Assembly (NCBI GenBank): GCA_022844165.1
Contig: JALHMH010000004.1
Location: 64,001 to 128,000 of the forward strand
From: Lysobacterales bacterium
GTDB taxonomy: Bacteria; Pseudomonadota; Gammaproteobacteria; Xanthomonadales; SZUA-5
Length of the DNA stretch: 64,000 bases
Direction: 5' to 3'
Below, one piece after another: positions 1 to 64,000 of this stretch. The number at the start of each line of letters is the position of its first letter. Within the stretch, counting starts at the first letter, position 1. A program made the position numbers and the translations under genes. The notes under the pieces were generated by a model that worked only from the letters and a program-made list of their open reading frames with translations, did no database searches and was not told the DNA's origin.

Positions 1-1178
1 TCGGCATTGTTTCGACGGTAATCGTCGCGCCGAAACACCAGCACGCCGAACTTGCCATCGTCCACCAGCTGACTGCCGCCGCGTTCGACCGGAGCTACGT
101 ATTTGGGATCGTCGAGGTACTGCTGCCAGGGCACGCTGTAGCGATCGAGTACGAATCCCGCGCTGAGCATGCCGCGCATGACTGCGTGTACGGATAGCTC
201 GTACGCTCGGCGATGGCGTGGAATACGCGGGTCGGGAACCAACAACACGCCGTATTCGATGGCATCTGCGTCGGTGTAGATCTCTTCGAAATCGGCTTCG
301 GGATCGATTTGCCGCGCAATGCCGCTGGTTGGTGTGGGTCGGCCCAGCAAACCGATCTCGATTGCGGTTGCGATCTCGTTCAGCCCCTCATGGGCTTCCA
401 GACCGAGTTCGTCGATCGCTTCGGCTATTTGCTTATTGGCTGTTGCGACCCCATTGGTCGCATGGGCGATGTTCTGGGTTGCCGAACTCAGTGAACTTGG
501 GTTGGCCTGTTCGTCTTTCGTTGAGTCGCGCTTCGAATGCACCGCCTGAGCCACCAGTTCAGTCGCGCCCGACAAAACACTAGCGTGGTGAATGACGGCC
601 GAGACCTGGTTTGCTGTATTGGTTCTGTCGTTGATTTGTCCGCGTTCGATCAATCGCAACTCGACCCGTGCGTTTTCCAGTTGTTCCTGCCACAGGTTGG
701 ACTTGTCGCGCAGCCGACGAATGCAACCGTGGATCGAATCGCAGCGCTGGTTGTAGATCAACTCGGTCAGCTTGATCGGGTCGACAAAACGCGGAAACTC
801 CGTATCGCCCGCGCACTCGGGGTCTGCCAGCTCATCCACACTCACACACGCCGCTCGTTTCAGGTCACGGACGGTCTGTTCGTTGATCGGCGAAAAGTGA
901 CGGGCTGTAGCGTTGTTTTTCCAGATCGGACCCGATTGCCTTGAGTGGGGCAAAGGACAAAGCTCTTTAACCTTGTCCTGGCATGTTCTCGCCAAGTCGC
1001 ACTGACGCTGCACATCAAACTCGAGGTTTGGCGATTGTCCTTGTGGGATGCCCCGCACGACGCGATGGCACTCAAGCACGGTATTGCAGTAGGGCCGCAA
1101 CTCCCTCAAATCGGAAATGCACGCTTCCGCTGTTGCAGCCGACGCAAGAATGATCAAGCAGGCAAGTAGAGCGCGCAT
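1..1178 (-). CDS. Large hypothetical secreted/membrane protein, 3' end beyond window
   Basis: Manually translated stop-free frame from ATG 1178 (MRALLACLIILASAATAEAC..., signal-peptide-like) to the window edge, 392 codons; contains VPDPRIPRH...GFVLDRYSVPW...GVLVFRRD. Missing from the ORF track because no stop lies inside the window. Confidence 0.75.
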   Translation of the reverse strand, partial: MRALLACLIILASAATAEACISDLRELRPYCNTVLECHRVVRGIPQGQSPNLEFDVQRQCDLARTCQDKVKELCPLPHSRQSGPIWKNNATARHFSPINEQTVRDLKRAACVSVDELADPECAGDTEFPRFVDPIKLTELIYNQRCDSIHGCIRRLRDKSNLWQEQLENARVELRLIERGQINDRTNTANQVSAVIHHASVLSGATELVAQAVHSKRDSTKDEQANPSSLSSATQNIAHATNGVATANKQIAEAIDELGLEAHEGLNEIATAIEIGLLGRPTPTSGIARQIDPEADFEEIYTDADAIEYGVLLVPDPRIPRHRRAYELSVHAVMRGMLSAGFVLDRYSVPWQQYLDDPKYVAPVERGGSQLVDDGKFGVLVFRRDDYRRNNA

Positions 1179-1526
1179 GAGCGGTCCAAACTCTCTTGCC
1201 TGAAAGGAGATGCTTTGAGGTAACGTGTCCCAGATGTTCTGGTAAAGTTTTGTCAAAACTGCCGGCAGGTACTCGTTGCAACTCGGCAACCTGGCCGGCG
1301 CTCGCCGGCGAGCGCTATGGACCTCCAGCGCCTGGCGCGATGCCGGTCAATCCGACGGCCTGCGGCTGTGCACGAAAGCGCCGTCACCCCGGCCGACTGC
1401 CCTGAAGTCGATTGCGCCAACGCCGCTGGGAATTGCTGCGTCGGATCTCCGCTGATTCGCGGTGTCGTTGTGCGATTGGCCGCGCGAACGCGTTTCAGTT
1501 TCGGACATGCATCCACGAGGTTTCTT

Positions 1527-2201
1527 ATGAGGTCGGTTACCTGGCAGCTAGCAGCGGCAGGTCTGGTGTCGATACTGGTTGTGGCCACGGCGCATGCGCG
1601 CACCGCCAGCGTGCGCGATACGCGACTTGTCGTCGAAAGCGACCACCCGTGCCAGTTGCGTATTGATGGGCGAGAACAGGGGGAAGTGGCGCCTGGCAAA
1701 TCCCTGCATTTGAACCTGGATCTCGATGAAGTATTCGTCGAGTGCCAAAGCGAGCGCTTTCAGGACCTGAGGCATGAAGAGGTTTACGCACTGCCCAAGC
1801 TCGATCGAGCAGTGCTGTCCATCGTTTTCGGCGATGCCGTTCGCGACGCAGAAGAGAAGCTCGCGCGACAGCAGACACGGTTTCAAAGTCGATCGGACGG
1901 CGTATTCGACAAGCAGCAGGGACTGGTCTGGGCGCGGGCCGAAAGCGATAAGGCACTGAACTGGCAACAGGCGCACGACTATTGCCCGAGTCTGGGCAGC
2001 GGCTGGCAATTGCCATCGGTTGCTCAGCTTGAGAGCCTGGCGCATCAGGATGCGCCGTTGGATTTCGGTGTCCAATACCAATGGAGCAACAAACGTGTTG
2101 ATACGGATCGCGCGATCGCCGTTCGCGCGAAGTTCGGCATGTGGTCGGTCGAGAAAACGGACAGGCCATACGCTGCGCTCTGCGTGCTGATAAGTGAGTG
2201 A
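1527..2201 (+). CDS. Secreted protein with PEGA-like N-terminal region and DUF1566/Lcl C-terminal domain
   Basis: ATG 1527 after GAGG; signal peptide MRSVTWQLAAAGLVSILVVATAHA; DUF1566-like motifs D..QGLVW, NWQQAHDYC, GWQLPSVAQLESL, ALCV. Confidence 0.7.
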   Translation: MRSVTWQLAAAGLVSILVVATAHARTASVRDTRLVVESDHPCQLRIDGREQGEVAPGKSLHLNLDLDEVFVECQSERFQDLRHEEVYALPKLDRAVLSIVFGDAVRDAEEKLARQQTRFQSRSDGVFDKQQGLVWARAESDKALNWQQAHDYCPSLGSGWQLPSVAQLESLAHQDAPLDFGVQYQWSNKRVDTDRAIAVRAKFGMWSVEKTDRPYAALCVLISE

Positions 2202-2358
2202 AGGCAGTCCCGTCGGGTTTTTGTACTCGGCCGAAGGCGGAGATGGGCGATGCGGGATGCGAGGAAACAGCGGTGCCTGGTTTGTGGAGCCGATCCATGC
2301 ACGTGACCTGCGTGAGAACAGCATCGGGCCTTCGTTTCGTGACCTGGACCTTCGCCAC

Positions 2359-2889
2359 ATGGATGATCGGCTGACGCGACTTCGCCAATGGCTGACGCCG
2401 AATTATCTGCACCGTGCGCTGGCGGTCCCGGAACACGTGCTGCTGAAGCCGGGCTGGCGGTTGTACGTGTTGAAAATCGACGGGCTCACGCGTCAACTGA
2501 CGGGTCCGCGAACGCGAGTCCTGGCATTCGAGCAATTGCGGACGCGGCTGTTTCCCCAGATCTTATTGCGCCTGGATTTCACTGACGTCGTCGACATCAC
2601 CCAGGATGGACATCAGCTATGGCTCTCCGAAGCGGCGACCGTGCGGTGGCGCAATGCCGCACCGAACCCTGCTTCGACCATCGCCTTTGCATTCCAGTAT
2701 CTGCCCTTCGCCATCGCTCTGGATGGCGAGTGTCTTAGTGGCGGTTGGATCGTGCCGGCACAAAGTCGCGCCATCGGGGCAGCGCCGCGCATGCGCCTTC
2801 TGGTTGGGTCGCGACAGCTGACCATCGAGTTCGTTGCCGATGGCAACGACGATCCGGCTCGCGCCATGATTGCCAGCCGCAACGGTTGA
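2359..2889 (+). CDS. Hypothetical protein
   Basis: Protein-like part of ORF 2194..2889; start uncertain; no recognised motif. Confidence 0.4.
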   Translation: MDDRLTRLRQWLTPNYLHRALAVPEHVLLKPGWRLYVLKIDGLTRQLTGPRTRVLAFEQLRTRLFPQILLRLDFTDVVDITQDGHQLWLSEAATVRWRNAAPNPASTIAFAFQYLPFAIALDGECLSGGWIVPAQSRAIGAAPRMRLLVGSRQLTIEFVADGNDDPARAMIASRNG

Positions 2890-3031
2890 GACTCGGCATC
2901 GCCTCGTCCCGACATTCGAGCGTGGTTGTGTTGGCGTCACGCTGCATACGCCGTGCGCGGCTTCCTCGTGGGTTGGCCCGTCGCCATCAACTCGTGAGGG
3001 CTGTTCGCGTTGAACCGTCGAGTGCTGGCGC

Positions 3032-4603
3032 CTAAGGATTGAGCAACTCGAAGCGCCTCACATCCAGATTCGGATGGCGCGATTTCAATGCGATCAGCCA
3101 ATCTTCCTCTGTCTCTGGCTCGCCAGTCGCCGGCGCCAGACCACCGACGCCGCGCGTCGGTTCGAACGCATAGAGGCCTTCGCCCGGCGTATCCAGCGCC
3201 GCCTGCTGCGCCGCCTGGATATGTTCGCTGTCGATCGGCTCGGCGCTCAACAGCACGAAAAAGCGCTCGCGACCGCCGCGACTGGTAATGCGCCAATCGA
3301 GCGCCGCATCGGGCAGCCGGTAGCTGCCTGGAGCGAGTGGGTTTTTGAGTGTTGAGGTGTTCAGCGGAAACAGCAAAAAGCGCGCACCAGCCAGGTCCTC
3401 ATTGATGACGTAGACGTGGCGGCGGCTGCTCAACGAGAGATTCAGTGCCAAGGCATCGCCGACGCGGGCAGTGGCGCCGTTAGCGAGGATTTCGATGCCT
3501 TGATCGGTGGTGCGCAGCCATTCGGTGCGATGCGGCACCGGTGCAACCGGCCACCACGCGATGACGGCTGCTACCATCGCGGCGGCCGCAGCCGCGGCCA
3601 GGGGCAGCGCTCGACTTCGCGACGGTGCGGCCCGCAGTGCCGCCGCAAAATTGCCGCAACTCAGGTGTCGCCTGGCCGGATCGGTGACCAGGGCCCTTTC
3701 GATCGCATCGATCAATGTGCGCGGCAGGTCCGGTCGCAAGTCCATCAGTCGTCGGCGCTCGCCGTTCCGTTGCCGGGTTTTGAGCTCGATTACGGTCTCG
3801 GCAGCGTAGGGATAGCTGCGTGTTGCAAGAAAGAACAGCAATACACCCAGGCTGTATTGGTCGGCCAGCGACGTGATCGCCGTTGACGTAAAGCGCTCCG
3901 GCGCCATGAACAGCGGCGTGCCGCTGGCGCCTAAGGGATCGTCGGCGTATTGGCTGGAGCCGAAATCGGCGACGACCCAACGGCCATCGCGATGGCGCAA
4001 GACATTGGCCGGCTTCAGATCGCCGTGGACGATATTGCCCTGATGCAGCGCGCATAGCGCGGCGCACAATTCGGTGCCGATCATGGTCAACTCGCTGGCG
4101 CTGAGTTTGCCCTGGCGTGCCAGCCACTGCTCAAGCGATTCGCCCGGAAGCAACTCGCCGACAAATCCGATGATGCGATCGGTCTCGATGGCGCCGTACA
4201 CCTTCAGCACGTTCGGGTGGTCGATGCGTGCCATCAACTGTCCTTCGCGCAGCAGATCCTGGCGGTGGCCGCTCTTGAACACTTTGAGCGCAACGTCGCG
4301 ATCCAGTCGCACATCGTGGGCGCGATACACGGTGCCATAACTGCCCTCACCGAGTACCGCGGCGATGCGCAAGTCGCCCACGATGGTGCCGATGGATATC
4401 GGCCCCGCGGCCTCCGGCACGTCGGCAGCGACCGCAAAACTGCCCGCCAGGGCAGCCACCTGGCGGAGGCTTCCCAGCAGCGCTGGACTTAAGTCCTCCG
4501 CTGCCTTCGTCCAATCGATGGGCAATCCTTCGGCCAGCCGGGTCGTCCACTTGAGTAAGGGATCGGCGTGCAGTGGGGTGACATTACTTGCGGTCGCCGC
4601 CAT
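3032..4603 (-). CDS. Ser/Thr protein kinase with TM segment and C-terminal DUF4384-like domain
   Basis: Hanks motifs LGEGSYGTVY, VALK, HGDLKPAN, DFG, GTPLFMAPE; Ala-rich TM; RVGDALAL...HVYVINED...LLFP...YRLP resembles DUF4384. Confidence 0.85.
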   Translation of the reverse strand: MAATASNVTPLHADPLLKWTTRLAEGLPIDWTKAAEDLSPALLGSLRQVAALAGSFAVAADVPEAAGPISIGTIVGDLRIAAVLGEGSYGTVYRAHDVRLDRDVALKVFKSGHRQDLLREGQLMARIDHPNVLKVYGAIETDRIIGFVGELLPGESLEQWLARQGKLSASELTMIGTELCAALCALHQGNIVHGDLKPANVLRHRDGRWVVADFGSSQYADDPLGASGTPLFMAPERFTSTAITSLADQYSLGVLLFFLATRSYPYAAETVIELKTRQRNGERRRLMDLRPDLPRTLIDAIERALVTDPARRHLSCGNFAAALRAAPSRSRALPLAAAAAAAMVAAVIAWWPVAPVPHRTEWLRTTDQGIEILANGATARVGDALALNLSLSSRRHVYVINEDLAGARFLLFPLNTSTLKNPLAPGSYRLPDAALDWRITSRGGRERFFVLLSAEPIDSEHIQAAQQAALDTPGEGLYAFEPTRGVGGLAPATGEPETEEDWLIALKSRHPNLDVRRFELLNP

Positions 4604-4606
4604 CGC

Positions 4607-4651
4607 TCAGTCCTTGCGTATGCTCATGTGATGCGCCAGATTCGTCAGGGC
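4607..4651 (-). pseudogene. Possible C-terminal remnant of an ECF sigma factor gene
   Basis: Reads ALTNLAHHMSIRKD*, stop 3 nt before the kinase ATG; resembles the (R)ALxxLAxxM tail of kinase-linked ECF sigma factors. Confidence 0.35.
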
Positions 4652-4732
4652 CGGCTGTCTACGTGCTGGGTGGTCGCGGCCGGAAACCGGCCGGACGCGC
4701 CGGATTCTGGCATGCCTATGGTTCGCCCTGCA

Positions 4733-7700
4733 TCACTCGAAGCCACTGGCGAACAGGCTGTCAAGTACGACTTCGTGAGTCGTGTTACGGCTGCTGGGAT
4801 TGAAGTTGGCATTGCCCAGATAGTTGAAACTGATGCTGCGCACGCCGACCTGAGTCAATGTCAGCTGGCAACTGGTGGCAGGCAACGCGATGGTGCAGTT
4901 CTCACTGGCGCTGGCCGAAACCGTAATACTGCCGGTCGGCGATCCAGCGCCCGGCGCCTCGACGCCCAGAATTGCGCTCGCTGTGACGGTTTGGCCCGCA
5001 ATCGATGGCGAGGGTGCGATCGAGAGCCCATTGAGTGCCGTATTGGCCGCCAGCACTTGCTGCGCCTGGCCGTCGCAACTGCCGTTGAAACCATTCCCAG
5101 CGGGGAAACATGCTGTGAGCAGTGTGTTGCCGGCAACACTGCTCACCAGTTGGCAACTGCCCGAGCCATTGGTGACGACGCCATTGCACGACGGACTTCC
5201 GCCGCTTCCGTTGATGAAAAAGCCACCAGTTGGCAAGCTGCCATTGGCCGCGGTGACCAGGACGTTGACGACGTAGGCTTCTCCCACTCGAGAAGGATTT
5301 GGCGCCTGGCCGGTGATGGTGATTGTGGTGTTCACCGCCTGCGGCATCGTCACAGTATGCGGCTCGGTATCGCTGCTGGATGCATAGCTGGCGTTGCCCG
5401 AGTAGTTGGCGGTGAGCGTTTTTTGCCCGGCACTGGTGGATGTCAACTGACAGGAGGCCATGCCGCCGCTGAGGGTCACGTTGGTGCAGCTGGCGCCGCT
5501 GCCATCGTTGATACTGACCGTGCCGGTCGGCGTGGCGCCGGCGCCCGCGACTTGCACCATGACGGTGTAGGGCTGATTCACCTCGGAGGGATCCGGTAGA
5601 TCCGAGGTGATGGTGGTGGTGCTCGGCGGCAAAGTGACCGTGTGCGATTCGGTGTCCTGGCTGGCGGCGAAAGCCTGACTGTTCGGTGTGTAGACGGCGG
5701 TCAGGGTTTTCTGGCCCGGTGTGCTCGATGCCATCTGACAGGAACCGCCGCCGGTGCTGAGCACGATGGTGCAACTGGCGCCGCTCCCATCGCTGACGCC
5801 GACAGTGCCGGTGGGTGCTGCGAATCCCAGGTTGGTCGCAACCGCTACTACCACTGTGTAGTTCTGACCGATGATCGAGGGATCCGGCGTGTCACTGATG
5901 ATCGTGGTCGTGGTGCTGGCCGCCACCACCACGTGCGACTCGGTGTCGCTACTGTTCAAGAAGTTGGGGGCGCCGCTGAAGGTTGCGCTCAAGGTTTTGT
6001 TTCCGACCGTCAACGAGGTGAGCGCGCAGCTGCCATTGCCGCCGCTCAGGGAGGCGATCTGGCAGGTCTGGCCGGTTCCATCGGACACCGTCACCGTGCC
6101 CTGCGGAACCGCCAGATTCCCGTTCGGCGTGCGCACCTGGACTTGCACCTCATATGGCTGCCCAACTTCGCTGGGATCAGGTTGATCGCTGGTGATGGTC
6201 AGTTGCGTGCCCACCGGATTGATCTGGTGGGGCTCGGTATCTGAGCTCGGCAGATGGAACAGCGATCCGGGAAAGTTGGCGGTCAGGGTTTTGTTGCCCA
6301 GCGTGGTCGACAGCATCTGGCAGCTGCCGCTGCCACTGGCGCTCAGCGCGATAACACACTGCACGCCGCTGCCGTCGCTGATCGTGATCTCGCCATTGGG
6401 CGTGCCGCTCGGACTCGTGGTTTGCGCCGTCACCTGGTACGGCTGGCCGAACGCCGATGGATCTGGGGTGTCGGCCGTGATGGTGGTGGTACTCGCGCTG
6501 GCTTCGAGGAAACACAGACTCGCTTCGCTGGTGTCGCCGGTGGAGATACGGGTCGCCACGGCCGACAGCACGCCTCCCGTGGCGGTTCCTGGCACCGCCA
6601 CGTTGAAGCCCACGACGCCCACCAGATTGGTCACAAACTGGGTCCCGACCAGATTCAGCATGTTGGCGCGGCCGTTGGGACAATCCGGCGAACGATAGAT
6701 GTCGATGATGTACTGGCCGGTCTGAGTGGCCAGCGAGCCCGACACCTGGCGAGTGCCATCGGGGTTGATCGTGGAGGCATTAATGACCGGCTTGTTCTGG
6801 CCGTTGTTCGGGCCGCCATCGGCATCGCCCGGGTCGTTGTCGAGCGGGCCAAGATCGCCGAGTTCGATGTTCTGGGCCAGCGTATTGGTCAGTCCGTTGG
6901 CGAATATCCGGTTCGGCCGGATGGCAACGCCAACGCCGGCGGTGGTCGTCAGGTGCACACCGGGCCCTTCGCTATTGGTGATGGTATTCGACGCGGCGCT
7001 GTTAAGAATGCCGCCAATCTGGTGGTTACCCGAGCCGCCGGTGATGACGATGCCGCTGGCATTGCGGAACGCCGGCGTGGGCACGCCGCTCGCCGCCGTG
7101 CCGAAGCGATTGCGCGCGATCTCGTAGCCGGTGGCAGTGGCGCCGGTGATCGAGAGTCCGGCGGAGTTCTGCGATGCGGCAATCACGTTGTCGAGGATGC
7201 GTACATCCGGGCTGGCGCTGGCGAAGATGCCGTTACCGGTGATCGGTGAGGCGGCGAGGCCACTGGCGGCTACCCCGATGTAGTTGTTCTGGATCGTGTG
7301 ACCGCCGCTGGTGCTGTCGAACAAGGTGATGCCGCTGGTCGACTGGCCGCCGAAGGTGTTGCGATGCTCAGGTTCAGGGCCGCCCACCGTGGCGTCCTGC
7401 GCGCTATCCTCGATGCGCAGGCCGAAACTGAAGGTGCCCAGATTCGCGTGCACACCGGGCCCGGCACCGCCAAAGGCATTGCCCTGCACGATGTGGTCGC
7501 TGCCGCCGCGCAGGCGCACGGCGCTGGTGGCGCTACCGGCAATTGCGTTGAACGCAACACCGCGTAAGATCAGGCTGGTGCCGGCCGGCGCGTTGGCCGG
7601 CACTTGCAGGTAGTGAGTCATGGTCGATCCGAAGGCATGGCTCATCGCCAGACAGATCACCGCATCGCTGCCAAGGGTCTGGGTATTGGGCACGGCGCCC

Positions 7701-8956
7701 GGCTGGCTGTAGCCATCGATTTCCAGGCTGTCGGTGATGTCCGGTAGCGGCGTCAGCAGTTGCACCAAGGGGATATTGGCCAGTACATTGCAACTGCCAG
7801 TGATGTCGAAGACGATCTTCTGTGTGCCCGGCGTGGCATTGGCCGAAGTGATCGCCGCGCGCAGTGAGCCGGCGCCGCTGTCATTCTCGTTGGTGACGCT
7901 GAGCACCGGCAGATCGCTGATCGAAGACTCAAAGGCGCCCATGTCGTAACGTGTGCCGACCAGGCGCCCGCCGGCAGGGCCATCCAGATCCTGTGCGGGC
8001 GGCGAAAAATTGAGCTGGCTGGCTTCCACACTATTCAGACCGGCGTTGATCGCCACCGACACCGGCGCCGTTTCGCGCAGGCGGAAGTTGCCGCCACCCA
8101 CGAATCCGGGTGTTGAGCTGATGATATTGCCAGCGGATCCACCGGCTGGCAGCAGGCCTTGTGGGATGGCGGGGTAGAGGTTTTCGCGGAACACCCAGGC
8201 CTTCGCATCCGACAGATTCGGTACAGTTATGGCTGTCACGCAGCCGCTGGTGGCGACGATGTTCTGCACGAACAAGGAGTTGCTGCGCTCGCTGTAAAGA
8301 CTGAGCGCCGGATCGTTGCCGTTGCACGACAGCGAAAAGGTGTTGAAAGCCACTTCGGGACGCGCGTCAGCGTTGGCATAGGACAGATCGACCGTGGAGT
8401 TGCCCAGCGTGGAGCCCAGCAGGCCCGCCATCACGTTGTTGGAAATGTTGTAGGTCTGGGCGTCGCTGGCGGCGATGAGCACGTACAAGCCGGTCACGAA
8501 TTCGTTGAAGCGAATGCGTATGAAGTCGGTATCCGGGCAGGACTGGCCGAACGGGCATGTGTTTTCGAACAAGAAGAACTGCCGGAAATTCTGGAAGCGA
8601 ATGCCCTCGATCCGGAAACTGCGCTGGTTGCCGGTGAAGCTGAAGTCGCTGCCATTGGAGAGCGCACCGCTGCCAGTGAACACTGTGTTGGCGGAGTTGA
8701 TCGTGCGTGCGGTGCATCCGCTATTCCAGCCGCCGGTCAAGGAAAACTCCTTGTCCTCACCGCTGCCGAAGCTCAGCCCGGCCGGCAGGGCGTAACTGCC
8801 GCCGCGCACACGGATGTCCTGCACCGTGCCGTCGGCGTCGCCATTGGCGCTTGCAAACGCCGACTGAATTTCGCTGCTCGTATCGACGCAGTACACGGCT
8901 GCGTCTACGCCCAAGGCAATCGTGGAGGCCAGGAAGGCACAATAGAAGCGCTGCAT
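4733..8956 (-). CDS. Large secreted surface protein: beta-helix modules, CSLREA-like segment, six bacterial Ig-like repeats
   Basis: Likely start MQRFYCAFLASTIALGVDA (signal peptide); DMGAFE module end; VTNENDSGAGSLRAAI; six ~95-aa repeats beginning (S/N)TTTIT.D.PDPS; C-terminus DSLFASGFE. Confidence 0.85.
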   Translation of the reverse strand: MQRFYCAFLASTIALGVDAAVYCVDTSSEIQSAFASANGDADGTVQDIRVRGGSYALPAGLSFGSGEDKEFSLTGGWNSGCTARTINSANTVFTGSGALSNGSDFSFTGNQRSFRIEGIRFQNFRQFFLFENTCPFGQSCPDTDFIRIRFNEFVTGLYVLIAASDAQTYNISNNVMAGLLGSTLGNSTVDLSYANADARPEVAFNTFSLSCNGNDPALSLYSERSNSLFVQNIVATSGCVTAITVPNLSDAKAWVFRENLYPAIPQGLLPAGGSAGNIISSTPGFVGGGNFRLRETAPVSVAINAGLNSVEASQLNFSPPAQDLDGPAGGRLVGTRYDMGAFESSISDLPVLSVTNENDSGAGSLRAAITSANATPGTQKIVFDITGSCNVLANIPLVQLLTPLPDITDSLEIDGYSQPGAVPNTQTLGSDAVICLAMSHAFGSTMTHYLQVPANAPAGTSLILRGVAFNAIAGSATSAVRLRGGSDHIVQGNAFGGAGPGVHANLGTFSFGLRIEDSAQDATVGGPEPEHRNTFGGQSTSGITLFDSTSGGHTIQNNYIGVAASGLAASPITGNGIFASASPDVRILDNVIAASQNSAGLSITGATATGYEIARNRFGTAASGVPTPAFRNASGIVITGGSGNHQIGGILNSAASNTITNSEGPGVHLTTTAGVGVAIRPNRIFANGLTNTLAQNIELGDLGPLDNDPGDADGGPNNGQNKPVINASTINPDGTRQVSGSLATQTGQYIIDIYRSPDCPNGRANMLNLVGTQFVTNLVGVVGFNVAVPGTATGGVLSAVATRISTGDTSEASLCFLEASASTTTITADTPDPSAFGQPYQVTAQTTSPSGTPNGEITISDGSGVQCVIALSASGSGSCQMLSTTLGNKTLTANFPGSLFHLPSSDTEPHQINPVGTQLTITSDQPDPSEVGQPYEVQVQVRTPNGNLAVPQGTVTVSDGTGQTCQIASLSGGNGSCALTSLTVGNKTLSATFSGAPNFLNSSDTESHVVVAASTTTTIISDTPDPSIIGQNYTVVVAVATNLGFAAPTGTVGVSDGSGASCTIVLSTGGGSCQMASSTPGQKTLTAVYTPNSQAFAASQDTESHTVTLPPSTTTITSDLPDPSEVNQPYTVMVQVAGAGATPTGTVSINDGSGASCTNVTLSGGMASCQLTSTSAGQKTLTANYSGNASYASSSDTEPHTVTMPQAVNTTITITGQAPNPSRVGEAYVVNVLVTAANGSLPTGGFFINGSGGSPSCNGVVTNGSGSCQLVSSVAGNTLLTACFPAGNGFNGSCDGQAQQVLAANTALNGLSIAPSPSIAGQTVTASAILGVEAPGAGSPTGSITVSASASENCTIALPATSCQLTLTQVGVRSISFNYLGNANFNPSSRNTTHEVVLDSLFASGFE

Positions 8957-9049
8957 GAAGATCCCTGAGTGGTTTGGCTTGCCATGGAAAACGTCGACAC
9001 CAGGCAAAGCGCACAACAGGGCTGCGAATCTCTGCGGATTTCGTCTGCG

Positions 9050-9258
9050 CGGTCGGCCAGCAGCACTTCGAGGCGCTCAAGGCGGTCTCCCAGCTCGAAC
9101 AACTCAGCATGAACCTCGGCCGTGACTTCGATGCGGGGGCTTAAGGTCTCATAGCTGCCCGAGGCGGCAGGCTTGATCCGCACGTCCAGCCATTGCCAAT
9201 CGCCCGCGAACTGGGCGATGCCAAAGTCGAGTCGCACACTGAACAGGCCGTTGTTGTA
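9050..9258 (-). pseudogene. Internally deleted remnant of a TYQG-domain (tail-fibre-like) secreted protein gene
   Basis: NGLFSVRLDFG..FAGDWQWLDVRIK...SYETLSPRIEVTA aligns by eye with GLFSLPLDFG..FRTDRQLWVELSVR...SYTTLLPRRPLTA of 12620..13408, then jumps to a coiled-coil tail ELGDRLERLEVLL; no ATG or signal peptide upstream. Confidence 0.6.
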
Positions 9259-9285
9259 CTCCGATCGAGCCGGCTTGCCTTGCTC

Positions 9286-9313
9286 TATCGGATTCGGATG
9301 GGGGCAGGGTTCA
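9286..9313 (-). promoter_or_regulatory. Putative ECF-sigma promoter TGAACC-N17-CGATA
   Basis: Near-identical to the + strand motif at 12507-12534; bipartite ECF-like spacing. Confidence 0.5.
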
Positions 9314-11644
9314 ATCGCTGTTGCGCGATGACGGCAACACCGTCACTGGATCAAGTGCGGCCAGCGCTTCCAGATCTTCGACAACATTTGGGTGGCTGTC
9401 ATCGCCATACAGTTCACGATCGATCGACAATGCCTCGGTCCATTCACTGCGCGCTTGCGCGATACGACCAACCGCCGCTAATGCACGGGCGCGAGAGGTG
9501 CGCCAATTGCGAACTCCCAGGCTGCGCGGGCCGCGGTACTCGCGCGTGGCCTCGCCAACGCGTTCCAGCCGGTCGAGCGCCGCCTGCGGCTGACCGAGTT
9601 CGACCTCCAGATTTGCATAGTTGACCTCAAGACGCAGTGTGGCGCTGTTGTCCGCGCCATATACCGCTCGTCCGTCTTCGAGTGCGCGTTGATACCAGGG
9701 CTGACTTGCAGCGACGTCGCCGCCCAGACGGAGAGCGGATCCAATCATGGACGCAACGTTGACGGCCTGGACGCTGCGCGCGCCGAATCTTCGCTCCACG
9801 ATAGGATAAAGCGGCTTCAGCAGTCCTCTCGCTTTGTCGTATTGCTGGTGCACGAGGTAAAGTACTGCGAGCGAGTTCTGCGCAGAAATGGTTCGGCTAT
9901 GCGCCTCGCCGCGCAGCGTTGTCAGCCGCGCGATAACGCTGAGATAGGTGCTCTCTGCATTCTCGAAATCGCCGGCATCGCCCAGGGCGATAGCAATTGT
10001 GTGCAGGTTGCCCAGGGTCGCCGGATCGTCGGCGCCAAGATGCGTCTCAAGCAGCGGTTGCAGCGGCTGCGCCAGGGCCAACGCACGCCGTGCATCTCCA
10101 CTACGTGCGATCTGATCGACCAACGCCTGGCGGCGCTCCAGGGTGTCGGAATCGAGGGCACCGAAGGCCTGCTCGCTCTCGCGCGCAACTGCCTCCAGTT
10201 CCGCCAGCGCCTCAACCGGCCGGTTCAATCCATCCTTCATATCGGCGATCCGCGCGCGCAGTTTGAGACGTTCGCGTACGGCATTGGCCGGCAACACATC
10301 AAGTGCATGCGACAGGTGGCGAACCGCAGCCTCCAGTTCGCTCAATTGCGCGTAAGTGTTGCCAATGACGCGTTCGATATCGGCCAATACCTCCGGTTCG
10401 TTCTTGAGTTCGGTTTGCGCCTTGACCGCGGCACCATCGAGAATTTGACGCAGCAGCTGTTTGTCGAGATCGCGGGCACGATCCGGATCCACGGCCGAGA
10501 GCACGTCGCCCAAGAACTGCGCCGTACGTTCGGCACGCAGGCGCTCGCGCTGCGCATGGTCAAGACTCAACGTCGTTGTGACCAGTCCACCAACCAGCGC
10601 CACCACCAGGCCGGCCGTCAGCAGCAGTGCCGTGGCATGGCGGCGCATGAAACACCGCGCGCGATACCAACGCGAGGCTCCCATCGCGACGACTGCCCGG
10701 CGCTCCAGGAAACGCTGCAAATCGAGTCCCAGGGCTTCGGCTGTGCTGTACCGCGCCCGGGGATTGGGGGCGCTGGCCTTGGTCGCGATTGCGCCCAGTT
10801 CGTATGCGGCTTTACCGGGCGCGGCAGTGAGTAACTCGGACAACACCACTCCAAGCGAGTAAACATCAGTTTCTGTCGACACTGCCTCCCCGGCCAGTTG
10901 TTCGGGGCTTGCGTAACCCGGCGTATAGCCCTGCGCGTGCGGTGCTTCAGCGTGCCGGTCCTGCAATCGGGCCACGCCGAAATCGAGCAGCACGACGCGG
11001 CCGGTGGCGTCGACTAACAGATTGGATGGCTTGATGTCGCAATGTACGACCAATTGCCGATGCGCAAAGGCGACGGCGTCGCATGCCTGGATCATCAACT
11101 GGACGATGTCGCGCGCGACCAGGTTCTGATCTTTACACCAGGCATCGATATGCACGCCGTCGATGTATTCCATCACCAGATACGGCCTGCCATCACTGCT
11201 GGCGCCGCCATCCAACAGATGCGCAATGTTCGGATGGCTCAGTTGCGCGAGCAGTTGCCGCTCGGAAGTGAAGTACGCCAGTTGTTGGGGTGTTGGCATA
11301 CCCGCGATGAACTTGAGCGCAGCCGTTTGCGCGTAGTGCCCATCGGTGCGCTCGACGCGATATACCCAACCCATGCCGCCGCGGCCGACATCGCCGACGA
11401 TCTTCCACGGGCCCAATATGTCGCCGATAGCCAGCGTTGGTGCAGCCAGCGATCGCAGCATGGCGTCGCGCGGTTTGGCGAAGCGCTGCGTCTGGGCGCG
11501 ATCGCTGGCAGCGCATAGCGCCAGCACTTCTGCCAGCAATTCGGCATTGACTCCTGCCGCGTGCAGCGAAGGCTCGCGCTCGTCCGGCTCAAGCTCGACC
11601 GCGATCTCGAACCACTCGCGCAATCCCGGTGACGACTCAGCCAT
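9311..11644 (-). CDS. Ser/Thr protein kinase with TM segment and TPR-like periplasmic domain
   Basis: GRGGMGWVY, HPNIAHLLDGG, HCDIKPSN, DFG, YTPGYASPEQ; TM; helical repeats; overlaps the upstream ECF gene. Confidence 0.9.
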   Translation of the reverse strand: MAESSPGLREWFEIAVELEPDEREPSLHAAGVNAELLAEVLALCAASDRAQTQRFAKPRDAMLRSLAAPTLAIGDILGPWKIVGDVGRGGMGWVYRVERTDGHYAQTAALKFIAGMPTPQQLAYFTSERQLLAQLSHPNIAHLLDGGASSDGRPYLVMEYIDGVHIDAWCKDQNLVARDIVQLMIQACDAVAFAHRQLVVHCDIKPSNLLVDATGRVVLLDFGVARLQDRHAEAPHAQGYTPGYASPEQLAGEAVSTETDVYSLGVVLSELLTAAPGKAAYELGAIATKASAPNPRARYSTAEALGLDLQRFLERRAVVAMGASRWYRARCFMRRHATALLLTAGLVVALVGGLVTTTLSLDHAQRERLRAERTAQFLGDVLSAVDPDRARDLDKQLLRQILDGAAVKAQTELKNEPEVLADIERVIGNTYAQLSELEAAVRHLSHALDVLPANAVRERLKLRARIADMKDGLNRPVEALAELEAVARESEQAFGALDSDTLERRQALVDQIARSGDARRALALAQPLQPLLETHLGADDPATLGNLHTIAIALGDAGDFENAESTYLSVIARLTTLRGEAHSRTISAQNSLAVLYLVHQQYDKARGLLKPLYPIVERRFGARSVQAVNVASMIGSALRLGGDVAASQPWYQRALEDGRAVYGADNSATLRLEVNYANLEVELGQPQAALDRLERVGEATREYRGPRSLGVRNWRTSRARALAAVGRIAQARSEWTEALSIDRELYGDDSHPNVVEDLEALAALDPVTVLPSSRNSD

Positions 11645-12206
11645 GGTCGAGCGCTTTGCTGATGTGAGCGCGCGCGAATCGCAGGTCCCGCTTCACCGTT
11701 GGCACCGAAACACCAAGAACATGAGCGATTTGTTCCTGGTCGAGATCGCCGAAGCAGCTCAGATGCATCACCTGGGCGCTGCGGGCATCGATTGCTTCCA
11801 GCGCCTGCAATGCTTGTTCCAGCGCCAGCAAATCGAACGCCATCGCCTCCTCGTGCGCCTCGGCCTTCGACAAGCTGACCATCAATCGCTCGCCACCGCG
11901 CTTCTCGGCCACACGCGCACGGGCGTGGTCGATCAGTATCGTACGCATCGCCATCGACAGCGTGGCAAAAAAATGCGCGCGATCGTTGAAGTCGGTCTCA
12001 GCGCGCATCATGCCAAGCACCGCCTCATGAACCAGCTCCGTCGGCGATAGTGTCGCCCCGCGCGCATCTCGCCGCAGCCGCGCTTCGGCAATGCGGCGCA
12101 AATCGCGATAAACCTGGGCCAGAAATTGGTCGAAAGCGCCGCGATCGCCGCCGCGCCAGGCGATCAGCAGATGCGTCAGGTCTTGGTGTTGCGGCAATCG
12201 ATCCAC
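11637..12206 (-). CDS. ECF RNA polymerase sigma factor, TIGR02999-like (kinase-associated)
   Basis: LTHLLIAWRGGD, TLSPTELVHEA, DRAHFFA, ILIDHAR...KRGG, EQIAHVLGVSVPTVKRDLRFARA; adjacent to a Ser/Thr kinase. Confidence 0.9.
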   Translation of the reverse strand: MDRLPQHQDLTHLLIAWRGGDRGAFDQFLAQVYRDLRRIAEARLRRDARGATLSPTELVHEAVLGMMRAETDFNDRAHFFATLSMAMRTILIDHARARVAEKRGGERLMVSLSKAEAHEEAMAFDLLALEQALQALEAIDARSAQVMHLSCFGDLDQEQIAHVLGVSVPTVKRDLRFARAHISKALDHG

Positions 12207-12262
12207 CCATCGAATCTCAGTTCGCGTCGGCTGACGCCATCATACCGGCGCTCCCCTGATTC

Positions 12263-12369
12263 TCAGCGCCGAGTCTCACCCCCATAACTTAAAGGGCTGC
12301 AAAAGCCAAAGCCGCCGCTTCTAAGAAGCAGACTCAAATGAACAGATCCGCCTACCTCAAGGACTCTGG
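12263..12369 (+). repeat. Partial copy (right half) of dispersed ~250-bp repeat
   Basis: TCAGCGCCGAGTCTCACCCCC...GCTGCAAAAGCCAAAGCCG...GACTCAAATG...TCAAGGACTCTGG matches 29159-29264. Confidence 0.8.
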
Positions 12370-12506
12370 TCGGCGACTGCATTGGCAACCCAATTGCTCA
12401 GAGCGAAACACCCAACTGACCATGGCTTGTGGTGACCACTGGACTTTCGGAGTTGCGGCCGCATGCCGGCGACCGCGGCTCTGAGCACAACGAGAATGTG
12501 GCTGGT

Positions 12507-12534
12507 TGATCCCTCCTGCCATGCGAATCCGATA
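12507..12534 (+). promoter_or_regulatory. Putative ECF-sigma promoter TGATCC-N17-CGATA
   Basis: About 85 nt upstream of the 12620 ATG; twin of 9286-9313. Confidence 0.5.
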
Positions 12535-12619
12535 GAGACAGGCAAGTGACGAGCGAAGCCCCGAGACGAAGGGGCCGCGCCGGGCACGGCATCCCTCTCG
12601 ATCAGGAGTTCGCACACCC

Positions 12620-13408
12620 ATGAGACCATCGATTTTTCTTGCGGCTTTGTTCGTACATGCTTCGATGCAAGCAGAATCCGTCCAGCCCACGATGACGTAT
12701 CAAGGTGAGCTGCGCACGGCCGGCGTGCCCAGCAGCGGTCCGCACGACTTCCGAGTCAGGCTCTTTGATGAGCCGATGGAGGGGCGCACCCTTGCCGCGT
12801 TCAGCGTCGACGACCACGTTGTCGAACAAGGCCTGTTTTCGCTGCCGCTTGACTTCGGCTACGCGCCGTTTCGGACCGACCGGCAGCTATGGGTTGAATT
12901 GAGCGTGCGCGAGGGCTCGCAAACGGGCAGTTACACGACTCTGCTGCCACGGCGTCCGCTCACTGCCGCGCCGCAGGCGCTGACCGCACTGACGGTCGCG
13001 CCGGGGAGTGTGGGTCGCGTCGAAATTAACCCCGCAGATGTCCAACGTCGCGTCACTGAGGCCTGTGCAGTGGGCTCGTCCATACGCGCCATCGACGTCA
13101 ACGGCCATGTGGAGTGCGAACCCGACACAGGTATCACCGGTTGGCAGATCGTTACGTTCACTCAAACGTATTTTGGTGGCGTCGGCGGTGGCGTCAGCGC
13201 GCAAGGGGAAGCTGTCTGTCCTGCCGGGAAACGCATTGTGGGTGGCGGCGTGAATCCGGGCTGTGCCGCAGCGGATATCCGCGAGAACTGGCCGCGGGCG
13301 TCGTCGGGTCCGATTTACGGCTGGAGAGGGGCGGTGGTCAAGGGTGAGGATGCCTGTGGGCAAGACCCCGCGACACTCACGGTGTACGCCATTTGCACCA
13401 ACAATTGA
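12620..13408 (+). CDS. Secreted protein with TYQG...FG N-terminal domain and Cys-containing C-terminal domain
   Basis: SD AGGAG; signal peptide; MTYQGEL, GLFSLPLDFG, QRRVTEACAVGSSIRAID, CPAGKRIVGGG...VYAIC. Confidence 0.8.
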   Translation: MRPSIFLAALFVHASMQAESVQPTMTYQGELRTAGVPSSGPHDFRVRLFDEPMEGRTLAAFSVDDHVVEQGLFSLPLDFGYAPFRTDRQLWVELSVREGSQTGSYTTLLPRRPLTAAPQALTALTVAPGSVGRVEINPADVQRRVTEACAVGSSIRAIDVNGHVECEPDTGITGWQIVTFTQTYFGGVGGGVSAQGEAVCPAGKRIVGGGVNPGCAAADIRENWPRASSGPIYGWRGAVVKGEDACGQDPATLTVYAICTNN

Positions 13409-13419
13409 GGTGACCGCAC

Positions 13420-14037
13420 ATGCGCACCGCAACTAGATTTGCATCGCTTATCTTGCTCTCGCTCGGATCGAGCATTGCCGCGCAGACGCCGCTCCGCGCG
13501 GTCGCGGTTCATGCCAGTAGTGGCGGTGGCGCCATCGCTGGCGGCGTCTTTGCCGCTCAGGTGAGCATTGGCATCGAAGGTACGGGCATATCGAGCGGTG
13601 GCGCGTTCGAGTTGACTGGCGGTTTGATGCGGCGCCGACCGCCGCAAAGCGACGTCCGTGCAACGCTGGTTGACACGCCTGATCCAGTGGCTGCCGGGGG
13701 ACGGTTAACCTATGTCGCCACGGTGCTCAATGATGGGCCCGGCGTGGCGACGGACGTGAGCTTGTCTTTGCCATTGCCCCCACGCACCACGTTGGTTGCG
13801 GGCAGCGCCAACGAAAACGGAGCGTGCAGCAGCGGTGCCGTGGTGGTCTGCGCCTGGGCAGGGCCAGTGCCGCCCGGCGCGACAAGAATTGCCAGCATCG
13901 TTGTCACCGTCGCTGCCACATCGAGCGGTAGCTTGAGCGCAACCGCTACCGCTGCGGCAAACAACGATGGCCAAAGCAGCAATAACACCGCAAGCGCCAT
14001 CACCCATGTTTCGCGACGGGGTGTACCGTCGGGATAG
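13420..14037 (+). CDS. Secreted DUF11-domain protein
   Basis: SD GAGG; signal peptide; SSGGG...SSGGAFELTGG segment then DTPDPVAAGGRLTYVATVLNDGP...NNTAS (DUF11-like, similar to the repeats in 59463..61772). Confidence 0.75.
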   Translation: MRTATRFASLILLSLGSSIAAQTPLRAVAVHASSGGGAIAGGVFAAQVSIGIEGTGISSGGAFELTGGLMRRRPPQSDVRATLVDTPDPVAAGGRLTYVATVLNDGPGVATDVSLSLPLPPRTTLVAGSANENGACSSGAVVVCAWAGPVPPGATRIASIVVTVAATSSGSLSATATAAANNDGQSSNNTASAITHVSRRGVPSG

Positions 14038-14444
14038 GCGGCGGCGCGCGGTTGCCGATCAGGCTCAAGGCGGCTGCCAGAAATCGATCAATACGCCGCG
14101 CGGTCACGCCCCCGGGGACACGCTCCTGGGCATCCCGATCTGACAGAAAAAGGATGCCTTGCATGAGCCGTATCGCATGGAGGGCAAGAAGACCATGGGT
14201 TTGAGTTCGCCGATCAGCTCGCCTGGACAGTGCGGACTCGGCCTGTCGGCGCAGTGCATTCATCGAATTCGCCGATCGTACTTGACGAAAGGTTCTCGCT
14301 GATGCTCGCTCCGTCGTTCGTCTCATGGCTTTGATGTTGCTGGCCGGCGGGTCAAACCTGCCCCCGTTTCTGCCCGCATTGTGGCCCCAAGTCGATCATT
14401 AGGCCGCTATGCTTGGAGGCTGACTGTCAACACGGAAGCAAGCC

Positions 14445-15644
14445 ATGCCTGGATTGGCCAGACGAATGAGCCGCGCGGTGCCGAGCGCGATTATGGCCGT
14501 GGCGGAGAAAGCTAAATCGCTGAAAGCGCAGGGCCGCGACATCATCAGCTTTTCGATCGGTGTGCCGAATTTCTTGCCGGGTGAGCACGTATATGCGGCG
14601 GCGCGTGAGTCGTTGCAGAAGGACAGCGGTAACTACGGCTCCAATCGTGGCCCGGATGCTCTGCTCGACGCCTACCTGATGCACTTCAAGCGCAACGGTT
14701 TCGATGGCTTCGAGCGCAAGCACCTGTGCGTTGGCGTTGGCGCTAAACATGTGATCTTCAACGTAATGTACGCGATTCTCGAAGAGGGCGATGAGCTGAT
14801 TCTCCCGGCACCATACTGGACGAGCCATATCGACATCGCGCGAATCCTTGGCGCCGAGATTAAAATTGCTCACTGTCGTAGCGAGCAAGACTACAAGCTC
14901 AACGCGGCGCAGCTCGATGCGTTGATCACGCCAAGAACCAGGCTGTTGGTGCTCAACAACCCGGGTAATCCGACTGGCATGGTGTACTCGGAGAGCGAGA
15001 TTCGTGCCTTAGGCGATGTGCTCAGCCAACACCCGCATGTCTGGATTCTGTCTGACGACATCTACAACCAGATGATTTTCGATGGCCTGGGATGGCACCA
15101 TTTGCTCAAGACACATCCGCATCTGCGCGATCGTGTCATCGTGCTCGACTCGCTGTCGAAGACCTATGGCATGCCGGGTTGGCGTGTCGGCGTTGCAGCG
15201 GCACCGGTGGAGCTGGCGCAGGCATTGGTCACGTTGAACTCCAATCATATTACCAATCTGCCTGAAGTGGTCTGCGCAGCGGCGGTGGCGGCATTGACCG
15301 GGCCGCAGGACATTCCGCAAAGGATGGCGCGCGAGTTTATGGGCAAACGCGACGAAGTCATGGCGACCTTTGCCCGCATCGATGGGCTGACCTGCCCGCG
15401 GCCGCAAGGCGCGTTTTATGTGTTTCCAGACATATCGTTTGCCTTCGGCAAGCGTCATGGCGGGGTACTGATTGCTGACGATGTCGATTTCTGCAATATG
15501 CTGCTGGAAAAGAAGGGCGTCGCCTGTGTGCCCGGCAGCGCGTTCGGCGAGCCCAGGGGACTGCGTATTTCCTATACGTGCAAGGCACAAGAACTGTCCG
15601 ACGGGTTGAGTCGTTTTGAAGCGTTTTGCCGCGAACTTGGCTAG
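14445..15644 (+). CDS. PLP-dependent class I/II aminotransferase (aspartate aminotransferase type)
   Basis: NNPGNPTG, SDDIY, SLSKTYGMPGWRVG, GAFY, VPGSAFG..LRISY. Confidence 0.9.
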   Translation: MPGLARRMSRAVPSAIMAVAEKAKSLKAQGRDIISFSIGVPNFLPGEHVYAAARESLQKDSGNYGSNRGPDALLDAYLMHFKRNGFDGFERKHLCVGVGAKHVIFNVMYAILEEGDELILPAPYWTSHIDIARILGAEIKIAHCRSEQDYKLNAAQLDALITPRTRLLVLNNPGNPTGMVYSESEIRALGDVLSQHPHVWILSDDIYNQMIFDGLGWHHLLKTHPHLRDRVIVLDSLSKTYGMPGWRVGVAAAPVELAQALVTLNSNHITNLPEVVCAAAVAALTGPQDIPQRMAREFMGKRDEVMATFARIDGLTCPRPQGAFYVFPDISFAFGKRHGGVLIADDVDFCNMLLEKKGVACVPGSAFGEPRGLRISYTCKAQELSDGLSRFEAFCRELG

Positions 15645-15696
15645 ATAACGCCGCGTTCGCCGGCCCATTCCCAAGAAAAATGAAGGAAAACGAGAA

Positions 15697-16680
15697 ATGA
15701 AAACTCCCGTTCGTGTTGTTGTTACCGGAGCTGCGGGCCAAATCGGCTACGCGCTGCTATTTCGCATTGCATCTGGCGACATGCTGGGCAAGGACCAACC
15801 GGTGATTTTGCATCTCCTGGAAATCACGCCAGCGCTGCCGGCCCTGAACGGCGTGGTGATGGAATTGAATGATTGTGCTTTCCCACTATTGCACGGTGTT
15901 GTCGCTACGGATGACGCGAATGTCGCGTTCAAAGACGCCAACTATGCGATGTTGGTGGGTGCGCGTCCGCGCGGGCCAGGCATGGAGCGCAAAGACCTGC
16001 TCGAAGCGAATGCGGCGATCTTTTCGGTGCAGGGTAGGGCGATGGACGCGTATGCGGCGCGCGACATCAAGGTACTTGTGGTAGGCAATCCGGCAAACAC
16101 GAATGCCCTGATCGCGCAACAAAACGCGCCAAGCATCCCGGCCGGGCAGTTCACCGCGATGATGCGTCTGGATCACAACCGCGCGATCAGCCAGCTCGCC
16201 GAGAAGACCGGCGCATTGAACACCGACATCCAGCGCATGATCGTGTGGGGCAATCACTCGGCGACGCAGTATCCGGATATCCACCATGCGATCGTGAAGG
16301 GCACGCCAGCTGCCGGGCAAGTCGACTCGGCCTGGTATCGCGATACCTTTATCCCGACCGTGCAGCAGCGCGGTGCGGCGATCATCAAGGCACGTGGCGC
16401 GTCTTCGGCCGCCTCTGCAGCCGGTGCTGCGATCGATCATATGCGCGACTGGGCGCTTGGCACCGCTGACGGCGAATGGGTCACGATGGCCATTCCATCG
16501 GACGGCAGCTATGGCATCGCACCGGGCGTGATTTACGGCTACCCGGTGACCTGCGCTCAAGGGAACTATTCCATCGTGCAAGGCCTCAATGTCGACGAGT
16601 TTTCCCGCGAGCGTATGGCTGCGACCGAGAAGGAACTGCGCGAAGAGCGCGCGGCGGTTGAACATCTGTTCCCACGCTGA
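15697..16680 (+). CDS. mdh: Malate dehydrogenase
   Basis: [65 protein letters not shown]. Confidence 0.97.
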
Positions 16681-16778
16681 TTCTCCCGCAGTTTGTCGGT
16701 TGCGGCGATCAACTGCCGCAATCGATGGACGTACGACAAACTCTCCGAATTTTGCCCCGCAACCTGCATTCAACGCCG

Positions 16779-17192
16779 ATGTCAGACAACTACTTCATAA
16801 CTTTGGAACACGATCTCGACGAGATCGACATGATGCCGAGCGCGAAAGCGCTGGCGAAAATGATGGACAAAATCGATGAGATCACCGACGAAATCGGTGT
16901 GACCCGGTTCTCCGATTTTGTCGCGGGCAGCGACGGCGGCGACGATTTGTCCGAGATCGCCGAACAGGAAGGCTGGGACATGGGCGGCTTCGGTGCTGGC
17001 GGCAGCGGTCAGGAGTGGTTCGACGCTGGCGATGGTCTGGATACCGTGCGTGCGCTGGCCGGATATATCGAATCCGATCCCGACTCGATCAAGCGGGCAA
17101 AGACAATTCTCGAAGAGCTCAAGGCCTTCGAAAAAGTGCTGGAGGCAGCACTTGCGCACAACGTGCGTTTCCGATTGGAAGCCGATGATTGA
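16779..17192 (+). CDS. Acidic hypothetical protein
   Basis: Clean ORF from MSDNYFITLE; EWFDAGDGLDTVRAL motif; function unknown. Confidence 0.7.
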   Translation: MSDNYFITLEHDLDEIDMMPSAKALAKMMDKIDEITDEIGVTRFSDFVAGSDGGDDLSEIAEQEGWDMGGFGAGGSGQEWFDAGDGLDTVRALAGYIESDPDSIKRAKTILEELKAFEKVLEAALAHNVRFRLEADD

Positions 17193-17336
17193 TCCAGGCG
17201 CTGCGGCTGGCGAGCATCGCCGGCCAGCGGCTGTTCGGCTGGCATGGTGAGAATCGCCAAAGGTTGATGCTGTGCGCCTCAATGGCCATGAGGTCAATCG
17301 TGCTCATCCGTTTCAGTCAAGATCTGAGACACCCTG

Positions 17337-17589
17337 CCAGAGTCCTTGACGGAGCCGGATCTGTACATTTGAGTCAAATTTTCTGCGCAGCGGCTTTGGC
17401 AGTTGAAGCCCCCTTGAGTACAAGGGGGGTGAGGATTGGCGCTTACACGCCGCAAGGCGTGTGCCGAGCCGAACGACCGGCGGCTGTGCCGCCGGGCCGG
17501 AAATGCGCGCAGCGCTCAATGGGGGTTTGGCAAGTACGGTGTCTGGCGAAGCCAGCAATGCTCGGCGGTCTGAGGCGAAGCCTCGCTAG
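17337..17589 (-). repeat. Full-length copy of dispersed ~250-bp hairpin-rich repeat
   Basis: Reverse complement aligns over its whole length with 29024-29264. Confidence 0.85.
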
Positions 17590-17636
17590 TGCTGTCATCC
17601 GGGCTCAAGGCTCCCGACGTTTCGCGCGGGTGGAGT

Positions 17637-17652
17637 TGGCACGTCTGTTGCA
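17637..17652 (+). promoter_or_regulatory. Sigma-54 -24/-12 promoter
   Basis: TGGCAC-GTCTG-TTGCA matches the consensus TGGCAC-N5-TTGCW, 37 nt before ATG 17690. Confidence 0.7.
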
Positions 17653-17689
17653 GAATGTGCGGTGTCGGTCACTCAGGAGCTAGCGCAAA

Positions 17690-17923
17690 ATGGGTCAGGG
17701 CTCACTCGGCAATATCATTGCGGCACTGGCGAGCTTCTTCATTGCGGGTCTGGGCCAGCTCATCCAGGGGCGGTTCTTGAAAGCCGTTGTTATGTTCGTC
17801 ATGGCGGCCTTACTGTGGCTTGTCTGGCTGGGTTGGATCATCCATTTATGGTCGATTCTGGATGCCGCGCTGTTCGAGGCGCCCGAGTACCGCTATCGCC
17901 GCACGTACTTTGACTGGCGTTAG
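17690..17923 (+). CDS. Small membrane protein (TM2-like)
   Basis: SD AGGAG; AALASFFIAGLGQLIQGR..KA...WIIHLWSILDAA hydrophobic hairpin. Confidence 0.75.
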   Translation: MGQGSLGNIIAALASFFIAGLGQLIQGRFLKAVVMFVMAALLWLVWLGWIIHLWSILDAALFEAPEYRYRRTYFDWR

Positions 17924-18054
17924 AGACGCCGGAGTTGGTGTCTCGCGGAGGGCCTGTTGACTGAGACGAAGTCGGGCTGGAAGGGCTCGATGAATCGCTT
18001 CCTGGAGACTTCGATAACGCGGCGCGTCGGCGGCGTTATCGGTAGAGTGCGGCC

Positions 18055-19827
18055 ATGACCGAGAACGTATCGCAACGCGCCGCGCTCGGGCGCGTATTTC
18101 AGGCGCTCGCCCCCTATGCCTATGCCTGGCGCTGGCGCATCGCGCTGGTGCTGGGGCTGTTGACGATTGCCAAACTCGCCAATCTGGGCGTGCCAATCAG
18201 CTTCAAGGCAATCATCGATGCGTTGGCGCCGAGTGAGCAACTGATCGCCGTGCCGGTTGCGTTGTTGGCAGCCTATGGCGGATTGCGCCTCCTGGCGGCG
18301 ATGGCTGGCGAGTTGCGGACCATTCTCTTTGCGCGGGTGCATATCGGCGCCCGGCGTCGAGCTGCGCTCGACACCTTCAAGCACCTGCATGCACTCGGAT
18401 TGCGTTTCCATCTGGAGCGTCGTACCGGTGGTCTGGCGCGGGTGATCGAACGCGGCACGGGAGCCATGGAGGACTTTCTCTACTATTGCGTGATCACGAT
18501 CGCGCCAACGCTTTTTGAAATTGCGATCGCGACGGCATTCCTGATTTACGCGTATCCGAATATTTTCGCGCTGACCACGCTGGCGACGCTGGCGGCTTAC
18601 GTGGCGGTCACGATCATCGTTACGGAATGGCGAACGCGCTACTACCGAAAAATGATCGAGTCGGACAACGAATCTGCGGCGCTGGCTGTCGACAGTTTGT
18701 TGAACTACGAGACGGTCAAGTACTTCGCGAACGAGTCTCACGAAGCCTCGCGCTATGACAAGGGCCTGGACACCTGGCAGGCCGCCGCAGAGAAGTCGTG
18801 GTTTACGCTAGGTGTACTCAATGCAGCACAAGCGATGGTCATCGCGCTGGGATTGACCACACTGATGTGGCTAGCCGCCGCGGAGGTAGCCGCAAAGCGC
18901 ATGACCATCGGCGATCTTGTGCTGATCAACACCTTGCTGATCCAGTTATTTATACCGCTCAACATTCTCGGCATGATGTATCGCGACATCAAACAGGCCC
19001 TGTCGGACATGGGCAAGATGTTCGAACTTCTCGATGAAAAACGCGAAGTGCAGGACGCGACCGGGGCCCCGGATTTGCGCGTCCACGGTGGCGAAATCCG
19101 CTTTGAAAGCGTCAGTTTCGCATACGACAAACGGCGGCCGATTCTGTTTGATGTTTCGTTCGTCGTGCCGGCCGGAAAAACCGTGGCTGTGGTCGGTTCC
19201 AGTGGCGCAGGGAAGAGCACACTGGCTCGGTTGTTGTATCGCTTCTATGATGTCCAGGGCGGTACGATTCGCATCGATGGCGCTGATCTTCGTGCCATTA
19301 CACAGCACAGCTTGCGGCAGGCGATCGGCATCGTTCCGCAAGATACGGTGCTGTTTAACGACACACTGTATCGGAACATCGCGTATGGCAATGTCCAAGC
19401 CGCGCGCGAACAGGTCATCGACGCTGCACGTCGCGCGCAAATCCACGATTTCATCGTGTCGCTTCCGGACGGCTACGAGACTATTGTCGGCGAGCGGGGG
19501 CTCAAGCTATCCGGCGGTGAAAAGCAGCGCGTCGCGATCGCGCGAACTTTGCTGAAGAATCCGCCGATTCTTCTTTTTGATGAGGCCACCAGCGCGCTCG
19601 ACTCGGCTACTGAGCGCGAAATTCAGGCGCAGCTTGATGCGATCGCGCAGGAGCGGACAACGTTGGTTATCGCGCATCGGCTCTCGACCATTTCTGGCGC
19701 GGACTCAATTATCGTGATGAGCGAAGGCCGCATCGTCGAACGAGGCACACACGAGGCATTGCTGGCCGCCGAGGGCGCATACGCAAGGCTCTGGGCGCTG
19801 CAAAGCGCGGATGTCGAAGCGGCTTAG
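18055..19827 (+). CDS. ATM1-type ABC exporter (fused permease/ATPase)
   Basis: FHLERRTGGL, DSLLNYETVKYF, GSSGAGKST, VGERGLKLSGGEKQRVAIAR, DEATSALD. Confidence 0.92.
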   Translation: MTENVSQRAALGRVFQALAPYAYAWRWRIALVLGLLTIAKLANLGVPISFKAIIDALAPSEQLIAVPVALLAAYGGLRLLAAMAGELRTILFARVHIGARRRAALDTFKHLHALGLRFHLERRTGGLARVIERGTGAMEDFLYYCVITIAPTLFEIAIATAFLIYAYPNIFALTTLATLAAYVAVTIIVTEWRTRYYRKMIESDNESAALAVDSLLNYETVKYFANESHEASRYDKGLDTWQAAAEKSWFTLGVLNAAQAMVIALGLTTLMWLAAAEVAAKRMTIGDLVLINTLLIQLFIPLNILGMMYRDIKQALSDMGKMFELLDEKREVQDATGAPDLRVHGGEIRFESVSFAYDKRRPILFDVSFVVPAGKTVAVVGSSGAGKSTLARLLYRFYDVQGGTIRIDGADLRAITQHSLRQAIGIVPQDTVLFNDTLYRNIAYGNVQAAREQVIDAARRAQIHDFIVSLPDGYETIVGERGLKLSGGEKQRVAIARTLLKNPPILLFDEATSALDSATEREIQAQLDAIAQERTTLVIAHRLSTISGADSIIVMSEGRIVERGTHEALLAAEGAYARLWALQSADVEAA

Positions 19828-19877
19828 CCCGTGTGCGTTGTGGGCCGGCGGAATCGATCTTGCGCTGCCGACGATAC

Positions 19878-22184
19878 TCACGCTGTCTGCAATGGCCGCA
19901 GTTTGGCCAGTGCATCGACAAGCACCTCGCCACTGAAAGGTTTGATGAGCAGCAGGTCGATCGGCGCGTGGGTTTGTTGCTCGCGCACGGAGCCTGTCAT
20001 CAGCGCCAGCCGCGGGCGTATGCCTTTGAACATCTCGCGGACACGGCCCAGCAGCTCAATGCCGTTTTCATGCTCAAGTTGTTTGTCGCTCAAGACGACG
20101 TCCGGGTCGAATTCGCGGATGGACTTTTCCAGACGGGTGCCATCTTCCAGATCCAAAACGACGGCGCCGGCAATCTCAGCATTCACCCGGATGGCCAGAC
20201 GGACCAGCTCGTCGTCGTCGATAATCAAAAGCCGCAGCCCTTCAAGTGGCCGCAGCGCCGAGACTGGCGCAACAGCCTCGTTCCGATCGGCGTTGGCCAG
20301 TGGCAGCGAAAACGAGAACGCGGCTCCGCCTTCAGTTCGATTCCGTGCGGAAATTTCCCCGCCATGCGCTGCGATAATGCGTTTGGCGACGCTCAGGCCC
20401 AATCCACCGCCACTTTCCTCGCCTGCGTTGGCGCCACGGAAGTAGGCGTCGAAGAGTCTGGGAAGTTCGGACTCGCGCACGCCGGGTCCGTTATCGAGTA
20501 CGGAGACGAACCAGCGCTGATTCTGGATCGAACTTTCGATGCGTATCTCTCCGTTCGACCCATAACGCAGGGCGTTGGTCAACAGGTTAAGGACTACCTG
20601 GCCCAGTCGTTCTGCATCGACATCCGCGACGGCGTCGAGTTCTTCATCTGGATGCGATAAGAAAATGGTGGCGCCCTTCGCGGCGGCGGACGGCGCGACC
20701 CAATCCCGCGCGGCGGTTAAGATGTCGATCAAGCGCGATGGTCGTCTGTGCAGTGCGAATTGACCTCTATCCATGAGCGACAAGTCGAACGCGTCGTTGC
20801 TGATGCGCGCGATCGTCTGCACCGCGCGATGGGCAGTGGCCATCAGCTGCCGTCGCTTGTCGTCTTTTTCATCATGCAGCAAGGCGGTCAGCGCGCCCAT
20901 CAGCCCTTGAATTGGATTACGAATCTCGTGCCCAGCGACGGCCAGCATGTCCGATCTCGCGCTCTGCAAGGACTGCAGTGCGATCGCCCGCGTTTCGTTG
21001 CTCCTTGCGCGAATGGCGGCGAGCGCCGCCAGCGCGACCGCAACGAACGCCATCAGAGTCCAGAACAACAAATTGCGCTGCCCGACGGTGGCCGTGGTTT
21101 CGAGTTCGCGAACGCGCTGCTCTTGGTCGTGGACTCGAGATTCCAGTTCGCGCTCGCGACGGACCGCATTGAGCGAGGCAATCGTTTCGCTGCGCTGGCG
21201 TTCGAACGCACGGCGTTCCTGATCGTGCGCAGATCGAAGAGAGATCAGGGCTTCCTCCAGCCGCGACTGCGCTTGCAGACAGCTCGCTTTGTGGTCGAGC
21301 ACCCGAGCCATTTCTTGCGCATTGTCTGCGCGCTCATGAAATTCCAACGCTGAATCAAATAGCGCGAGCGCCGTCTTGTCATCGCCCGTCATGCACGCGC
21401 GTCGGGCGCGGGCCACGTCGGCAAAAGTTGCCAGGAATTCGTTGCCCGCGGCGCGCGCTTCTTCAGCTACACGGGCCGCCAGCGCCTGCGCTTGTTGTGG
21501 CTGGTCATTCAACACCGACAATTGCGCCAGTAACAAAGTCTGCTCAAGTTCCGCTATCGGTTTAGGGAGCGTGATTTTCGTCGCCTGATCGACCGCGCTT
21601 TGGCTGCCCTCGATATCGCCCAGGGCCTGAGAGACCAGACTTTGGTTCAGCAGTAGTCGTACCTTGGTTTCCGGATCGTCGTTGACGTGCTGCAAGCCAG
21701 CGTCAATGTGGCGTCGCGCCATCTCGAAGTCGGCGCTTCGTCCAGCGATGGAAGAGAGAGTCAGGCGAGCGCGGGCCTGAATCGACGCATCCGCGAGTTT
21801 TTCGCCGATTGCAAGTGCTTCGAGTGCGTCGGTTTGCGCTTCCGGCTGGCGTTCCAATTGGGTCAGCGCACCAGCGCGCAGAATTTTGACGTTGGCAGCA
21901 AGTTGTTCGAGCCCGGCGGATTCGGCCAACGCCACCGTCTCGTCGCCAAGCACAACGATTTCTTCCCAGGCGCCGCGCAAGCGATAGAAACGGAGCAGAT
22001 GCAAACGCGCGCGTACATTCGTTTCGACATCGCCGGCAGCGTTGGCTTCATCGAATAGCTTGCGAGCCATCGGCTCGGTGTTGGAACTGCCTCTTTCCGC
22101 CAGGGACTCCAGTTCCTGCAACGCGACTTGGTGTTGTTGCGGCACGGCAAGCACAAGCGCGGCGACGAAAGGCAAGAACAACAA
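19878..22184 (-). CDS. Hybrid sensor histidine kinase/response regulator with periplasmic TPR-like sensor
   Basis: H-box HEIRNP, NLLTNA, DNGPG, GGGLGL; receiver IIDDD...D...KPF; start uncertain. Confidence 0.85.
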   Translation of the reverse strand: MLFLPFVAALVLAVPQQHQVALQELESLAERGSSNTEPMARKLFDEANAAGDVETNVRARLHLLRFYRLRGAWEEIVVLGDETVALAESAGLEQLAANVKILRAGALTQLERQPEAQTDALEALAIGEKLADASIQARARLTLSSIAGRSADFEMARRHIDAGLQHVNDDPETKVRLLLNQSLVSQALGDIEGSQSAVDQATKITLPKPIAELEQTLLLAQLSVLNDQPQQAQALAARVAEEARAAGNEFLATFADVARARRACMTGDDKTALALFDSALEFHERADNAQEMARVLDHKASCLQAQSRLEEALISLRSAHDQERRAFERQRSETIASLNAVRRERELESRVHDQEQRVRELETTATVGQRNLLFWTLMAFVAVALAALAAIRARSNETRAIALQSLQSARSDMLAVAGHEIRNPIQGLMGALTALLHDEKDDKRRQLMATAHRAVQTIARISNDAFDLSLMDRGQFALHRRPSRLIDILTAARDWVAPSAAAKGATIFLSHPDEELDAVADVDAERLGQVVLNLLTNALRYGSNGEIRIESSIQNQRWFVSVLDNGPGVRESELPRLFDAYFRGANAGEESGGGLGLSVAKRIIAAHGGEISARNRTEGGAAFSFSLPLANADRNEAVAPVSALRPLEGLRLLIIDDDELVRLAIRVNAEIAGAVVLDLEDGTRLEKSIREFDPDVVLSDKQLEHENGIELLGRVREMFKGIRPRLALMTGSVREQQTHAPIDLLLIKPFSGEVLVDALAKLRPLQTA

Positions 22185-22378
22185 GGCAGGGCTCCCAAAA
22201 ACTGCGTGCAGCCTAAGAGCGCCCGATAGGAGCGGTCAACCTTTTTGGTCATTTGAGCTTTTGGCAGAGCCCAATCAGTGATATGCCTGCGTCGCTCCGC
22301 ACCATCCTCCTTGCCCTCGGCCGCTCGCTGCGTTTATTCGAACCGCTCATGGATGTTGACATGCCGTAGGCACTTCGA

Positions 22379-22403
22379 AATGGTACTATTTCGGTACTGT
22401 ATT
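22379..22403. promoter_or_regulatory. Putative Rrf2 (SufR/IscR-like) operator
   Basis: AT-rich imperfect dyad AATGGTACTATTTCGGTACTGTATT directly upstream of the Rrf2 gene. Confidence 0.4.
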
Positions 22404-22416
22404 GACTTGGTTGATT

Positions 22417-22865
22417 ATGTTCAGGCTCAACAAGCTCTCGGATTACGCGGCGGTATTGATGGCCTGTCTGGCCTCTGATGGTGGTCGGGCAAGCGCCCAG
22501 TCACTTGCAGACCGGGCGCGACTGGAGTTGCCGACGGTGGCAAAGTTGTTGAAACAACTCGCGGGTGCCGGACTGGTCAGCGCGACGCGCGGCATTTCCG
22601 GCGGCTACGCATTGGCACGTGCGGCAGAGGACATCAGCGTCGCCGACATCGTGATCGCGATCGAAGGCCCGATGGGTCTGACCGAATGCAGTGTGCACCA
22701 AGGCGCGTGTGGGCGTGAGAATTTTTGCGCGATTTCGAGCAACTTGCGGAAGATCAGTCTGGCCGTCGAGCATGCGTTGCGTGCGGTCACCCTGGCCGAT
22801 CTGGCAGCACCATCGCGGCGCTGGCGACCACGCGTGAGCATCGAGCGGAGCATGGAGACTGTGCA

Positions 22866-22869
<4 letters not shown>
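22417..22869 (+). CDS. SUF system Fe-S cluster assembly regulator (Rrf2 family)
   Basis: [24 protein letters not shown]...[18 protein letters not shown].....C.....C; first gene of the suf operon. Confidence 0.9.
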
Positions 22870-24329
<1,460 letters not shown>

Positions 24330-24482
24330 TCGGACTAATACCTGCAATCGAAGGCGCTGCGTTGATCGTCAGCGTCCTGACTTGCCGAAGCACACGTATG
24401 CGTTGCCGAAGCTTGCGATGACGCAAAGCTCGGAAGCTCTGGCTGCCCCGTAAATGCGAATTAGTAAAAGAGATTGACGTCA

Positions 24483-25244
24483 ATGCTTGAAATCGAAAAC
24501 CTCCACGTCAGCGTCGCCGGCAAGGCGATCTTGAAGGGCTTGAGTCTTGCCATTCGCCCTGGCGAAGTACACGCGATCATGGGGCCGAACGGCGCGGGCA
24601 AGTCAACGCTCGGTCATGTCCTGGCAGGGCGCGAAGGCTACGACGTTACGCAAGGCAGCGTACGCTACCTGGGCGAAGATTTGCTCTCACTGGCGCCCGA
24701 GGAGCGCGCCGCAAAAGGCGTGTTTCTGGCGTTCCAGTACCCGGTGGAAATTCCAGGTGTGAACAACACCTATTTCCTGCGCACGGCACTCAACGCGCAG
24801 CGCAAGGCGCGTGGCGAAAATGAGCTGGATGCCATGCAGTTCTTGAAGCTGACGCGCGAGAAGCTCAAGGTACTCTCGATCTCCGACGAACTGCTGCACC
24901 GTGCGGTGAACGAAGGTTTCTCGGGCGGCGAGAAAAAGCGCAACGAGATCTTCCAGATGGCAGTGCTCGAGCCGCGCCTGGCGATTCTCGACGAGACCGA
25001 TTCGGGCCTCGATATCGATGCGCTCAAGACGGTGGCCGAGGGCGTCAATCGCCTGCGTTCGCCAGAGCGCGGCTTCCTGGTGATCACGCATTACCAGCGT
25101 TTGCTCGACTATATCGTGCCTGATGTTGTGCACGTCCTCGCCGATGGGCGCATCGTCGAGAGCGGTGACAAGTCGCTCGCGCTGACGCTCGAAGAACACG
25201 GTTACGCGTGGATCAAGGAGCGCAAGCCCGGAGCAGCTGCATGA
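24483..25244 (+). CDS. sufC: Fe-S cluster assembly ATPase SufC
   Basis: GEVHAIMGPNGAGKST, FLAFQYPVEIPGV, NEGFSGGEKKRNE, LDETDSGLDIDAL. Confidence 0.97.
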   Translation: MLEIENLHVSVAGKAILKGLSLAIRPGEVHAIMGPNGAGKSTLGHVLAGREGYDVTQGSVRYLGEDLLSLAPEERAAKGVFLAFQYPVEIPGVNNTYFLRTALNAQRKARGENELDAMQFLKLTREKLKVLSISDELLHRAVNEGFSGGEKKRNEIFQMAVLEPRLAILDETDSGLDIDALKTVAEGVNRLRSPERGFLVITHYQRLLDYIVPDVVHVLADGRIVESGDKSLALTLEEHGYAWIKERKPGAAA

Positions 25245-26395
25245 GCGTGATGGACGCCGTTCGCGCGCACCTCACTGCGCCGATCAATCGCGAATCTGCT
25301 GAGCAGGTGATGGGCACCGGCCTGCCGCATGCGAAGACCGAGTCCTGGCGCTACAGCGCGCGTGCGCTCGGCGATCTCGATTTCACACCGCCGCACTTCG
25401 AAGGCGATGCACCGTCGTGGCCTGCTGCCGCGTGCGATGTGCTTGTGGCGGGCGAACAACTGACTTGCTTACCGAGCACAGGCGTGAGTGTCTCCGCCGC
25501 AACCATTGGCGGTGAGTTGCCGGCGGGAGAAGCGCAATCCTTTGCGCGTTTGATGCTGGCTGACGGCACGCCATGCGTGCGGCTCCGTATCGAGCGTGCG
25601 ACGACACCCCTGCGCTTGTCGCTGCATTCGCCGCACAGCGGATACCACGCGCTGCGATTGCTGATCGACGTGGCGCCGGGCGTCAATGTGCACCTGATCG
25701 AAGATCTGCATGGCGGCCATCCCGCAGGAATCGTCAACCGTTGGGTCGATCTGCGCATTGCGGCCGGCGCGAGCGTGCAATGGCTTCGCTGGCAACGTCA
25801 TGCGGCGCGCAGCGTACAACGCACCGATGTGGCGCTTTCTACTGAGGCGCGCCTCAGCTACACCGCCGTTGAGTGCGATGCCCGATTTGCGCGCCATGAT
25901 CTAAACGTTCGACTCGAGGGGCAGGGCGCCAATGCCATGATCGATGGACTTGTGGTCGTAAATGGTCGCCAGCACCACGACACTCAGTTGGCGCTGCGCC
26001 ACTCGGTTCTCGGCGCACACAGCCGAACCCGATGGCGCATGATTGCGAGCGATCGCGCACGCAGCGTATTCAGCGGCCTGATCCACGTCGCCCCTGGTGC
26101 GGATTGCTCCGAAGCGCACCTCAAAACCGCGAATCTTCTGCTATCGCCGCATGCAGAGATCGACACCAAACCTGAGCTCGTCATTGAAGCCGACGAAGTG
26201 GTCTGCTCGCACGGCGCGACGGTCGGGCAACTCGACGACAAGGCGCTGTTTTACCTGCGTTCGCGCGGCGTGTCTGAGCCTGAGGCGCGACGCATGCTGA
26301 CTGTGGCTTTTGGTGGCGATGTGCTGTCGAGCGTTAGCGATGTTGCGGTGCGCGAGACGATGGCTGCCGTGGTGGCGGCCAAGGTCGCGCAATGA
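25241..26395 (+). CDS. sufD: Fe-S cluster assembly protein SufD
   Basis: E.WRY, NLLLS..AEIDTKPEL.I.ADEV.CSHGATVGQLD..ALFYLRSRG. Confidence 0.93.
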   Translation: MSVMDAVRAHLTAPINRESAEQVMGTGLPHAKTESWRYSARALGDLDFTPPHFEGDAPSWPAAACDVLVAGEQLTCLPSTGVSVSAATIGGELPAGEAQSFARLMLADGTPCVRLRIERATTPLRLSLHSPHSGYHALRLLIDVAPGVNVHLIEDLHGGHPAGIVNRWVDLRIAAGASVQWLRWQRHAARSVQRTDVALSTEARLSYTAVECDARFARHDLNVRLEGQGANAMIDGLVVVNGRQHHDTQLALRHSVLGAHSRTRWRMIASDRARSVFSGLIHVAPGADCSEAHLKTANLLLSPHAEIDTKPELVIEADEVVCSHGATVGQLDDKALFYLRSRGVSEPEARRMLTVAFGGDVLSSVSDVAVRETMAAVVAAKVAQ

Positions 26396-26748
26396 GTTCG
26401 CCTTGTGGGTCGTGCAGTGGGGTGACGCAGGTGGCGCTTGACGACGACTTCGGGACGCTTCTTTTGCAGCTCAATCTGGCTGGTAGTGGAAAAGCAAGAG
26501 CGAGGGCACGAGGGCACGAGGGCGCGTGGGCGTATGCTTCGACGAAGCGCGTTCTGCGCTTCAAGACTTTCGATAGTCGACATTGCTCCGAAAAAGCCAC
26601 TGTCTTCCGTGCCCACGTGCCCCCGTTCTTCGGTGCTGCCTGCCGATGCTTGGAACGGCCTTGTGATTCCATCGATCTCGCCTGCCGAGGCTCGCGGAAA
26701 CAGCTCGGAGCGTCGCGCTTTGGCGCGACCCACGGGAGCTCGGAATGA
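26392..26748 (+). other. Insert between sufD and sufS carrying 8-nt repeats and a doubly coupled 118-codon ORF
   Basis: ATGA overlaps at both ends; GAGGGCAC tandem repeats with reverse-complement copies downstream; coding status uncertain. Confidence 0.35.
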
Positions 26749-27950
26749 ACTCCTGGCGTCCCGATTTTCCGATCCTGAAGCGTACGGTCAATGGCAAGCC
26801 GCTGATCTATTTTGATAACGCCAATACCGCTCAAAAGCCGCAAGTCGTCATCGACGCGGTCGATCAGTTTTACTGTCAGCACAACGCCAATGTCGCTCGC
26901 GCGGTGCATCTGCTGAGCGAAGAAGCCACTGCAATGTACGAGCGCGCACGTGAGCGTATCGCTTCCTGGATTGGCGCTGCTGCGCCGCGCGAAATCGTGC
27001 TGACCTCCGGCACCACCATGGCGATCAATCTCGTTGCGCACAGTTTTTTGCGCCCGCGTTTGCGCGAGGGTGATGAAATTTTGATCACCGCGATGGAGCA
27101 CCACGCCAACATCGTGCCGTGGCAATTGCTTTGCGCGGCAACCGGCGCCAAGCTCGTCGTCGCGCCGATCTTTGACGACGGTACACTCGACATCGATGCG
27201 CTGGAGGACCTGATCTCGCCACGGACGAAACTGGTTGCTGTCACGCACGTCTCGAACGTACTTGGCACCATCAATCCGATTGCCAGGATTGCCCAGGAGA
27301 CCAGGGCACGCGGCGTGCCGCTGTTGGTCGACGGTTCGCAAGCGCTGCCTCACTTCAAGGTCGACGTACAGGCATTGGGCTGTGATTTCTATTGCTTTAC
27401 CGGCCACAAACTATTCGCCCCAACTGGTACCGGCGTGCTTTGGGCGCGATATGAGACGCTGGACTCGATGAGCCCATGGATCGGTGGCGGCGAGATGATT
27501 GATGCCGTCAGTTTTGAACGGACAATCTACGCGCCTCCACCTCGACGCTTCGAGGCCGGCACGCCAAACATCGCCGGATTTATCGGACTGGGTGCTGCCA
27601 TCGAATACCTGGCAGCACAGGATTTCCAAGCGATACATACGCTTGAGCAGGCTTTGCTGGCGCAGCTACTGGAGGGATTGCGTGGGCTGGGTGGTGTTCG
27701 GTTCATCGGCCAGAGCAAAGAACGCGTATCAGTGGTCAGCTTTACGCTCGACGGGGCGCATGCGACCGATGTCGCCATGTTGCTGGATCTTGCCGGAATC
27801 GCGGTGCGCTCCGGCCAACATTGTGCGCACCCATTGATGCAGCGCTTTGGTATTCATGCAACGCTTCGGGCGTCACTGGCGTTTTACAACACACCCGAGG
27901 AAGTTGCGGGGTTTGTGGCAGCGCTTGCTCAATGCCGAGCGATGCTTTAG
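26745..27950 (+). CDS. sufS: Cysteine desulfurase SufS
   Basis: YFDNANTAQKP, EHHANIVPWQ, TGHKLFAPTGTG, FEAGTPNIAG, RSGQHCAHPLM. Confidence 0.95.
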   Translation: MNSWRPDFPILKRTVNGKPLIYFDNANTAQKPQVVIDAVDQFYCQHNANVARAVHLLSEEATAMYERARERIASWIGAAAPREIVLTSGTTMAINLVAHSFLRPRLREGDEILITAMEHHANIVPWQLLCAATGAKLVVAPIFDDGTLDIDALEDLISPRTKLVAVTHVSNVLGTINPIARIAQETRARGVPLLVDGSQALPHFKVDVQALGCDFYCFTGHKLFAPTGTGVLWARYETLDSMSPWIGGGEMIDAVSFERTIYAPPPRRFEAGTPNIAGFIGLGAAIEYLAAQDFQAIHTLEQALLAQLLEGLRGLGGVRFIGQSKERVSVVSFTLDGAHATDVAMLLDLAGIAVRSGQHCAHPLMQRFGIHATLRASLAFYNTPEEVAGFVAALAQCRAML

Positions 27951-27987
27951 TCCGCAAGCTGCTTGGAATTTAACAAGATGCGTGCAT

Positions 27988-28006
27988 AATGAGATGTATT
28001 CGCATT
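27988..28006. promoter_or_regulatory. Fur box
   Basis: AATGAGATGTATTCGCATT dyad resembling AATGAGAATCATTCTCATT, directly upstream of an Fe3+-binding protein gene. Confidence 0.7.
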
Positions 28007-28020
28007 TAGGAGAATGGTTC

Positions 28021-29016
28021 ATGCGCATCATCTCGGCAGTATTGGTGCTTTCGTTCGCAGTGCCGGCGTTCGCGGCCGAAAAACTCGTGGTCTATACGGC
28101 GCGGAATGAACAGCTGATCAAACCGCTGTTCGATGCCTACACCGAGGAGACCGGCACCAGGATCGAGTTTCTGACTGACAAAGAAGCGCCGCTGTTGGCG
28201 CGACTTGAAGCCGAAGGCAAATCGACGCCAGCCGACATTCTGATGACAGTCGACGCCGGAAATTTGTGGTTGGCTACCGAAAAAGGATTGCTGGCGAAGA
28301 TCGAGTCGCCGCAACTTGAGAAGAACATCCCGGCGCATCTGCGCGATCCGGACATGCGTTGGTTTGGCCTTTCGGTTCGGGCGCGAACGATCATCTTCAA
28401 CCCGACGATGATCCAGCCTGCCCAACTATCGACGTATGCGGCGCTCGCACAACCCGAGTTCAAGGGTCGGCTTTGTTTGCGGACCTCGAAGAAGGTCTAC
28501 AACCAGTCGCTCACGGCGGTCATGCTGGCAGAATTGGGCGAAGAAAAAACGGAGGCCATTGTTCGCGGTTGGGTGGCAAATCTGGCTACGGAACCGTTCG
28601 CCAGCGATGACGAAGTCATCTTGGCGGTTGCAGCAGGGCGATGCGCTGTTGGTGTGGTCAATACCTATTACTTTGGTCGCCTGAAGCGATCACAGCCGGA
28701 TTTGAACGTTGCCTTGTTTTGGCCGAATCAGGGTGCCGGCGAAAGCGGTGTTCATGTCAATGTTTCCGGCGCAGGGGTGACGACTCACGCGAACAACAAA
28801 GTCGGCGCGCAGCAGTTCATTGAGTGGCTCTCCAAGGGCGATGCTCAGTCGATGTTCGCGAGTTTGAACCTGGAGTTTCCAGCGAACGAGTCGGTCGCAG
28901 CCGACCCAGAAGTGACCGCGTGGGGCGCTTTCCGCCAAGACAAGATCAACGTCAATGAGGCAGGTAAGCTGCAAACTCAGGCGGTGAAGCTGATGGACAG
29001 AGCAGGGTGGAAGTAG
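28021..29016 (+). CDS. Fe(3+) ABC transporter substrate-binding protein (FbpA/FutA family)
   Basis: Signal peptide; VYTAR, EG..TPAD...TVDAG.L, WFGLSVRAR, YNQSL, NTYY, GVHVNVSGAGV, MDRAGWK. Confidence 0.9.
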   Translation: MRIISAVLVLSFAVPAFAAEKLVVYTARNEQLIKPLFDAYTEETGTRIEFLTDKEAPLLARLEAEGKSTPADILMTVDAGNLWLATEKGLLAKIESPQLEKNIPAHLRDPDMRWFGLSVRARTIIFNPTMIQPAQLSTYAALAQPEFKGRLCLRTSKKVYNQSLTAVMLAELGEEKTEAIVRGWVANLATEPFASDDEVILAVAAGRCAVGVVNTYYFGRLKRSQPDLNVALFWPNQGAGESGVHVNVSGAGVTTHANNKVGAQQFIEWLSKGDAQSMFASLNLEFPANESVAADPEVTAWGAFRQDKINVNEAGKLQTQAVKLMDRAGWK

Positions 29017-29023
29017 ACAATCG

Positions 29024-29264
29024 TTAGCGAGGCTTCGCCTCAGACCGCCGAGCATTGTTGGCTTCGCCAGACACCGTACTTGCCACAACCCGCGCTTCGC
29101 ATTTCCGGCCCAGCGGCGCAGCCGCCGGGCGTTCGACTCTGCACACGCCTGCGGCGTGTCAGCGCCGAGTCTCACCCCCTTAACTTAAGGGGCTGCAAAA
29201 GCCAAAGCCGTTTCTAAGAAAATTTGACTCAAATGACAAGATCCAGCTCAGTCAAGGACTCTAG
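29024..29264 (+). repeat. Full-length copy of dispersed ~250-bp hairpin-rich repeat
   Basis: TTAGCGAGGCTTCGCCTCAGACCGCCGAGCAT...TCAAGGACTCTAG. Confidence 0.85.
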
Positions 29265-29376
29265 TATCGCCGTGGCGCAGGCTGATCAGATGTGGCTGTG
29301 CGCCGACGTTGGGCACTGCTTCGAATCCCGGTTGCACTGCTAAACTCATCCACTTCCTGACAATCGGGTATGTGGC

Positions 29377-32300
29377 ATGCGAGTCGCTCGACGCGTGATT
29401 CCGGCGGTACTTGCGTTTTTTTGTGCCACATCCTTGGGGGCGTCTGAGGGCTACCTTCGGCATCCAGCACTGCGTGGTGATACGGTAGTGTTCACAGCCG
29501 AGGGCGATCTCTGGTCGGTGCCAGCGACAGGTGGACTCGCTCGGCGCCTGACGTCGCACCCCGCGGAAGAGACTCAGGCGGCCATCTCACCGGATGGTCG
29601 CGAAATCGCCTTTGTTGCGTCGTACGACGATGCGCCAGACATCTACGCCATGCCGATCGACGGCGGTTCGCCGCGCCGGCTGAGTTTTTTGGCCGGGCGC
29701 GTCTTTCTCCAAGGGTACGACCAGGATTACAAACTTTGGTACAGCAGCGACAACACGGTTGGACCAACCAACGCGCGGATCTTGCGCACCGTTGACCCGG
29801 ACACATTGGAAACGCGCGAATGGCCATTGTCCGACGTGGCCGATGCCAGTCTAAGCGCTGACGGTAAGCTCCTTTGGTTCACTCAATTTGGCTTGGCGAT
29901 CACCAACGACAACGCACGACACTATCGCGGCGGGGCAATGGCCAGATTGTTTCGGATCGACGCCGAACTGCGCAAAGATGCGCTGCCAATCGGCAGCCAA
30001 TTGAACATCAATCTTGCGTCTCCACTGGCTTGGCGGGAAGGTGCGATCGTTACCAGCGATGCGGACGGAATTGCCAACCTTTGGTGGTTGAGTCACGATG
30101 GCAGCGAACGCCGTTCGCTCACGCAGCATCGCGATTTTGAGGTGCGCGGTGCAGCGATCGATGGCGACCGCGTGATCTATCAGCATGGCGCAGATCTGCG
30201 CATTCTCGATTTGACGAACGGCGATGATCGTCGCCTGGACATCCGTCTGGTATCAGACTTCGATCAACGTCGCCCACGTGTCATCAAGAACCCCCTCGAT
30301 TTCGTTCAATCGATAAATCTTGCGCACGACGGCGGTCGGCTTGCGATCAGCGCTCGTGGACGCGTGGCCTTGGCAGGATTGGGCGCACTGCGGCGAGTGG
30401 ACATCGATGCGCCCGGGACCTTGAGACTACGCGCTGCCGTGTTGGCGGCCGATGGTCGATCGGTTTTTGCTGTTGTCGATGCGGGTCGCGGCAGCGCGAT
30501 TCACCGATTCGCGACCGACGGAAGTGGCAAGGGCGAGCGCTTAGCCGAAGCAGGCGATGAATACTTTTGGCGGCTGTATCCGGATCCGAAGGGTCGCCAC
30601 CTGGCCTACGACGACAAACAGGGACGTTTGTGGTTACTCAACCTCAAAACCGGGAAGAGTCAACAAATCGATCGCTCGCCGCATGCGCAAGATGACGTTT
30701 ACACCAACGTCGTCTGGTCGCCCGATGGCAACTCACTGGCAGTGGTTCGACCCAATAGCGCGCGCTTGCTCAATCAACTACTGGTAATCGATGTGTTGTC
30801 AGAGCCGCGTGTGCATCCGCTGACGAGCGATCGCTACGAGAGCTTCGATCCAGCGTTCTCGCGCGACGGCCAATGGTTGTATTTCTTTTCCAACCGGAAC
30901 TTCCAAACCCAGCCTGGAGGACCGTGGGGCGATCGCAACACGGGCCCGGGTTACGATCGACGAACGAAGCTCTATGCGCTGGCGTTACAGGCAAAAATCC
31001 CGTTCCCATTTGCGCCGCCGGATGAGTTGACCGAAACCGATACGAATGGACAGGCCACCGACGCCAAAGATGTCCCGTCGCAGCCGATCGAATATGACGG
31101 TTTGGCCGAGCGCTTGTTTGAAGTACCGTTACCTCCTGGCAACTATTCGAGCTTGAGCGCCAACAGCGAACACCTGTACTTCTTGAATCGCGCAGCAACG
31201 GCTGAGGCCAAACCCGAGTTGAAAGTGCTGGCGATTGCACCAAATTCAGAGGCGCGCGTTTTTGCAGGCGATGTTCTTAACTATCAGCTCTCAGCGGATG
31301 CCAGGAAGTTGCTGTTGGTGAAGGCTGGCAGCGATCCAACCAGTCAGGCGCCCGGCAAGATATTGATCGTCGACGCCAGTGCGAGCGCACCCGAAGACAG
31401 CAGCAAGGCCGAGGTGATGCTGAGCGCCTGGCAGCTGATGATCGATCCGGTTCAGGAGTGGCAACAGATGTTCGACGACGCCTGGCGCATGCATCGCCAG
31501 TTTTCCTTCGATCCAGCGATGCGTGGCGTTGACTGGGACGAAGTGCGCGAACGCTATGTGGCACTGCTGCCGCGTGTGAGCGATCGCGCCGAGCTCGATG
31601 ATTTGCTCGCACAAATGAGCAGCGAAGTTGGATTGCTACATTCGCAAGTTCGCGGTGCCGACTACCGCAAAGACCCTGACGCGGTGTCCGCCGCTGCGCT
31701 TGGCGCCATGATTGGCGTCGATCGTTCGGGCCTTTACGTCGCGAGTCTTTATCGGGGCGAATTCGAGCTTCCCAGCGAGCGCGGGCCTTTGGCGCAGCCG
31801 GGCGTAGATGTGTATGAAGGCGACCGCATTCGTGCCATCAACGGCCGTGAAGTCCGCACATTAGATGAGCTGGTGCGGGGCCTGGCTGGGCGATCCGGGC
31901 AGCAAACGCTGATCGGATTCGCGCGGGGCGAGGAGGATTTTCGCCGCGTTGTCGTGCCCGTTACTGTGGATCGCGACGCGCAGCTCAGGTATGGCGATTG
32001 GGTTCAACGTACGCGTGCCAAAGTCGAAGCGGGTGCCGATGGAGAAATTGGCTATTTGCATCTGCGGCAGATGGGTAGCGGCGACATGGCGAGTTTCGTT
32101 CGCGAGTTCTACGCGAACGTCGACCGCGCGGGATTGATCATCGATGTGCGCCGCAACCGAGGCGGCAACATCGACGCATGGGTGATCGAAAAACTGCTCA
32201 AACGCGCTTGGGCGTTTTGGCAACCGCCGGGTACCGCGCCGTATTGGAACATGCAACAGAGTTTTCGTGGGCACCTGGTGGTACTGGCGGATCAATTGAC

Positions 32301-32658
32301 CTATTCGGATGGCGAGACCTTTGCCGCCGGCGTCAAAGCTCTGGGTCTTGGCCCGGTGATTGGCATGCGGACGGCGGGCGCTGGCATCTGGTTGTCGGAC
32401 CGCAATCGACTTGCCGACAACGGCGTAGCGCGAATTGCCGAGTTCGGACAGTTCGATCAAGATGGCCGTTGGATGATCGAAGGCTTTGGTGTTGAACCTG
32501 ATATCGCTATCGACAATCCACCGCTGGCAACCGGCCGCGGTGGCGACGCGCAGCTCGATGCCGCCATCGCGGAACTCAAACGGCGAATGGCCGCAGAGCC
32601 CGTTGTGCAGCCGCCTGCCGAGATCATCCCGCCGCTCGGCAAGACCGGACGGGGCTAA
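29377..32658 (+). CDS. Tricorn-type protease (peptidase S41)
   Basis: Signal peptide; GYLRHP, FTAEGDLW.V, propeller repeats, EWQQMFDDAWR, PDZ, IGYLHL, IIDVRRNRGGNID, SDGE, IEGFGVEPDI. Confidence 0.93.
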   Translation: MRVARRVIPAVLAFFCATSLGASEGYLRHPALRGDTVVFTAEGDLWSVPATGGLARRLTSHPAEETQAAISPDGREIAFVASYDDAPDIYAMPIDGGSPRRLSFLAGRVFLQGYDQDYKLWYSSDNTVGPTNARILRTVDPDTLETREWPLSDVADASLSADGKLLWFTQFGLAITNDNARHYRGGAMARLFRIDAELRKDALPIGSQLNINLASPLAWREGAIVTSDADGIANLWWLSHDGSERRSLTQHRDFEVRGAAIDGDRVIYQHGADLRILDLTNGDDRRLDIRLVSDFDQRRPRVIKNPLDFVQSINLAHDGGRLAISARGRVALAGLGALRRVDIDAPGTLRLRAAVLAADGRSVFAVVDAGRGSAIHRFATDGSGKGERLAEAGDEYFWRLYPDPKGRHLAYDDKQGRLWLLNLKTGKSQQIDRSPHAQDDVYTNVVWSPDGNSLAVVRPNSARLLNQLLVIDVLSEPRVHPLTSDRYESFDPAFSRDGQWLYFFSNRNFQTQPGGPWGDRNTGPGYDRRTKLYALALQAKIPFPFAPPDELTETDTNGQATDAKDVPSQPIEYDGLAERLFEVPLPPGNYSSLSANSEHLYFLNRAATAEAKPELKVLAIAPNSEARVFAGDVLNYQLSADARKLLLVKAGSDPTSQAPGKILIVDASASAPEDSSKAEVMLSAWQLMIDPVQEWQQMFDDAWRMHRQFSFDPAMRGVDWDEVRERYVALLPRVSDRAELDDLLAQMSSEVGLLHSQVRGADYRKDPDAVSAAALGAMIGVDRSGLYVASLYRGEFELPSERGPLAQPGVDVYEGDRIRAINGREVRTLDELVRGLAGRSGQQTLIGFARGEEDFRRVVVPVTVDRDAQLRYGDWVQRTRAKVEAGADGEIGYLHLRQMGSGDMASFVREFYANVDRAGLIIDVRRNRGGNIDAWVIEKLLKRAWAFWQPPGTAPYWNMQQSFRGHLVVLADQLTYSDGETFAAGVKALGLGPVIGMRTAGAGIWLSDRNRLADNGVARIAEFGQFDQDGRWMIEGFGVEPDIAIDNPPLATGRGGDAQLDAAIAELKRRMAAEPVVQPPAEIIPPLGKTGRG

Positions 32659-32771
32659 CGACTCGGTTCGGGCAATTCGCAGGCAGCCGGCGCGGCCAGA
32701 CCATTGGCACATGAGTCGCTAGCTGGCGCTGGCGACACTGCGTTCCATTGAAACGATGGAGCGATGGTTGA

Positions 32772-33665
32772 ATGCTGGCGATCGAAAGCACGAAGCTCAC
32801 CCGACGCTTTCCACAAGGAGGCGGAATCAGCGGCCTGGATTTAGCGGTGCCGACCGGCAGTCTGTATGGATTCGTGGGACCCAATGGCGCGGGTAAGACG
32901 ACAACCATCCGTCTGCTGTTGGGCTTGCTTCGCCAACAGAGCGGAGCAGTGCTGATCGACGGTGCACCCGCCTCGCGCACGACCCGCGCAAAACTCGGGG
33001 CTCTCATCGAGTCACCATCCGTTTACGGCCATCTCAGCGGCTACGATAACTTGGACGTGACGCGCCGCTTGCTCGACAAACCGCGCGCTGCAATTCACGC
33101 GGTGCTGGATCGGGTTGGGTTGCGTTATGCGGCTCACCAACGTGCGAGCGACTATTCGCTTGGCATGCGCCAGAGGCTCGGTTTGGCCCTGACCTTACTC
33201 GCGGCACCATCGATCCTAATCCTCGATGAACCGTCCAACGGGCTCGATCCTCAAGGCATCGCGGACTTACGCGTACTTCTGCGTAGCTTCGTTGCCGAAG
33301 AACGCATGACGCTGATGGTCTCTTCTCACCTTCTGAGTGAGGTCGAGCAGACGGCGACGCACATCGGTGTTCTGTACCGCGGCGAATTGAAGTTCCAAGG
33401 TGCGATCACCGAGTTGCTTGCGAAGGCCCGGCCGTTGGTTTATGTGGGCTGCGATCGCCCGACCGAGGCAGCGGCGCTGCTGCACGGTGCGGGTATCGAT
33501 GCAGTACAGGTCGACTCGCGGCTGCGAATCGACAGCGCAGTGCCGCCCCATGTGGTGAATCGCCGTCTGGTCGACGCCGGCTTGCGCGTCAACGAGCTGA
33601 TCAGCGAGCGGCCATCGCTCGAATCGATGTTCTTCGGTCTGACGCAAGCTGCAGAAGGAGGCTGA
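32772..33665 (+). CDS. ABC transporter ATP-binding protein (BcrA/LanF-like)
   Basis: GPNGAGKTTT, IESP..Y.HLSG.DNL, YSLGMRQRLG, LDEPSNGLDP, SSHLLSEV. Confidence 0.9.
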   Translation: MLAIESTKLTRRFPQGGGISGLDLAVPTGSLYGFVGPNGAGKTTTIRLLLGLLRQQSGAVLIDGAPASRTTRAKLGALIESPSVYGHLSGYDNLDVTRRLLDKPRAAIHAVLDRVGLRYAAHQRASDYSLGMRQRLGLALTLLAAPSILILDEPSNGLDPQGIADLRVLLRSFVAEERMTLMVSSHLLSEVEQTATHIGVLYRGELKFQGAITELLAKARPLVYVGCDRPTEAAALLHGAGIDAVQVDSRLRIDSAVPPHVVNRRLVDAGLRVNELISERPSLESMFFGLTQAAEGG

Positions 33666-33667
33666 CA

Positions 33668-34432
33668 ATGATGAGTCCCTATGGGCGTGCGCTTCAGGCC
33701 GAGATACTGAAATTGAGAAACACGTTAGCCTTGCGCTTGACTCTGATTGCACCCTTGGTTGTGGTGGGTCTGGTGACTGTGCAATGGCTGATGCAAGGTC
33801 GCTCGCCAGTACCGAGTGATGCACTGCCAGCGCGTGTATGGGCAGATTTTGCGGGCGCCGTTCTGGGCATTTTCGTGATACTGATGTTGCCGCTTTACGT
33901 GACCCTGCAGTCGGCGCTGCTGGCGCAACTGGAGCACCAGGACCGGCAATGGAAACACCTTTTGGCATTGCCGCTGCCGCGTTCGAGCTACTTCGTTGCG
34001 AAGCTGATGGCGCTGGCCCTGCTGGTGGCGCTCAGCATGTTGGTGTTGACAGTGTTGATTCCCGTTGTAGGCAGCCTCTTGCATCTGCGGGCATCGATAC
34101 CCATCGCAGGCTGGCCAGACCTGATCGACATCGCGCGTTCGCTTGGTCGGGTGTACTTATGTGCGGCGCTGCTCATCGTGTTGCAGGCATGCATCGCACT
34201 TTATTGGAAGAGCTTTACCGTAGCGGTTTCGATCGGAATGAGTGCAACGGTGATGGGTTTCATCATTGGTCAATCAAGCGAATTTGGCCCGTGGTTTCCG
34301 TGGACGATGCCCATCCAACCTCTGACGCGGCATCCTGCGCCGGAGCAAGTCATGCTGATCAGCAGCCTCGCCGCGGTGCTCATGGCCATTCTGGCTGCCT
34401 ATGAGTTCGAGCGCCGCGAGTTTTTCGATTGA
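33668..34432 (+). CDS. ABC-2 permease (LanE/LanG-like)
   Basis: AEILKLR, EH...WKHLLALP......AK, multiple TMs, PWFPWT.P. Confidence 0.85.
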   Translation: MMSPYGRALQAEILKLRNTLALRLTLIAPLVVVGLVTVQWLMQGRSPVPSDALPARVWADFAGAVLGIFVILMLPLYVTLQSALLAQLEHQDRQWKHLLALPLPRSSYFVAKLMALALLVALSMLVLTVLIPVVGSLLHLRASIPIAGWPDLIDIARSLGRVYLCAALLIVLQACIALYWKSFTVAVSIGMSATVMGFIIGQSSEFGPWFPWTMPIQPLTRHPAPEQVMLISSLAAVLMAILAAYEFERREFFD

Positions 34433-34456
34433 TCGAACCGGGGCCGCAGGTATGAT
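34429..34456 (+). promoter_or_regulatory. Putative sigma-70 promoter for the SEC-C gene
   Basis: TTGATC-N16-TATGAT, about 40 nt upstream of ATG 34496. Confidence 0.45.
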
Positions 34457-34495
34457 CGCGCTGCCCATCGTCGGGCAGTTGGCTGGAGCATTGCC

Positions 34496-34735
34496 ATGAA
34501 TACCGAATTTAAAGATCAGGCGAGCTTTTGAGGTCACGAGCAAACGCCGCAAAGGATTCCCGTCTGAAACCCAGGTGAAGCGTGGACCGCGCTTCGTTCA
34601 CATCGACAAAGAACTGCTGGAGAAGCTCGGTCGGAATGACCCGTGCCCGTGCGGTTCCGGGAGGTTGTTTCAAACGCTGTTGTCTGATCAGCGGTAGCTT
34701 TTGATGGCGTCAATCGCCAAGACTATGTCCGTTAA
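34496..34735 (+). CDS. SEC-C motif zinc-binding small protein requiring three +1 frameshifts (78 aa)
   Basis: SD GGAG 34485-34488, ATG 34496. Segments [11 protein letters not shown] / [47 protein letters not shown] / [10 protein letters not shown] / [10 protein letters not shown] are joined at TTT-TGA (34526), TTT-CAA (34668) and TTT-TGA (34699). Confidence 0.7.
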
Positions 34736-34739
34736 CGGG

Positions 34740-34772
34740 AGGACCGCGATCGGAAGCGATCGCGGTCCTTTT
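34740..34772 (+). terminator. Intrinsic terminator
   Basis: AGGACCGCGATCG-GAAG-CGATCGCGGTCCT-TTT: 13-bp perfect stem followed by a short T-run, between convergent genes. Confidence 0.85.
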
Positions 34773-35167
34773 CACGCGATCTGGCGCAACCAGTCTTGCA
34801 GGTTGTAGTAATTACTGACTCGGCTGATTTTCCCGTTGTCGATGTCAAAAAACGCGCCACCGGGCAACCGATACTGCTGGCCGTTTGCAGCCGGCAGACC
34901 TACGTCTGTGGTCAAATATTGACCGATCACGACGTATTCCGCCGCAGCATGTTTGCCATCGTCGGCGGCGAGGATACGAATATCTGTCAAGTGCTCCAGA
35001 TAGCTCACGCGCATTCGCTGCAAAAAGTCCGCGAATGCGGCCCGGCCGATTTCTCGTGCGCCCTGGTTCAGATCGTGGGCAACGTTGTCAGCCAGGAGAT
35101 CGAGCATGCCTTGCCAATCGGCGCGATTGAATGCTTCGTAGTAAACCGCAATCAGTGCTGCTGACAA
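34772..35167 (-). CDS. Ketosteroid isomerase-related / SnoaL-like (NTF2) protein
   Basis: YYEAFN..DW.GML..L...V.HD.NQG..E.G...F..F, AAAEY.V.G.Y..TD.GLP.A.GQ.Y.LP.GAFF, YYNLQDW. Confidence 0.85.
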   Translation of the reverse strand: MSAALIAVYYEAFNRADWQGMLDLLADNVAHDLNQGAREIGRAAFADFLQRMRVSYLEHLTDIRILAADDGKHAAAEYVVIGQYLTTDVGLPAANGQQYRLPGGAFFDIDNGKISRVSNYYNLQDWLRQIA

Positions 35168-35182
35168 TTCGACCTCTTGCTG

Positions 35183-36121
35183 TTAGAACGCGTAGCCAAA
35201 CTCCTCCAAGAATCGTGCCTTGAACTGAGTCAAGTCGAATCGTTGGTTCTGCGTGCCGGCGTGTTCTATCTTGATGGCGCCCATCAATGAGGCAATTCGG
35301 CCGGTCGTTTCGTAGTCGAAATCGTTCATCAGGCCATAAATGAGCCCGGCACGATAGGCGTCGCCGCAGCCGGTGGGGTCGAGTACCTGCTGTGCACGGG
35401 CCGACGGAATGTCAATGACACCGTCGCGCGTGTGCCATAGCGAACCTTCGCCACCGCGGGTCACGATGTAGGCGCTGACCTTCGATGCAATCTGAGCGGG
35501 CGACCAGCCGGTGCGTTCGGTCAGCAGTTGCGACTCGTAGTCGTTAACCGACACGTACGTGGCCTGCTCAATGAAGGCGCGGAACTCCTCGCCATTGAAC
35601 AGTGGCAGCGCCTGGCCAGGATCGAAGATGAAAGGAATGCCCATCGATTTGAACTCGGCGGCATGCTGCAGCATGGCATCGCGGTTGTCCGGCGCCACGA
35701 TACCGAATGCCGCACCGCGCACATCCTTGACGTGCGCGCCGTGGCTTTGCGTCATCGCCCCGGGATGAAACGCCGTGATCTGGTTGTCGTCCAAATCGGT
35801 CGTGATGTATGCCTGCGCGGTGTAGTGGTCTGGCAATTCGCGCACGCAGCGCAGATCGACGCCCATGGCCTCGAAGTGTTGTCGATACGGCTCGAAATCG
35901 CGACCCACAGAACCAAAAGGCACCGGATGACCGCCGAGGAGCTTTAAGTTGTAGCTGATGTTGCCAGCGCACCCGCCAAACTCGCGGCGCAGTTTCGGTA
36001 CATAGAAGGCAACGCTGAGCATGTGCACTTTATCGGCCAGGATGTGGTTTTTGAAGCGATCCTCGAACACCATGATGGTGTCGTACGCGAGCGAACCGCA
36101 GATCAGGGCTTGTTTGGACAT
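35183..36121 (-). CDS. PfkB-family carbohydrate/nucleoside kinase (adenosine kinase-like)
   Basis: ICGSLAYDTIM, FGGCAGNI, DPGQ, NDYE, DPTGCGDAYRAG. Confidence 0.9.
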   Translation of the reverse strand: MSKQALICGSLAYDTIMVFEDRFKNHILADKVHMLSVAFYVPKLRREFGGCAGNISYNLKLLGGHPVPFGSVGRDFEPYRQHFEAMGVDLRCVRELPDHYTAQAYITTDLDDNQITAFHPGAMTQSHGAHVKDVRGAAFGIVAPDNRDAMLQHAAEFKSMGIPFIFDPGQALPLFNGEEFRAFIEQATYVSVNDYESQLLTERTGWSPAQIASKVSAYIVTRGGEGSLWHTRDGVIDIPSARAQQVLDPTGCGDAYRAGLIYGLMNDFDYETTGRIASLMGAIKIEHAGTQNQRFDLTQFKARFLEEFGYAF

Positions 36122-36353
36122 GGTTTTCTTGTTGAGCGTGATGCCGCGGAGACTAGCAGGGTTGCACCTTTGGCGACGTCCGGTGAGCGACGTACCGATG
36201 CCGCGAACGCCAAGGTAAGCCCTGCGTTTCATCCGGGAGGTCCGAATAACCTGCTGCGCGGGCTGATGGGATTTGCCAATGTTGCTCGCGCTTGTCGAAT
36301 CTACGTGAATCGCGCGTTATGATCGCGACATCTGCAAGCCGGGGATACGCTCG

Positions 36354-38396
36354 ATGTCGTGGGGACGTGAGACGGGCAAGGGGCTTCAAGTTTCACTGTT
36401 GGCGATGGTACTGGTCGCTTGCGGCGGCGGCGGCGGCCCGGAGACGGTCGGTACCGCACCGCCGGCGTCAGGCGCGCCTGCGCAGGGCTGTACTGGGTCG
36501 TGTGCAAATGCCCAGTCGTTCTTGACCGCGGCCGACGTGAACACCGTCATCGCTCAGGCGGTGGCCGAAGCGTCTGCTAACACCGCGCCGGCGACCATCG
36601 CCGTTGTTGATCGCGTCGGCAATGTTCTTGCCGTGTATCGGATGACCGGTGCGCGTGGGCTGGTCAACATCAATTCCAACCGCAATGTCGTCGGTGGCCT
36701 TGAGAATTTGAACGTGCCCAGTGAGCTCGCGGCTATCGCAAAAGCGATCACTGGTGCGTATTTGTCGAGCGAAGGCAATGCGTTCTCGACGCGCACTGCA
36801 AGCCAGATTGTCCAGGAGACTTTTAATCCGGGCGAAAGCAACGCGCCATCCGGACCGCTGTTTGGCGTCCAATTCAGTCAGCTCCCCTGCTCCGATTTCA
36901 TGCTGCGTTTCGCAACTGGGCAGAGTCCTGGCGTTGGGCCCAAACGCTCTCCGCTCGGTTTATCAGCAGATCCTGGCGGATTTCCGTTATACAAAAATGG
37001 TGTGCCGGTGGGTGGCGTTGGTGTAGCGGCCGACCCGCTCTACACACTCGATCGACGGATCCTGGATCGCGATCGCGATATCGACGAGCTGATCGGGCTC
37101 GCTGCAACATTCGGATATGGCGCGCCGGCAGATCGACGTGGAGACGTCATCACGGCGGATGGAAAAACGTTCCGCTACACCGATGTCGAATACGCAGATT
37201 TAGCCCGCGCACCCGGCAATGCCCCGGCATTGACGCCGGCCAATGGCAGCTTGATCAAGGTCCCGGCCTACGCCGATGCGGTCGTGCGCGAGGGCACGGC
37301 ATTTGGTCAGCCGGCCTCAGGCATCCGCCCGGCCGACAGCGATCTGGCCGATCTCGACGCCTTCATCCTGGTCGATGGAAACAACCAGAACCGGTTTGCG
37401 CCTCGCGCCGGAACGGAGCCCTCGGGCGCGCTCACTGCAAATGAAGCGCAGACGGTATTGCGCGAAGCACTGAAGGTCGCCAATCGCGCCCGCGCGCAAA
37501 TTCGTCAACCTTTCGGTAGCCAGGCACGAGTGAGTTTTTCGGTCGTCGATACGCGCGGCACGGTGCTCGCCCTGGCGCGTACTCGCGATGCGCCGGTGTT
37601 CGGTCTGGATGTGAGCTTGCAAAAGGCCCGTGCGGCAGCGTTTTTCTCCAGTGCGGCCGCGGCTGCCGATATCAGCAGTTTGCCGCCTGCGACATTTTTT
37701 GGCTCGGCGCTGAATGCTCAAGGCCTGCAACTCTCAACCGTGGGTAGCACGCCGCTTGTATCTTATGTCACGCGGACTCGCGAGTTCCTGGGATCGGCGA
37801 CGTCGTTGGGCGACGGTGCGATTGCTTACGCAAATCGTTCGGTCGGGAACCTCGCTCGGCCGTTCTATCCGGATGGCATCATCGGGTTGCCAGCGGGTCC
37901 TTTTTCCAACGAATTCGACTCGTGGAGTCCTTTTGACGTCGGTCTGCAACTGGACCTGGCATACAACCAGCTGGCGCTTCATGTAGCGCACTATGTGAAT
38001 CAACTGGGTGCGGCCATTTTTCTGGACGGGCGGCTATTGGCGCCAGCGCCCACCGCCCAGAATCCTGTGCCATTGCCCGACATCGGCTTTAGTTGTACCG
38101 GTCTGCCGCGAATTCCAAACGGTATTCAAATATTCCCTGGCAGCGTACCAATTTATCGTGGCGAGCAGCTTGTCGGTGCGATTGGCATCTCGGGCGATGG
38201 CGTTGACCAGGACGATATGATCGCGTTTCTGGGTCTGCACAATGCATCAGTCGCTTTGAACGGATCGATTGGTAACGCTCCCGGCGCTCGCCGGGCCGAT
38301 CAGCTGGCCCCGCGCGGCGCGCGCTTGCGCTACGTACAGTGTCCGCAAGCGCCATTCATCGATAGCAACGAGCAAAACGTCTGCGAGGGCAAATGA
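36354..38396 (+). CDS. Lipoprotein with two GlcG/HbpS-like heme-binding domains
   Basis: Lipobox LVAC; IAVVDRVGNVL...AIAKA...GGFPLYKNGVPVGGVGV and FSVVDTRGTVL...SLQKAR...GSVPIYRGEQLVGAIGISGDG. Confidence 0.8.
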   Translation: MSWGRETGKGLQVSLLAMVLVACGGGGGPETVGTAPPASGAPAQGCTGSCANAQSFLTAADVNTVIAQAVAEASANTAPATIAVVDRVGNVLAVYRMTGARGLVNINSNRNVVGGLENLNVPSELAAIAKAITGAYLSSEGNAFSTRTASQIVQETFNPGESNAPSGPLFGVQFSQLPCSDFMLRFATGQSPGVGPKRSPLGLSADPGGFPLYKNGVPVGGVGVAADPLYTLDRRILDRDRDIDELIGLAATFGYGAPADRRGDVITADGKTFRYTDVEYADLARAPGNAPALTPANGSLIKVPAYADAVVREGTAFGQPASGIRPADSDLADLDAFILVDGNNQNRFAPRAGTEPSGALTANEAQTVLREALKVANRARAQIRQPFGSQARVSFSVVDTRGTVLALARTRDAPVFGLDVSLQKARAAAFFSSAAAAADISSLPPATFFGSALNAQGLQLSTVGSTPLVSYVTRTREFLGSATSLGDGAIAYANRSVGNLARPFYPDGIIGLPAGPFSNEFDSWSPFDVGLQLDLAYNQLALHVAHYVNQLGAAIFLDGRLLAPAPTAQNPVPLPDIGFSCTGLPRIPNGIQIFPGSVPIYRGEQLVGAIGISGDGVDQDDMIAFLGLHNASVALNGSIGNAPGARRADQLAPRGARLRYVQCPQAPFIDSNEQNVCEGK

Positions 38397-38397
38397 C

Positions 38398-40188
38398 ATG
38401 AGCCTGTGCTTATCGCTTGCCCTGACTGCCGCTGGCCTTTGCCCACCGGCGCCACACGCCAACTCTCTGGCGATGGAAACGCTGATCGGTGGATCGTTGC
38501 CGGCTTATTTGTACGATCCGGACGAAGTCAAAATCGTGCGCCGACGTCCAGGGCACCCGCCGCCCAAATCGCGCCATCGGCCTGATCAGAACACGGCAAA
38601 TGTCGATCCCGCGCCGATCGACGCCGTCGGTGAGTTCTTGCCGGTGCCAGATCGTTGGCGAATCATGGAGACCTTAGGCTTCAAGTACCCTTGGTACGAT
38701 CCCTACAACCAGAACATCTGGAAGGGCGACAAACCGATTCACGATGAGGATTGGTTCCTGAGCTTGCTGGCCATCAGCGACACGGTACTTGAACCGCGAT
38801 CGATTCCAACACCGGTTGGCCCGCAGGCTTCCGCCGATCCGGGCGCGCTGGATATCTTCGCTGGCGGAGATCAGACGATCGTTTCGCAAACCGTGCTTGC
38901 GGGGCTCGTGTACTACAAAGGCAACACGACGTTCAAACCGCCAGCGTACGAGTACCGATTGACGTTGGCACTCAATTACAACCGTGTCGATATCGATGAC
39001 GTTCGTGGACTCGACATCGATCCGCGTGAGGGCAAGACTCGTGTCGATGGGTTCATCGCGCTGCAAGAGGTTTTCGCCGACATTCACTTGCGCGACGTTA
39101 GCCCGCGCTACGATTTCGATGCGATTCGTTTTGGCATTCAGCCGTTCTCGAGCGACTTTCGTGGATTCCTGTTCCAGGATCTGCAGTTCGGCGTGCGCTT
39201 GTTCGGCAACCGCGACAACAACAAGAAACAATACAACCTGGCCTGGTTCCGGCGCGTCGAAAAGGACTTGAACTCCGGTCTGAACGACGTATCGGAGGGC
39301 CTGCGCGACGACGATATCTTCATCGCGAACTACTATTGGCAAGACCTCGGGATACTCGGATTCACGTCGCAAGCGACGCTGGTCTACAACCGCAATCGCG
39401 AAACGGATTTATTCTTCGATTCCAACGGCTTCATCCAACGGCCGTCATCTTTGGGCACCGAACGTCCGCGCGAATACGACGTGGCGTATCTGGGTTACAA
39501 CGGCGATGGTCGCATCGGTTGGTTGAACCTCTCGGCGAGCGCCTATTACGCTTTTGGCGACAATCAAGGTACGTTTACCGGCCGCGACAGCGATGTCCGC
39601 GCGGGTTTCTTTGCGGCCGAGTTGTCACGTGACTATGACTGGATTCGTCCGCGGCTGTCCGTCGCCTATGCGAGTGGCGATGAGGATCCTTTCGATGATC
39701 GCAGCAACGGTTACGACGCGATCTTCGAGAACCCGATTTTCGCGGGCGCCGACACCAGCTATTGGATTCGTCAGAACGTGCCGCTGATTGGCGGTGGCGG
39801 CGTCACTCTAGCTTCGCGAAATGGCATCCTGAACTCGATGCGCTCGTCGAAAGAACAGGGTCAGTCCAACTTCGACAATCCTGGCTTGCACTTGATTGGG
39901 ATCGGCGCCGACTTCGACATCACGCCGGAGTCGCGAGTGTCGTTCAACGTCAACCAGTTGTGGTTCGATGAAACCGCAGTGCTTGAAGCGGCGCGCAATC
40001 AGGCGCCGATTGATCGCGAGATTGGTACCGATGTGTCCATTGCCTGGATCTGGCGCCCGTTCATGACACAGAACATCGTGTTCCGTTTGTCCGGTGCCGC
40101 GCTTGAGCCAGGCGATGGACTGGCGGACTTGTATGGCGACGACGACACCTACTACACGGTGTTGGGCAATGTGATTTTTACCTATTGA
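38398..40188 (+). CDS. Putative outer-membrane beta-barrel protein
   Basis: Signal-like N-terminus; amphipathic aromatic-rich strands (GIQPFSSDFRG, YASGD, REIGTDV); C-terminal aromatic residue (VIFTY). Confidence 0.7.
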   Translation: MSLCLSLALTAAGLCPPAPHANSLAMETLIGGSLPAYLYDPDEVKIVRRRPGHPPPKSRHRPDQNTANVDPAPIDAVGEFLPVPDRWRIMETLGFKYPWYDPYNQNIWKGDKPIHDEDWFLSLLAISDTVLEPRSIPTPVGPQASADPGALDIFAGGDQTIVSQTVLAGLVYYKGNTTFKPPAYEYRLTLALNYNRVDIDDVRGLDIDPREGKTRVDGFIALQEVFADIHLRDVSPRYDFDAIRFGIQPFSSDFRGFLFQDLQFGVRLFGNRDNNKKQYNLAWFRRVEKDLNSGLNDVSEGLRDDDIFIANYYWQDLGILGFTSQATLVYNRNRETDLFFDSNGFIQRPSSLGTERPREYDVAYLGYNGDGRIGWLNLSASAYYAFGDNQGTFTGRDSDVRAGFFAAELSRDYDWIRPRLSVAYASGDEDPFDDRSNGYDAIFENPIFAGADTSYWIRQNVPLIGGGGVTLASRNGILNSMRSSKEQGQSNFDNPGLHLIGIGADFDITPESRVSFNVNQLWFDETAVLEAARNQAPIDREIGTDVSIAWIWRPFMTQNIVFRLSGAALEPGDGLADLYGDDDTYYTVLGNVIFTY

Positions 40189-40207
40189 CGGTCTGGTTGG
40201 GGACAGC

Positions 40208-43200
40208 ATGAAAAGCACAACGCTCTGGGCCTTGGCTGGATTATTGGCCATCGTACCGTTCGCCCACGCTGCCGAAGAGTTGGTCGCCGTTGAGCGCGAA
40301 TACGTCACGGCGCCGGACGCGCCTGCGCACCAAACCTGGGCGCAGGCCGACGCCAAGAGCGACGGTTGCATGAGTTGCCACTCCACGGTGGACCAAAAAA
40401 CGATGCATGCATCGCCAGCGGTCGTGCTCGGATGCACCGATTGCCACGGTGGTGACGCAACGGTCGTTGGCCCTAAAGACCAAAAGGGCCAAGTGGCGGT
40501 TGCACCGGGCCACGGCGCAGATGCGGATGTTGGTCACGATCACGGCAGTTACGCACCCGACTATTTGGCAGCGATGGAGAAGGCGCATGTGCTACCGCGC
40601 TATCCCGATGCCTGGCACTACCCGCGCTCAAGCAATCCGGAGCGCACTTACACGCTGCTCAATAAGGAGGCGCCTGAGTTTACGCGCTTCATGAATCCGG
40701 GGGATCTGCGCATCGCGCACGAAGCGTGCGGCGCGTGCCACATGCCGATTATTGAGGCAGCGAAACGATCGATCATGGCTTCGAGCGCAATGCTCTGGGG
40801 CGGCGCGTCTTACAACAACGGCATCTTGCCCTACAAGCGCTACATTCTGGGCGAGGCGTACACGCGCGAAGGTGAAGCGGCGACGATTACCTCTTTGGTG
40901 CCGGTGACGCCCGAAATGCAAGTCAAGGGCGCACTGCAACAGCTGGTGCCGCTCCCGGCGTGGGAAGTCATACCGCCGGGCGATATCTTCCGCGTCTTCG
41001 AGCGCGGCGGGCGCAACATCAACACCACGTTTCCAGAGACAGGCCTGCCAAATTCGCTCGGGCAAATCCAGCGACTCGAGGAGCCCGGTCGTCCGGACAT
41101 CAAGCAGTCGAACCGGGGCCCCGGCACTGGTCAACGCATTGCCGTGCCAGTGATCAATATTCTCAAGACGCGGCTCAACGACCCAAATATGTGGTTCCTG
41201 GGCACCAACGATCAGCCCGGCGACTTTCGCAATTCTGGTTGCACAGCGTGCCATGTGCCTTATGCGAATGACCGCGATCCGCGGCACTCCGGGCCTTACG
41301 TACATGCGGGCCATATGGGGCAGAGTCAGCAGGCCGATCCGACGATTCCCAAAGACCGGCCTGGGCATCCGATCAAACACGCCTTCACGCGCTCGATTCC
41401 CACCAGCCAATGCATGATCTGCCACATGCACCAGCCGAATATGTTCGTAAACACGTTCCTGGGCTACACCATGTGGGACTACGAGTCCGACGCGCCGTTC
41501 ATGTGGCCGGAGAAACAGCAGTACCCAAGCCACGTTGAGATGCGCAAGGCACTCGATCGCAACCCCGAAGAGGCGGTGATTCGTGGCAAGTGGGCAGACC
41601 TGGAATTCGTCAAAAAAGTGGCCGAGCTCAATCCACAGTTGAAGGACACTCAATTCGCCGACTATCACGGTCATGGCTGGAATTTCCGCGCCATCTTCAA
41701 ACGCGATCGGAAGGGGAATTTGTTAGATGCCGGCGGGACAATTGTCGAAGACAACGACCCGAAGAAGTTCGAAAAGGCCGTGCATATGTCCTCAATCCAC
41801 GTGGACGTCGGTATGCATTGCGTGGATTGTCACTTCGCGCAGGATATGCACGGAAACGGGCATGTTGTTGGTGAGGTCGCAGCCGGTGTTGAGATCATGT
41901 GCAGCGACTGCCATGGAACGCCGGACAAGTACCCGAGTCTGATCACGTCCGGGCCAATGGCCAGTAAACAAGGACGCAATTTGTCCGACTTACGAAATCC
42001 CGATGGCAAGAAACGTTTCGAGTGGATCGGCGAGAAGCTCATTCAACGTTCGATCATGACACCAGGCCTTGAGTGGGAAATGTCATTGGTCAAAGACACA
42101 TCGAATCCGACCAGTCCCGCCTACAATGTGGTCGCCGACCGGGCGCATACCATGAGTCGAGATAAGGCAACGCAGGCCTTTGGCGTCGACGTGCCGCCTT
42201 CCGACTACGCTCACGGCGAAGACAAAATGCTCTGCTACTCCTGCCACACCAGCTGGACAACCAGTTGCGGTGGCTGCCACTTGCCGATCCAGGCCAACTG
42301 GATGACCAAGCGCAATCACTACGAGGGCGGCACCACACGCAACTACGCGACCTACAATCCGCAGGTCGCGCGCGACGATGTGTTTATGCTGGCCAGGCAC
42401 GGCGAAGTGAAGGACTATAAGATCGCTCCCATGCGTTCCAGCTCGGCGCTGATCCTGTCCAGCACCAACAGCAATCGCGAGAAGATCTACATCCAGCAGC
42501 CACCAATCGCGGCGTCGGGTTATTCAAGTCAGGCGATGGCGCCGCACTATCCGCACACCGAGCGCCGTACCGAGACGAAGACTTGCACCGACTGCCATGT
42601 TTCGAAGGACGGCGATAACAACGCGATCATGGCTCAAGTCTTGGGCCAGGGCACTAAGTTTATGGACTTCCTTGGCTATAACGCGTGGGTTGGTGGCAGT
42701 GGCGAAATCAGTGCCATTCGAGTGACTGAATGGGAGGAGCCGCAGGCCGTTGTCGGAAGTTACTTACATAAGTACGCTTACCCGGATTGGTTCGCCGAAC
42801 ATCAACAGCGCGGTCAGCAGCTCGAGGAGGCGTATCAACATAGCGCAGGCGAAGCGAATTGCATCCAGCTACGGGGAGAGTATCTTTTTGTGGCGGAAGG
42901 CAGTAAAGGCATGCGGGTTTACGACGTCGCGAGCATCGCGAATAAGGGCATCAGCCAGCGCATCATCACCGCACCCTTTTCGCCTGTCGGACACGACACA
43001 CACATTCCGAGCTCGAACGCAACCTGCGTCGTGCTCCCCACAACCCAGCCCGTACAGCCATCGCGCAATCAGGGTGACCTGATGCGCAAAGAGAATTTGG
43101 AGCAGCCGCACTCGCCGATCTATCACTACGCTTTCATCACCGATAGCGAAGAAGGCCTGATTGCGGTCGACATCGACACGCTCCACGATGGCGAACCGCG

Positions 43201-44074
43201 CGACAATTTCCTGACCCGGGCGATGACCTGGAATCCCGATGGTGTGCTCAATGGTGTTCGACATTTGACCATCGCCGGCCATTGGTTTTACGCGACGACG
43301 CCGCGTAGCGTCGAAGTCATCGATATGACCGATCCGCTGCAGCCGCGCCATGTTCGCTCGGTTTCGCTAACCGATGCGCGCGCGAGCCAACAGCAGTTCC
43401 GGTACCTTTTTGTGACCACTGGCCGTGGGCTTGAAGTGCTCGACATCACCCACCCGGAGAAGGCGTATGTCGTGCCGGATGCGTTCATCGCCATCCGTGA
43501 TGCGCACAAGATTCATGTGGCGCGGACGTTTGCGTATGTCGCCGCAGGTAGCGAAGGTCTCGTCATTGTCGACGTGACCAAGCCCACAAGTCCTACGCTC
43601 TACCAGCGCTTCAATGGCGGTGGCGCCATCAGCGATGCACGCGATGTGACGGTCGCTTCCACCAATGCATCACTTTATGCCTATATCGCTGATGGCAAGA
43701 ATGGTTTGCACGTCGTGCAATTGACTGGACCTGAAAACCAGCCGAAGTTCTACGGCTTTAGCCCAGATCCAAAGCCCGTGTTAATCGCTTCGAAGAAGAC
43801 CGCCAAGATCGCGCTTTCTCTCTCTCGTGCGCTGGAGCGTGACCGTGCGGTCGACGAGACCGGTGGCCAGATCGCGGTGCTCGGCCGAGTCGGATCACGC
43901 CCATTCAATGAGGCCGAACAACGCGCATTCTACCTGGACGGGAATGGCAATCCTTGGACAGTCAGCGATCAGGTTGACGGACCGCGTGGTATCACGACGA
44001 AACCTCTGCCGTTCAAGAACAATCGGATTATGGAGATGCAGCAGGGCGCGAATAGCGCTGGTATGCCACATTAG
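40208..44074 (+). CDS. Decaheme c-type cytochrome with C-terminal LVIVD-repeat beta-propeller
   Basis: Signal peptide; 10 CxxCH (CMSCH, CTDCH, CGACH, CTACH, CMICH, CVDCH, CSDCH, CYSCH, CGGCH, CTDCH); YLFVAEG..GMRVYDV, AYVAAGSEGLVIVDVTKP, AYIADG..GLHVV. Confidence 0.88.
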   Translation: MKSTTLWALAGLLAIVPFAHAAEELVAVEREYVTAPDAPAHQTWAQADAKSDGCMSCHSTVDQKTMHASPAVVLGCTDCHGGDATVVGPKDQKGQVAVAPGHGADADVGHDHGSYAPDYLAAMEKAHVLPRYPDAWHYPRSSNPERTYTLLNKEAPEFTRFMNPGDLRIAHEACGACHMPIIEAAKRSIMASSAMLWGGASYNNGILPYKRYILGEAYTREGEAATITSLVPVTPEMQVKGALQQLVPLPAWEVIPPGDIFRVFERGGRNINTTFPETGLPNSLGQIQRLEEPGRPDIKQSNRGPGTGQRIAVPVINILKTRLNDPNMWFLGTNDQPGDFRNSGCTACHVPYANDRDPRHSGPYVHAGHMGQSQQADPTIPKDRPGHPIKHAFTRSIPTSQCMICHMHQPNMFVNTFLGYTMWDYESDAPFMWPEKQQYPSHVEMRKALDRNPEEAVIRGKWADLEFVKKVAELNPQLKDTQFADYHGHGWNFRAIFKRDRKGNLLDAGGTIVEDNDPKKFEKAVHMSSIHVDVGMHCVDCHFAQDMHGNGHVVGEVAAGVEIMCSDCHGTPDKYPSLITSGPMASKQGRNLSDLRNPDGKKRFEWIGEKLIQRSIMTPGLEWEMSLVKDTSNPTSPAYNVVADRAHTMSRDKATQAFGVDVPPSDYAHGEDKMLCYSCHTSWTTSCGGCHLPIQANWMTKRNHYEGGTTRNYATYNPQVARDDVFMLARHGEVKDYKIAPMRSSSALILSSTNSNREKIYIQQPPIAASGYSSQAMAPHYPHTERRTETKTCTDCHVSKDGDNNAIMAQVLGQGTKFMDFLGYNAWVGGSGEISAIRVTEWEEPQAVVGSYLHKYAYPDWFAEHQQRGQQLEEAYQHSAGEANCIQLRGEYLFVAEGSKGMRVYDVASIANKGISQRIITAPFSPVGHDTHIPSSNATCVVLPTTQPVQPSRNQGDLMRKENLEQPHSPIYHYAFITDSEEGLIAVDIDTLHDGEPRDNFLTRAMTWNPDGVLNGVRHLTIAGHWFYATTPRSVEVIDMTDPLQPRHVRSVSLTDARASQQQFRYLFVTTGRGLEVLDITHPEKAYVVPDAFIAIRDAHKIHVARTFAYVAAGSEGLVIVDVTKPTSPTLYQRFNGGGAISDARDVTVASTNASLYAYIADGKNGLHVVQLTGPENQPKFYGFSPDPKPVLIASKKTAKIALSLSRALERDRAVDETGGQIAVLGRVGSRPFNEAEQRAFYLDGNGNPWTVSDQVDGPRGITTKPLPFKNNRIMEMQQGANSAGMPH

Positions 44075-44119
44075 TTCGGGTGTGAGAATGAGACGACGTT
44101 AACAGCGACTCGCCTTCGT

Positions 44120-45256
44120 TCAAAGCAGGTGACGTTGCCCAGGCGCCGACAGCTGTGGCAGCGGCGGCATGTTCGCGGTGCCTGCGATCATGAGTTTGAA
44201 GCGCTCGCCCATTTCGCCAGGTAACATGAGGCGCTTTAGAGCGCCGGTGAGTTGCAGGCGCGAACGATCCTCCAGGGTGGCCAGTTCGGCGAAAATGGTG
44301 GGTAGATCCTGGCGCAACATGAAGCCGGCCTGCGTGTCGTAAGTGAGCAGGTGCAGTTTCGCGGCGGTCAGAGCTTCTGCAAGGGCGGTAAAGTCGACGA
44401 ATGCGGAGATGTCGTTCAGGCCGGGCAAAAAAAACGGGTCGTCATGGGCCCGATGTTGGTGATGGCAGATCAGTGTTCCTTGATCGCGTTCGGGCCGGTA
44501 ATACTCGGCTCGCCCATAGCCATAGTCGCAAAACAGTGCGATTCCGCGACGCAGTTGCGCTGTCACCGTTGCGATAAAGGACGGCAGCACCGTTGCAACC
44601 TCGCTGGCGTAGCCATGGGGCAGCTTGCGTCCGAGGCTGGATTCGATGTGGCGCACAGCGGCCGCGAGCGCCGGCGTCGCGGATCGATTTTGCCAACGCA
44701 AACCAATGTCGAACGCCACTGCGCGTTCGAGTACGGTGCCATCGTCAATGCAAAAACATTCCACCGCGAGCGCGTCGAGCACCTCATTGCCGATGACCAC
44801 GCCATCGAATGGCGATGTCGGCGGCGCATCCAGGAACTCAACATCGAATCCTGCCAATCGTTGGGCCTGGCGCGCGCGCAAATCGCCACTGCGATCGAGC
44901 ATGCAATAGCGTACCGGTGCAACGCGTAATCCGCGCAAAGTCGAAAGAAGGTCGGCGGCCAGGGCGCCACTGCCGCCGCCGAGTTCGAGGATGGTCGGGT
45001 GGTCGAAGGCTCGTAGCACGGGTGCGATCGCGTGTGCGATCACGCGCGCAAAAGCCGGCCCCAGTTCGGGTGCCGTGACGAAGTCGCCTGCGGCGCCGAA
45101 CTTGGTCGCGCCGCCGCTGTAGTAGCCCAGTCCCGGCGCATACAGCGCAAGGTCCATATACCGCGCAAAGGAAATCGCACCGGTGCCGACCTGTGTGCGA
45201 ATTCGCTCGACGAGCGTGGCGCAATGCGCCATCGCTTCGGCATCGGGCCCGCTCAA
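44120..45256 (-). CDS. SAM-dependent methyltransferase, MidA/NDUFAF7 family
   Basis: SFARYMDLALYAPGLGYY, GDFVTAPE, LELGGGSG, NEVLDAL, DYGY, DISAFVDF, EMGERFK; TTG start overlapping the upstream stop. Confidence 0.88.
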   Translation of the reverse strand: MSGPDAEAMAHCATLVERIRTQVGTGAISFARYMDLALYAPGLGYYSGGATKFGAAGDFVTAPELGPAFARVIAHAIAPVLRAFDHPTILELGGGSGALAADLLSTLRGLRVAPVRYCMLDRSGDLRARQAQRLAGFDVEFLDAPPTSPFDGVVIGNEVLDALAVECFCIDDGTVLERAVAFDIGLRWQNRSATPALAAAVRHIESSLGRKLPHGYASEVATVLPSFIATVTAQLRRGIALFCDYGYGRAEYYRPERDQGTLICHHQHRAHDDPFFLPGLNDISAFVDFTALAEALTAAKLHLLTYDTQAGFMLRQDLPTIFAELATLEDRSRLQLTGALKRLMLPGEMGERFKLMIAGTANMPPLPQLSAPGQRHLL

Positions 45257-45675
45257 AACGCGATGCCGGCCTTGCGAAAGGCCTTGGCCAGCAAGAACAC
45301 CGGACCGATCATCAGGAAGCGAAGGTCGTCCAGAAACGATGGCTTTTTGCCTTCGATTGCGTGACCGATGAACTGAAAAATCCAGGTCAGGACAAACAAC
45401 ACAATCGCCGTCCAATGCAGGTACGGCACATAGGCGAAAGACCATAGGCACAATGCGGCGAACAGCAGCATGGCAGCCGTCATTGGCAGGGACAGTGTTG
45501 CGTAGTAAACGAGCCCTGCGACCGCAGACGCGTAGGCCAGGTAAGGGTGAGCCCAATACAGGATCGCGAGTACGCACCAGACGATGATCGGCACGCAGAT
45601 CCAATGGATCAGAATGTTGGTTGGGTTGCGATGGGATTCGGCGTATTGGCCGATCAGCTGATCGATGGTGCGCAT
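45253..45675 (-). CDS. DUF962/Mpo1-like membrane protein
   Basis: YAESHRNPTN..IHWICVP, WIFQFIGH.IEGKKPSF.DDL.FL.IGP. Confidence 0.88.
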   Translation of the reverse strand: MRTIDQLIGQYAESHRNPTNILIHWICVPIIVWCVLAILYWAHPYLAYASAVAGLVYYATLSLPMTAAMLLFAALCLWSFAYVPYLHWTAIVLFVLTWIFQFIGHAIEGKKPSFLDDLRFLMIGPVFLLAKAFRKAGIAF

Positions 45676-45706
45676 TTGTCGGACCTTGCGAAGGTGTTTG
45701 GGAACC

Positions 45707-46303
45707 TCAGGGTTTCATTGCCGTGCGGCCATGAAAGGCATGCGCGAGCGTGCCGCGATCAATGTACTCCAACTCGCCTCCGACGGGAACGCCATGTGCG
45801 ATTCGACTGACGTCAACGCCGGCCGAGCGCGCGAGTTCGCCCAGATAATGTGCGGTTGCTTCGCCTTCTACGGTGGGATTGGTGGCGATGATCATCTCTT
45901 TGACGTCGCCCTCGGCCAGGCGTTGCGCCAGGTGATCCAGGCCTATTTCGCGCGGACCGCGGCCATCCAACGGCGACAGGCGCCCATGCAGCACGAAATA
46001 CAGGCCGCGATATCCGGTGGCTTGTTCCAGCGCGTACAAATCAGCGCTGGTTTCGACGACACAGAGCTGATGCGGATCGCGGCTTGCGCTGGCGCAGATC
46101 GGGCACACTGGCGTTTCGGAGAACGTCCGACATCGGGTACAACGGCCTATGCGGTCGCTGGCCTCGATCAGCTTTTCGGCCAGGCGTTTCGCCGGCGCAC
46201 GATCGCGATCGAGCAGATGAAATGCCATGCGCTGCGCGCTCTTTGCGCCAACGCCGGGCAGGCAGCGCAGGGCTTGGATCAACTCCTCCAGCAACGGACT
46301 CAT
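45707..46303 (-). CDS. recR: Recombination mediator RecR
   Basis: [19 protein letters not shown]...[27 protein letters not shown]. Confidence 0.97.
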
Positions 46304-46319
46304 GATTGTAGCGCCGTGG

Positions 46320-46655
46320 TCAGAACGGTAGCTTCATTCCCGGCGGCAATGGCATTCCGGCGGTCGCCTTTTGCATCCGCGCCTGAGAGACCTCGGCAAC
46401 TTTGTTCACCGCGTCGTTAATGGCGGCAGCCAGCAAGTCCTCGACCATTTCCGGATCGTCCTTGAGCAGTTGCGGATCAATGCGCACGCGACGCGCTTCA
46501 TGGCGCCCGCTCATCACCACGCTGACCATTCCACCGCCAGCGCTGCCGGTGACCTCGGTTTGTTCCAGCTCACGTTGCGCTTGCGCCATGTTGCGCTGCA
46601 GTTCTTCCTGCATTTTTTGCGCTTGTTGCAATAGATTTCCCAGTCCACCACGCAT
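46320..46655 (-). CDS. ybaB: YbaB/EbfC nucleoid-associated protein
   Basis: [33 protein letters not shown]; between dnaX and recR. Confidence 0.95.
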
Positions 46656-46671
46656 AGGAGCCACCTCTGTC

Positions 46672-48249
46672 TCAGTTCAATTTCAGACTACCGGGCACCG
46701 GTTTGGCGCCGAGCTCATGGATTAATGCCGACGCCACGGGATCGGCGAGCAACGTAGCCTCGGCAGCGCTCTGTCTGGCTTGCGTCTGGCGTTGCGCGCG
46801 GTCAGCAAAGGTCTCACCAGCAACCTTGGTGCGCTGAATATCAATGCTCGCGGCGGTCCCAAGTGCGCGCCGAATCCCTTCCTCAAGTCCGTTTCGCGCT
46901 AATTGTGTATTGACGGCATCCAGGTTCGGCGCGAGGGCTAAGATCCAGCGTTCGCCCTGGCAGTCGACTGGCTTGAGTTGCGCTGCGAGTTCTCGCGCCG
47001 GGCCGCGCAATTCGGCGCGATCCAAGGCATCGAACCAGCGCTGTTCAATTGCATTGGCAGGCGTAGTGCTTGCTGCCGCCGGCTGGGCCGTCGCAGCCGA
47101 GCTCTGTGGTGCCGCTGATCTGGTCTGAGAGGGGCTCGGCCTGGCTCGTACCGGAGCAGAACCGCTGCCGGGTCGGAACGCCAGCAGGCGCAACATCGCC
47201 ATGTCGAAACCGGTCCTGTGATCTGGCGAGTAGTCCAGATCGCGCCGTGCAAGCAACGTTATCTGATAGTAGACCTGGACCACCTCGGGCGCCAATGCAC
47301 CCGCGAACTCGACAAGCGTCGCCGTATCGAGCACATCCGAATCGACGCTCTCTCCCAAAACCTGCCGTGCTGCAACGTCGTGCCAAAGACGCATCATCTC
47401 CACGAGTACGCTGCCATAACCCACGCCCATCATGGCGACACGCTCAAGTTCAACTTTGAGTTTGCTGCCGTCGCCCGCAACGAGTGCCCGCGCTATGCCT
47501 AGCAGGGCATCGCGGTCGATCGTGCCGAGCATTGAGGCGACATCCTCGGCCTTGACGCTGCCGCCACCGAATGCCAGCGCTTGATCCAGCAAGCTCAAGC
47601 CATCGCGCAGGCTGCCATCGGCTGCGCGTGCCAATGCGTCGATACCTGCAGCTTCGTAAGCGATACCTTCGGCATCCAGGATGTGGTGCATTTGTCCGGC
47701 AATTTCTGCGCGTTCCAGGCGTTTCAAACTGAATTGCAAGCACCGCGACAAGACCGTGACCGGGACTTTTTGCGGGTCAGTCGTCGCGAGCAGAAATTTC
47801 ACATGCGGCGGTGGTTCTTCCAGCGTCTTCAGCAACGCGTTGAAGCTTGCCGTGGACAGCATGTGGACTTCGTCGATCAAGTAGACCTTGTAGCGCCCAC
47901 GGCCTGGCGCATAAACAACGGAGTCCAACAGATCACGGGTTTCGTCGACTTTCGAACGCGAAGCGGCGTCGATTTCCATCAAGTCAACGAAGCGCCCGGC
48001 GTCGATGTCGGTACACGCCGAACAAACACCGCAGGGTTCGGTGCTTACGCCGCGTTCGCAGTTAAGTGCCTTGGCCAAGATCCGCGCGATCGTCGTCTTG
48101 CCAACGCCGCGCGTTCCGGTAAACAAAAACGCATGGTGGAGGCGACCGGTTTCGATACCATTGACCAATGCGCGCACGACGTGTTTTTGGCCCACGAGTT
48201 CCGAGAATCGTTTTGGGCGCCACTTTCGAGCGAGGACAAGATAGGTCAT
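46672..48249 (-). CDS. dnaX: DNA polymerase III subunit gamma/tau
   Basis: [33 protein letters not shown]...[26 protein letters not shown]. Confidence 0.97.
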
Positions 48250-48350
48250 TGGTTGGCGGCTGAAGATTATGGGGGTGACGGTGGGTGAAGTAGTTGTGGC
48301 TGTTCAGTTGTGAATAGTCGATGGGTTGCCTCGTCGGCAGCCTCCAATAC

Positions 48351-48497
48351 GCTGTTGAGAAAGTGCTTTCCTGCACCTTCTCAACGTCACAAATCCGGGA
48401 TAGATCTAAATAAATCAAGCACGTGCGTGCTAGATTCATGTGCTGCTCGATTCATGTGCCATCCATGGTTCGCGCTGGCAGGCTGTTTCTCAACAGC
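48351..48497. mobile_element. MITE-like element (147 bp) with 12-bp terminal inverted repeats
   Basis: GCTGTTGAGAAA (48351-48362) and TTTCTCAACAGC (48486-48497); AT-richer interior with GATTCATGTGC twice. Confidence 0.55.
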
Positions 48498-48504
48498 CCC
48501 AACC

Positions 48505-48984
48505 TCACTTGTTCCGTTCGCGCAATATCCGCGCTTTATCGCGTTGCCAGTCGCGATCTTTCTCCGACTCGCGTTTGTCGTGCAGCTTTTTGCCTTTGGC
48601 CAGGCCTAGTTCAACTTTGACGCGATTGCCTTTCCAGTACAACTTGAGCGGAATGACCGTGTAGCCCTTACGCTCCACCGCTCCGATCAGTCGATCGAGT
48701 TCGGCGCGATGAAGCAGTAATTTGCGGTTGCGCAATTTGTCGGCAATGACATGCGTCGAGGCTGAAATCAGTGGCGTGATCTGCGCGCCGAATAGATACG
48801 CTTCGCCGTCTCGAAGCAGCGCATAACTCTCGCCGAACTGAACGCGACCGTCGCGCAGGCTCTTCACTTCCCAGCCTTGCAGCGCTAAGCCAGCCTCCAG
48901 GCGCTCATCGATGTGGTAGTCGAAGCGAGCGCGTTTGTTCACAGCGATGTCGCCACCTGCGCTATCTTTTTTGTTCTTGCTCAC
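48505..48984 (-). CDS. smpB: SsrA-binding protein
   Basis: NKRARFDY.I...[27 protein letters not shown]...K.RDW. Confidence 0.97.
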
Positions 48985-49001
48985 GATGTTCGAACTTTCT
49001 G

Positions 49002-49454
49002 GTGACTGCCCTGTCCGCCAACGAAACACGGATCTCACGCAGCATACTGGTGGGATTTACGCCCGCGCAGATGTTTGCGCTTGTGGCAGATGTGGAGGCA
49101 TACCCGAACCGCTTCAACTGGTGCGATGCCGCCGCCGTCGATCGGACGCAGCATAACCGGGTCAAGGCAAGCTTGTCAGTGCGAGTGCTGGGTATCGCCG
49201 TTCGGTTTACCACAATGAATACTGAGCGACCACCGGAGGAAATTGTGTTGGCGCTTGAGGAAGGGCCGTTTCGACACCTGCAGGGCAAGTGGTCTTTTGT
49301 CCCGATCGGCCAATCGGGTTGCCGCGTATCGCTCGATCTTCGGTTCGAAACCACTCGGGGGTTGGTTGCCCATGCGGTGGCTGTTGCATTCGCGCAGATT
49401 GCCGATCGCATGGTCGACGATTTTGCCAAGGCGGCGAAAGATGCCTACCGTTGA
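49002..49454 (+). CDS. ratA: RatA/PasT (CoQ10-like START domain) protein
   Basis: [38 protein letters not shown]; divergent from smpB. Confidence 0.88.
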
Positions 49455-49692
49455 GGTTGTCTTGGCATGGCCACATCGTTGCGATCGGGTCACACTGACG
49501 GTGGCAGACGGCGCTACCGTGGCTGACGCGCTGATTCTGAGCGGCTTACCGGTGGATCCGGAAATCGGCGTGGGCGTGTTCGGCGCGCGAGTCTCGTTGA
49601 ACACACAGCTGGTCGATGGCGATCGCGTCGAAATCTATCGCCCACTGCAATTCGACCCCATGGAGGCACGACGCAGGCGGGCCAGGCGCTGA
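49441..49692 (+). CDS. rnfH: RnfH/RatB ubiquitin-like protein
   Basis: VEVV.A.P, GATV.DA, GVFG, L.DGDRVEIYRPL..DP.EARRRRA. Confidence 0.9.
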   Translation: MPTVEVVLAWPHRCDRVTLTVADGATVADALILSGLPVDPEIGVGVFGARVSLNTQLVDGDRVEIYRPLQFDPMEARRRRARR

Positions 49693-49724
49693 GGCGAAGG
49701 GCCTTTTGTGGCGAAGCCTCACTA
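49689..49724 (-). repeat. Short fragment of the dispersed repeat's left end
   Basis: Reverse complement TTAGTGAGGCTTCGCC...CTTCGCCTCAG. Confidence 0.45.
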
Positions 49725-49740
49725 AATTGGTGATGGCGCC

Positions 49741-50295
49741 TCAACCAAGCGGCCGCAGCACATCAATGGCGAACTCTGGTTCATAGGGCGGCACACTGCA
49801 CTCCACCACATCACCCGGAGCGATTTGCAATTTAACGCCGATGACATCGCCGTGGATCGGCAGTTGCGTCACGCAGCGGTCGGCCAGGACCACGCTATGG
49901 ACGCTCGCGGCGCCGGCCGCGCGCAGGTATTCGGCAACCCGGAAAAGCGAGTAACCCTGGTATAGAACATCGTCGACCACGAATACCTGGCGATTCCGTA
50001 CTTTGCTTGAAATATCCAGAGTCGTGTCCAGGCGCGTTTCCGGATGCAGAAGCTTCAAGTCGTCGGAGTAGCGTTTGACCATGAGATCAAGGCGCTCGAA
50101 AGACGATGCCTGTTCTTGATTGGTCAGCTTTTCGAGCATCCGGTCTGCCAAAGGCGACCCGCGGCGCAACATGCCCAGCAGCAATGGACGTTGTGTCTCG
50201 ATCAGCGCGGCCAAATGCCGTGCCATGCGCTCGATCACGGGTTCGAGCGCTGCGTGGTCGTACAGGCGAAAGCGTGTGCCAATCACCTCGGTCAT
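49741..50295 (-). CDS. PyrR-like phosphoribosyltransferase
   Basis: LLGMLRRG.PLA, L.V..YSDDL, VVDDVLYQG, VLADR...LPI..D..G. Confidence 0.75.
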   Translation of the reverse strand: MTEVIGTRFRLYDHAALEPVIERMARHLAALIETQRPLLLGMLRRGSPLADRMLEKLTNQEQASSFERLDLMVKRYSDDLKLLHPETRLDTTLDISSKVRNRQVFVVDDVLYQGYSLFRVAEYLRAAGAASVHSVVLADRCVTQLPIHGDVIGVKLQIAPGDVVECSVPPYEPEFAIDVLRPLG

Positions 50296-50545
50296 TGTGC
50301 TCGTCCGGCGGTCAGTGCTGAAGTGCATTGTGACATAAGCGCACCATCTGATCGGCCGTCGATCATGCGGCACGGCGCTTTGGAACCTGGGCTCACCTTT
50401 CATGAGTACCTTCACCCGCCGCATTGTTCGAATCTGGCGGTCGCCTCGACTGGCCGCTCTTGTGGAAACCGATGGTGCGGGTGCCCGCGCCCGCGTGCCG
50501 TACACTCAATTGACCTCTGGGAAAGCTGAATTTCCCGATCGAGAG

Positions 50546-50559
50546 TTGATCTTTGTCAA
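50546..50559. promoter_or_regulatory. FNR/Anr/FixK box upstream of ccoN
   Basis: TTGAT-CTTT-GTCAA versus consensus TTGAT-N4-ATCAA. Confidence 0.8.
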
Positions 50560-50611
50560 CCGCCGTCTGCGAACGCCGAAGGAGCATGGCGCCACCAAAT
50601 AAGGAGGTGCT

Positions 50612-52048
50612 ATGGCGCACGCAACTGAGAAGGTCGCCTACAACGATCGGGTGGTGATGCAGTTTGCAGTCGCCACACTGATCTGGGGCATCGTCGGAAT
50701 GGCGGTTGGATTGCTGATCGCCGCACAGCTGGCCTGGCCGGTTCTGAATTTCGACATTCCATGGTTGACGTATTCGCGACTCCGGCCGCTGCACACCAAT
50801 GCGGTGATTTTTGCGTTCGGCGGATGTGCGCTTTTTGCGACCAGTTATTACTGCGTACAGCGTACGTCGCACGCGAAACTCTTCGGTGGAAAGCTCGCCG
50901 AGTGGACCTTCTGGGGCTGGCAGTTGGTCATCCTGCTCGCCGCGATCACGTTGCCGCTCGGAATTACGCAAGGTAAGGAATACGCCGAACTGGCGTGGCC
51001 TATCGATATCCTGATTGCGGTCGTCTGGGTGTCCTATGGTGTGGTGTTTTTTGGAACCATCGCCAAACGCAAGGTAGAACACATTTACGTTGCGAATTGG
51101 TTTTTTGCGGCGTTCATCATCACCGTCGCGGTGCTGCATATCGTCAACTCGCTGGCGCTGCCAACGAGTCTCTGGCACAGCTATCCGGTGTATTCGGGTG
51201 CAGTCGATGCGATGGTGCAATGGTGGTACGGACACAACGCGGTCGGCTTCTTCTTGACCGCAGGTTTTCTCGGCATCATGTACTACTTCGTGCCCAAACA
51301 AGCGGGCTTGCCGATCTACAGCTATCGACTGTCGATCGTGCATTTTTGGTCGCTGATCGCGATCTACATGTGGGCTGGTCCGCACCATCTGCAATACACG
51401 TCGTTACCCGATTGGGCGCAGTCGCTTGGCATGGTGTTTTCTCTGATCCTGCTGGCGCCGAGCTGGGGCGGCATGATCAACGGCATCATGACCTTGTCGG
51501 GCGCATGGCACAAACTGCGCGACGATCCCATCTTGAAGTTCCTCATCGTCAGCTTGTCCTTCTACGGCATGAGTACCTTCGAGGGACCGATGATGTCGAT
51601 CAAGAGCGTTAACGCGCTATCGCATTACACCGATTGGACGATCGGCCATGTGCATTCCGGCGCATTGGGTTGGGTTGCGATGATTTCGATCGGTGCGTTG
51701 TACATGCTCTATCCACGCCTCCTTGGGCTAAAAGGGATGTACAGCACCCGCGCCATTGAATGGCACTTTTGGATCATGACCATAGGCGTTGTTTTGTACG
51801 CCGTGTCGATGTGGGTGTCGGGCATCGCGCAAGGGCTCATGTGGCGTGCAACCAATGAAGACGGCACCTTGACCTACACCTTCATCGAAGCGCTGAAGTT
51901 CACATATCCGTACTACTACATTCGGTTCTTCGGCGGGTTCTTGGTGGTGTGCGGCATGCTCTTGATGGCCTGGAATACGTGGAAAACCTTCGCCATGGCG
52001 AAAGGCGCTACGCGGCAAACAACGATCCTCACCGAACAGGTTGCTTGA
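50612..52048 (+). CDS. ccoN: cbb3-type cytochrome c oxidase subunit I
   Basis: [54 protein letters not shown]. Confidence 0.98.
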
Positions 52049-52051
52049 ACC

Positions 52052-52693
52052 ATGAATCACGAAAAGTTCGAGAAGAGCATTCTGCGCTTGGGCATTGCTG
52101 TGGCGATCGTGATCAGCTTCGGCGGGCTCGCACAAATTCTGCCGCTGATGTACGAGGCGCAGATCATCGAGCCGATGGCTGACATGAAACCGCGTACTGC
52201 ATTAGAGCAAGCGGGATTCGACATCTACATTCGCGAAGGTTGCTACAACTGCCACTCACAGCAAGTGCGCACGCTGCGTGCAGAAGTGGCGCGTTATGGG
52301 CACCATTCTCTGGCAGCCGAAAGTGTGTACGACCGGCCCTTCCAGTGGGGTAGTAAACGCACCGGACCGGATCTGGCGCGTGTGGGTGGCCGCTATAGCG
52401 ATGAGTGGCACCGCGTACATCTGCTGAATCCGCGCGATGTGGTGCCGGAGTCGAATATGCCGGGTTACCCATGGCTGGCAAAAAACCTCGTGGATGCAGA
52501 ACAAACCGAGGCGAACTTGCGCGGATTGCGCATGTTGGGCCATCCATACAGCGATGAAGACGTCGCTGCGGCTGCGGCGTTGGCGTCGAAGACCGAAATG
52601 GACGCCATGGTCGCTTATCTGCAGAGTCTTGGGCGATATGCGCCGAAGGTAGAGACTCTGACTCAGACCGCAACGGGAGGGGCATCGGAATGA
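52052..52693 (+). CDS. ccoO: cbb3-type oxidase subunit II
   Basis: [39 protein letters not shown]. Confidence 0.97.
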
Positions 52694-52827
52694 GCCTTTC
52701 AACCTTATTCGGCTTGATCACGGCGGCCAGCTTTGTTGCCTTTCTTCTGGTCATCGCTTATGCCCTGGTGTTGCCAAAGCACACCATCGATCGTGTTTCG
52801 AAACTGCCGCTGGAGGATGGTCCATGA
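52690..52827 (+). CDS. ccoQ: cbb3-type oxidase subunit IV (45 aa, below the ORF-track cutoff)
   Basis: [45 protein letters not shown]; single TM plus LPLED; ATGA overlaps with ccoO and ccoP. Confidence 0.85.
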
Positions 52828-53753
52828 GCTTCGGATGGAGCGTATTTGTCATTGTCCTCACGCTGATCACGGTGCTTGGCAGCCTGTGGCTGTTGTTCGC
52901 CACTGCGCACGTCGAAAAGTCTAAAACCGGTGATGAGACTACCGGACACGTTTGGGACGGCGATCTGCGCGAATACAACAAGCCGCTGCCGCGTTGGTGG
53001 TTGTGGCTTTTCATCGCGACGATTGTGTTCTCCGCAGGATATGTTGCTGTGTTCCCTGGCTTTGGCTCGTTGCCGGGAACTTTCGGATGGACCTCCGATG
53101 GCGAACTGCGCGAAGAGTTGCGCGTCCATGAAGAGCGGGCACGTGCGATTTTTGCGGAGTTTGCGACTCAGCCAATCGAGGCATTAGTGAACAATCCGCG
53201 AGCGCAACAAATGGGCCGCAACTTGTACGCCACCCACTGCACTGGCTGTCACGGCGCGGACGCGCGCGGCAATCGTGGATTTCCGAACCTCACGGATACC
53301 GACTGGCAATGGGGCGGTGATGCCGCGTCGGTGGTCAAGACCATCAATGAGGGAAGAATTGCCGCAATGCCCGGGTGGCGAGACGCCTTGGGCGGCGACG
53401 CCGGTGTAACGGCGATGGTTGAATACGTTAAGTCGTTGTCCAATCGCAGCCATAATCCGCGTCTGGCTGCGGAAGCCAAGCCCAAATACGACATGTTATG
53501 TGTTGCCTGCCATGGCTCCAAAGGTGAGGGCAATATCGCACTCGGATCGCCGCATCTGAACGATCCTGTTTGGCTGTATGGCGGCGAGACGGAAGCAATA
53601 TTCCAGAGCATCGCCGTTGGCCGCAATGGCAACATGCCGGCGCATGGCTGGTTGGGCGAAGATCGGATTCGTGTGATCGCTTCCTGGGTCATGGCGCAGG
53701 CGGTATCGACAGAACCAGTGGTGCCGACAGCCGCGGCGGCGGGCGGCAATTGA
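52824..53753 (+). CDS. ccoP: cbb3-type oxidase subunit III
   Basis: TTGHVWDGDLREYNKPLPRWW, CTGCH, GFPNLTD.DW, CVACH, GNMPAH. Confidence 0.97.
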   Translation: MSFGWSVFVIVLTLITVLGSLWLLFATAHVEKSKTGDETTGHVWDGDLREYNKPLPRWWLWLFIATIVFSAGYVAVFPGFGSLPGTFGWTSDGELREELRVHEERARAIFAEFATQPIEALVNNPRAQQMGRNLYATHCTGCHGADARGNRGFPNLTDTDWQWGGDAASVVKTINEGRIAAMPGWRDALGGDAGVTAMVEYVKSLSNRSHNPRLAAEAKPKYDMLCVACHGSKGEGNIALGSPHLNDPVWLYGGETEAIFQSIAVGRNGNMPAHGWLGEDRIRVIASWVMAQAVSTEPVVPTAAAAGGN

Positions 53754-53995
53754 TGGCCACCGAAGCGGCGGTTTGGCGTTGGGGAGCGGTACTCTGGCCG
53801 TCGTTTTTTGCGGCCGGTGTGATGACCGCCGTCTTCTTTGCCTTGATCGATCCGTTGGACTTGAATGCCATCAGTGCACTGCCGATCGAAGTGACGCGCG
53901 AGCAGGGTTATACGATCGGCTTTTTCATGTTCTGGATTGGCGCCGCCAGTTCATCGTGGTTCACCGCGCTGCTGTTGAAGAAGCACGATGAGTGA
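53753..53995 (+). CDS. Small membrane protein in the cco cluster
   Basis: VLWPSFFAAG.....FF..IDP.DL...R..GYTIGFF.FW; coupled between ccoP and ccoG. Confidence 0.8.
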   Translation: MATEAAVWRWGAVLWPSFFAAGVMTAVFFALIDPLDLNAISALPIEVTREQGYTIGFFMFWIGAASSSWFTALLLKKHDE

Positions 53996-55379
53996 CGATC
54001 TGGTTTTTCTTTACGAGCGCGCGGCGAAGATCTACCCGCGTGCGATTGATGGGCGTTTTCAGAAGCTGCGCAAGGCGGCGGTGTTCTGGCTGCTCGGTAT
54101 GTACTACCTGTTTCCATGGCTCAATTGGGACGGGCGGCAAATGGTGTTATTCGACCTCCCGGCGCGCAAGTTTTATGTCTTCAGCTGGGTCGTTTGGCCG
54201 CAAGACTTCATTTTCCTTGCCGCGTTCCTCATCGCTTGTGCGTTGAGTTTGTTTTTCTTCACAGCACTGGCTGGTCGGCTCTGGTGCGGGTATGCGTGCC
54301 CACAAACGGTGTGGACCGAAGTGTTCTTGTGGATCGAACACCACACTGAGGGTGATCGCAACGCGCGCATGCGGCTCGACAAGGTGCCGATGTCGCTGCG
54401 CAAGTTCCGCATCAAAGCGAGCAAACAACTGCTTTGGATCGGGCTTGCGCTTTGGACAGGCTTTACCTTTGTCGGGTTCTTCACCCCGATTCGCCAGCTG
54501 GCGCTCGACTTTCCGCTGCAATGGGACCTGACGCGGTGGTTTTGGGTACTGTTCTACGGCGGCGCAACTTATGCCAATGCGGCGTATCTGCGCGAACAGG
54601 TATGCAAATACATGTGCCCATACGCGCGATTTCAGAGCGCCATGCTCGATCGCGACAGCCTCATCATCAGCTACGACGAATCCCGCGGCGAACCGCGTGG
54701 CGCGCGTCGCCGCGATGTTCCGGATCGCGCCAGTCGGCTGCAGGAGGGCAGCACTCCCAGCACTGCAGAATTGGGCGATTGCATCGAGTGCAAAGCCTGC
54801 GTGTTGGTCTGCCCGACTGGCATCGACATTCGCAAAGGCTTGCAATACGAGTGCATCGGCTGCGCGGCGTGTATCGATGCGTGCGACGAAGTGATGGACA
54901 AAGTGGGTTATCCGCGTGGTCTGGTACGCTATAGCACCGAGAACGCGATGCAGGGAAAAGCGTCCAGGCTGCTCCGGCCCCGGGTCATCATTTACGGAAT
55001 GATCTTATTTGCCCTGTGCGCGTCTGTGTTGCTTGGCGTTTTGCTGCGCAAGCCGGTGATCATGGATGTCATTCGCGATCGCGGTGCGTTGTATCGCTTT
55101 GCCAATGACGGCCGGGTCGAAAACGCCTACCAGGTCAAGCTCATTCATCAACGCGAGGAACCGGGCGTCTATGAGCTGCGTGTATTGACGCCAGGATTTG
55201 AGCTCGTTGCGCCGGCGCGAATTGAGGTGACTGCTGGTCAGGTGCGTAACCTGGCGGTGACGCTGCGCCAACCAGAAGAAGCGGCGCGCGGTGCGAAGGA
55301 TGTTGTGCTTGAGGTGATTGACGTTGCCGATCCGACGTTGCGCGTGCAGGAGCGAACGCGATTTTTCGGGCCAGGTTGA
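53988..55379 (+). CDS. ccoG: Cytochrome c oxidase accessory protein CcoG (4Fe-4S)
   Basis: GRLWCGYACPQTVWT, REQVC.YMCPYARFQ, CIEC..CV.VCPTGIDIR.GLQYECIGC..CIDAC. Confidence 0.96.
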   Translation: MSDDLVFLYERAAKIYPRAIDGRFQKLRKAAVFWLLGMYYLFPWLNWDGRQMVLFDLPARKFYVFSWVVWPQDFIFLAAFLIACALSLFFFTALAGRLWCGYACPQTVWTEVFLWIEHHTEGDRNARMRLDKVPMSLRKFRIKASKQLLWIGLALWTGFTFVGFFTPIRQLALDFPLQWDLTRWFWVLFYGGATYANAAYLREQVCKYMCPYARFQSAMLDRDSLIISYDESRGEPRGARRRDVPDRASRLQEGSTPSTAELGDCIECKACVLVCPTGIDIRKGLQYECIGCAACIDACDEVMDKVGYPRGLVRYSTENAMQGKASRLLRPRVIIYGMILFALCASVLLGVLLRKPVIMDVIRDRGALYRFANDGRVENAYQVKLIHQREEPGVYELRVLTPGFELVAPARIEVTAGQVRNLAVTLRQPEEAARGAKDVVLEVIDVADPTLRVQERTRFFGPG

Positions 55380-55456
55380 AGTCCGGAGCGGTCGTTGGAT
55401 ACGAGCCGATCAGCGACAATCAGCATGCCCGGTGTCTGGCGCAGATCGCTGGGGAA

Positions 55457-55470
55457 TTGACCGGCGTCAA
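55457..55470. promoter_or_regulatory. FNR-type box between ccoG and ccoH
   Basis: Dyad TTGAC-CGGC-GTCAA in the gap upstream of the SD (GGAGG 55520) and TTG 55532. Confidence 0.6.
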
Positions 55471-55531
55471 TCAGGCCGCGCCGACGACGGTAGACCATAT
55501 GCGGACTGTTGGCGCAGCCGGAGGGTCCGAG

Positions 55532-55984
55532 TTGAAAAATATCGCAATCGTCATCGCACTGGTGCTGCCGCTAATCATCGCCGTTGGTGGCGGCATGGTG
55601 ACTTTGTTCCTCGCGCTGAACTACGGCGACAAGCCATTGCCGGTTGCGATCCACAAAAAGGGTCCGGTGCAATTCGGCACTGCCAAAGCGACCGAGCGAG
55701 CGACAGAGCAGGCACTCAGCGGCGATCTGTCCTGGGATGATCAACGGATCCATCTGCGTCTGCCCGGTGTAAGCGACCAAACGCTCCGTTTGCTGCTGTG
55801 GCATCGAACGGCCGGGTCACCGGATCGCAGGATCGAATTGACGTCAGTCGCCCCGGGCGAGTACGTCGGAATTGGTGAGCGGCCTTCCCAGGCCTGGCAG
55901 GCGTTGGTTGAGCCGATCGATCGCCGTTTCGCTCTTCAGGCTCCGCGTATCGTCGACCGCACAATTCTTGAGCCGATGCCATGA
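55532..55984 (+). CDS. ccoH: FixH/CcoH family protein
   Basis: N-terminal TM (IALVLPLIIAVGGG..TLFLA), L.L.H.T....D..I.L....G.Y; located between ccoG and ccoI. Confidence 0.7.
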   Translation: MKNIAIVIALVLPLIIAVGGGMVTLFLALNYGDKPLPVAIHKKGPVQFGTAKATERATEQALSGDLSWDDQRIHLRLPGVSDQTLRLLLWHRTAGSPDRRIELTSVAPGEYVGIGERPSQAWQALVEPIDRRFALQAPRIVDRTILEPMP

Positions 55985-58224
55985 AAGCGCTGGCGTCCTG
56001 CTGCGTGCACTGTGGAGCGCCGAGCACCAGCGCCTTCTGCTGCACTGGCTGTGAGGCAGCTGCCTCGCTGCTGAGCGCAGTTGCGTCTGGTGCGGGAAGT
56101 GCGCGCGCGCGCGATACCAGTGTGCGGCAAGCGGTGGTGTTGGCTGTGCCGACGATCAGTTGCGGCGCATGCGCGGCTGCGATCGAACGCGCGCTCATGC
56201 CGCTTGCGAGCGAGTTGGACGCGCTGCAGGTGGAAGTCGCAAAACGCCAGGTGCGGTTGCGGGTGAGCGAATCGAATCTGCCGTTGGTTATGCAAACACT
56301 GGCCAACGCAGGTCATCCTGCAACGCCCATCGGCGCTGCTGCCAAAGACGAACGCAGCGCCGAGCGCAGTGAGTGGCTGCGTTTGGGCGTCGCCTGGTTT
56401 GCGTTGATGCAAGGCATGATGTTCACGGAGGCGTTGTATTGGGGCCAGGGCGAAATGGAACTGCCGGTCCGCGACGGCTTTCGCTGGCTGGCATTCCTGA
56501 TCACGTCGATCTCGATTGCCTATGCAGGCAGCCCGTTTCTGCGCGGCGCCATGGGCGAGCTTGGTGCTCGCCGCATCGGTATGGATTTCCTGATCTCCAT
56601 ATCCGTGCTGCTTGCGTATGGCGTCAGCGTGCTCGAGACGTTCCGCGGTGGCGATGTGGTTTATTACGACGCTGCGCTCATGTTTGTTGCTTTTTTGCTC
56701 ACAGCGCGCACGATCGAGGCACGCGCCACGCGCAGCGCACGGCGGCGCATCGAAGCGCTCAGCGCACCGTTGCCGGAGACGGTCATGCGTTGGCGCCAAA
56801 CAGAGTGGATCGCAACGCCGCTGGCAGCAATTCGGATTGGCGATGAGTTGCATCTGGACGCTGGCGCTGTGGTTCCGGTGGACGGGCTGTTGGTGATGGC
56901 CGCGGAAGTCGACGAATCGTCGCTGACAGGCGAAGCGCATGCGATCTTTCAGCCGGCGGGCGCCCGGATATACGCCGGTAGCCGGGCGGTGACCGCGTTG
57001 CGCGTTCGCGTGAGTGAAGTCGTCGAGCGCAGCACACGCGCACAACTGGCACGAATTGCCGCCGAGGCGCTCGCAGATCGACCGCCCTGGCTCGCGGCCG
57101 GCGAACGTTATGCGGGTGTTTTCACGGTGACGATGTTGGGTCTGGCGATCGCCAGTTTTGCGCTATTGAGTCTGTCCGGAAGCGACCGTGGTTTGCCCAC
57201 CGCATTGGCGGTACTGGCTGCCAGTTGTCCATGCGCATTTGCGCTCGCGTTGCCGGCCGCACTCGCTGCAGCCCAATCATCGTTGGCAGGGGCTGGCATG
57301 TTGCTCAAACGCGGCTCGGCACTGGCTGCACTGGCAGACGTGCACCTGTTATGTAGCGACAAAACCGGCACGCTGACTGCTGCCCGGTCGACGCTACGCG
57401 ACGTTCAGCTGGTTGCAGATGTGCCGCGTGAACGGGTTTTGGCGATCGCCGCTGCGCTGGAGCGCGATGTGACGCATCCGCTGGCGGAGGCATTTGCGCC
57501 CTACGATCAGCATATCGAGCGGCACGACCACAGCGTTGCCTTGGGCGCCGGTCCCTCGGCTTTGATCGATGGCCAGCGTTGGTCGTTGCAGGCCCATCGG
57601 GAGCGTGTTGCGCTGTTTCGTGGCGAGCAACCTGTCGCACAGTTTGTGATCGACGATCCGGAACGACCTGGTGTTCGATCTTTGCTGCAAGGTTGCGCAG
57701 ATCGAGGCATTGAGGTCGCACTTCTGAGTGGCGACGCGCCATCGCGGGTCGCGGAGTTTGCGGCAGGGTTGGGTTTGCGCAATGCCCATGGTGGCTTGAA
57801 ACCGCAGGATAAGCTCGCCTGGCTACGTGCTCAGTCGGTATCGACAGTGATGTTGGGTGATGGTCTGAACGATGCGCCTGTGCTCGCCGCTGCCACGGTA
57901 TCGGTCGCAATGGGGCAGGGGGCGGGCGATGCGCACCGTGCCGCGGACGTGGTGCTGCTCGGTTCGGATGTGACCAAACTACTGTTTTTGTTCGATTTGG
58001 CGCGGCGCTTGAAGCGCATTGTGCATCAAAACTACGCATGGGCATTGGGTTACCATGCGTTGATGCTGCCACTTGCGTTGTCTGGCGCCATGCCGCCATG
58101 GGCTGCCGCGATCGGCATGGCGGCCAGCTCGCTGATCGTGACGTTGAATGCGCTGCGATTGCGCAGCCCTGGCCAATCAAACTCCATTCTGTTCGATCAT
58201 CCTCCATTGAGCACTGTGCGATGA
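55981..58224 (+). CDS. ccoI: Heavy-metal (Cu) P1B-type ATPase CcoI/FixI
   Basis: N-terminal C.HCG...FCC.GC, HMA CGAC, DESSLTGE, CPC, DKTGT, GDGLNDAP. Confidence 0.92.
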   Translation: MKALASCCVHCGAPSTSAFCCTGCEAAASLLSAVASGAGSARARDTSVRQAVVLAVPTISCGACAAAIERALMPLASELDALQVEVAKRQVRLRVSESNLPLVMQTLANAGHPATPIGAAAKDERSAERSEWLRLGVAWFALMQGMMFTEALYWGQGEMELPVRDGFRWLAFLITSISIAYAGSPFLRGAMGELGARRIGMDFLISISVLLAYGVSVLETFRGGDVVYYDAALMFVAFLLTARTIEARATRSARRRIEALSAPLPETVMRWRQTEWIATPLAAIRIGDELHLDAGAVVPVDGLLVMAAEVDESSLTGEAHAIFQPAGARIYAGSRAVTALRVRVSEVVERSTRAQLARIAAEALADRPPWLAAGERYAGVFTVTMLGLAIASFALLSLSGSDRGLPTALAVLAASCPCAFALALPAALAAAQSSLAGAGMLLKRGSALAALADVHLLCSDKTGTLTAARSTLRDVQLVADVPRERVLAIAAALERDVTHPLAEAFAPYDQHIERHDHSVALGAGPSALIDGQRWSLQAHRERVALFRGEQPVAQFVIDDPERPGVRSLLQGCADRGIEVALLSGDAPSRVAEFAAGLGLRNAHGGLKPQDKLAWLRAQSVSTVMLGDGLNDAPVLAAATVSVAMGQGAGDAHRAADVVLLGSDVTKLLFLFDLARRLKRIVHQNYAWALGYHALMLPLALSGAMPPWAAAIGMAASSLIVTLNALRLRSPGQSNSILFDHPPLSTVR

Positions 58225-58358
58225 ATAGTCTGCTATTCCTGCTTCCGATCAGTGCCTTGCTGGTGGTTGTCGCGCTAAGAGCATTTTGGTGGGCTGTGCA
58301 CAACGAACAATTCGAGAATCTCGACACTGCCGCCAAGAGTGTGCTCGATGATGAGTAG
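58221..58358 (+). CDS. ccoS: cbb3 oxidase maturation protein
   Basis: MNSLLFLLPIS......AFWWAV...QFENLD.AA.SVL.D. Confidence 0.9.
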   Translation: MNSLLFLLPISALLVVVALRAFWWAVHNEQFENLDTAAKSVLDDE

Positions 58359-58388
58359 CCGCGCGCCAGCGAACCCAAAAGCAAGGGC

Positions 58389-59054
58389 ATGGACAGTCTG
58401 CTTGTCCTGATCTCGGGTCTTGGCCTGGGCGCAATTGCCAGTGGCCATTGTGCGTTGATGTGCGGCGGGTTGGTGGCCAGCTTGCGCTTGTGCAGTGCCC
58501 GTTCTTCGCCGTTGCTGTGGTTGGGTCGACTCATCAGCTACACCGCTCTTGGCGGACTTGCCGGCTCGGTTTTGTCCTGGTTGCCGCGCAGTGAATTGGC
58601 CGCTGATGTGGTGCGAATTGCGTTTGTGCTGTCGATTCTGCTCGCGGTAATCGCATTACGAACGCCTCAGCACTTTGCCTCTCGACAGTTGCGTTCGCAC
58701 GTGGCCGGACCTGCGGGCACGTTCTTTGGCTTTTGGCCCTCGTTTGCGCCACGGGTTCGTGCGCTTGTGGCAAACAACTCGGGTGCAGCTCGCTTCGGCT
58801 TGGGGTTGTTTTGGGGTTTGTTGCCTTGCGCTGCACTGCACACCACCTTGGTTGCGGCGTCGATTAGCGGGAGCGCAAACAACGGCGCGCTACTGCTATT
58901 CGGTTTTGCGGCCGGCACCAGTCCAGTGCTGTGGTGGACCGAACGGCGGTTTGGTCTGCCCATCGCGCATATGCGCTGGGCGTTGTTGCTGCTACCGCTG
59001 CCATTGCTGGCGCATCCAGCCGTGTTGCCGTGGCTGATCGAGTGCGTGAGTTAG
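58389..59054 (+). CDS. DsbD_2/TauE-like membrane protein of cco clusters
   Basis: HC..MCGG, GRL.SY..LG, G..WGLLPC, F..GT.P. Confidence 0.85.
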   Translation: MDSLLVLISGLGLGAIASGHCALMCGGLVASLRLCSARSSPLLWLGRLISYTALGGLAGSVLSWLPRSELAADVVRIAFVLSILLAVIALRTPQHFASRQLRSHVAGPAGTFFGFWPSFAPRVRALVANNSGAARFGLGLFWGLLPCAALHTTLVAASISGSANNGALLLFGFAAGTSPVLWWTERRFGLPIAHMRWALLLLPLPLLAHPAVLPWLIECVS

Positions 59055-59072
59055 TCGTCCGTTCCCTGAGTG

Positions 59073-59242
59073 CTGGCCAGGCTTCGCCTCAGACCGACGA
59101 GCATTGCTGGCTTCGTCCGACAGCGTACTCGCCACATCCCCGCGCTACGCATTTCCGGCCCGGCGGCAAAGCCGCCGGTCGTTCGGATCGGCACACGCCT
59201 ATCGGCGTGTAAGCGCCGGTCCTCACCCCCTTGGCTCAAGGA
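59073..59242 (+). repeat. Partial copy (left ~170 bp) of dispersed repeat
   Basis: CTGGCCAGGCTTCGCCTCAGACCG...CATTTCCGGCCC...ACACGCC..GGCGTGT...CTCACCCCCTT. Confidence 0.85.
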
Positions 59243-59366
59243 GCCGCCGGTCGTTCAAGTCGGCTCGCGGCATGCCGCGAAAGCCACCGACTTTCACCCT
59301 CGTCGCGCCTTGCCTGACGCCGAAATCCATCGGAAATATTGTTCAACTTAATGACGGAACACCACA

Positions 59367-59421
59367 CTAGCGAGGCTTTGCCTTAGACCGCCGAGAAGAT
59401 CTGTGACGATGCTTCGACTCT
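59367..59421 (+). repeat. Short, possibly internally deleted copy of dispersed repeat
   Basis: CTAGCGAGGCTTTGCCTTAGACCGCCGAG followed by AAGATC...GACTCT resembling the right end. Confidence 0.55.
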
Positions 59422-59462
59422 TCACTATGCTCCGCCGGTCTTGATCTCAAATGGGTCATCGT

Positions 59463-61772
59463 ATGCTTCTTGGCAAACATGTTGCCCTTGCTCTGCTTGC
59501 AATATCAGCTGCAAGCGCGATCGAAGCCATGAATCCCGCGCGCTCGGCGGGTATCGGTGGCGTAGCGCCGGCCCCACGGCCCGATGGGAGCAACGTGCTG
59601 CTTTACGGCCAGTTCGATGGACCGTCGGGCAACGGCGTGCCCGACCAGGATTTCGAAGCCTCATTCAATGCCTTCGACGCATGGGCCGCTGACGATTTTG
59701 TGGTGCCTGCCGGAACAACGTGGTTAGTCGATGAAGTACGTACGGTCGGTACAACAGGGACCCCCGGCGGCGCCACGGTCAGCGTGACGTTCTATGCGAA
59801 TTCGCCGGGTGGTGGCGATCCGGATTTGCCCGGTGCTGCCGTACCCGGCTGTAGCTACACGGGCCTTGTACCCACCGATGTGGCCGGGTCGTTTACGATT
59901 GTGCTGCCAACGGTGTGTTCGCTGGCGGCCGGTGCCTACTGGGTCGGTATCCAAACCGCGCAGAACGTTGCTTCATTCGGCCAGCACTTCTGGTCGAATC
60001 GTACCGTGCAAACCGGGTCTGAGGCCGTTTGGCGAAATCCAGGCGATGGATTCGCGACCGGCTGTCTCGATTGGGAGCCGCAGACCGAATGTGGCGTTGG
60101 AGGTGGCGCCGCGCCGGATCTGTTGTTTCAGATTTTCGGCAATGTCGGTGGTGCGGATCTGGCTTTGGCGTTGACCGACACGCCGGATCCAGTCGTTGCC
60201 GGAGCATCAATGACGTACACGGCGACGCTCACCAACCATGGCCCGAGCGCCGCGTCCGATGCTGCGCTCAGTTTGCCGATGGCAGCGGGCACAGGTTTCG
60301 TTTCTGCGGTCGCCACCGGCGCGACTTGCACCACACCAGCGGTGGGTGCGAACGGCACGTTAGCCTGTACATGGACGGGCGTAACGGGCATTGGTGCTGG
60401 AAATGCGCGCACCGCAACGATCACCGTCTCGGTCCCGGCAAGCGCCGCGGCTGGAACGGTCTTCAGCGTCACCGGTACGGTTTCCTCGCCAACGTCGGAC
60501 TCGACACCGGGCAACAATCAGGCTACGACTACGACCACTGTGGCAACGTCAGCCGACCTGTCCATGACGCTGATCGACAACCAGGATCCGGTGACTGCCG
60601 GTGCGGCTCTCACCTACACAGCAACGGCGATCAACAGCGGACCGTCGGATGCTCAGGATGTTGCAATCAGCTTGCCGGTCCCCGTCAATACCACGCTGGT
60701 CAGTGCCAGCGGCGGAACGTGTGTTGCAACCACTTGCACGTTCTCCGGGGCCACCGCGCCTAACGCCATTCGTGTTGCGACTTATGTGTTCACGGTCTTG
60801 CCTTCGGCCACCAATGGCAGCACGATTTCGGCCTTGGCGTCGGTGAATTCGACCACCAACGATGCGAATCCAGCCAACAACTCGGCGCCAGCGACGACCG
60901 CCGTGACTGCGAGCGCTGATCTGGCCGCGGGTCTTACTCTCTCGCCTATACCTGCGACGGCGGGAACGAACCTGATCTACACTGCAACGGTCGCTAACCT
61001 GGGTCCATCCGACGCGCAGAACGCGCAAATCAGTTTGCCCCTGCCAGCAGGGACCAGCTTAGTGTCTGCATCGGGTTTGGGTGCCAGTTGCTCCGGCACA
61101 AACTCGGTGGTCTGCGTATTTGCCGGAGCCACAGCAGCTAACATTGCCCGCACCGCAACCGTCACGGTATTGGTCGCGCCGGGTGTGGCCAATGGCGCCG
61201 CACTGTCGGCCACCCATACGGTGTCGTCGGCCACGCCTGACCCTGTCAATTCCAACAATGCTGTTTCGGCAACGGTAGAGGTGACTGCCAGCGCCGATTT
61301 GGCATTGACGCTAAACGCCTCATCGGTCGACACACCGCCGAATGTGCCAGTGACCTTCACTGCGGTGAGTGCCAATTTGGGACCGAGCGACGCGCAGAAC
61401 CTGTCGATATCGACGGTACTGAGTCCGGACTTCCGGTTCGGTACCGTAACTCCGGGCGCCGGTGGTGCCTGTACGGCGCCTCAAGCCGGGCTGCCTGGCA
61501 CGGTGACCTGCACCTATGCCGGTGCGACAGCATCAAACGCATCGCGGACGATGCTCGTCACAGCAGCGGCGATGGTCGATGGTGTGACCACCATCAACGC
61601 CAGCACAACGTCGGCAACGAGCGATCCGGTCACCGCCAATAACGCGGCGAGCGTATCGATGCGTGCTGGCTTCCCGTTTGAGGCGATTCCGGTCAACAAC
61701 CGGCTGGCGCTAGTGCTGATGGCCGTGCTGCTTGGCGGTTTGGGTCTGGCCGTGGTTCGCCGCAACGGCTGA
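59463..61772 (+). CDS. Surface protein with four DUF11 repeats and an IPTL-CTERM-like sorting signal
   Basis: Signal peptide; AADDFVVP N-domain; four ADL......PV..G..TYT....N.GPS.A repeats; C-terminal IPVNN.LAL.L...L...G....RR. Confidence 0.88.
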   Translation: MLLGKHVALALLAISAASAIEAMNPARSAGIGGVAPAPRPDGSNVLLYGQFDGPSGNGVPDQDFEASFNAFDAWAADDFVVPAGTTWLVDEVRTVGTTGTPGGATVSVTFYANSPGGGDPDLPGAAVPGCSYTGLVPTDVAGSFTIVLPTVCSLAAGAYWVGIQTAQNVASFGQHFWSNRTVQTGSEAVWRNPGDGFATGCLDWEPQTECGVGGGAAPDLLFQIFGNVGGADLALALTDTPDPVVAGASMTYTATLTNHGPSAASDAALSLPMAAGTGFVSAVATGATCTTPAVGANGTLACTWTGVTGIGAGNARTATITVSVPASAAAGTVFSVTGTVSSPTSDSTPGNNQATTTTTVATSADLSMTLIDNQDPVTAGAALTYTATAINSGPSDAQDVAISLPVPVNTTLVSASGGTCVATTCTFSGATAPNAIRVATYVFTVLPSATNGSTISALASVNSTTNDANPANNSAPATTAVTASADLAAGLTLSPIPATAGTNLIYTATVANLGPSDAQNAQISLPLPAGTSLVSASGLGASCSGTNSVVCVFAGATAANIARTATVTVLVAPGVANGAALSATHTVSSATPDPVNSNNAVSATVEVTASADLALTLNASSVDTPPNVPVTFTAVSANLGPSDAQNLSISTVLSPDFRFGTVTPGAGGACTAPQAGLPGTVTCTYAGATASNASRTMLVTAAAMVDGVTTINASTTSATSDPVTANNAASVSMRAGFPFEAIPVNNRLALVLMAVLLGGLGLAVVRRNG

Positions 61773-61782
61773 GGATTTACGC

Positions 61783-61844
61783 CTGGCGTGGCTTCGCCTC
61801 AGACCGCCGAGCATGGCCGGCCAACAGCGAACTTGCCATAACCC
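61783..61844 (+). repeat. Left-end fragment of dispersed repeat
   Basis: CTGGCGTGGCTTCGCCTCAGACCGCCGAGCAT...ACTTGCCATAACCC. Confidence 0.75.
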
Positions 61845-61851
61845 CACGTCG

Positions 61852-62523
61852 TCAATCCATGACTATCGCGCGACGCATTGCAGCAATCGTGGCGCGATAG
61901 TCAGCGGCTCCGAAAATGGCGGAGCCAGCGACAAAGGTGTCGGCGCCAGCGGCGCTCGCCGCACCGATGTTGTCGATTTTGATGCCGCCATCGACTTCCA
62001 GGCGAACCGCGCGACCGCTGGCATCGATGCGTTCTCTGACGGCACGGATCTTGTCGAGCGCGCCCGGGATAAACGACTGTCCGCCAAATCCGGGATTGAC
62101 TGACATGATCAACACCAGATCGATCCGATGCAGCGTGTGATCGAGCCAGTGCAGCGGTGTTGCGGGATTGAATACCAGACCGGCGTGCAGACCCTGGTCG
62201 GCGATCAGGCCCAGGGTACGATCGATGTGCTCGCTCGCCTCCGGGTGGAAGCTGATCAGACTTGCGCCCGCTTTGGCGAAGTCGGGAATGATGCGATCAA
62301 CCGGCTTGACCATCAGATGCACATCGATCGGCGCGGTGATCCCATGTTTGCGCAAAGCCTCACAGACCAGCGGGCCGATCGTCAAATTCGGAACATAGTG
62401 ATTGTCCATCACATCGAAGTGCACCCAATCGGCGCCGGCGTCGAGTACGGCGCGAGTGTCTTCGCCCAAACGTGCAAAGTCGGCGGACAGAATGGATGGC
62501 GCGATAACAGGGCTTTGTTTCAT
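61852..62523 (-). CDS. rpe: Ribulose-phosphate 3-epimerase
   Basis: [52 protein letters not shown]. Confidence 0.98.
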
Positions 62524-62647
62524 GATTTCGGGTGATCGATTTGTATTGCTCCAGCATAGACAAATCGCTCAATGGATATGTCGCGCCTGCGCAATCGTTG
62601 GCAGAATCTGCCGGCCGCCGATGGCCGCATAGAACGGGAGCAATACG

Positions 62648-63163
62648 ATGTCGGACGCTTCGTACGTCGAATGTGTGGCGCCGGGCGCGGCGCTGCAATT
62701 CATGACCCGCAACGACTGGTTTATCGACGCGCTGCGCCGCCTTGTCCGGATCGCACCGCAGAACGAAACGATCTCGATTCTGGCCGCGCTGAGTTGGCAG
62801 CAAGAAATCTTGCACGACTACGGTGGGTACGCGGAATGCGAGCGCGTCTGTTCTTTCCACGCCGCGAACGCACGACCCGCGGCAGCGGCGATTCGCGAGT
62901 TTGTGGGTTGGTGCGAGAAACACGCCGAAGAGGCAGTTCGTGCGATAGAAGGCGTGTATGGCAAACCGGAGCACTTGCTGGATGCGATCGGCGCCCGGTT
63001 GGCGCGCAAAAACCCGCAAAACGAGTCTGTCGGTGGCGAAGAGGGCGATAGCTATGAGTTTTTCTTCGATGTGCTCGAGAGCATTGGCGTGATGCTGGAA
63101 CGCGCCGCTGCGCAAGAGCAAACTGTGCGCTACGCGACTCGGAGGAATCGGGACTGGGAGTAG
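62648..63163 (+). CDS. Hypothetical protein
   Basis: SD GGGAG before ATG; 171-aa protein-like ORF, no recognised motif. Confidence 0.6.
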   Translation: MSDASYVECVAPGAALQFMTRNDWFIDALRRLVRIAPQNETISILAALSWQQEILHDYGGYAECERVCSFHAANARPAAAAIREFVGWCEKHAEEAVRAIEGVYGKPEHLLDAIGARLARKNPQNESVGGEEGDSYEFFFDVLESIGVMLERAAAQEQTVRYATRRNRDWE

Positions 63164-63387
63164 CGGGCAGCGCGCGTGCGCATCCAGCATCGATCGTCCG
63201 TCGATCGGTCAATCTTCTGCAATGCACATATGTAACGCAGTCGCGTTCGCAACTGCCAAAGTGCTTGCACTATCACTCCTGATCCCGCCCCGGAACGTCG
63301 ACTGGCGCGAGACCTTCGCGGTCGACGACGACCCGCGACGACTTCGCAAGTACGGCGCCGAACATTCGACCAGCTCGTCGCGTTCGG

Positions 63388-64000
63388 TCACTGCGTCTGG
63401 CAGCGCGTTTGTGTTGGTCCCGCGTAAATGAATCGCTCGATGGTTTTGCTCTGCGTCATGCCATCCAGCGTGTAGCTGAAGGTGCCACGCTCGCCGTTGC
63501 TGAAGCTCAAGGTGGCCGATCCGACCGTTGGCAGCGGGAACAGGGTCGCTGCATTGCCGTTGATCAGGTTGAACGGCGTTCCACTTTGGGGGCGCGTCAG
63601 TGCGCCGGCAAACCTGCCATCCGCACCACGCTGTAACAAGCCGCTGAGCCACATCGGACGCCCATCGTTGGCGTAGGTGTACCACGCGGCGAAGATCGAG
63701 TCGCCGCCTTCAGTAAGTTGCACGCCCCAGCCAGATTCGGCGGGATTCCACCAGGTATCGCTGCGGTTCTGATCGCCAGCACGCGAGCCTTCGACGAAGA
63801 TGCAGGCGGCAATCGATCCGGGAGAAATCCGGGTCATCGACTTGGTTTGGGTCACGCCGCCAATCGTGTATTCGAACAACAACCGACCATTGTCCTGCTC
63901 GCGAAATCGTGCACTGCCGATTTGTGAGCTTTGGCCGTCGATTGGGCCGTTGATTCGATCGAAAGGCGTGCCCGTAAACGAGAGAATGTTTCCGCCGTAG
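63388..64000 (-). CDS. 3' end of a protein with tandem WWNPxESGWG domains (start beyond window)
   Basis: Frame open to the window edge; DTWWNPAESGWGVQL...FAAWYTY...G.P.WL; repeated GTPF..ING...IG.A motif. Confidence 0.8.
   Translation of the reverse strand, partial: YGGNILSFTGTPFDRINGPIDGQSSQIGSARFREQDNGRLLFEYTIGGVTQTKSMTRISPGSIAACIFVEGSRAGDQNRSDTWWNPAESGWGVQLTEGGDSIFAAWYTYANDGRPMWLSGLLQRGADGRFAGALTRPQSGTPFNLINGNAATLFPLPTVGSATLSFSNGERGTFSYTLDGMTQSKTIERFIYAGPTQTRCQTQ

Follow-up and report, generated by a model that had tools for sequence, protein, structure and literature searches.

A tiny SEC-C gene that probably needs three successive +1 ribosomal frameshifts, and its relatives across bacterial phyla

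To our knowledge, very few chromosomal bacterial genes apart from prfB are known to require +1 ribosomal frameshifting. In prfB, a short ORF1 leads to a +1 slip of the peptidyl-tRNA on NUU_U at a UGA codon, by which ribosomes enter the main ORF, and an internal Shine-Dalgarno (SD)-like run lies 3 nt upstream. Both features have counterparts in the tiny gene described here, which would encode a SEC-C protein in a Lysobacterales bacterium and whose second putative shift site reads GGGAGG-TTG-TTT-C. The spacing of this SD-like run matches that of the genome's own prfB site (AGGGGG-TTT-CTT-TGA-C), and a few relatives of the SEC-C gene use CTT_TGA or CTT_Y themselves. Nevertheless, the two systems differ in several respects. 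The P-site codon is UUU in this gene and CUU in prfB, the 0-frame codon of the relatives is mostly a sense codon (CGA, CAA), a SEC-C gene appears to carry up to three or more sites where prfB has one, and the SD-like element is missing at most of them. Since the SEC-C product is not a release factor, the feedback logic of RF2 is not transferable to it; likewise, a sensor of RF2 level, as proposed in a first-pass annotation of this DNA, is unlikely as a general logic, because CGA takes the place of TGA in most relatives.

A second group of comparable systems is found in eukaryotic viruses. UUU_CGN is described as the +1 frameshift motif of amalgaviruses (PMC5052127) and of influenza A PA-X (PMC3498833, PMC5009743), and the (UCC_)UUU_CGN cassette is identical to that of many relatives of the present gene, which have TCC TTT CGA at site 1. 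In influenza A and the plant amalgaviruses, however, there is one site each and the shift yields an alternative product, whereas the SEC-C gene is bacterial and the shift would be obligatory for its only meaningful product. Among bacteria, +1 shifts on UUU_Y have been described for FseA (msi172/msi171) of a Mesorhizobium ICE, where the shift keeps a potent regulator scarce, as well as for YopN-TyeA and an argI error site (PMC5009743); these are single sites in unrelated proteins with a narrow taxonomic range. More than one +1 shift within a gene is on record for Euplotes and some mitochondria (PMC5009743), as a genome-wide decoding trait, in contrast to the present case, which is confined to one small gene family of ordinary bacteria. 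In the literature we found neither a bacterial chromosomal gene needing several +1 shifts in series nor a paper linking SEC-C proteins with frameshifting, and no mention was found in the available part of Antonov et al. 2013 (PMC3711429), whose supplementary cluster tables might list such a cluster.

With regard to the protein, the SEC-C knuckle is the same as in the SecA C-terminal tail, YecA and YchJ, but the family of the present gene differs in its length of only ~65–80 aa and in a conserved basic N-terminal part of its own. We know of no recoding requirement in any of these named SEC-C relatives.

Layout and reading frames of the locus

The gene lies in a window of 64,000 nucleotides (contig JALHMH010000004.1, positions 64,001 to 128,000; the coordinates below count from the first letter of this stretch) and comprises the following features:

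34429–34456, + strand: sigma-70-like promoter TTGATC-N16-TATGAT, the sole match in 34300–34900 (shuffle mean 0.2)
34485–34488, + strand: Shine-Dalgarno GGAG, 7 nt 5' of the ATG at 34496
34496–34528, + strand: ORF1 leader of 11 codons in frame 0, ending AGC TTT TGA (0-frame stop TGA at 34529–34531)
34526–34529, + strand: putative shift site 1, UUU_U, with UGA as the 0-frame A-site codon
34530–34670, + strand: segment B, 47 codons in frame +1
34659–34664, + strand: internal SD-like GGGAGG, 3 nt 5' of the site-2 UUU
34668–34671, + strand: putative shift site 2, UUU_C, with CAA as the 0-frame A-site codon; completes the SEC-C motif (F|KRCC)
34672–34701, + strand: segment C, 10 codons in frame +2; a TGA at 34702–34704 ends unshifted reading
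34699–34702, + strand: putative shift site 3, UUU_U, with UGA as the 0-frame A-site codon
34703–34735, + strand: last segment plus TAA (34733–34735), original frame regained
34737–34772, no strand assigned: terminator hairpin with U-run, common to the convergent gene at 34772–35167 (− strand)

A direct check of 34429–34772 confirmed all coordinates of the first-pass annotation to the base, and the promoter-like element, the SD, the ATG and the hairpin past the TAA were found as it had described them. The −10 box is kept as TATGAT or TATGCT in close relatives (L002, L003, L006), as is a block of GGAG/GGAGG plus CCATG in 9 of the 9 relatives that cover the start region. The hairpin comprises 16 bp beginning 1 nt past the TAA, with a perfect 12-bp core that begins 5 nt past it, and its energy of −28.8 kcal/mol (z = −5.7) was matched by 0 of 200 shuffles. 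The list of open reading frames contains the convergent ORF facing the gene (34772–35167, − strand) and none longer than 40 aa on the + strand of the interval. The SEC-C gene is a stand-alone unit, with its own promoter, SD and terminator.

When TTTY is read as one step, the four segments join into a protein of 78 aa with exactly three such steps (F11, F58 and F68); the three frame breaks (TTT-T, TTT-C and TTT-T) and the stitched protein proposed earlier proved exact to the base. The product, as predicted from sequence, is a basic protein with a C-terminal SEC-C (SecA-type Cys4) metal-binding knuckle. The SEC-C motif (Pfam PF02810, residues 46–62) reaches 38.2 bits, above the curated cut-off of 20.4, and has the four ligands C-x-C ... 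C-[C/H]. Only the stitched protein, i.e. the one read through site 2, exceeds this cut-off, and in the unshifted frame the last two Cys of the motif are absent. Identity to natural continuous homologues amounts to 64–80% across all three junctions, with F-E, F-K and F-D aligned. The basic N-terminal part fits no curated family: outside the SEC-C motif Pfam gave no match in the stitched protein, and NCBIfam yielded motif-level matches far below the cut-offs, none of its models being reached. Sequence matches of the knuckle in the PDB were the YchJ-C and SecA MBD peptides, and in an AlphaFold2 model of P0003, one of the natural continuous homologues (alignment of 64 rows; mean pLDDT 61, pTM 0.34), the knuckle alone appeared ordered.

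Recurrence of the sites and coding conservation in relatives

Searching with the stitched protein returned 2031 matches with E <= 0.01 among 2049 candidates. The family comprises at least 588 confirmed genomic loci and 907 representative clusters at E <= 1e-10, that is, hundreds to thousands of tiny genes over many phyla. Cultivable carriers include Massilia pinisoli JCM 31316, Luteimonas soli KCTC 42441, Pelomonas cellulosilytica P8, Andreprevotia chitinilytica DSM 18519, Stieleria magnilauensis and Acidobacteriaceae KBS 96. Of the at least 588 loci, 80 were listed, and 81 distinct family members belonging to at least nine named phyla were classified; the resulting counts include kin and, since kin are not independent, overstate the number of independent observations. 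At site 1, a +1 offset was assigned to 55 members, continuity to 3 and a −1/+2 offset on T7 runs to 4, with 2 ambiguous and 17 unresolved cases. A +1 offset is required at site 2 in 35 members, the remaining 46 being continuous there, and at site 3 in 53 of the 81. Continuity at all three sites was demonstrable in none of the 81. An ATG preceded by an SD occurs solely in the leader frame in 55/81 members, and the leaders, of 8–19 codons and ending in [C/S/F]-F, differ among close relatives by indels of 3 or 6 nt. The C-terminal end, [DE]G.NR..Y. and then a stop codon, is likewise conserved among relatives.

In homologous DNA of other genera, site 2 is offset in 10/10 sequences, the ATG is in frame with the TTT of site 1 in 9/9 and site 3 is offset in 7/10, the exceptions (L008–L010) being one base shorter and reading straight through. 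Because the same frame offsets recur in this DNA, the frame-break architecture is far above chance. The breaks are not randomly placed; they fall on the same Phe codons, at TTT-T or TTT-C. Judged from the compared sequences, the order of a short ORF1, UUU_YGA and a predicted +1 entry into the body comes close to being universal, whatever the phylum, and further putative NUU_Y sites are gained and lost repeatedly. The phenomenon is hence much wider than the locus in which it was first seen, that of a cross-phylum family with additional predicted shift sites: almost every member would need at least one +1 shift, two or three would be required in many, and NUU codons continue to give rise to new sites.

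The tetranucleotides at the offsets are strongly biased. The 55 shifted members at site 1 have TTTC (41) or TTTT (12), apart from two mis-registered cases; site 2 is almost always TTTC (32 of 35, with TTTT in 2 and another sequence in 1), and site 3 shows TTTT in 31, TTTC in 13, CTTT in 3 and other sequences in 6 of the 53. Overall, TTT followed by T or C accounts for 131 of the 143 shifts, in agreement with the proposal that tRNA-Phe on UUU can re-pair when U or C follows, and CTT_T, with the P-site codon of prfB, for 3 more. The skipped base is a purine in a single case among the 143, so that a pyrimidine constraint on the putatively skipped base can be considered shown. Re-pairing is not obvious for CTG_C in L047 and L057, AAG_G in L074 and ATT_C in L123. 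The 0-frame codon at site 1 of the relatives is CGA in 37 and TGA in 11, and CGA is the commoner one at site 3 too.

Codon periodicity follows the proposed changes of frame. Entropies at the three codon positions of segment B are 0.48/0.43/1.45 (72 members), and the variability characteristic of third positions is displaced by +1 at both site 2 and site 3: the values are 0.81/0.69/1.24 in the proposed frame of segment C versus 1.17/0.81/0.69 in the old one, and 0.76/0.61/1.37 versus 1.34/0.76/0.61 for the last segment. Likewise, among the 15 members shifted at both site 2 and site 3, pN/pS was 0.22 for segment B (1.7 in other frames), 0.33 for segment C (1.2) and 0.45 for the last segment (1.0–1.5), the other frames spanning 1.0–1.8 overall. 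These substitution patterns show purifying selection on all three body segments, each in the frame proposed for it. Coding conservation in all four segments, as would follow from the first-pass reading, can thus be upheld for the three body segments by both measures, but not for the leader, whose entropies display no clear codon periodicity.

Proposed mechanism and competing readings

The comparison with relatives strongly supports the first-pass reading of serial +1 frameshifting. Since such slips recur in relatives from many phyla, we consider it likely that the locus is a case of genuine recoding, conserved in evolution, rather than a disrupted gene, and that three successive +1 ribosomal frameshifts would be needed for the full-length protein. 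According to this proposal, peptidyl-tRNA-Phe would occupy UUU in the P site while the 0-frame A site presents a stop or a poorly read codon, namely UGA at sites 1 and 3 and CAA at site 2. The tRNA would then re-pair one base forward on UUY and decoding would go on in the +1 frame. At site 2, base pairing between the anti-SD and the GGGAGG 3 nt 5' of the UUU probably pushes the shift, as in prfB. Ribosomes that fail to shift would stop immediately at sites 1 and 3, and 8 codons later at site 2, releasing in this last case a product that lacks two of the four Cys ligands. As non-shifting ribosomes would all terminate, the output of complete protein should equal the product of the three shift efficiencies.

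SD-like runs had been noted upstream of all three sites; GGGAGG at site 2 holds, while CAGGCG and AGCGGT, at the other two, are weak and not conserved as SD-like. Runs of at least 5 nt occur within 15 nt 5' of site 2 in 11/35 shifted and 0/46 continuous members, and in 6/74 site-1 and 3/53 site-3 contexts. Inspection of SD-like runs, folding energies and a consensus fold revealed nothing that would qualify as a conserved stimulator of site 1 or site 3, and members shifted at site 2 or 3 had the same local hairpin energies, on either side of the site, as continuous ones. In the RNAalifold consensus, site 1 is paired with site 3 and a hairpin stands immediately 5' of site 3, but compensatory changes do not back this fold (covariation term −0.91, double changes in 3/37 pairs), and no known Rfam family covers the locus at E <= 1. 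CGA is slowly decoded owing to its A:I wobble. CAA, the A-site codon of site 2, makes up 36% of the Gln codons of this genome and is neither rare nor evidently slow.

The strongest competitor of programmed recoding departs from it in purpose only, the mechanism being the same UUU_Y slippage. It holds that one-base insertions in T-runs at Phe codons are frequent mutations which are tolerated, or favoured only for the sake of lower expression, because spontaneous slippage at UUU_Y would cover the trace amount of protein required. Several observations fit such a non-programmed, corrective or dampening frameshifting. The dicodon TTT-CGA is not avoided in the long ORFs of this genome (76 observed versus 84.1 expected), so efficient shifting is beyond the bare motif and the shift is probably inefficient; placed in series, three weak sites would yield almost no product unless local stimulators intervene; as stated above, sites 1 and 3 lack conserved ones. 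Furthermore, the state of the sites has changed frequently, at least 12 times for site 2 and at least 13 times for site 3 among the 81 members, although these are rough, lower-confidence counts from a poorly resolved tree of 138 nt. Two members, L045 and L066, regain the C-terminal frame through a second indel and need no shift for it, as is classical for frameshift mutations that have been compensated. In PMC5009743 the +1 shift of FseA is described as dampening expression, next to a class of compensatory frameshifting. On the other hand, nearly all members across phyla keep site 1, with a conserved leader length of 8–19 codons and with the ATG staying in the −1 frame, which neutral drift does not predict. 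SD-like runs occur next to shifted site-2 alleles exclusively. On balance, we regard the corrective reading as unlikely, yet as the only competitor of some weight.

Correction of the frame in the RNA, by polymerase slippage or editing, seems very improbable. Some Planctomycetota leaders contain T6–T7 runs with a −1/+2 offset, which makes transcriptional slippage conceivable in them. However, the window and most members have runs of 3–4 T, far below the lengths known for polymerase slippage, and the skipped base is often C, NUU plus a pyrimidine being precisely what tRNA re-pairing predicts. We infer that the ribosome, rather than RNA polymerase, makes the shift; none of the sequencing runs listed for the locus is from RNA.

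Still less credible is the reading as a SEC-C pseudogene in decay, even though three frame breaks in 240 bp, the lack of a + strand ORF above 40 aa in the interval and the habit of annotation pipelines of leaving such loci unannotated or truncated could give that impression. In many genera and phyla the breaks sit at the very same codons, every counted shift goes in the + direction and uses NUU_Y, each body segment keeps a pN/pS of 0.22–0.45 when read in its own frame, and promoter, SD, ATG and terminator are intact. Moreover, an internal stop was found in L070 alone (1/81), and the family has one copy in the genome, with no intact paralogue. Finally, although all three sites lie in or beside T-runs and the window comes from a metagenome assembly of low depth (2.8–4), indel errors of sequencing or assembly have a next to negligible chance, given that an independent Logan contig, possibly from the same sample as the window, covers 34478–34728 with 0 differences and 0 gaps, by which all three T-run lengths stand, that dozens of unrelated assemblies, isolate genomes included, share the extra bases, and that the TTTC of site 2 has a run of just three T.

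Possible roles and distribution of the family

If the proposed recoding is confirmed, the family would constitute a second widespread bacterial +1 recoding system, and would provide natural shift sites with sense codons in the A site (UUU_CGA, UUU_CAA) for mechanistic study. It would also point to a highly conserved protein, probably associated with the ribosome or with RNA, the dose of which is tied to frame maintenance. Our guess is that the gene either makes the dose of a protein that binds ribosomes or RNA depend on how prone the cell is to +1 slippage, or keeps this dose very low.

A more specific and rather doubtful extension would be a self-reporting frameshift meter operating across phyla, in which the small basic SEC-C protein acts on the ribosome and restrains or answers the +1 slippage of stalled ribosomes, its own synthesis being gated by one to four +1 shifts. 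This idea stems from the report that the SecA MBD binds SecB and ribosomes (bioRxiv 10.1101/613315), together with the prediction that the protein is largely disordered on its own. Such a meter would form a feedback loop like those of RF2 or antizyme, with a steepness that evolves through gain and loss of NUU_Y sites, and might be a bacterial functional analogue of frame-maintenance factors such as the eukaryotic/archaeal Mbf1.

The genomic surroundings of the family show no conserved gene neighbourhood, the most widespread flanking family being present at 4 of 72 loci within ±1.5 kb. A mobile-element origin was considered and rejected, the family being found in 2 of 72,556 plasmid records and in no phage record. 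The ESM Atlas lists SEC-C clusters with viral members, and nothing more specific.

Confirmation of the shifts would expose a systematic annotation error as well, because genes of this family are missed, truncated or given false N-terminal extensions. Among longer or fused forms, 128 longer ORFs were detected; no additional domain recurs in them, and they resemble read-through products or falsely extended N-termini.

Organization of the SEC-C mini-protein gene

Every coordinate that the first-pass annotation had assigned to the interval 34429-34772 was found again in the window sequence. The small gene (34496-34735) is composed of a leader (ORF1, 34496-34528) and three body segments, B, C and D, joined at three proposed +1 shift sites (site 1, 34526-34529; site 2, 34668-34671; site 3, 34699-34702), with the following features:

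34429-34456, + strand, sigma-70-like promoter TTGATC-N16-TATGAT, the sole match in 34300-34900 (shuffle mean 0.2)
34485-34488, + strand, GGAG (SD)
34496, + strand, start ATG; 11 codons, the last two AGC TTT, then TGA 34529-34531
34530-34670, + strand, segment B, open in the +1 frame as far as TTT 34668-34670
34672-34701, + strand, segment C, read by skipping C 34671, with TGA 34702-34704 next
34703-34735, + strand, segment D, read by skipping T 34702, with stop TAA 34733-34735
3′ of the small gene, hairpin with U-run (-28.8 kcal/mol, z = -5.7), also terminating the convergent gene 34772-35167

On the strand of the small gene, the interval 34429-34772 has no ordinary ORF above 40 aa. With TTTY read as four bases, the product is 78 residues long and includes exactly three of these steps; the complete SEC-C motif appears in this product only (PF02810, 38.2 bits vs a cut-off of 20.4). 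As named from their translations, the upstream neighbours (32772-34432, + strand) encode an ABC transporter ATPase and a permease of the ABC-2 type, while downstream (34772-36232, - strand) the convergent 131-aa gene is followed by a PfkB-like kinase ORF. None of these flanking genes is kept beside the small gene in other genomes, and a second family copy was not found in the window's genome.

Frame states and proposed shift sites across the family

Frames were read around the invariant KRRKGFPSE block, located in every locus, and 81 of 83 distinct members could be classified automatically. At site 1 (leader F | E), 55 members carry an ATG and SD solely in the frame needing +1, and three Verrucomicrobiota members are continuous, with an in-frame ATG and CTT replacing TTT; four would require -1/+2 across T7 runs, two are ambiguous, and 17 have no assigned state, mostly showing TTT-YGA and an ATG with no recognisable SD. 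Leaders span 8-19 codons and end in [C/S/F]-F. In 54 of the 57 listed cases, a ribosome failing to shift at site 1 would reach a stop no more than 12 codons on. Site 2 (F | K.CC) requires +1 in 35 members and is continuous in 46, and site 3 (F | DG) requires +1 in 53 and is continuous in 24; among the four lacking an automatic call there, reading by hand found two continuous and one +1. No member among the 81 was demonstrably continuous at all three sites.

Table. Tetranucleotides at the +1 shifts
Site 1: TTTC 41, TTTT 12; 2 mis-registered through an insertion
Site 2: TTTC 32, TTTT 2, other 1
Site 3: TTTT 31, TTTC 13, CTTT 3, others 6

Summed over the three sites, TTT plus a pyrimidine accounts for 131/143 shifts. 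Among the first 72 loci, continuous members mostly have TTC at site 2 (36/44) and, at site 3, TAC or TAT (12/19). The conserved feature is NUU followed by a pyrimidine, which is what a peptidyl-tRNA requires to re-pair one base forward. Since the next two bases are set by coding (GA where Glu or Asp is encoded, AA where Lys is), sites 1 and 3 are left with UGA or CGA as the 0-frame A-site codon, and site 2 with CAA, rarely UAA, UAG, CAG or CCG. CGA, as Curran reportedly found in 1995, is read slowly via A:I wobble. The family pattern agrees with known +1 motifs: according to PMC5009743, UUU_Ynn is especially +1-prone in bacteria with no stop codon required, and UCC_UUU_CGU is the influenza cassette; UUU_CGN is the amalgavirus frameshift motif (PMC5052127).

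The first-pass annotation had placed an SD-like run before each site, a proposal that holds for site 2 only. The prfB of the window's genome (contig C10, ~110.9-111.0 kb, L130) carries the canonical programmed +1 site AGGGGG-TTT-CTT-TGA-C, and site 2, GGGAGG-TTG-TTT-C, has the same SD spacing. Upstream of site 2, SD-like runs (5 nt or longer) occur in 11/35 shifted vs 0/46 continuous members, kin among these not being independent. At sites 1 and 3, neither SD-like runs, consensus RNA folding nor hairpin energies revealed a conserved stimulator. RNAalifold pairs GCUUUYGAGG of site 1 (34523-34532) with UUUYGAYGGC of site 3 (34699-34708), enclosing the whole mRNA body (columns 64-73 and 239-248 of A4, the consensus-folding alignment); with many G-U pairs and no compensatory change in A4, this pairing is unsupported, if curious.

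Slippage might also be weak, the insertions simply throttling expression, a reading that differs from programmed shifting in purpose and not in mechanism. Though we consider it unlikely, several observations make it a real alternative: TTT-CGA is not avoided in the genome's long ORFs (76 observed vs 84.1 expected), CAA makes up 36% of its Gln codons, no conserved stimulator was found at sites 1 and 3, L045 and L066 regain the C-terminal frame by a second indel with no shift, and at least 12 state changes at site 2 and at least 13 at site 3 are counted on a weakly resolved tree. Against it, ORF1 / UUU_YGA is nearly universal as the architecture of site 1, which speaks for selection.

Hand inspection revealed further variants. 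Four Acidobacteriota loci (L042, L062, L067, L083) have, instead of the Phe site 3, CTT_C or CTT_T at the Leu directly after the Cys pair, CTT being the prfB P-site codon. Besides sites 1 and 2, L124 (genome G079) has an additional TTT_T at the Phe of R-F-VHGD, and L123 (G093) an ATT_C (0-frame CGA) ahead of EKLGRND; L074 shows the odd site AAG_G, and only L070 an internal stop. In six Planctomycetota loci (L039, L052, L054, L056, L064, L084) the leader ends in a seven-T run, and the start codon offset calls for -1 or two consecutive +1 shifts; L052 carries ATA in place of the ATG seen in the rest. Slippage during transcription is possible at these runs. In L045 and L066 the second indel, ahead of the C-terminal DG..R..Y motif, returns that motif to the segment-B frame, and an unshifted ribosome would yield a protein with both ends and no Cys pair.

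Selection on the trans-frame body

In every body segment, positional entropy runs low-low-high over the three codon positions, with a one-base jump at sites 2 and 3: the proposed frame gives 0.81/0.69/1.24 after site 2 (old frame 1.17/0.81/0.69) and 0.76/0.61/1.37 after site 3 (old frame 1.34/0.76/0.61). Periodicity is not clear in the leader (1.10/1.16/1.27 over the 15 nt ahead of site 1), and hence the entropy test says nothing for the leader. Across the 15 members that need a shift at site 2 as well as at site 3, pN/pS in the proposed frame was 0.22 for segment B, 0.33 for C and 0.45 for D, against 1.0-1.8 in other frames, which shows, at the level of sequence, that the selected product is the predicted trans-frame body of the mini-protein. 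A pseudogene is excluded, since pN/pS is low (0.22-0.45) in the proposed frames only.

The T-runs at all three sites, where the first-pass annotation had allowed for indel error, stand in a Logan contig assembled independently from a public run, identical over 34478-34728 (0 differences, 0 gaps) and hence taken as real, albeit at low depth and from what may be the window's own sample; a second Logan contig spans site 1. In the metagenome runs compared (X1/X2), contigs of other organisms match just the conserved core of the gene (loose ends at 34524-34567), and one runs on upstream with its own leader end ...AGCTTTCAC, another homologue with a TTT_C site.

Comparison with relatives is the more decisive evidence. 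When 39 related genomes were searched at the DNA level, nine besides the window's own proved to carry the complete small gene, at 70-80% identity. The CPCGSG..F frame is offset by +1 from the FK.CC frame in 10/10 sequences (window counted), the SD and CCATG block shares its frame with TTT, then TGA or CGA, in 9/9 sequences covering the region, and leader indels among close relatives measure 3 or 6 nt. Of the 10, 7 show TTT-TGA or TTT-CGA at site 3 and so require +1, while L008-L010 are one base shorter and read straight through into the same C-terminal motif. Frame breaks recur at the same sites in other genomes and not at random, in line with the serial +1 shifting first proposed.

Function, novelty and distribution

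The stitched protein matches no curated family outside the SEC-C motif, and its PDB sequence matches are SecA and YchJ MBD peptides only. AlphaFold2 models a continuous homologue as mostly disordered (pLDDT 61). SecA-type MBDs are reported to bind SecB and ribosomes (bioRxiv 10.1101/613315). That the mini-protein is very conserved, basic and disordered, with its synthesis apparently gated by +1 slippage, suggests a possible ribosome-associated role with feedback. In the open-access literature searched, including the Atkins 2016 review (PMC5009743) and the Antonov 2013 main text, we found neither frameshifting described in SEC-C proteins nor a chromosomal gene of bacteria that needs several +1 shifts in series; PMC5009743 cites multi-shift genes for Euplotes, mitochondria and retroviruses only.

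Searching with the stitched protein retrieved 2031 proteins at E <= 0.01 among 2049 candidates, many of them continuous ORFs aligned over all three junctions at 64-80% identity. An exhaustive profile search gave 907 representative clusters at E <= 1e-10, and a scan with one genome taken for each species at least 588 confirmed genomic loci, the 80 loci listed belonging to Planctomycetota, Verrucomicrobiota, Acidobacteriota, Pseudomonadota, Cyanobacteriota, Deinococcota and others. Within the window's order a family-level match occurs in 25/199 genomes, and the distribution is therefore patchy. No gene neighbourhood is conserved, the commonest flanking family being present at 4/72 loci. No family member was found in the phage records searched, and the family is rare on plasmids, with two records (CP114554.1 and CP114562.1, Candidatus Manganitrophus replicons), neither with an annotated feature where the match lies. 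In databases, many of the family's ORFs stop exactly at site 2 or 3, or have long false N-terminal extensions, which is systematic mis-annotation.
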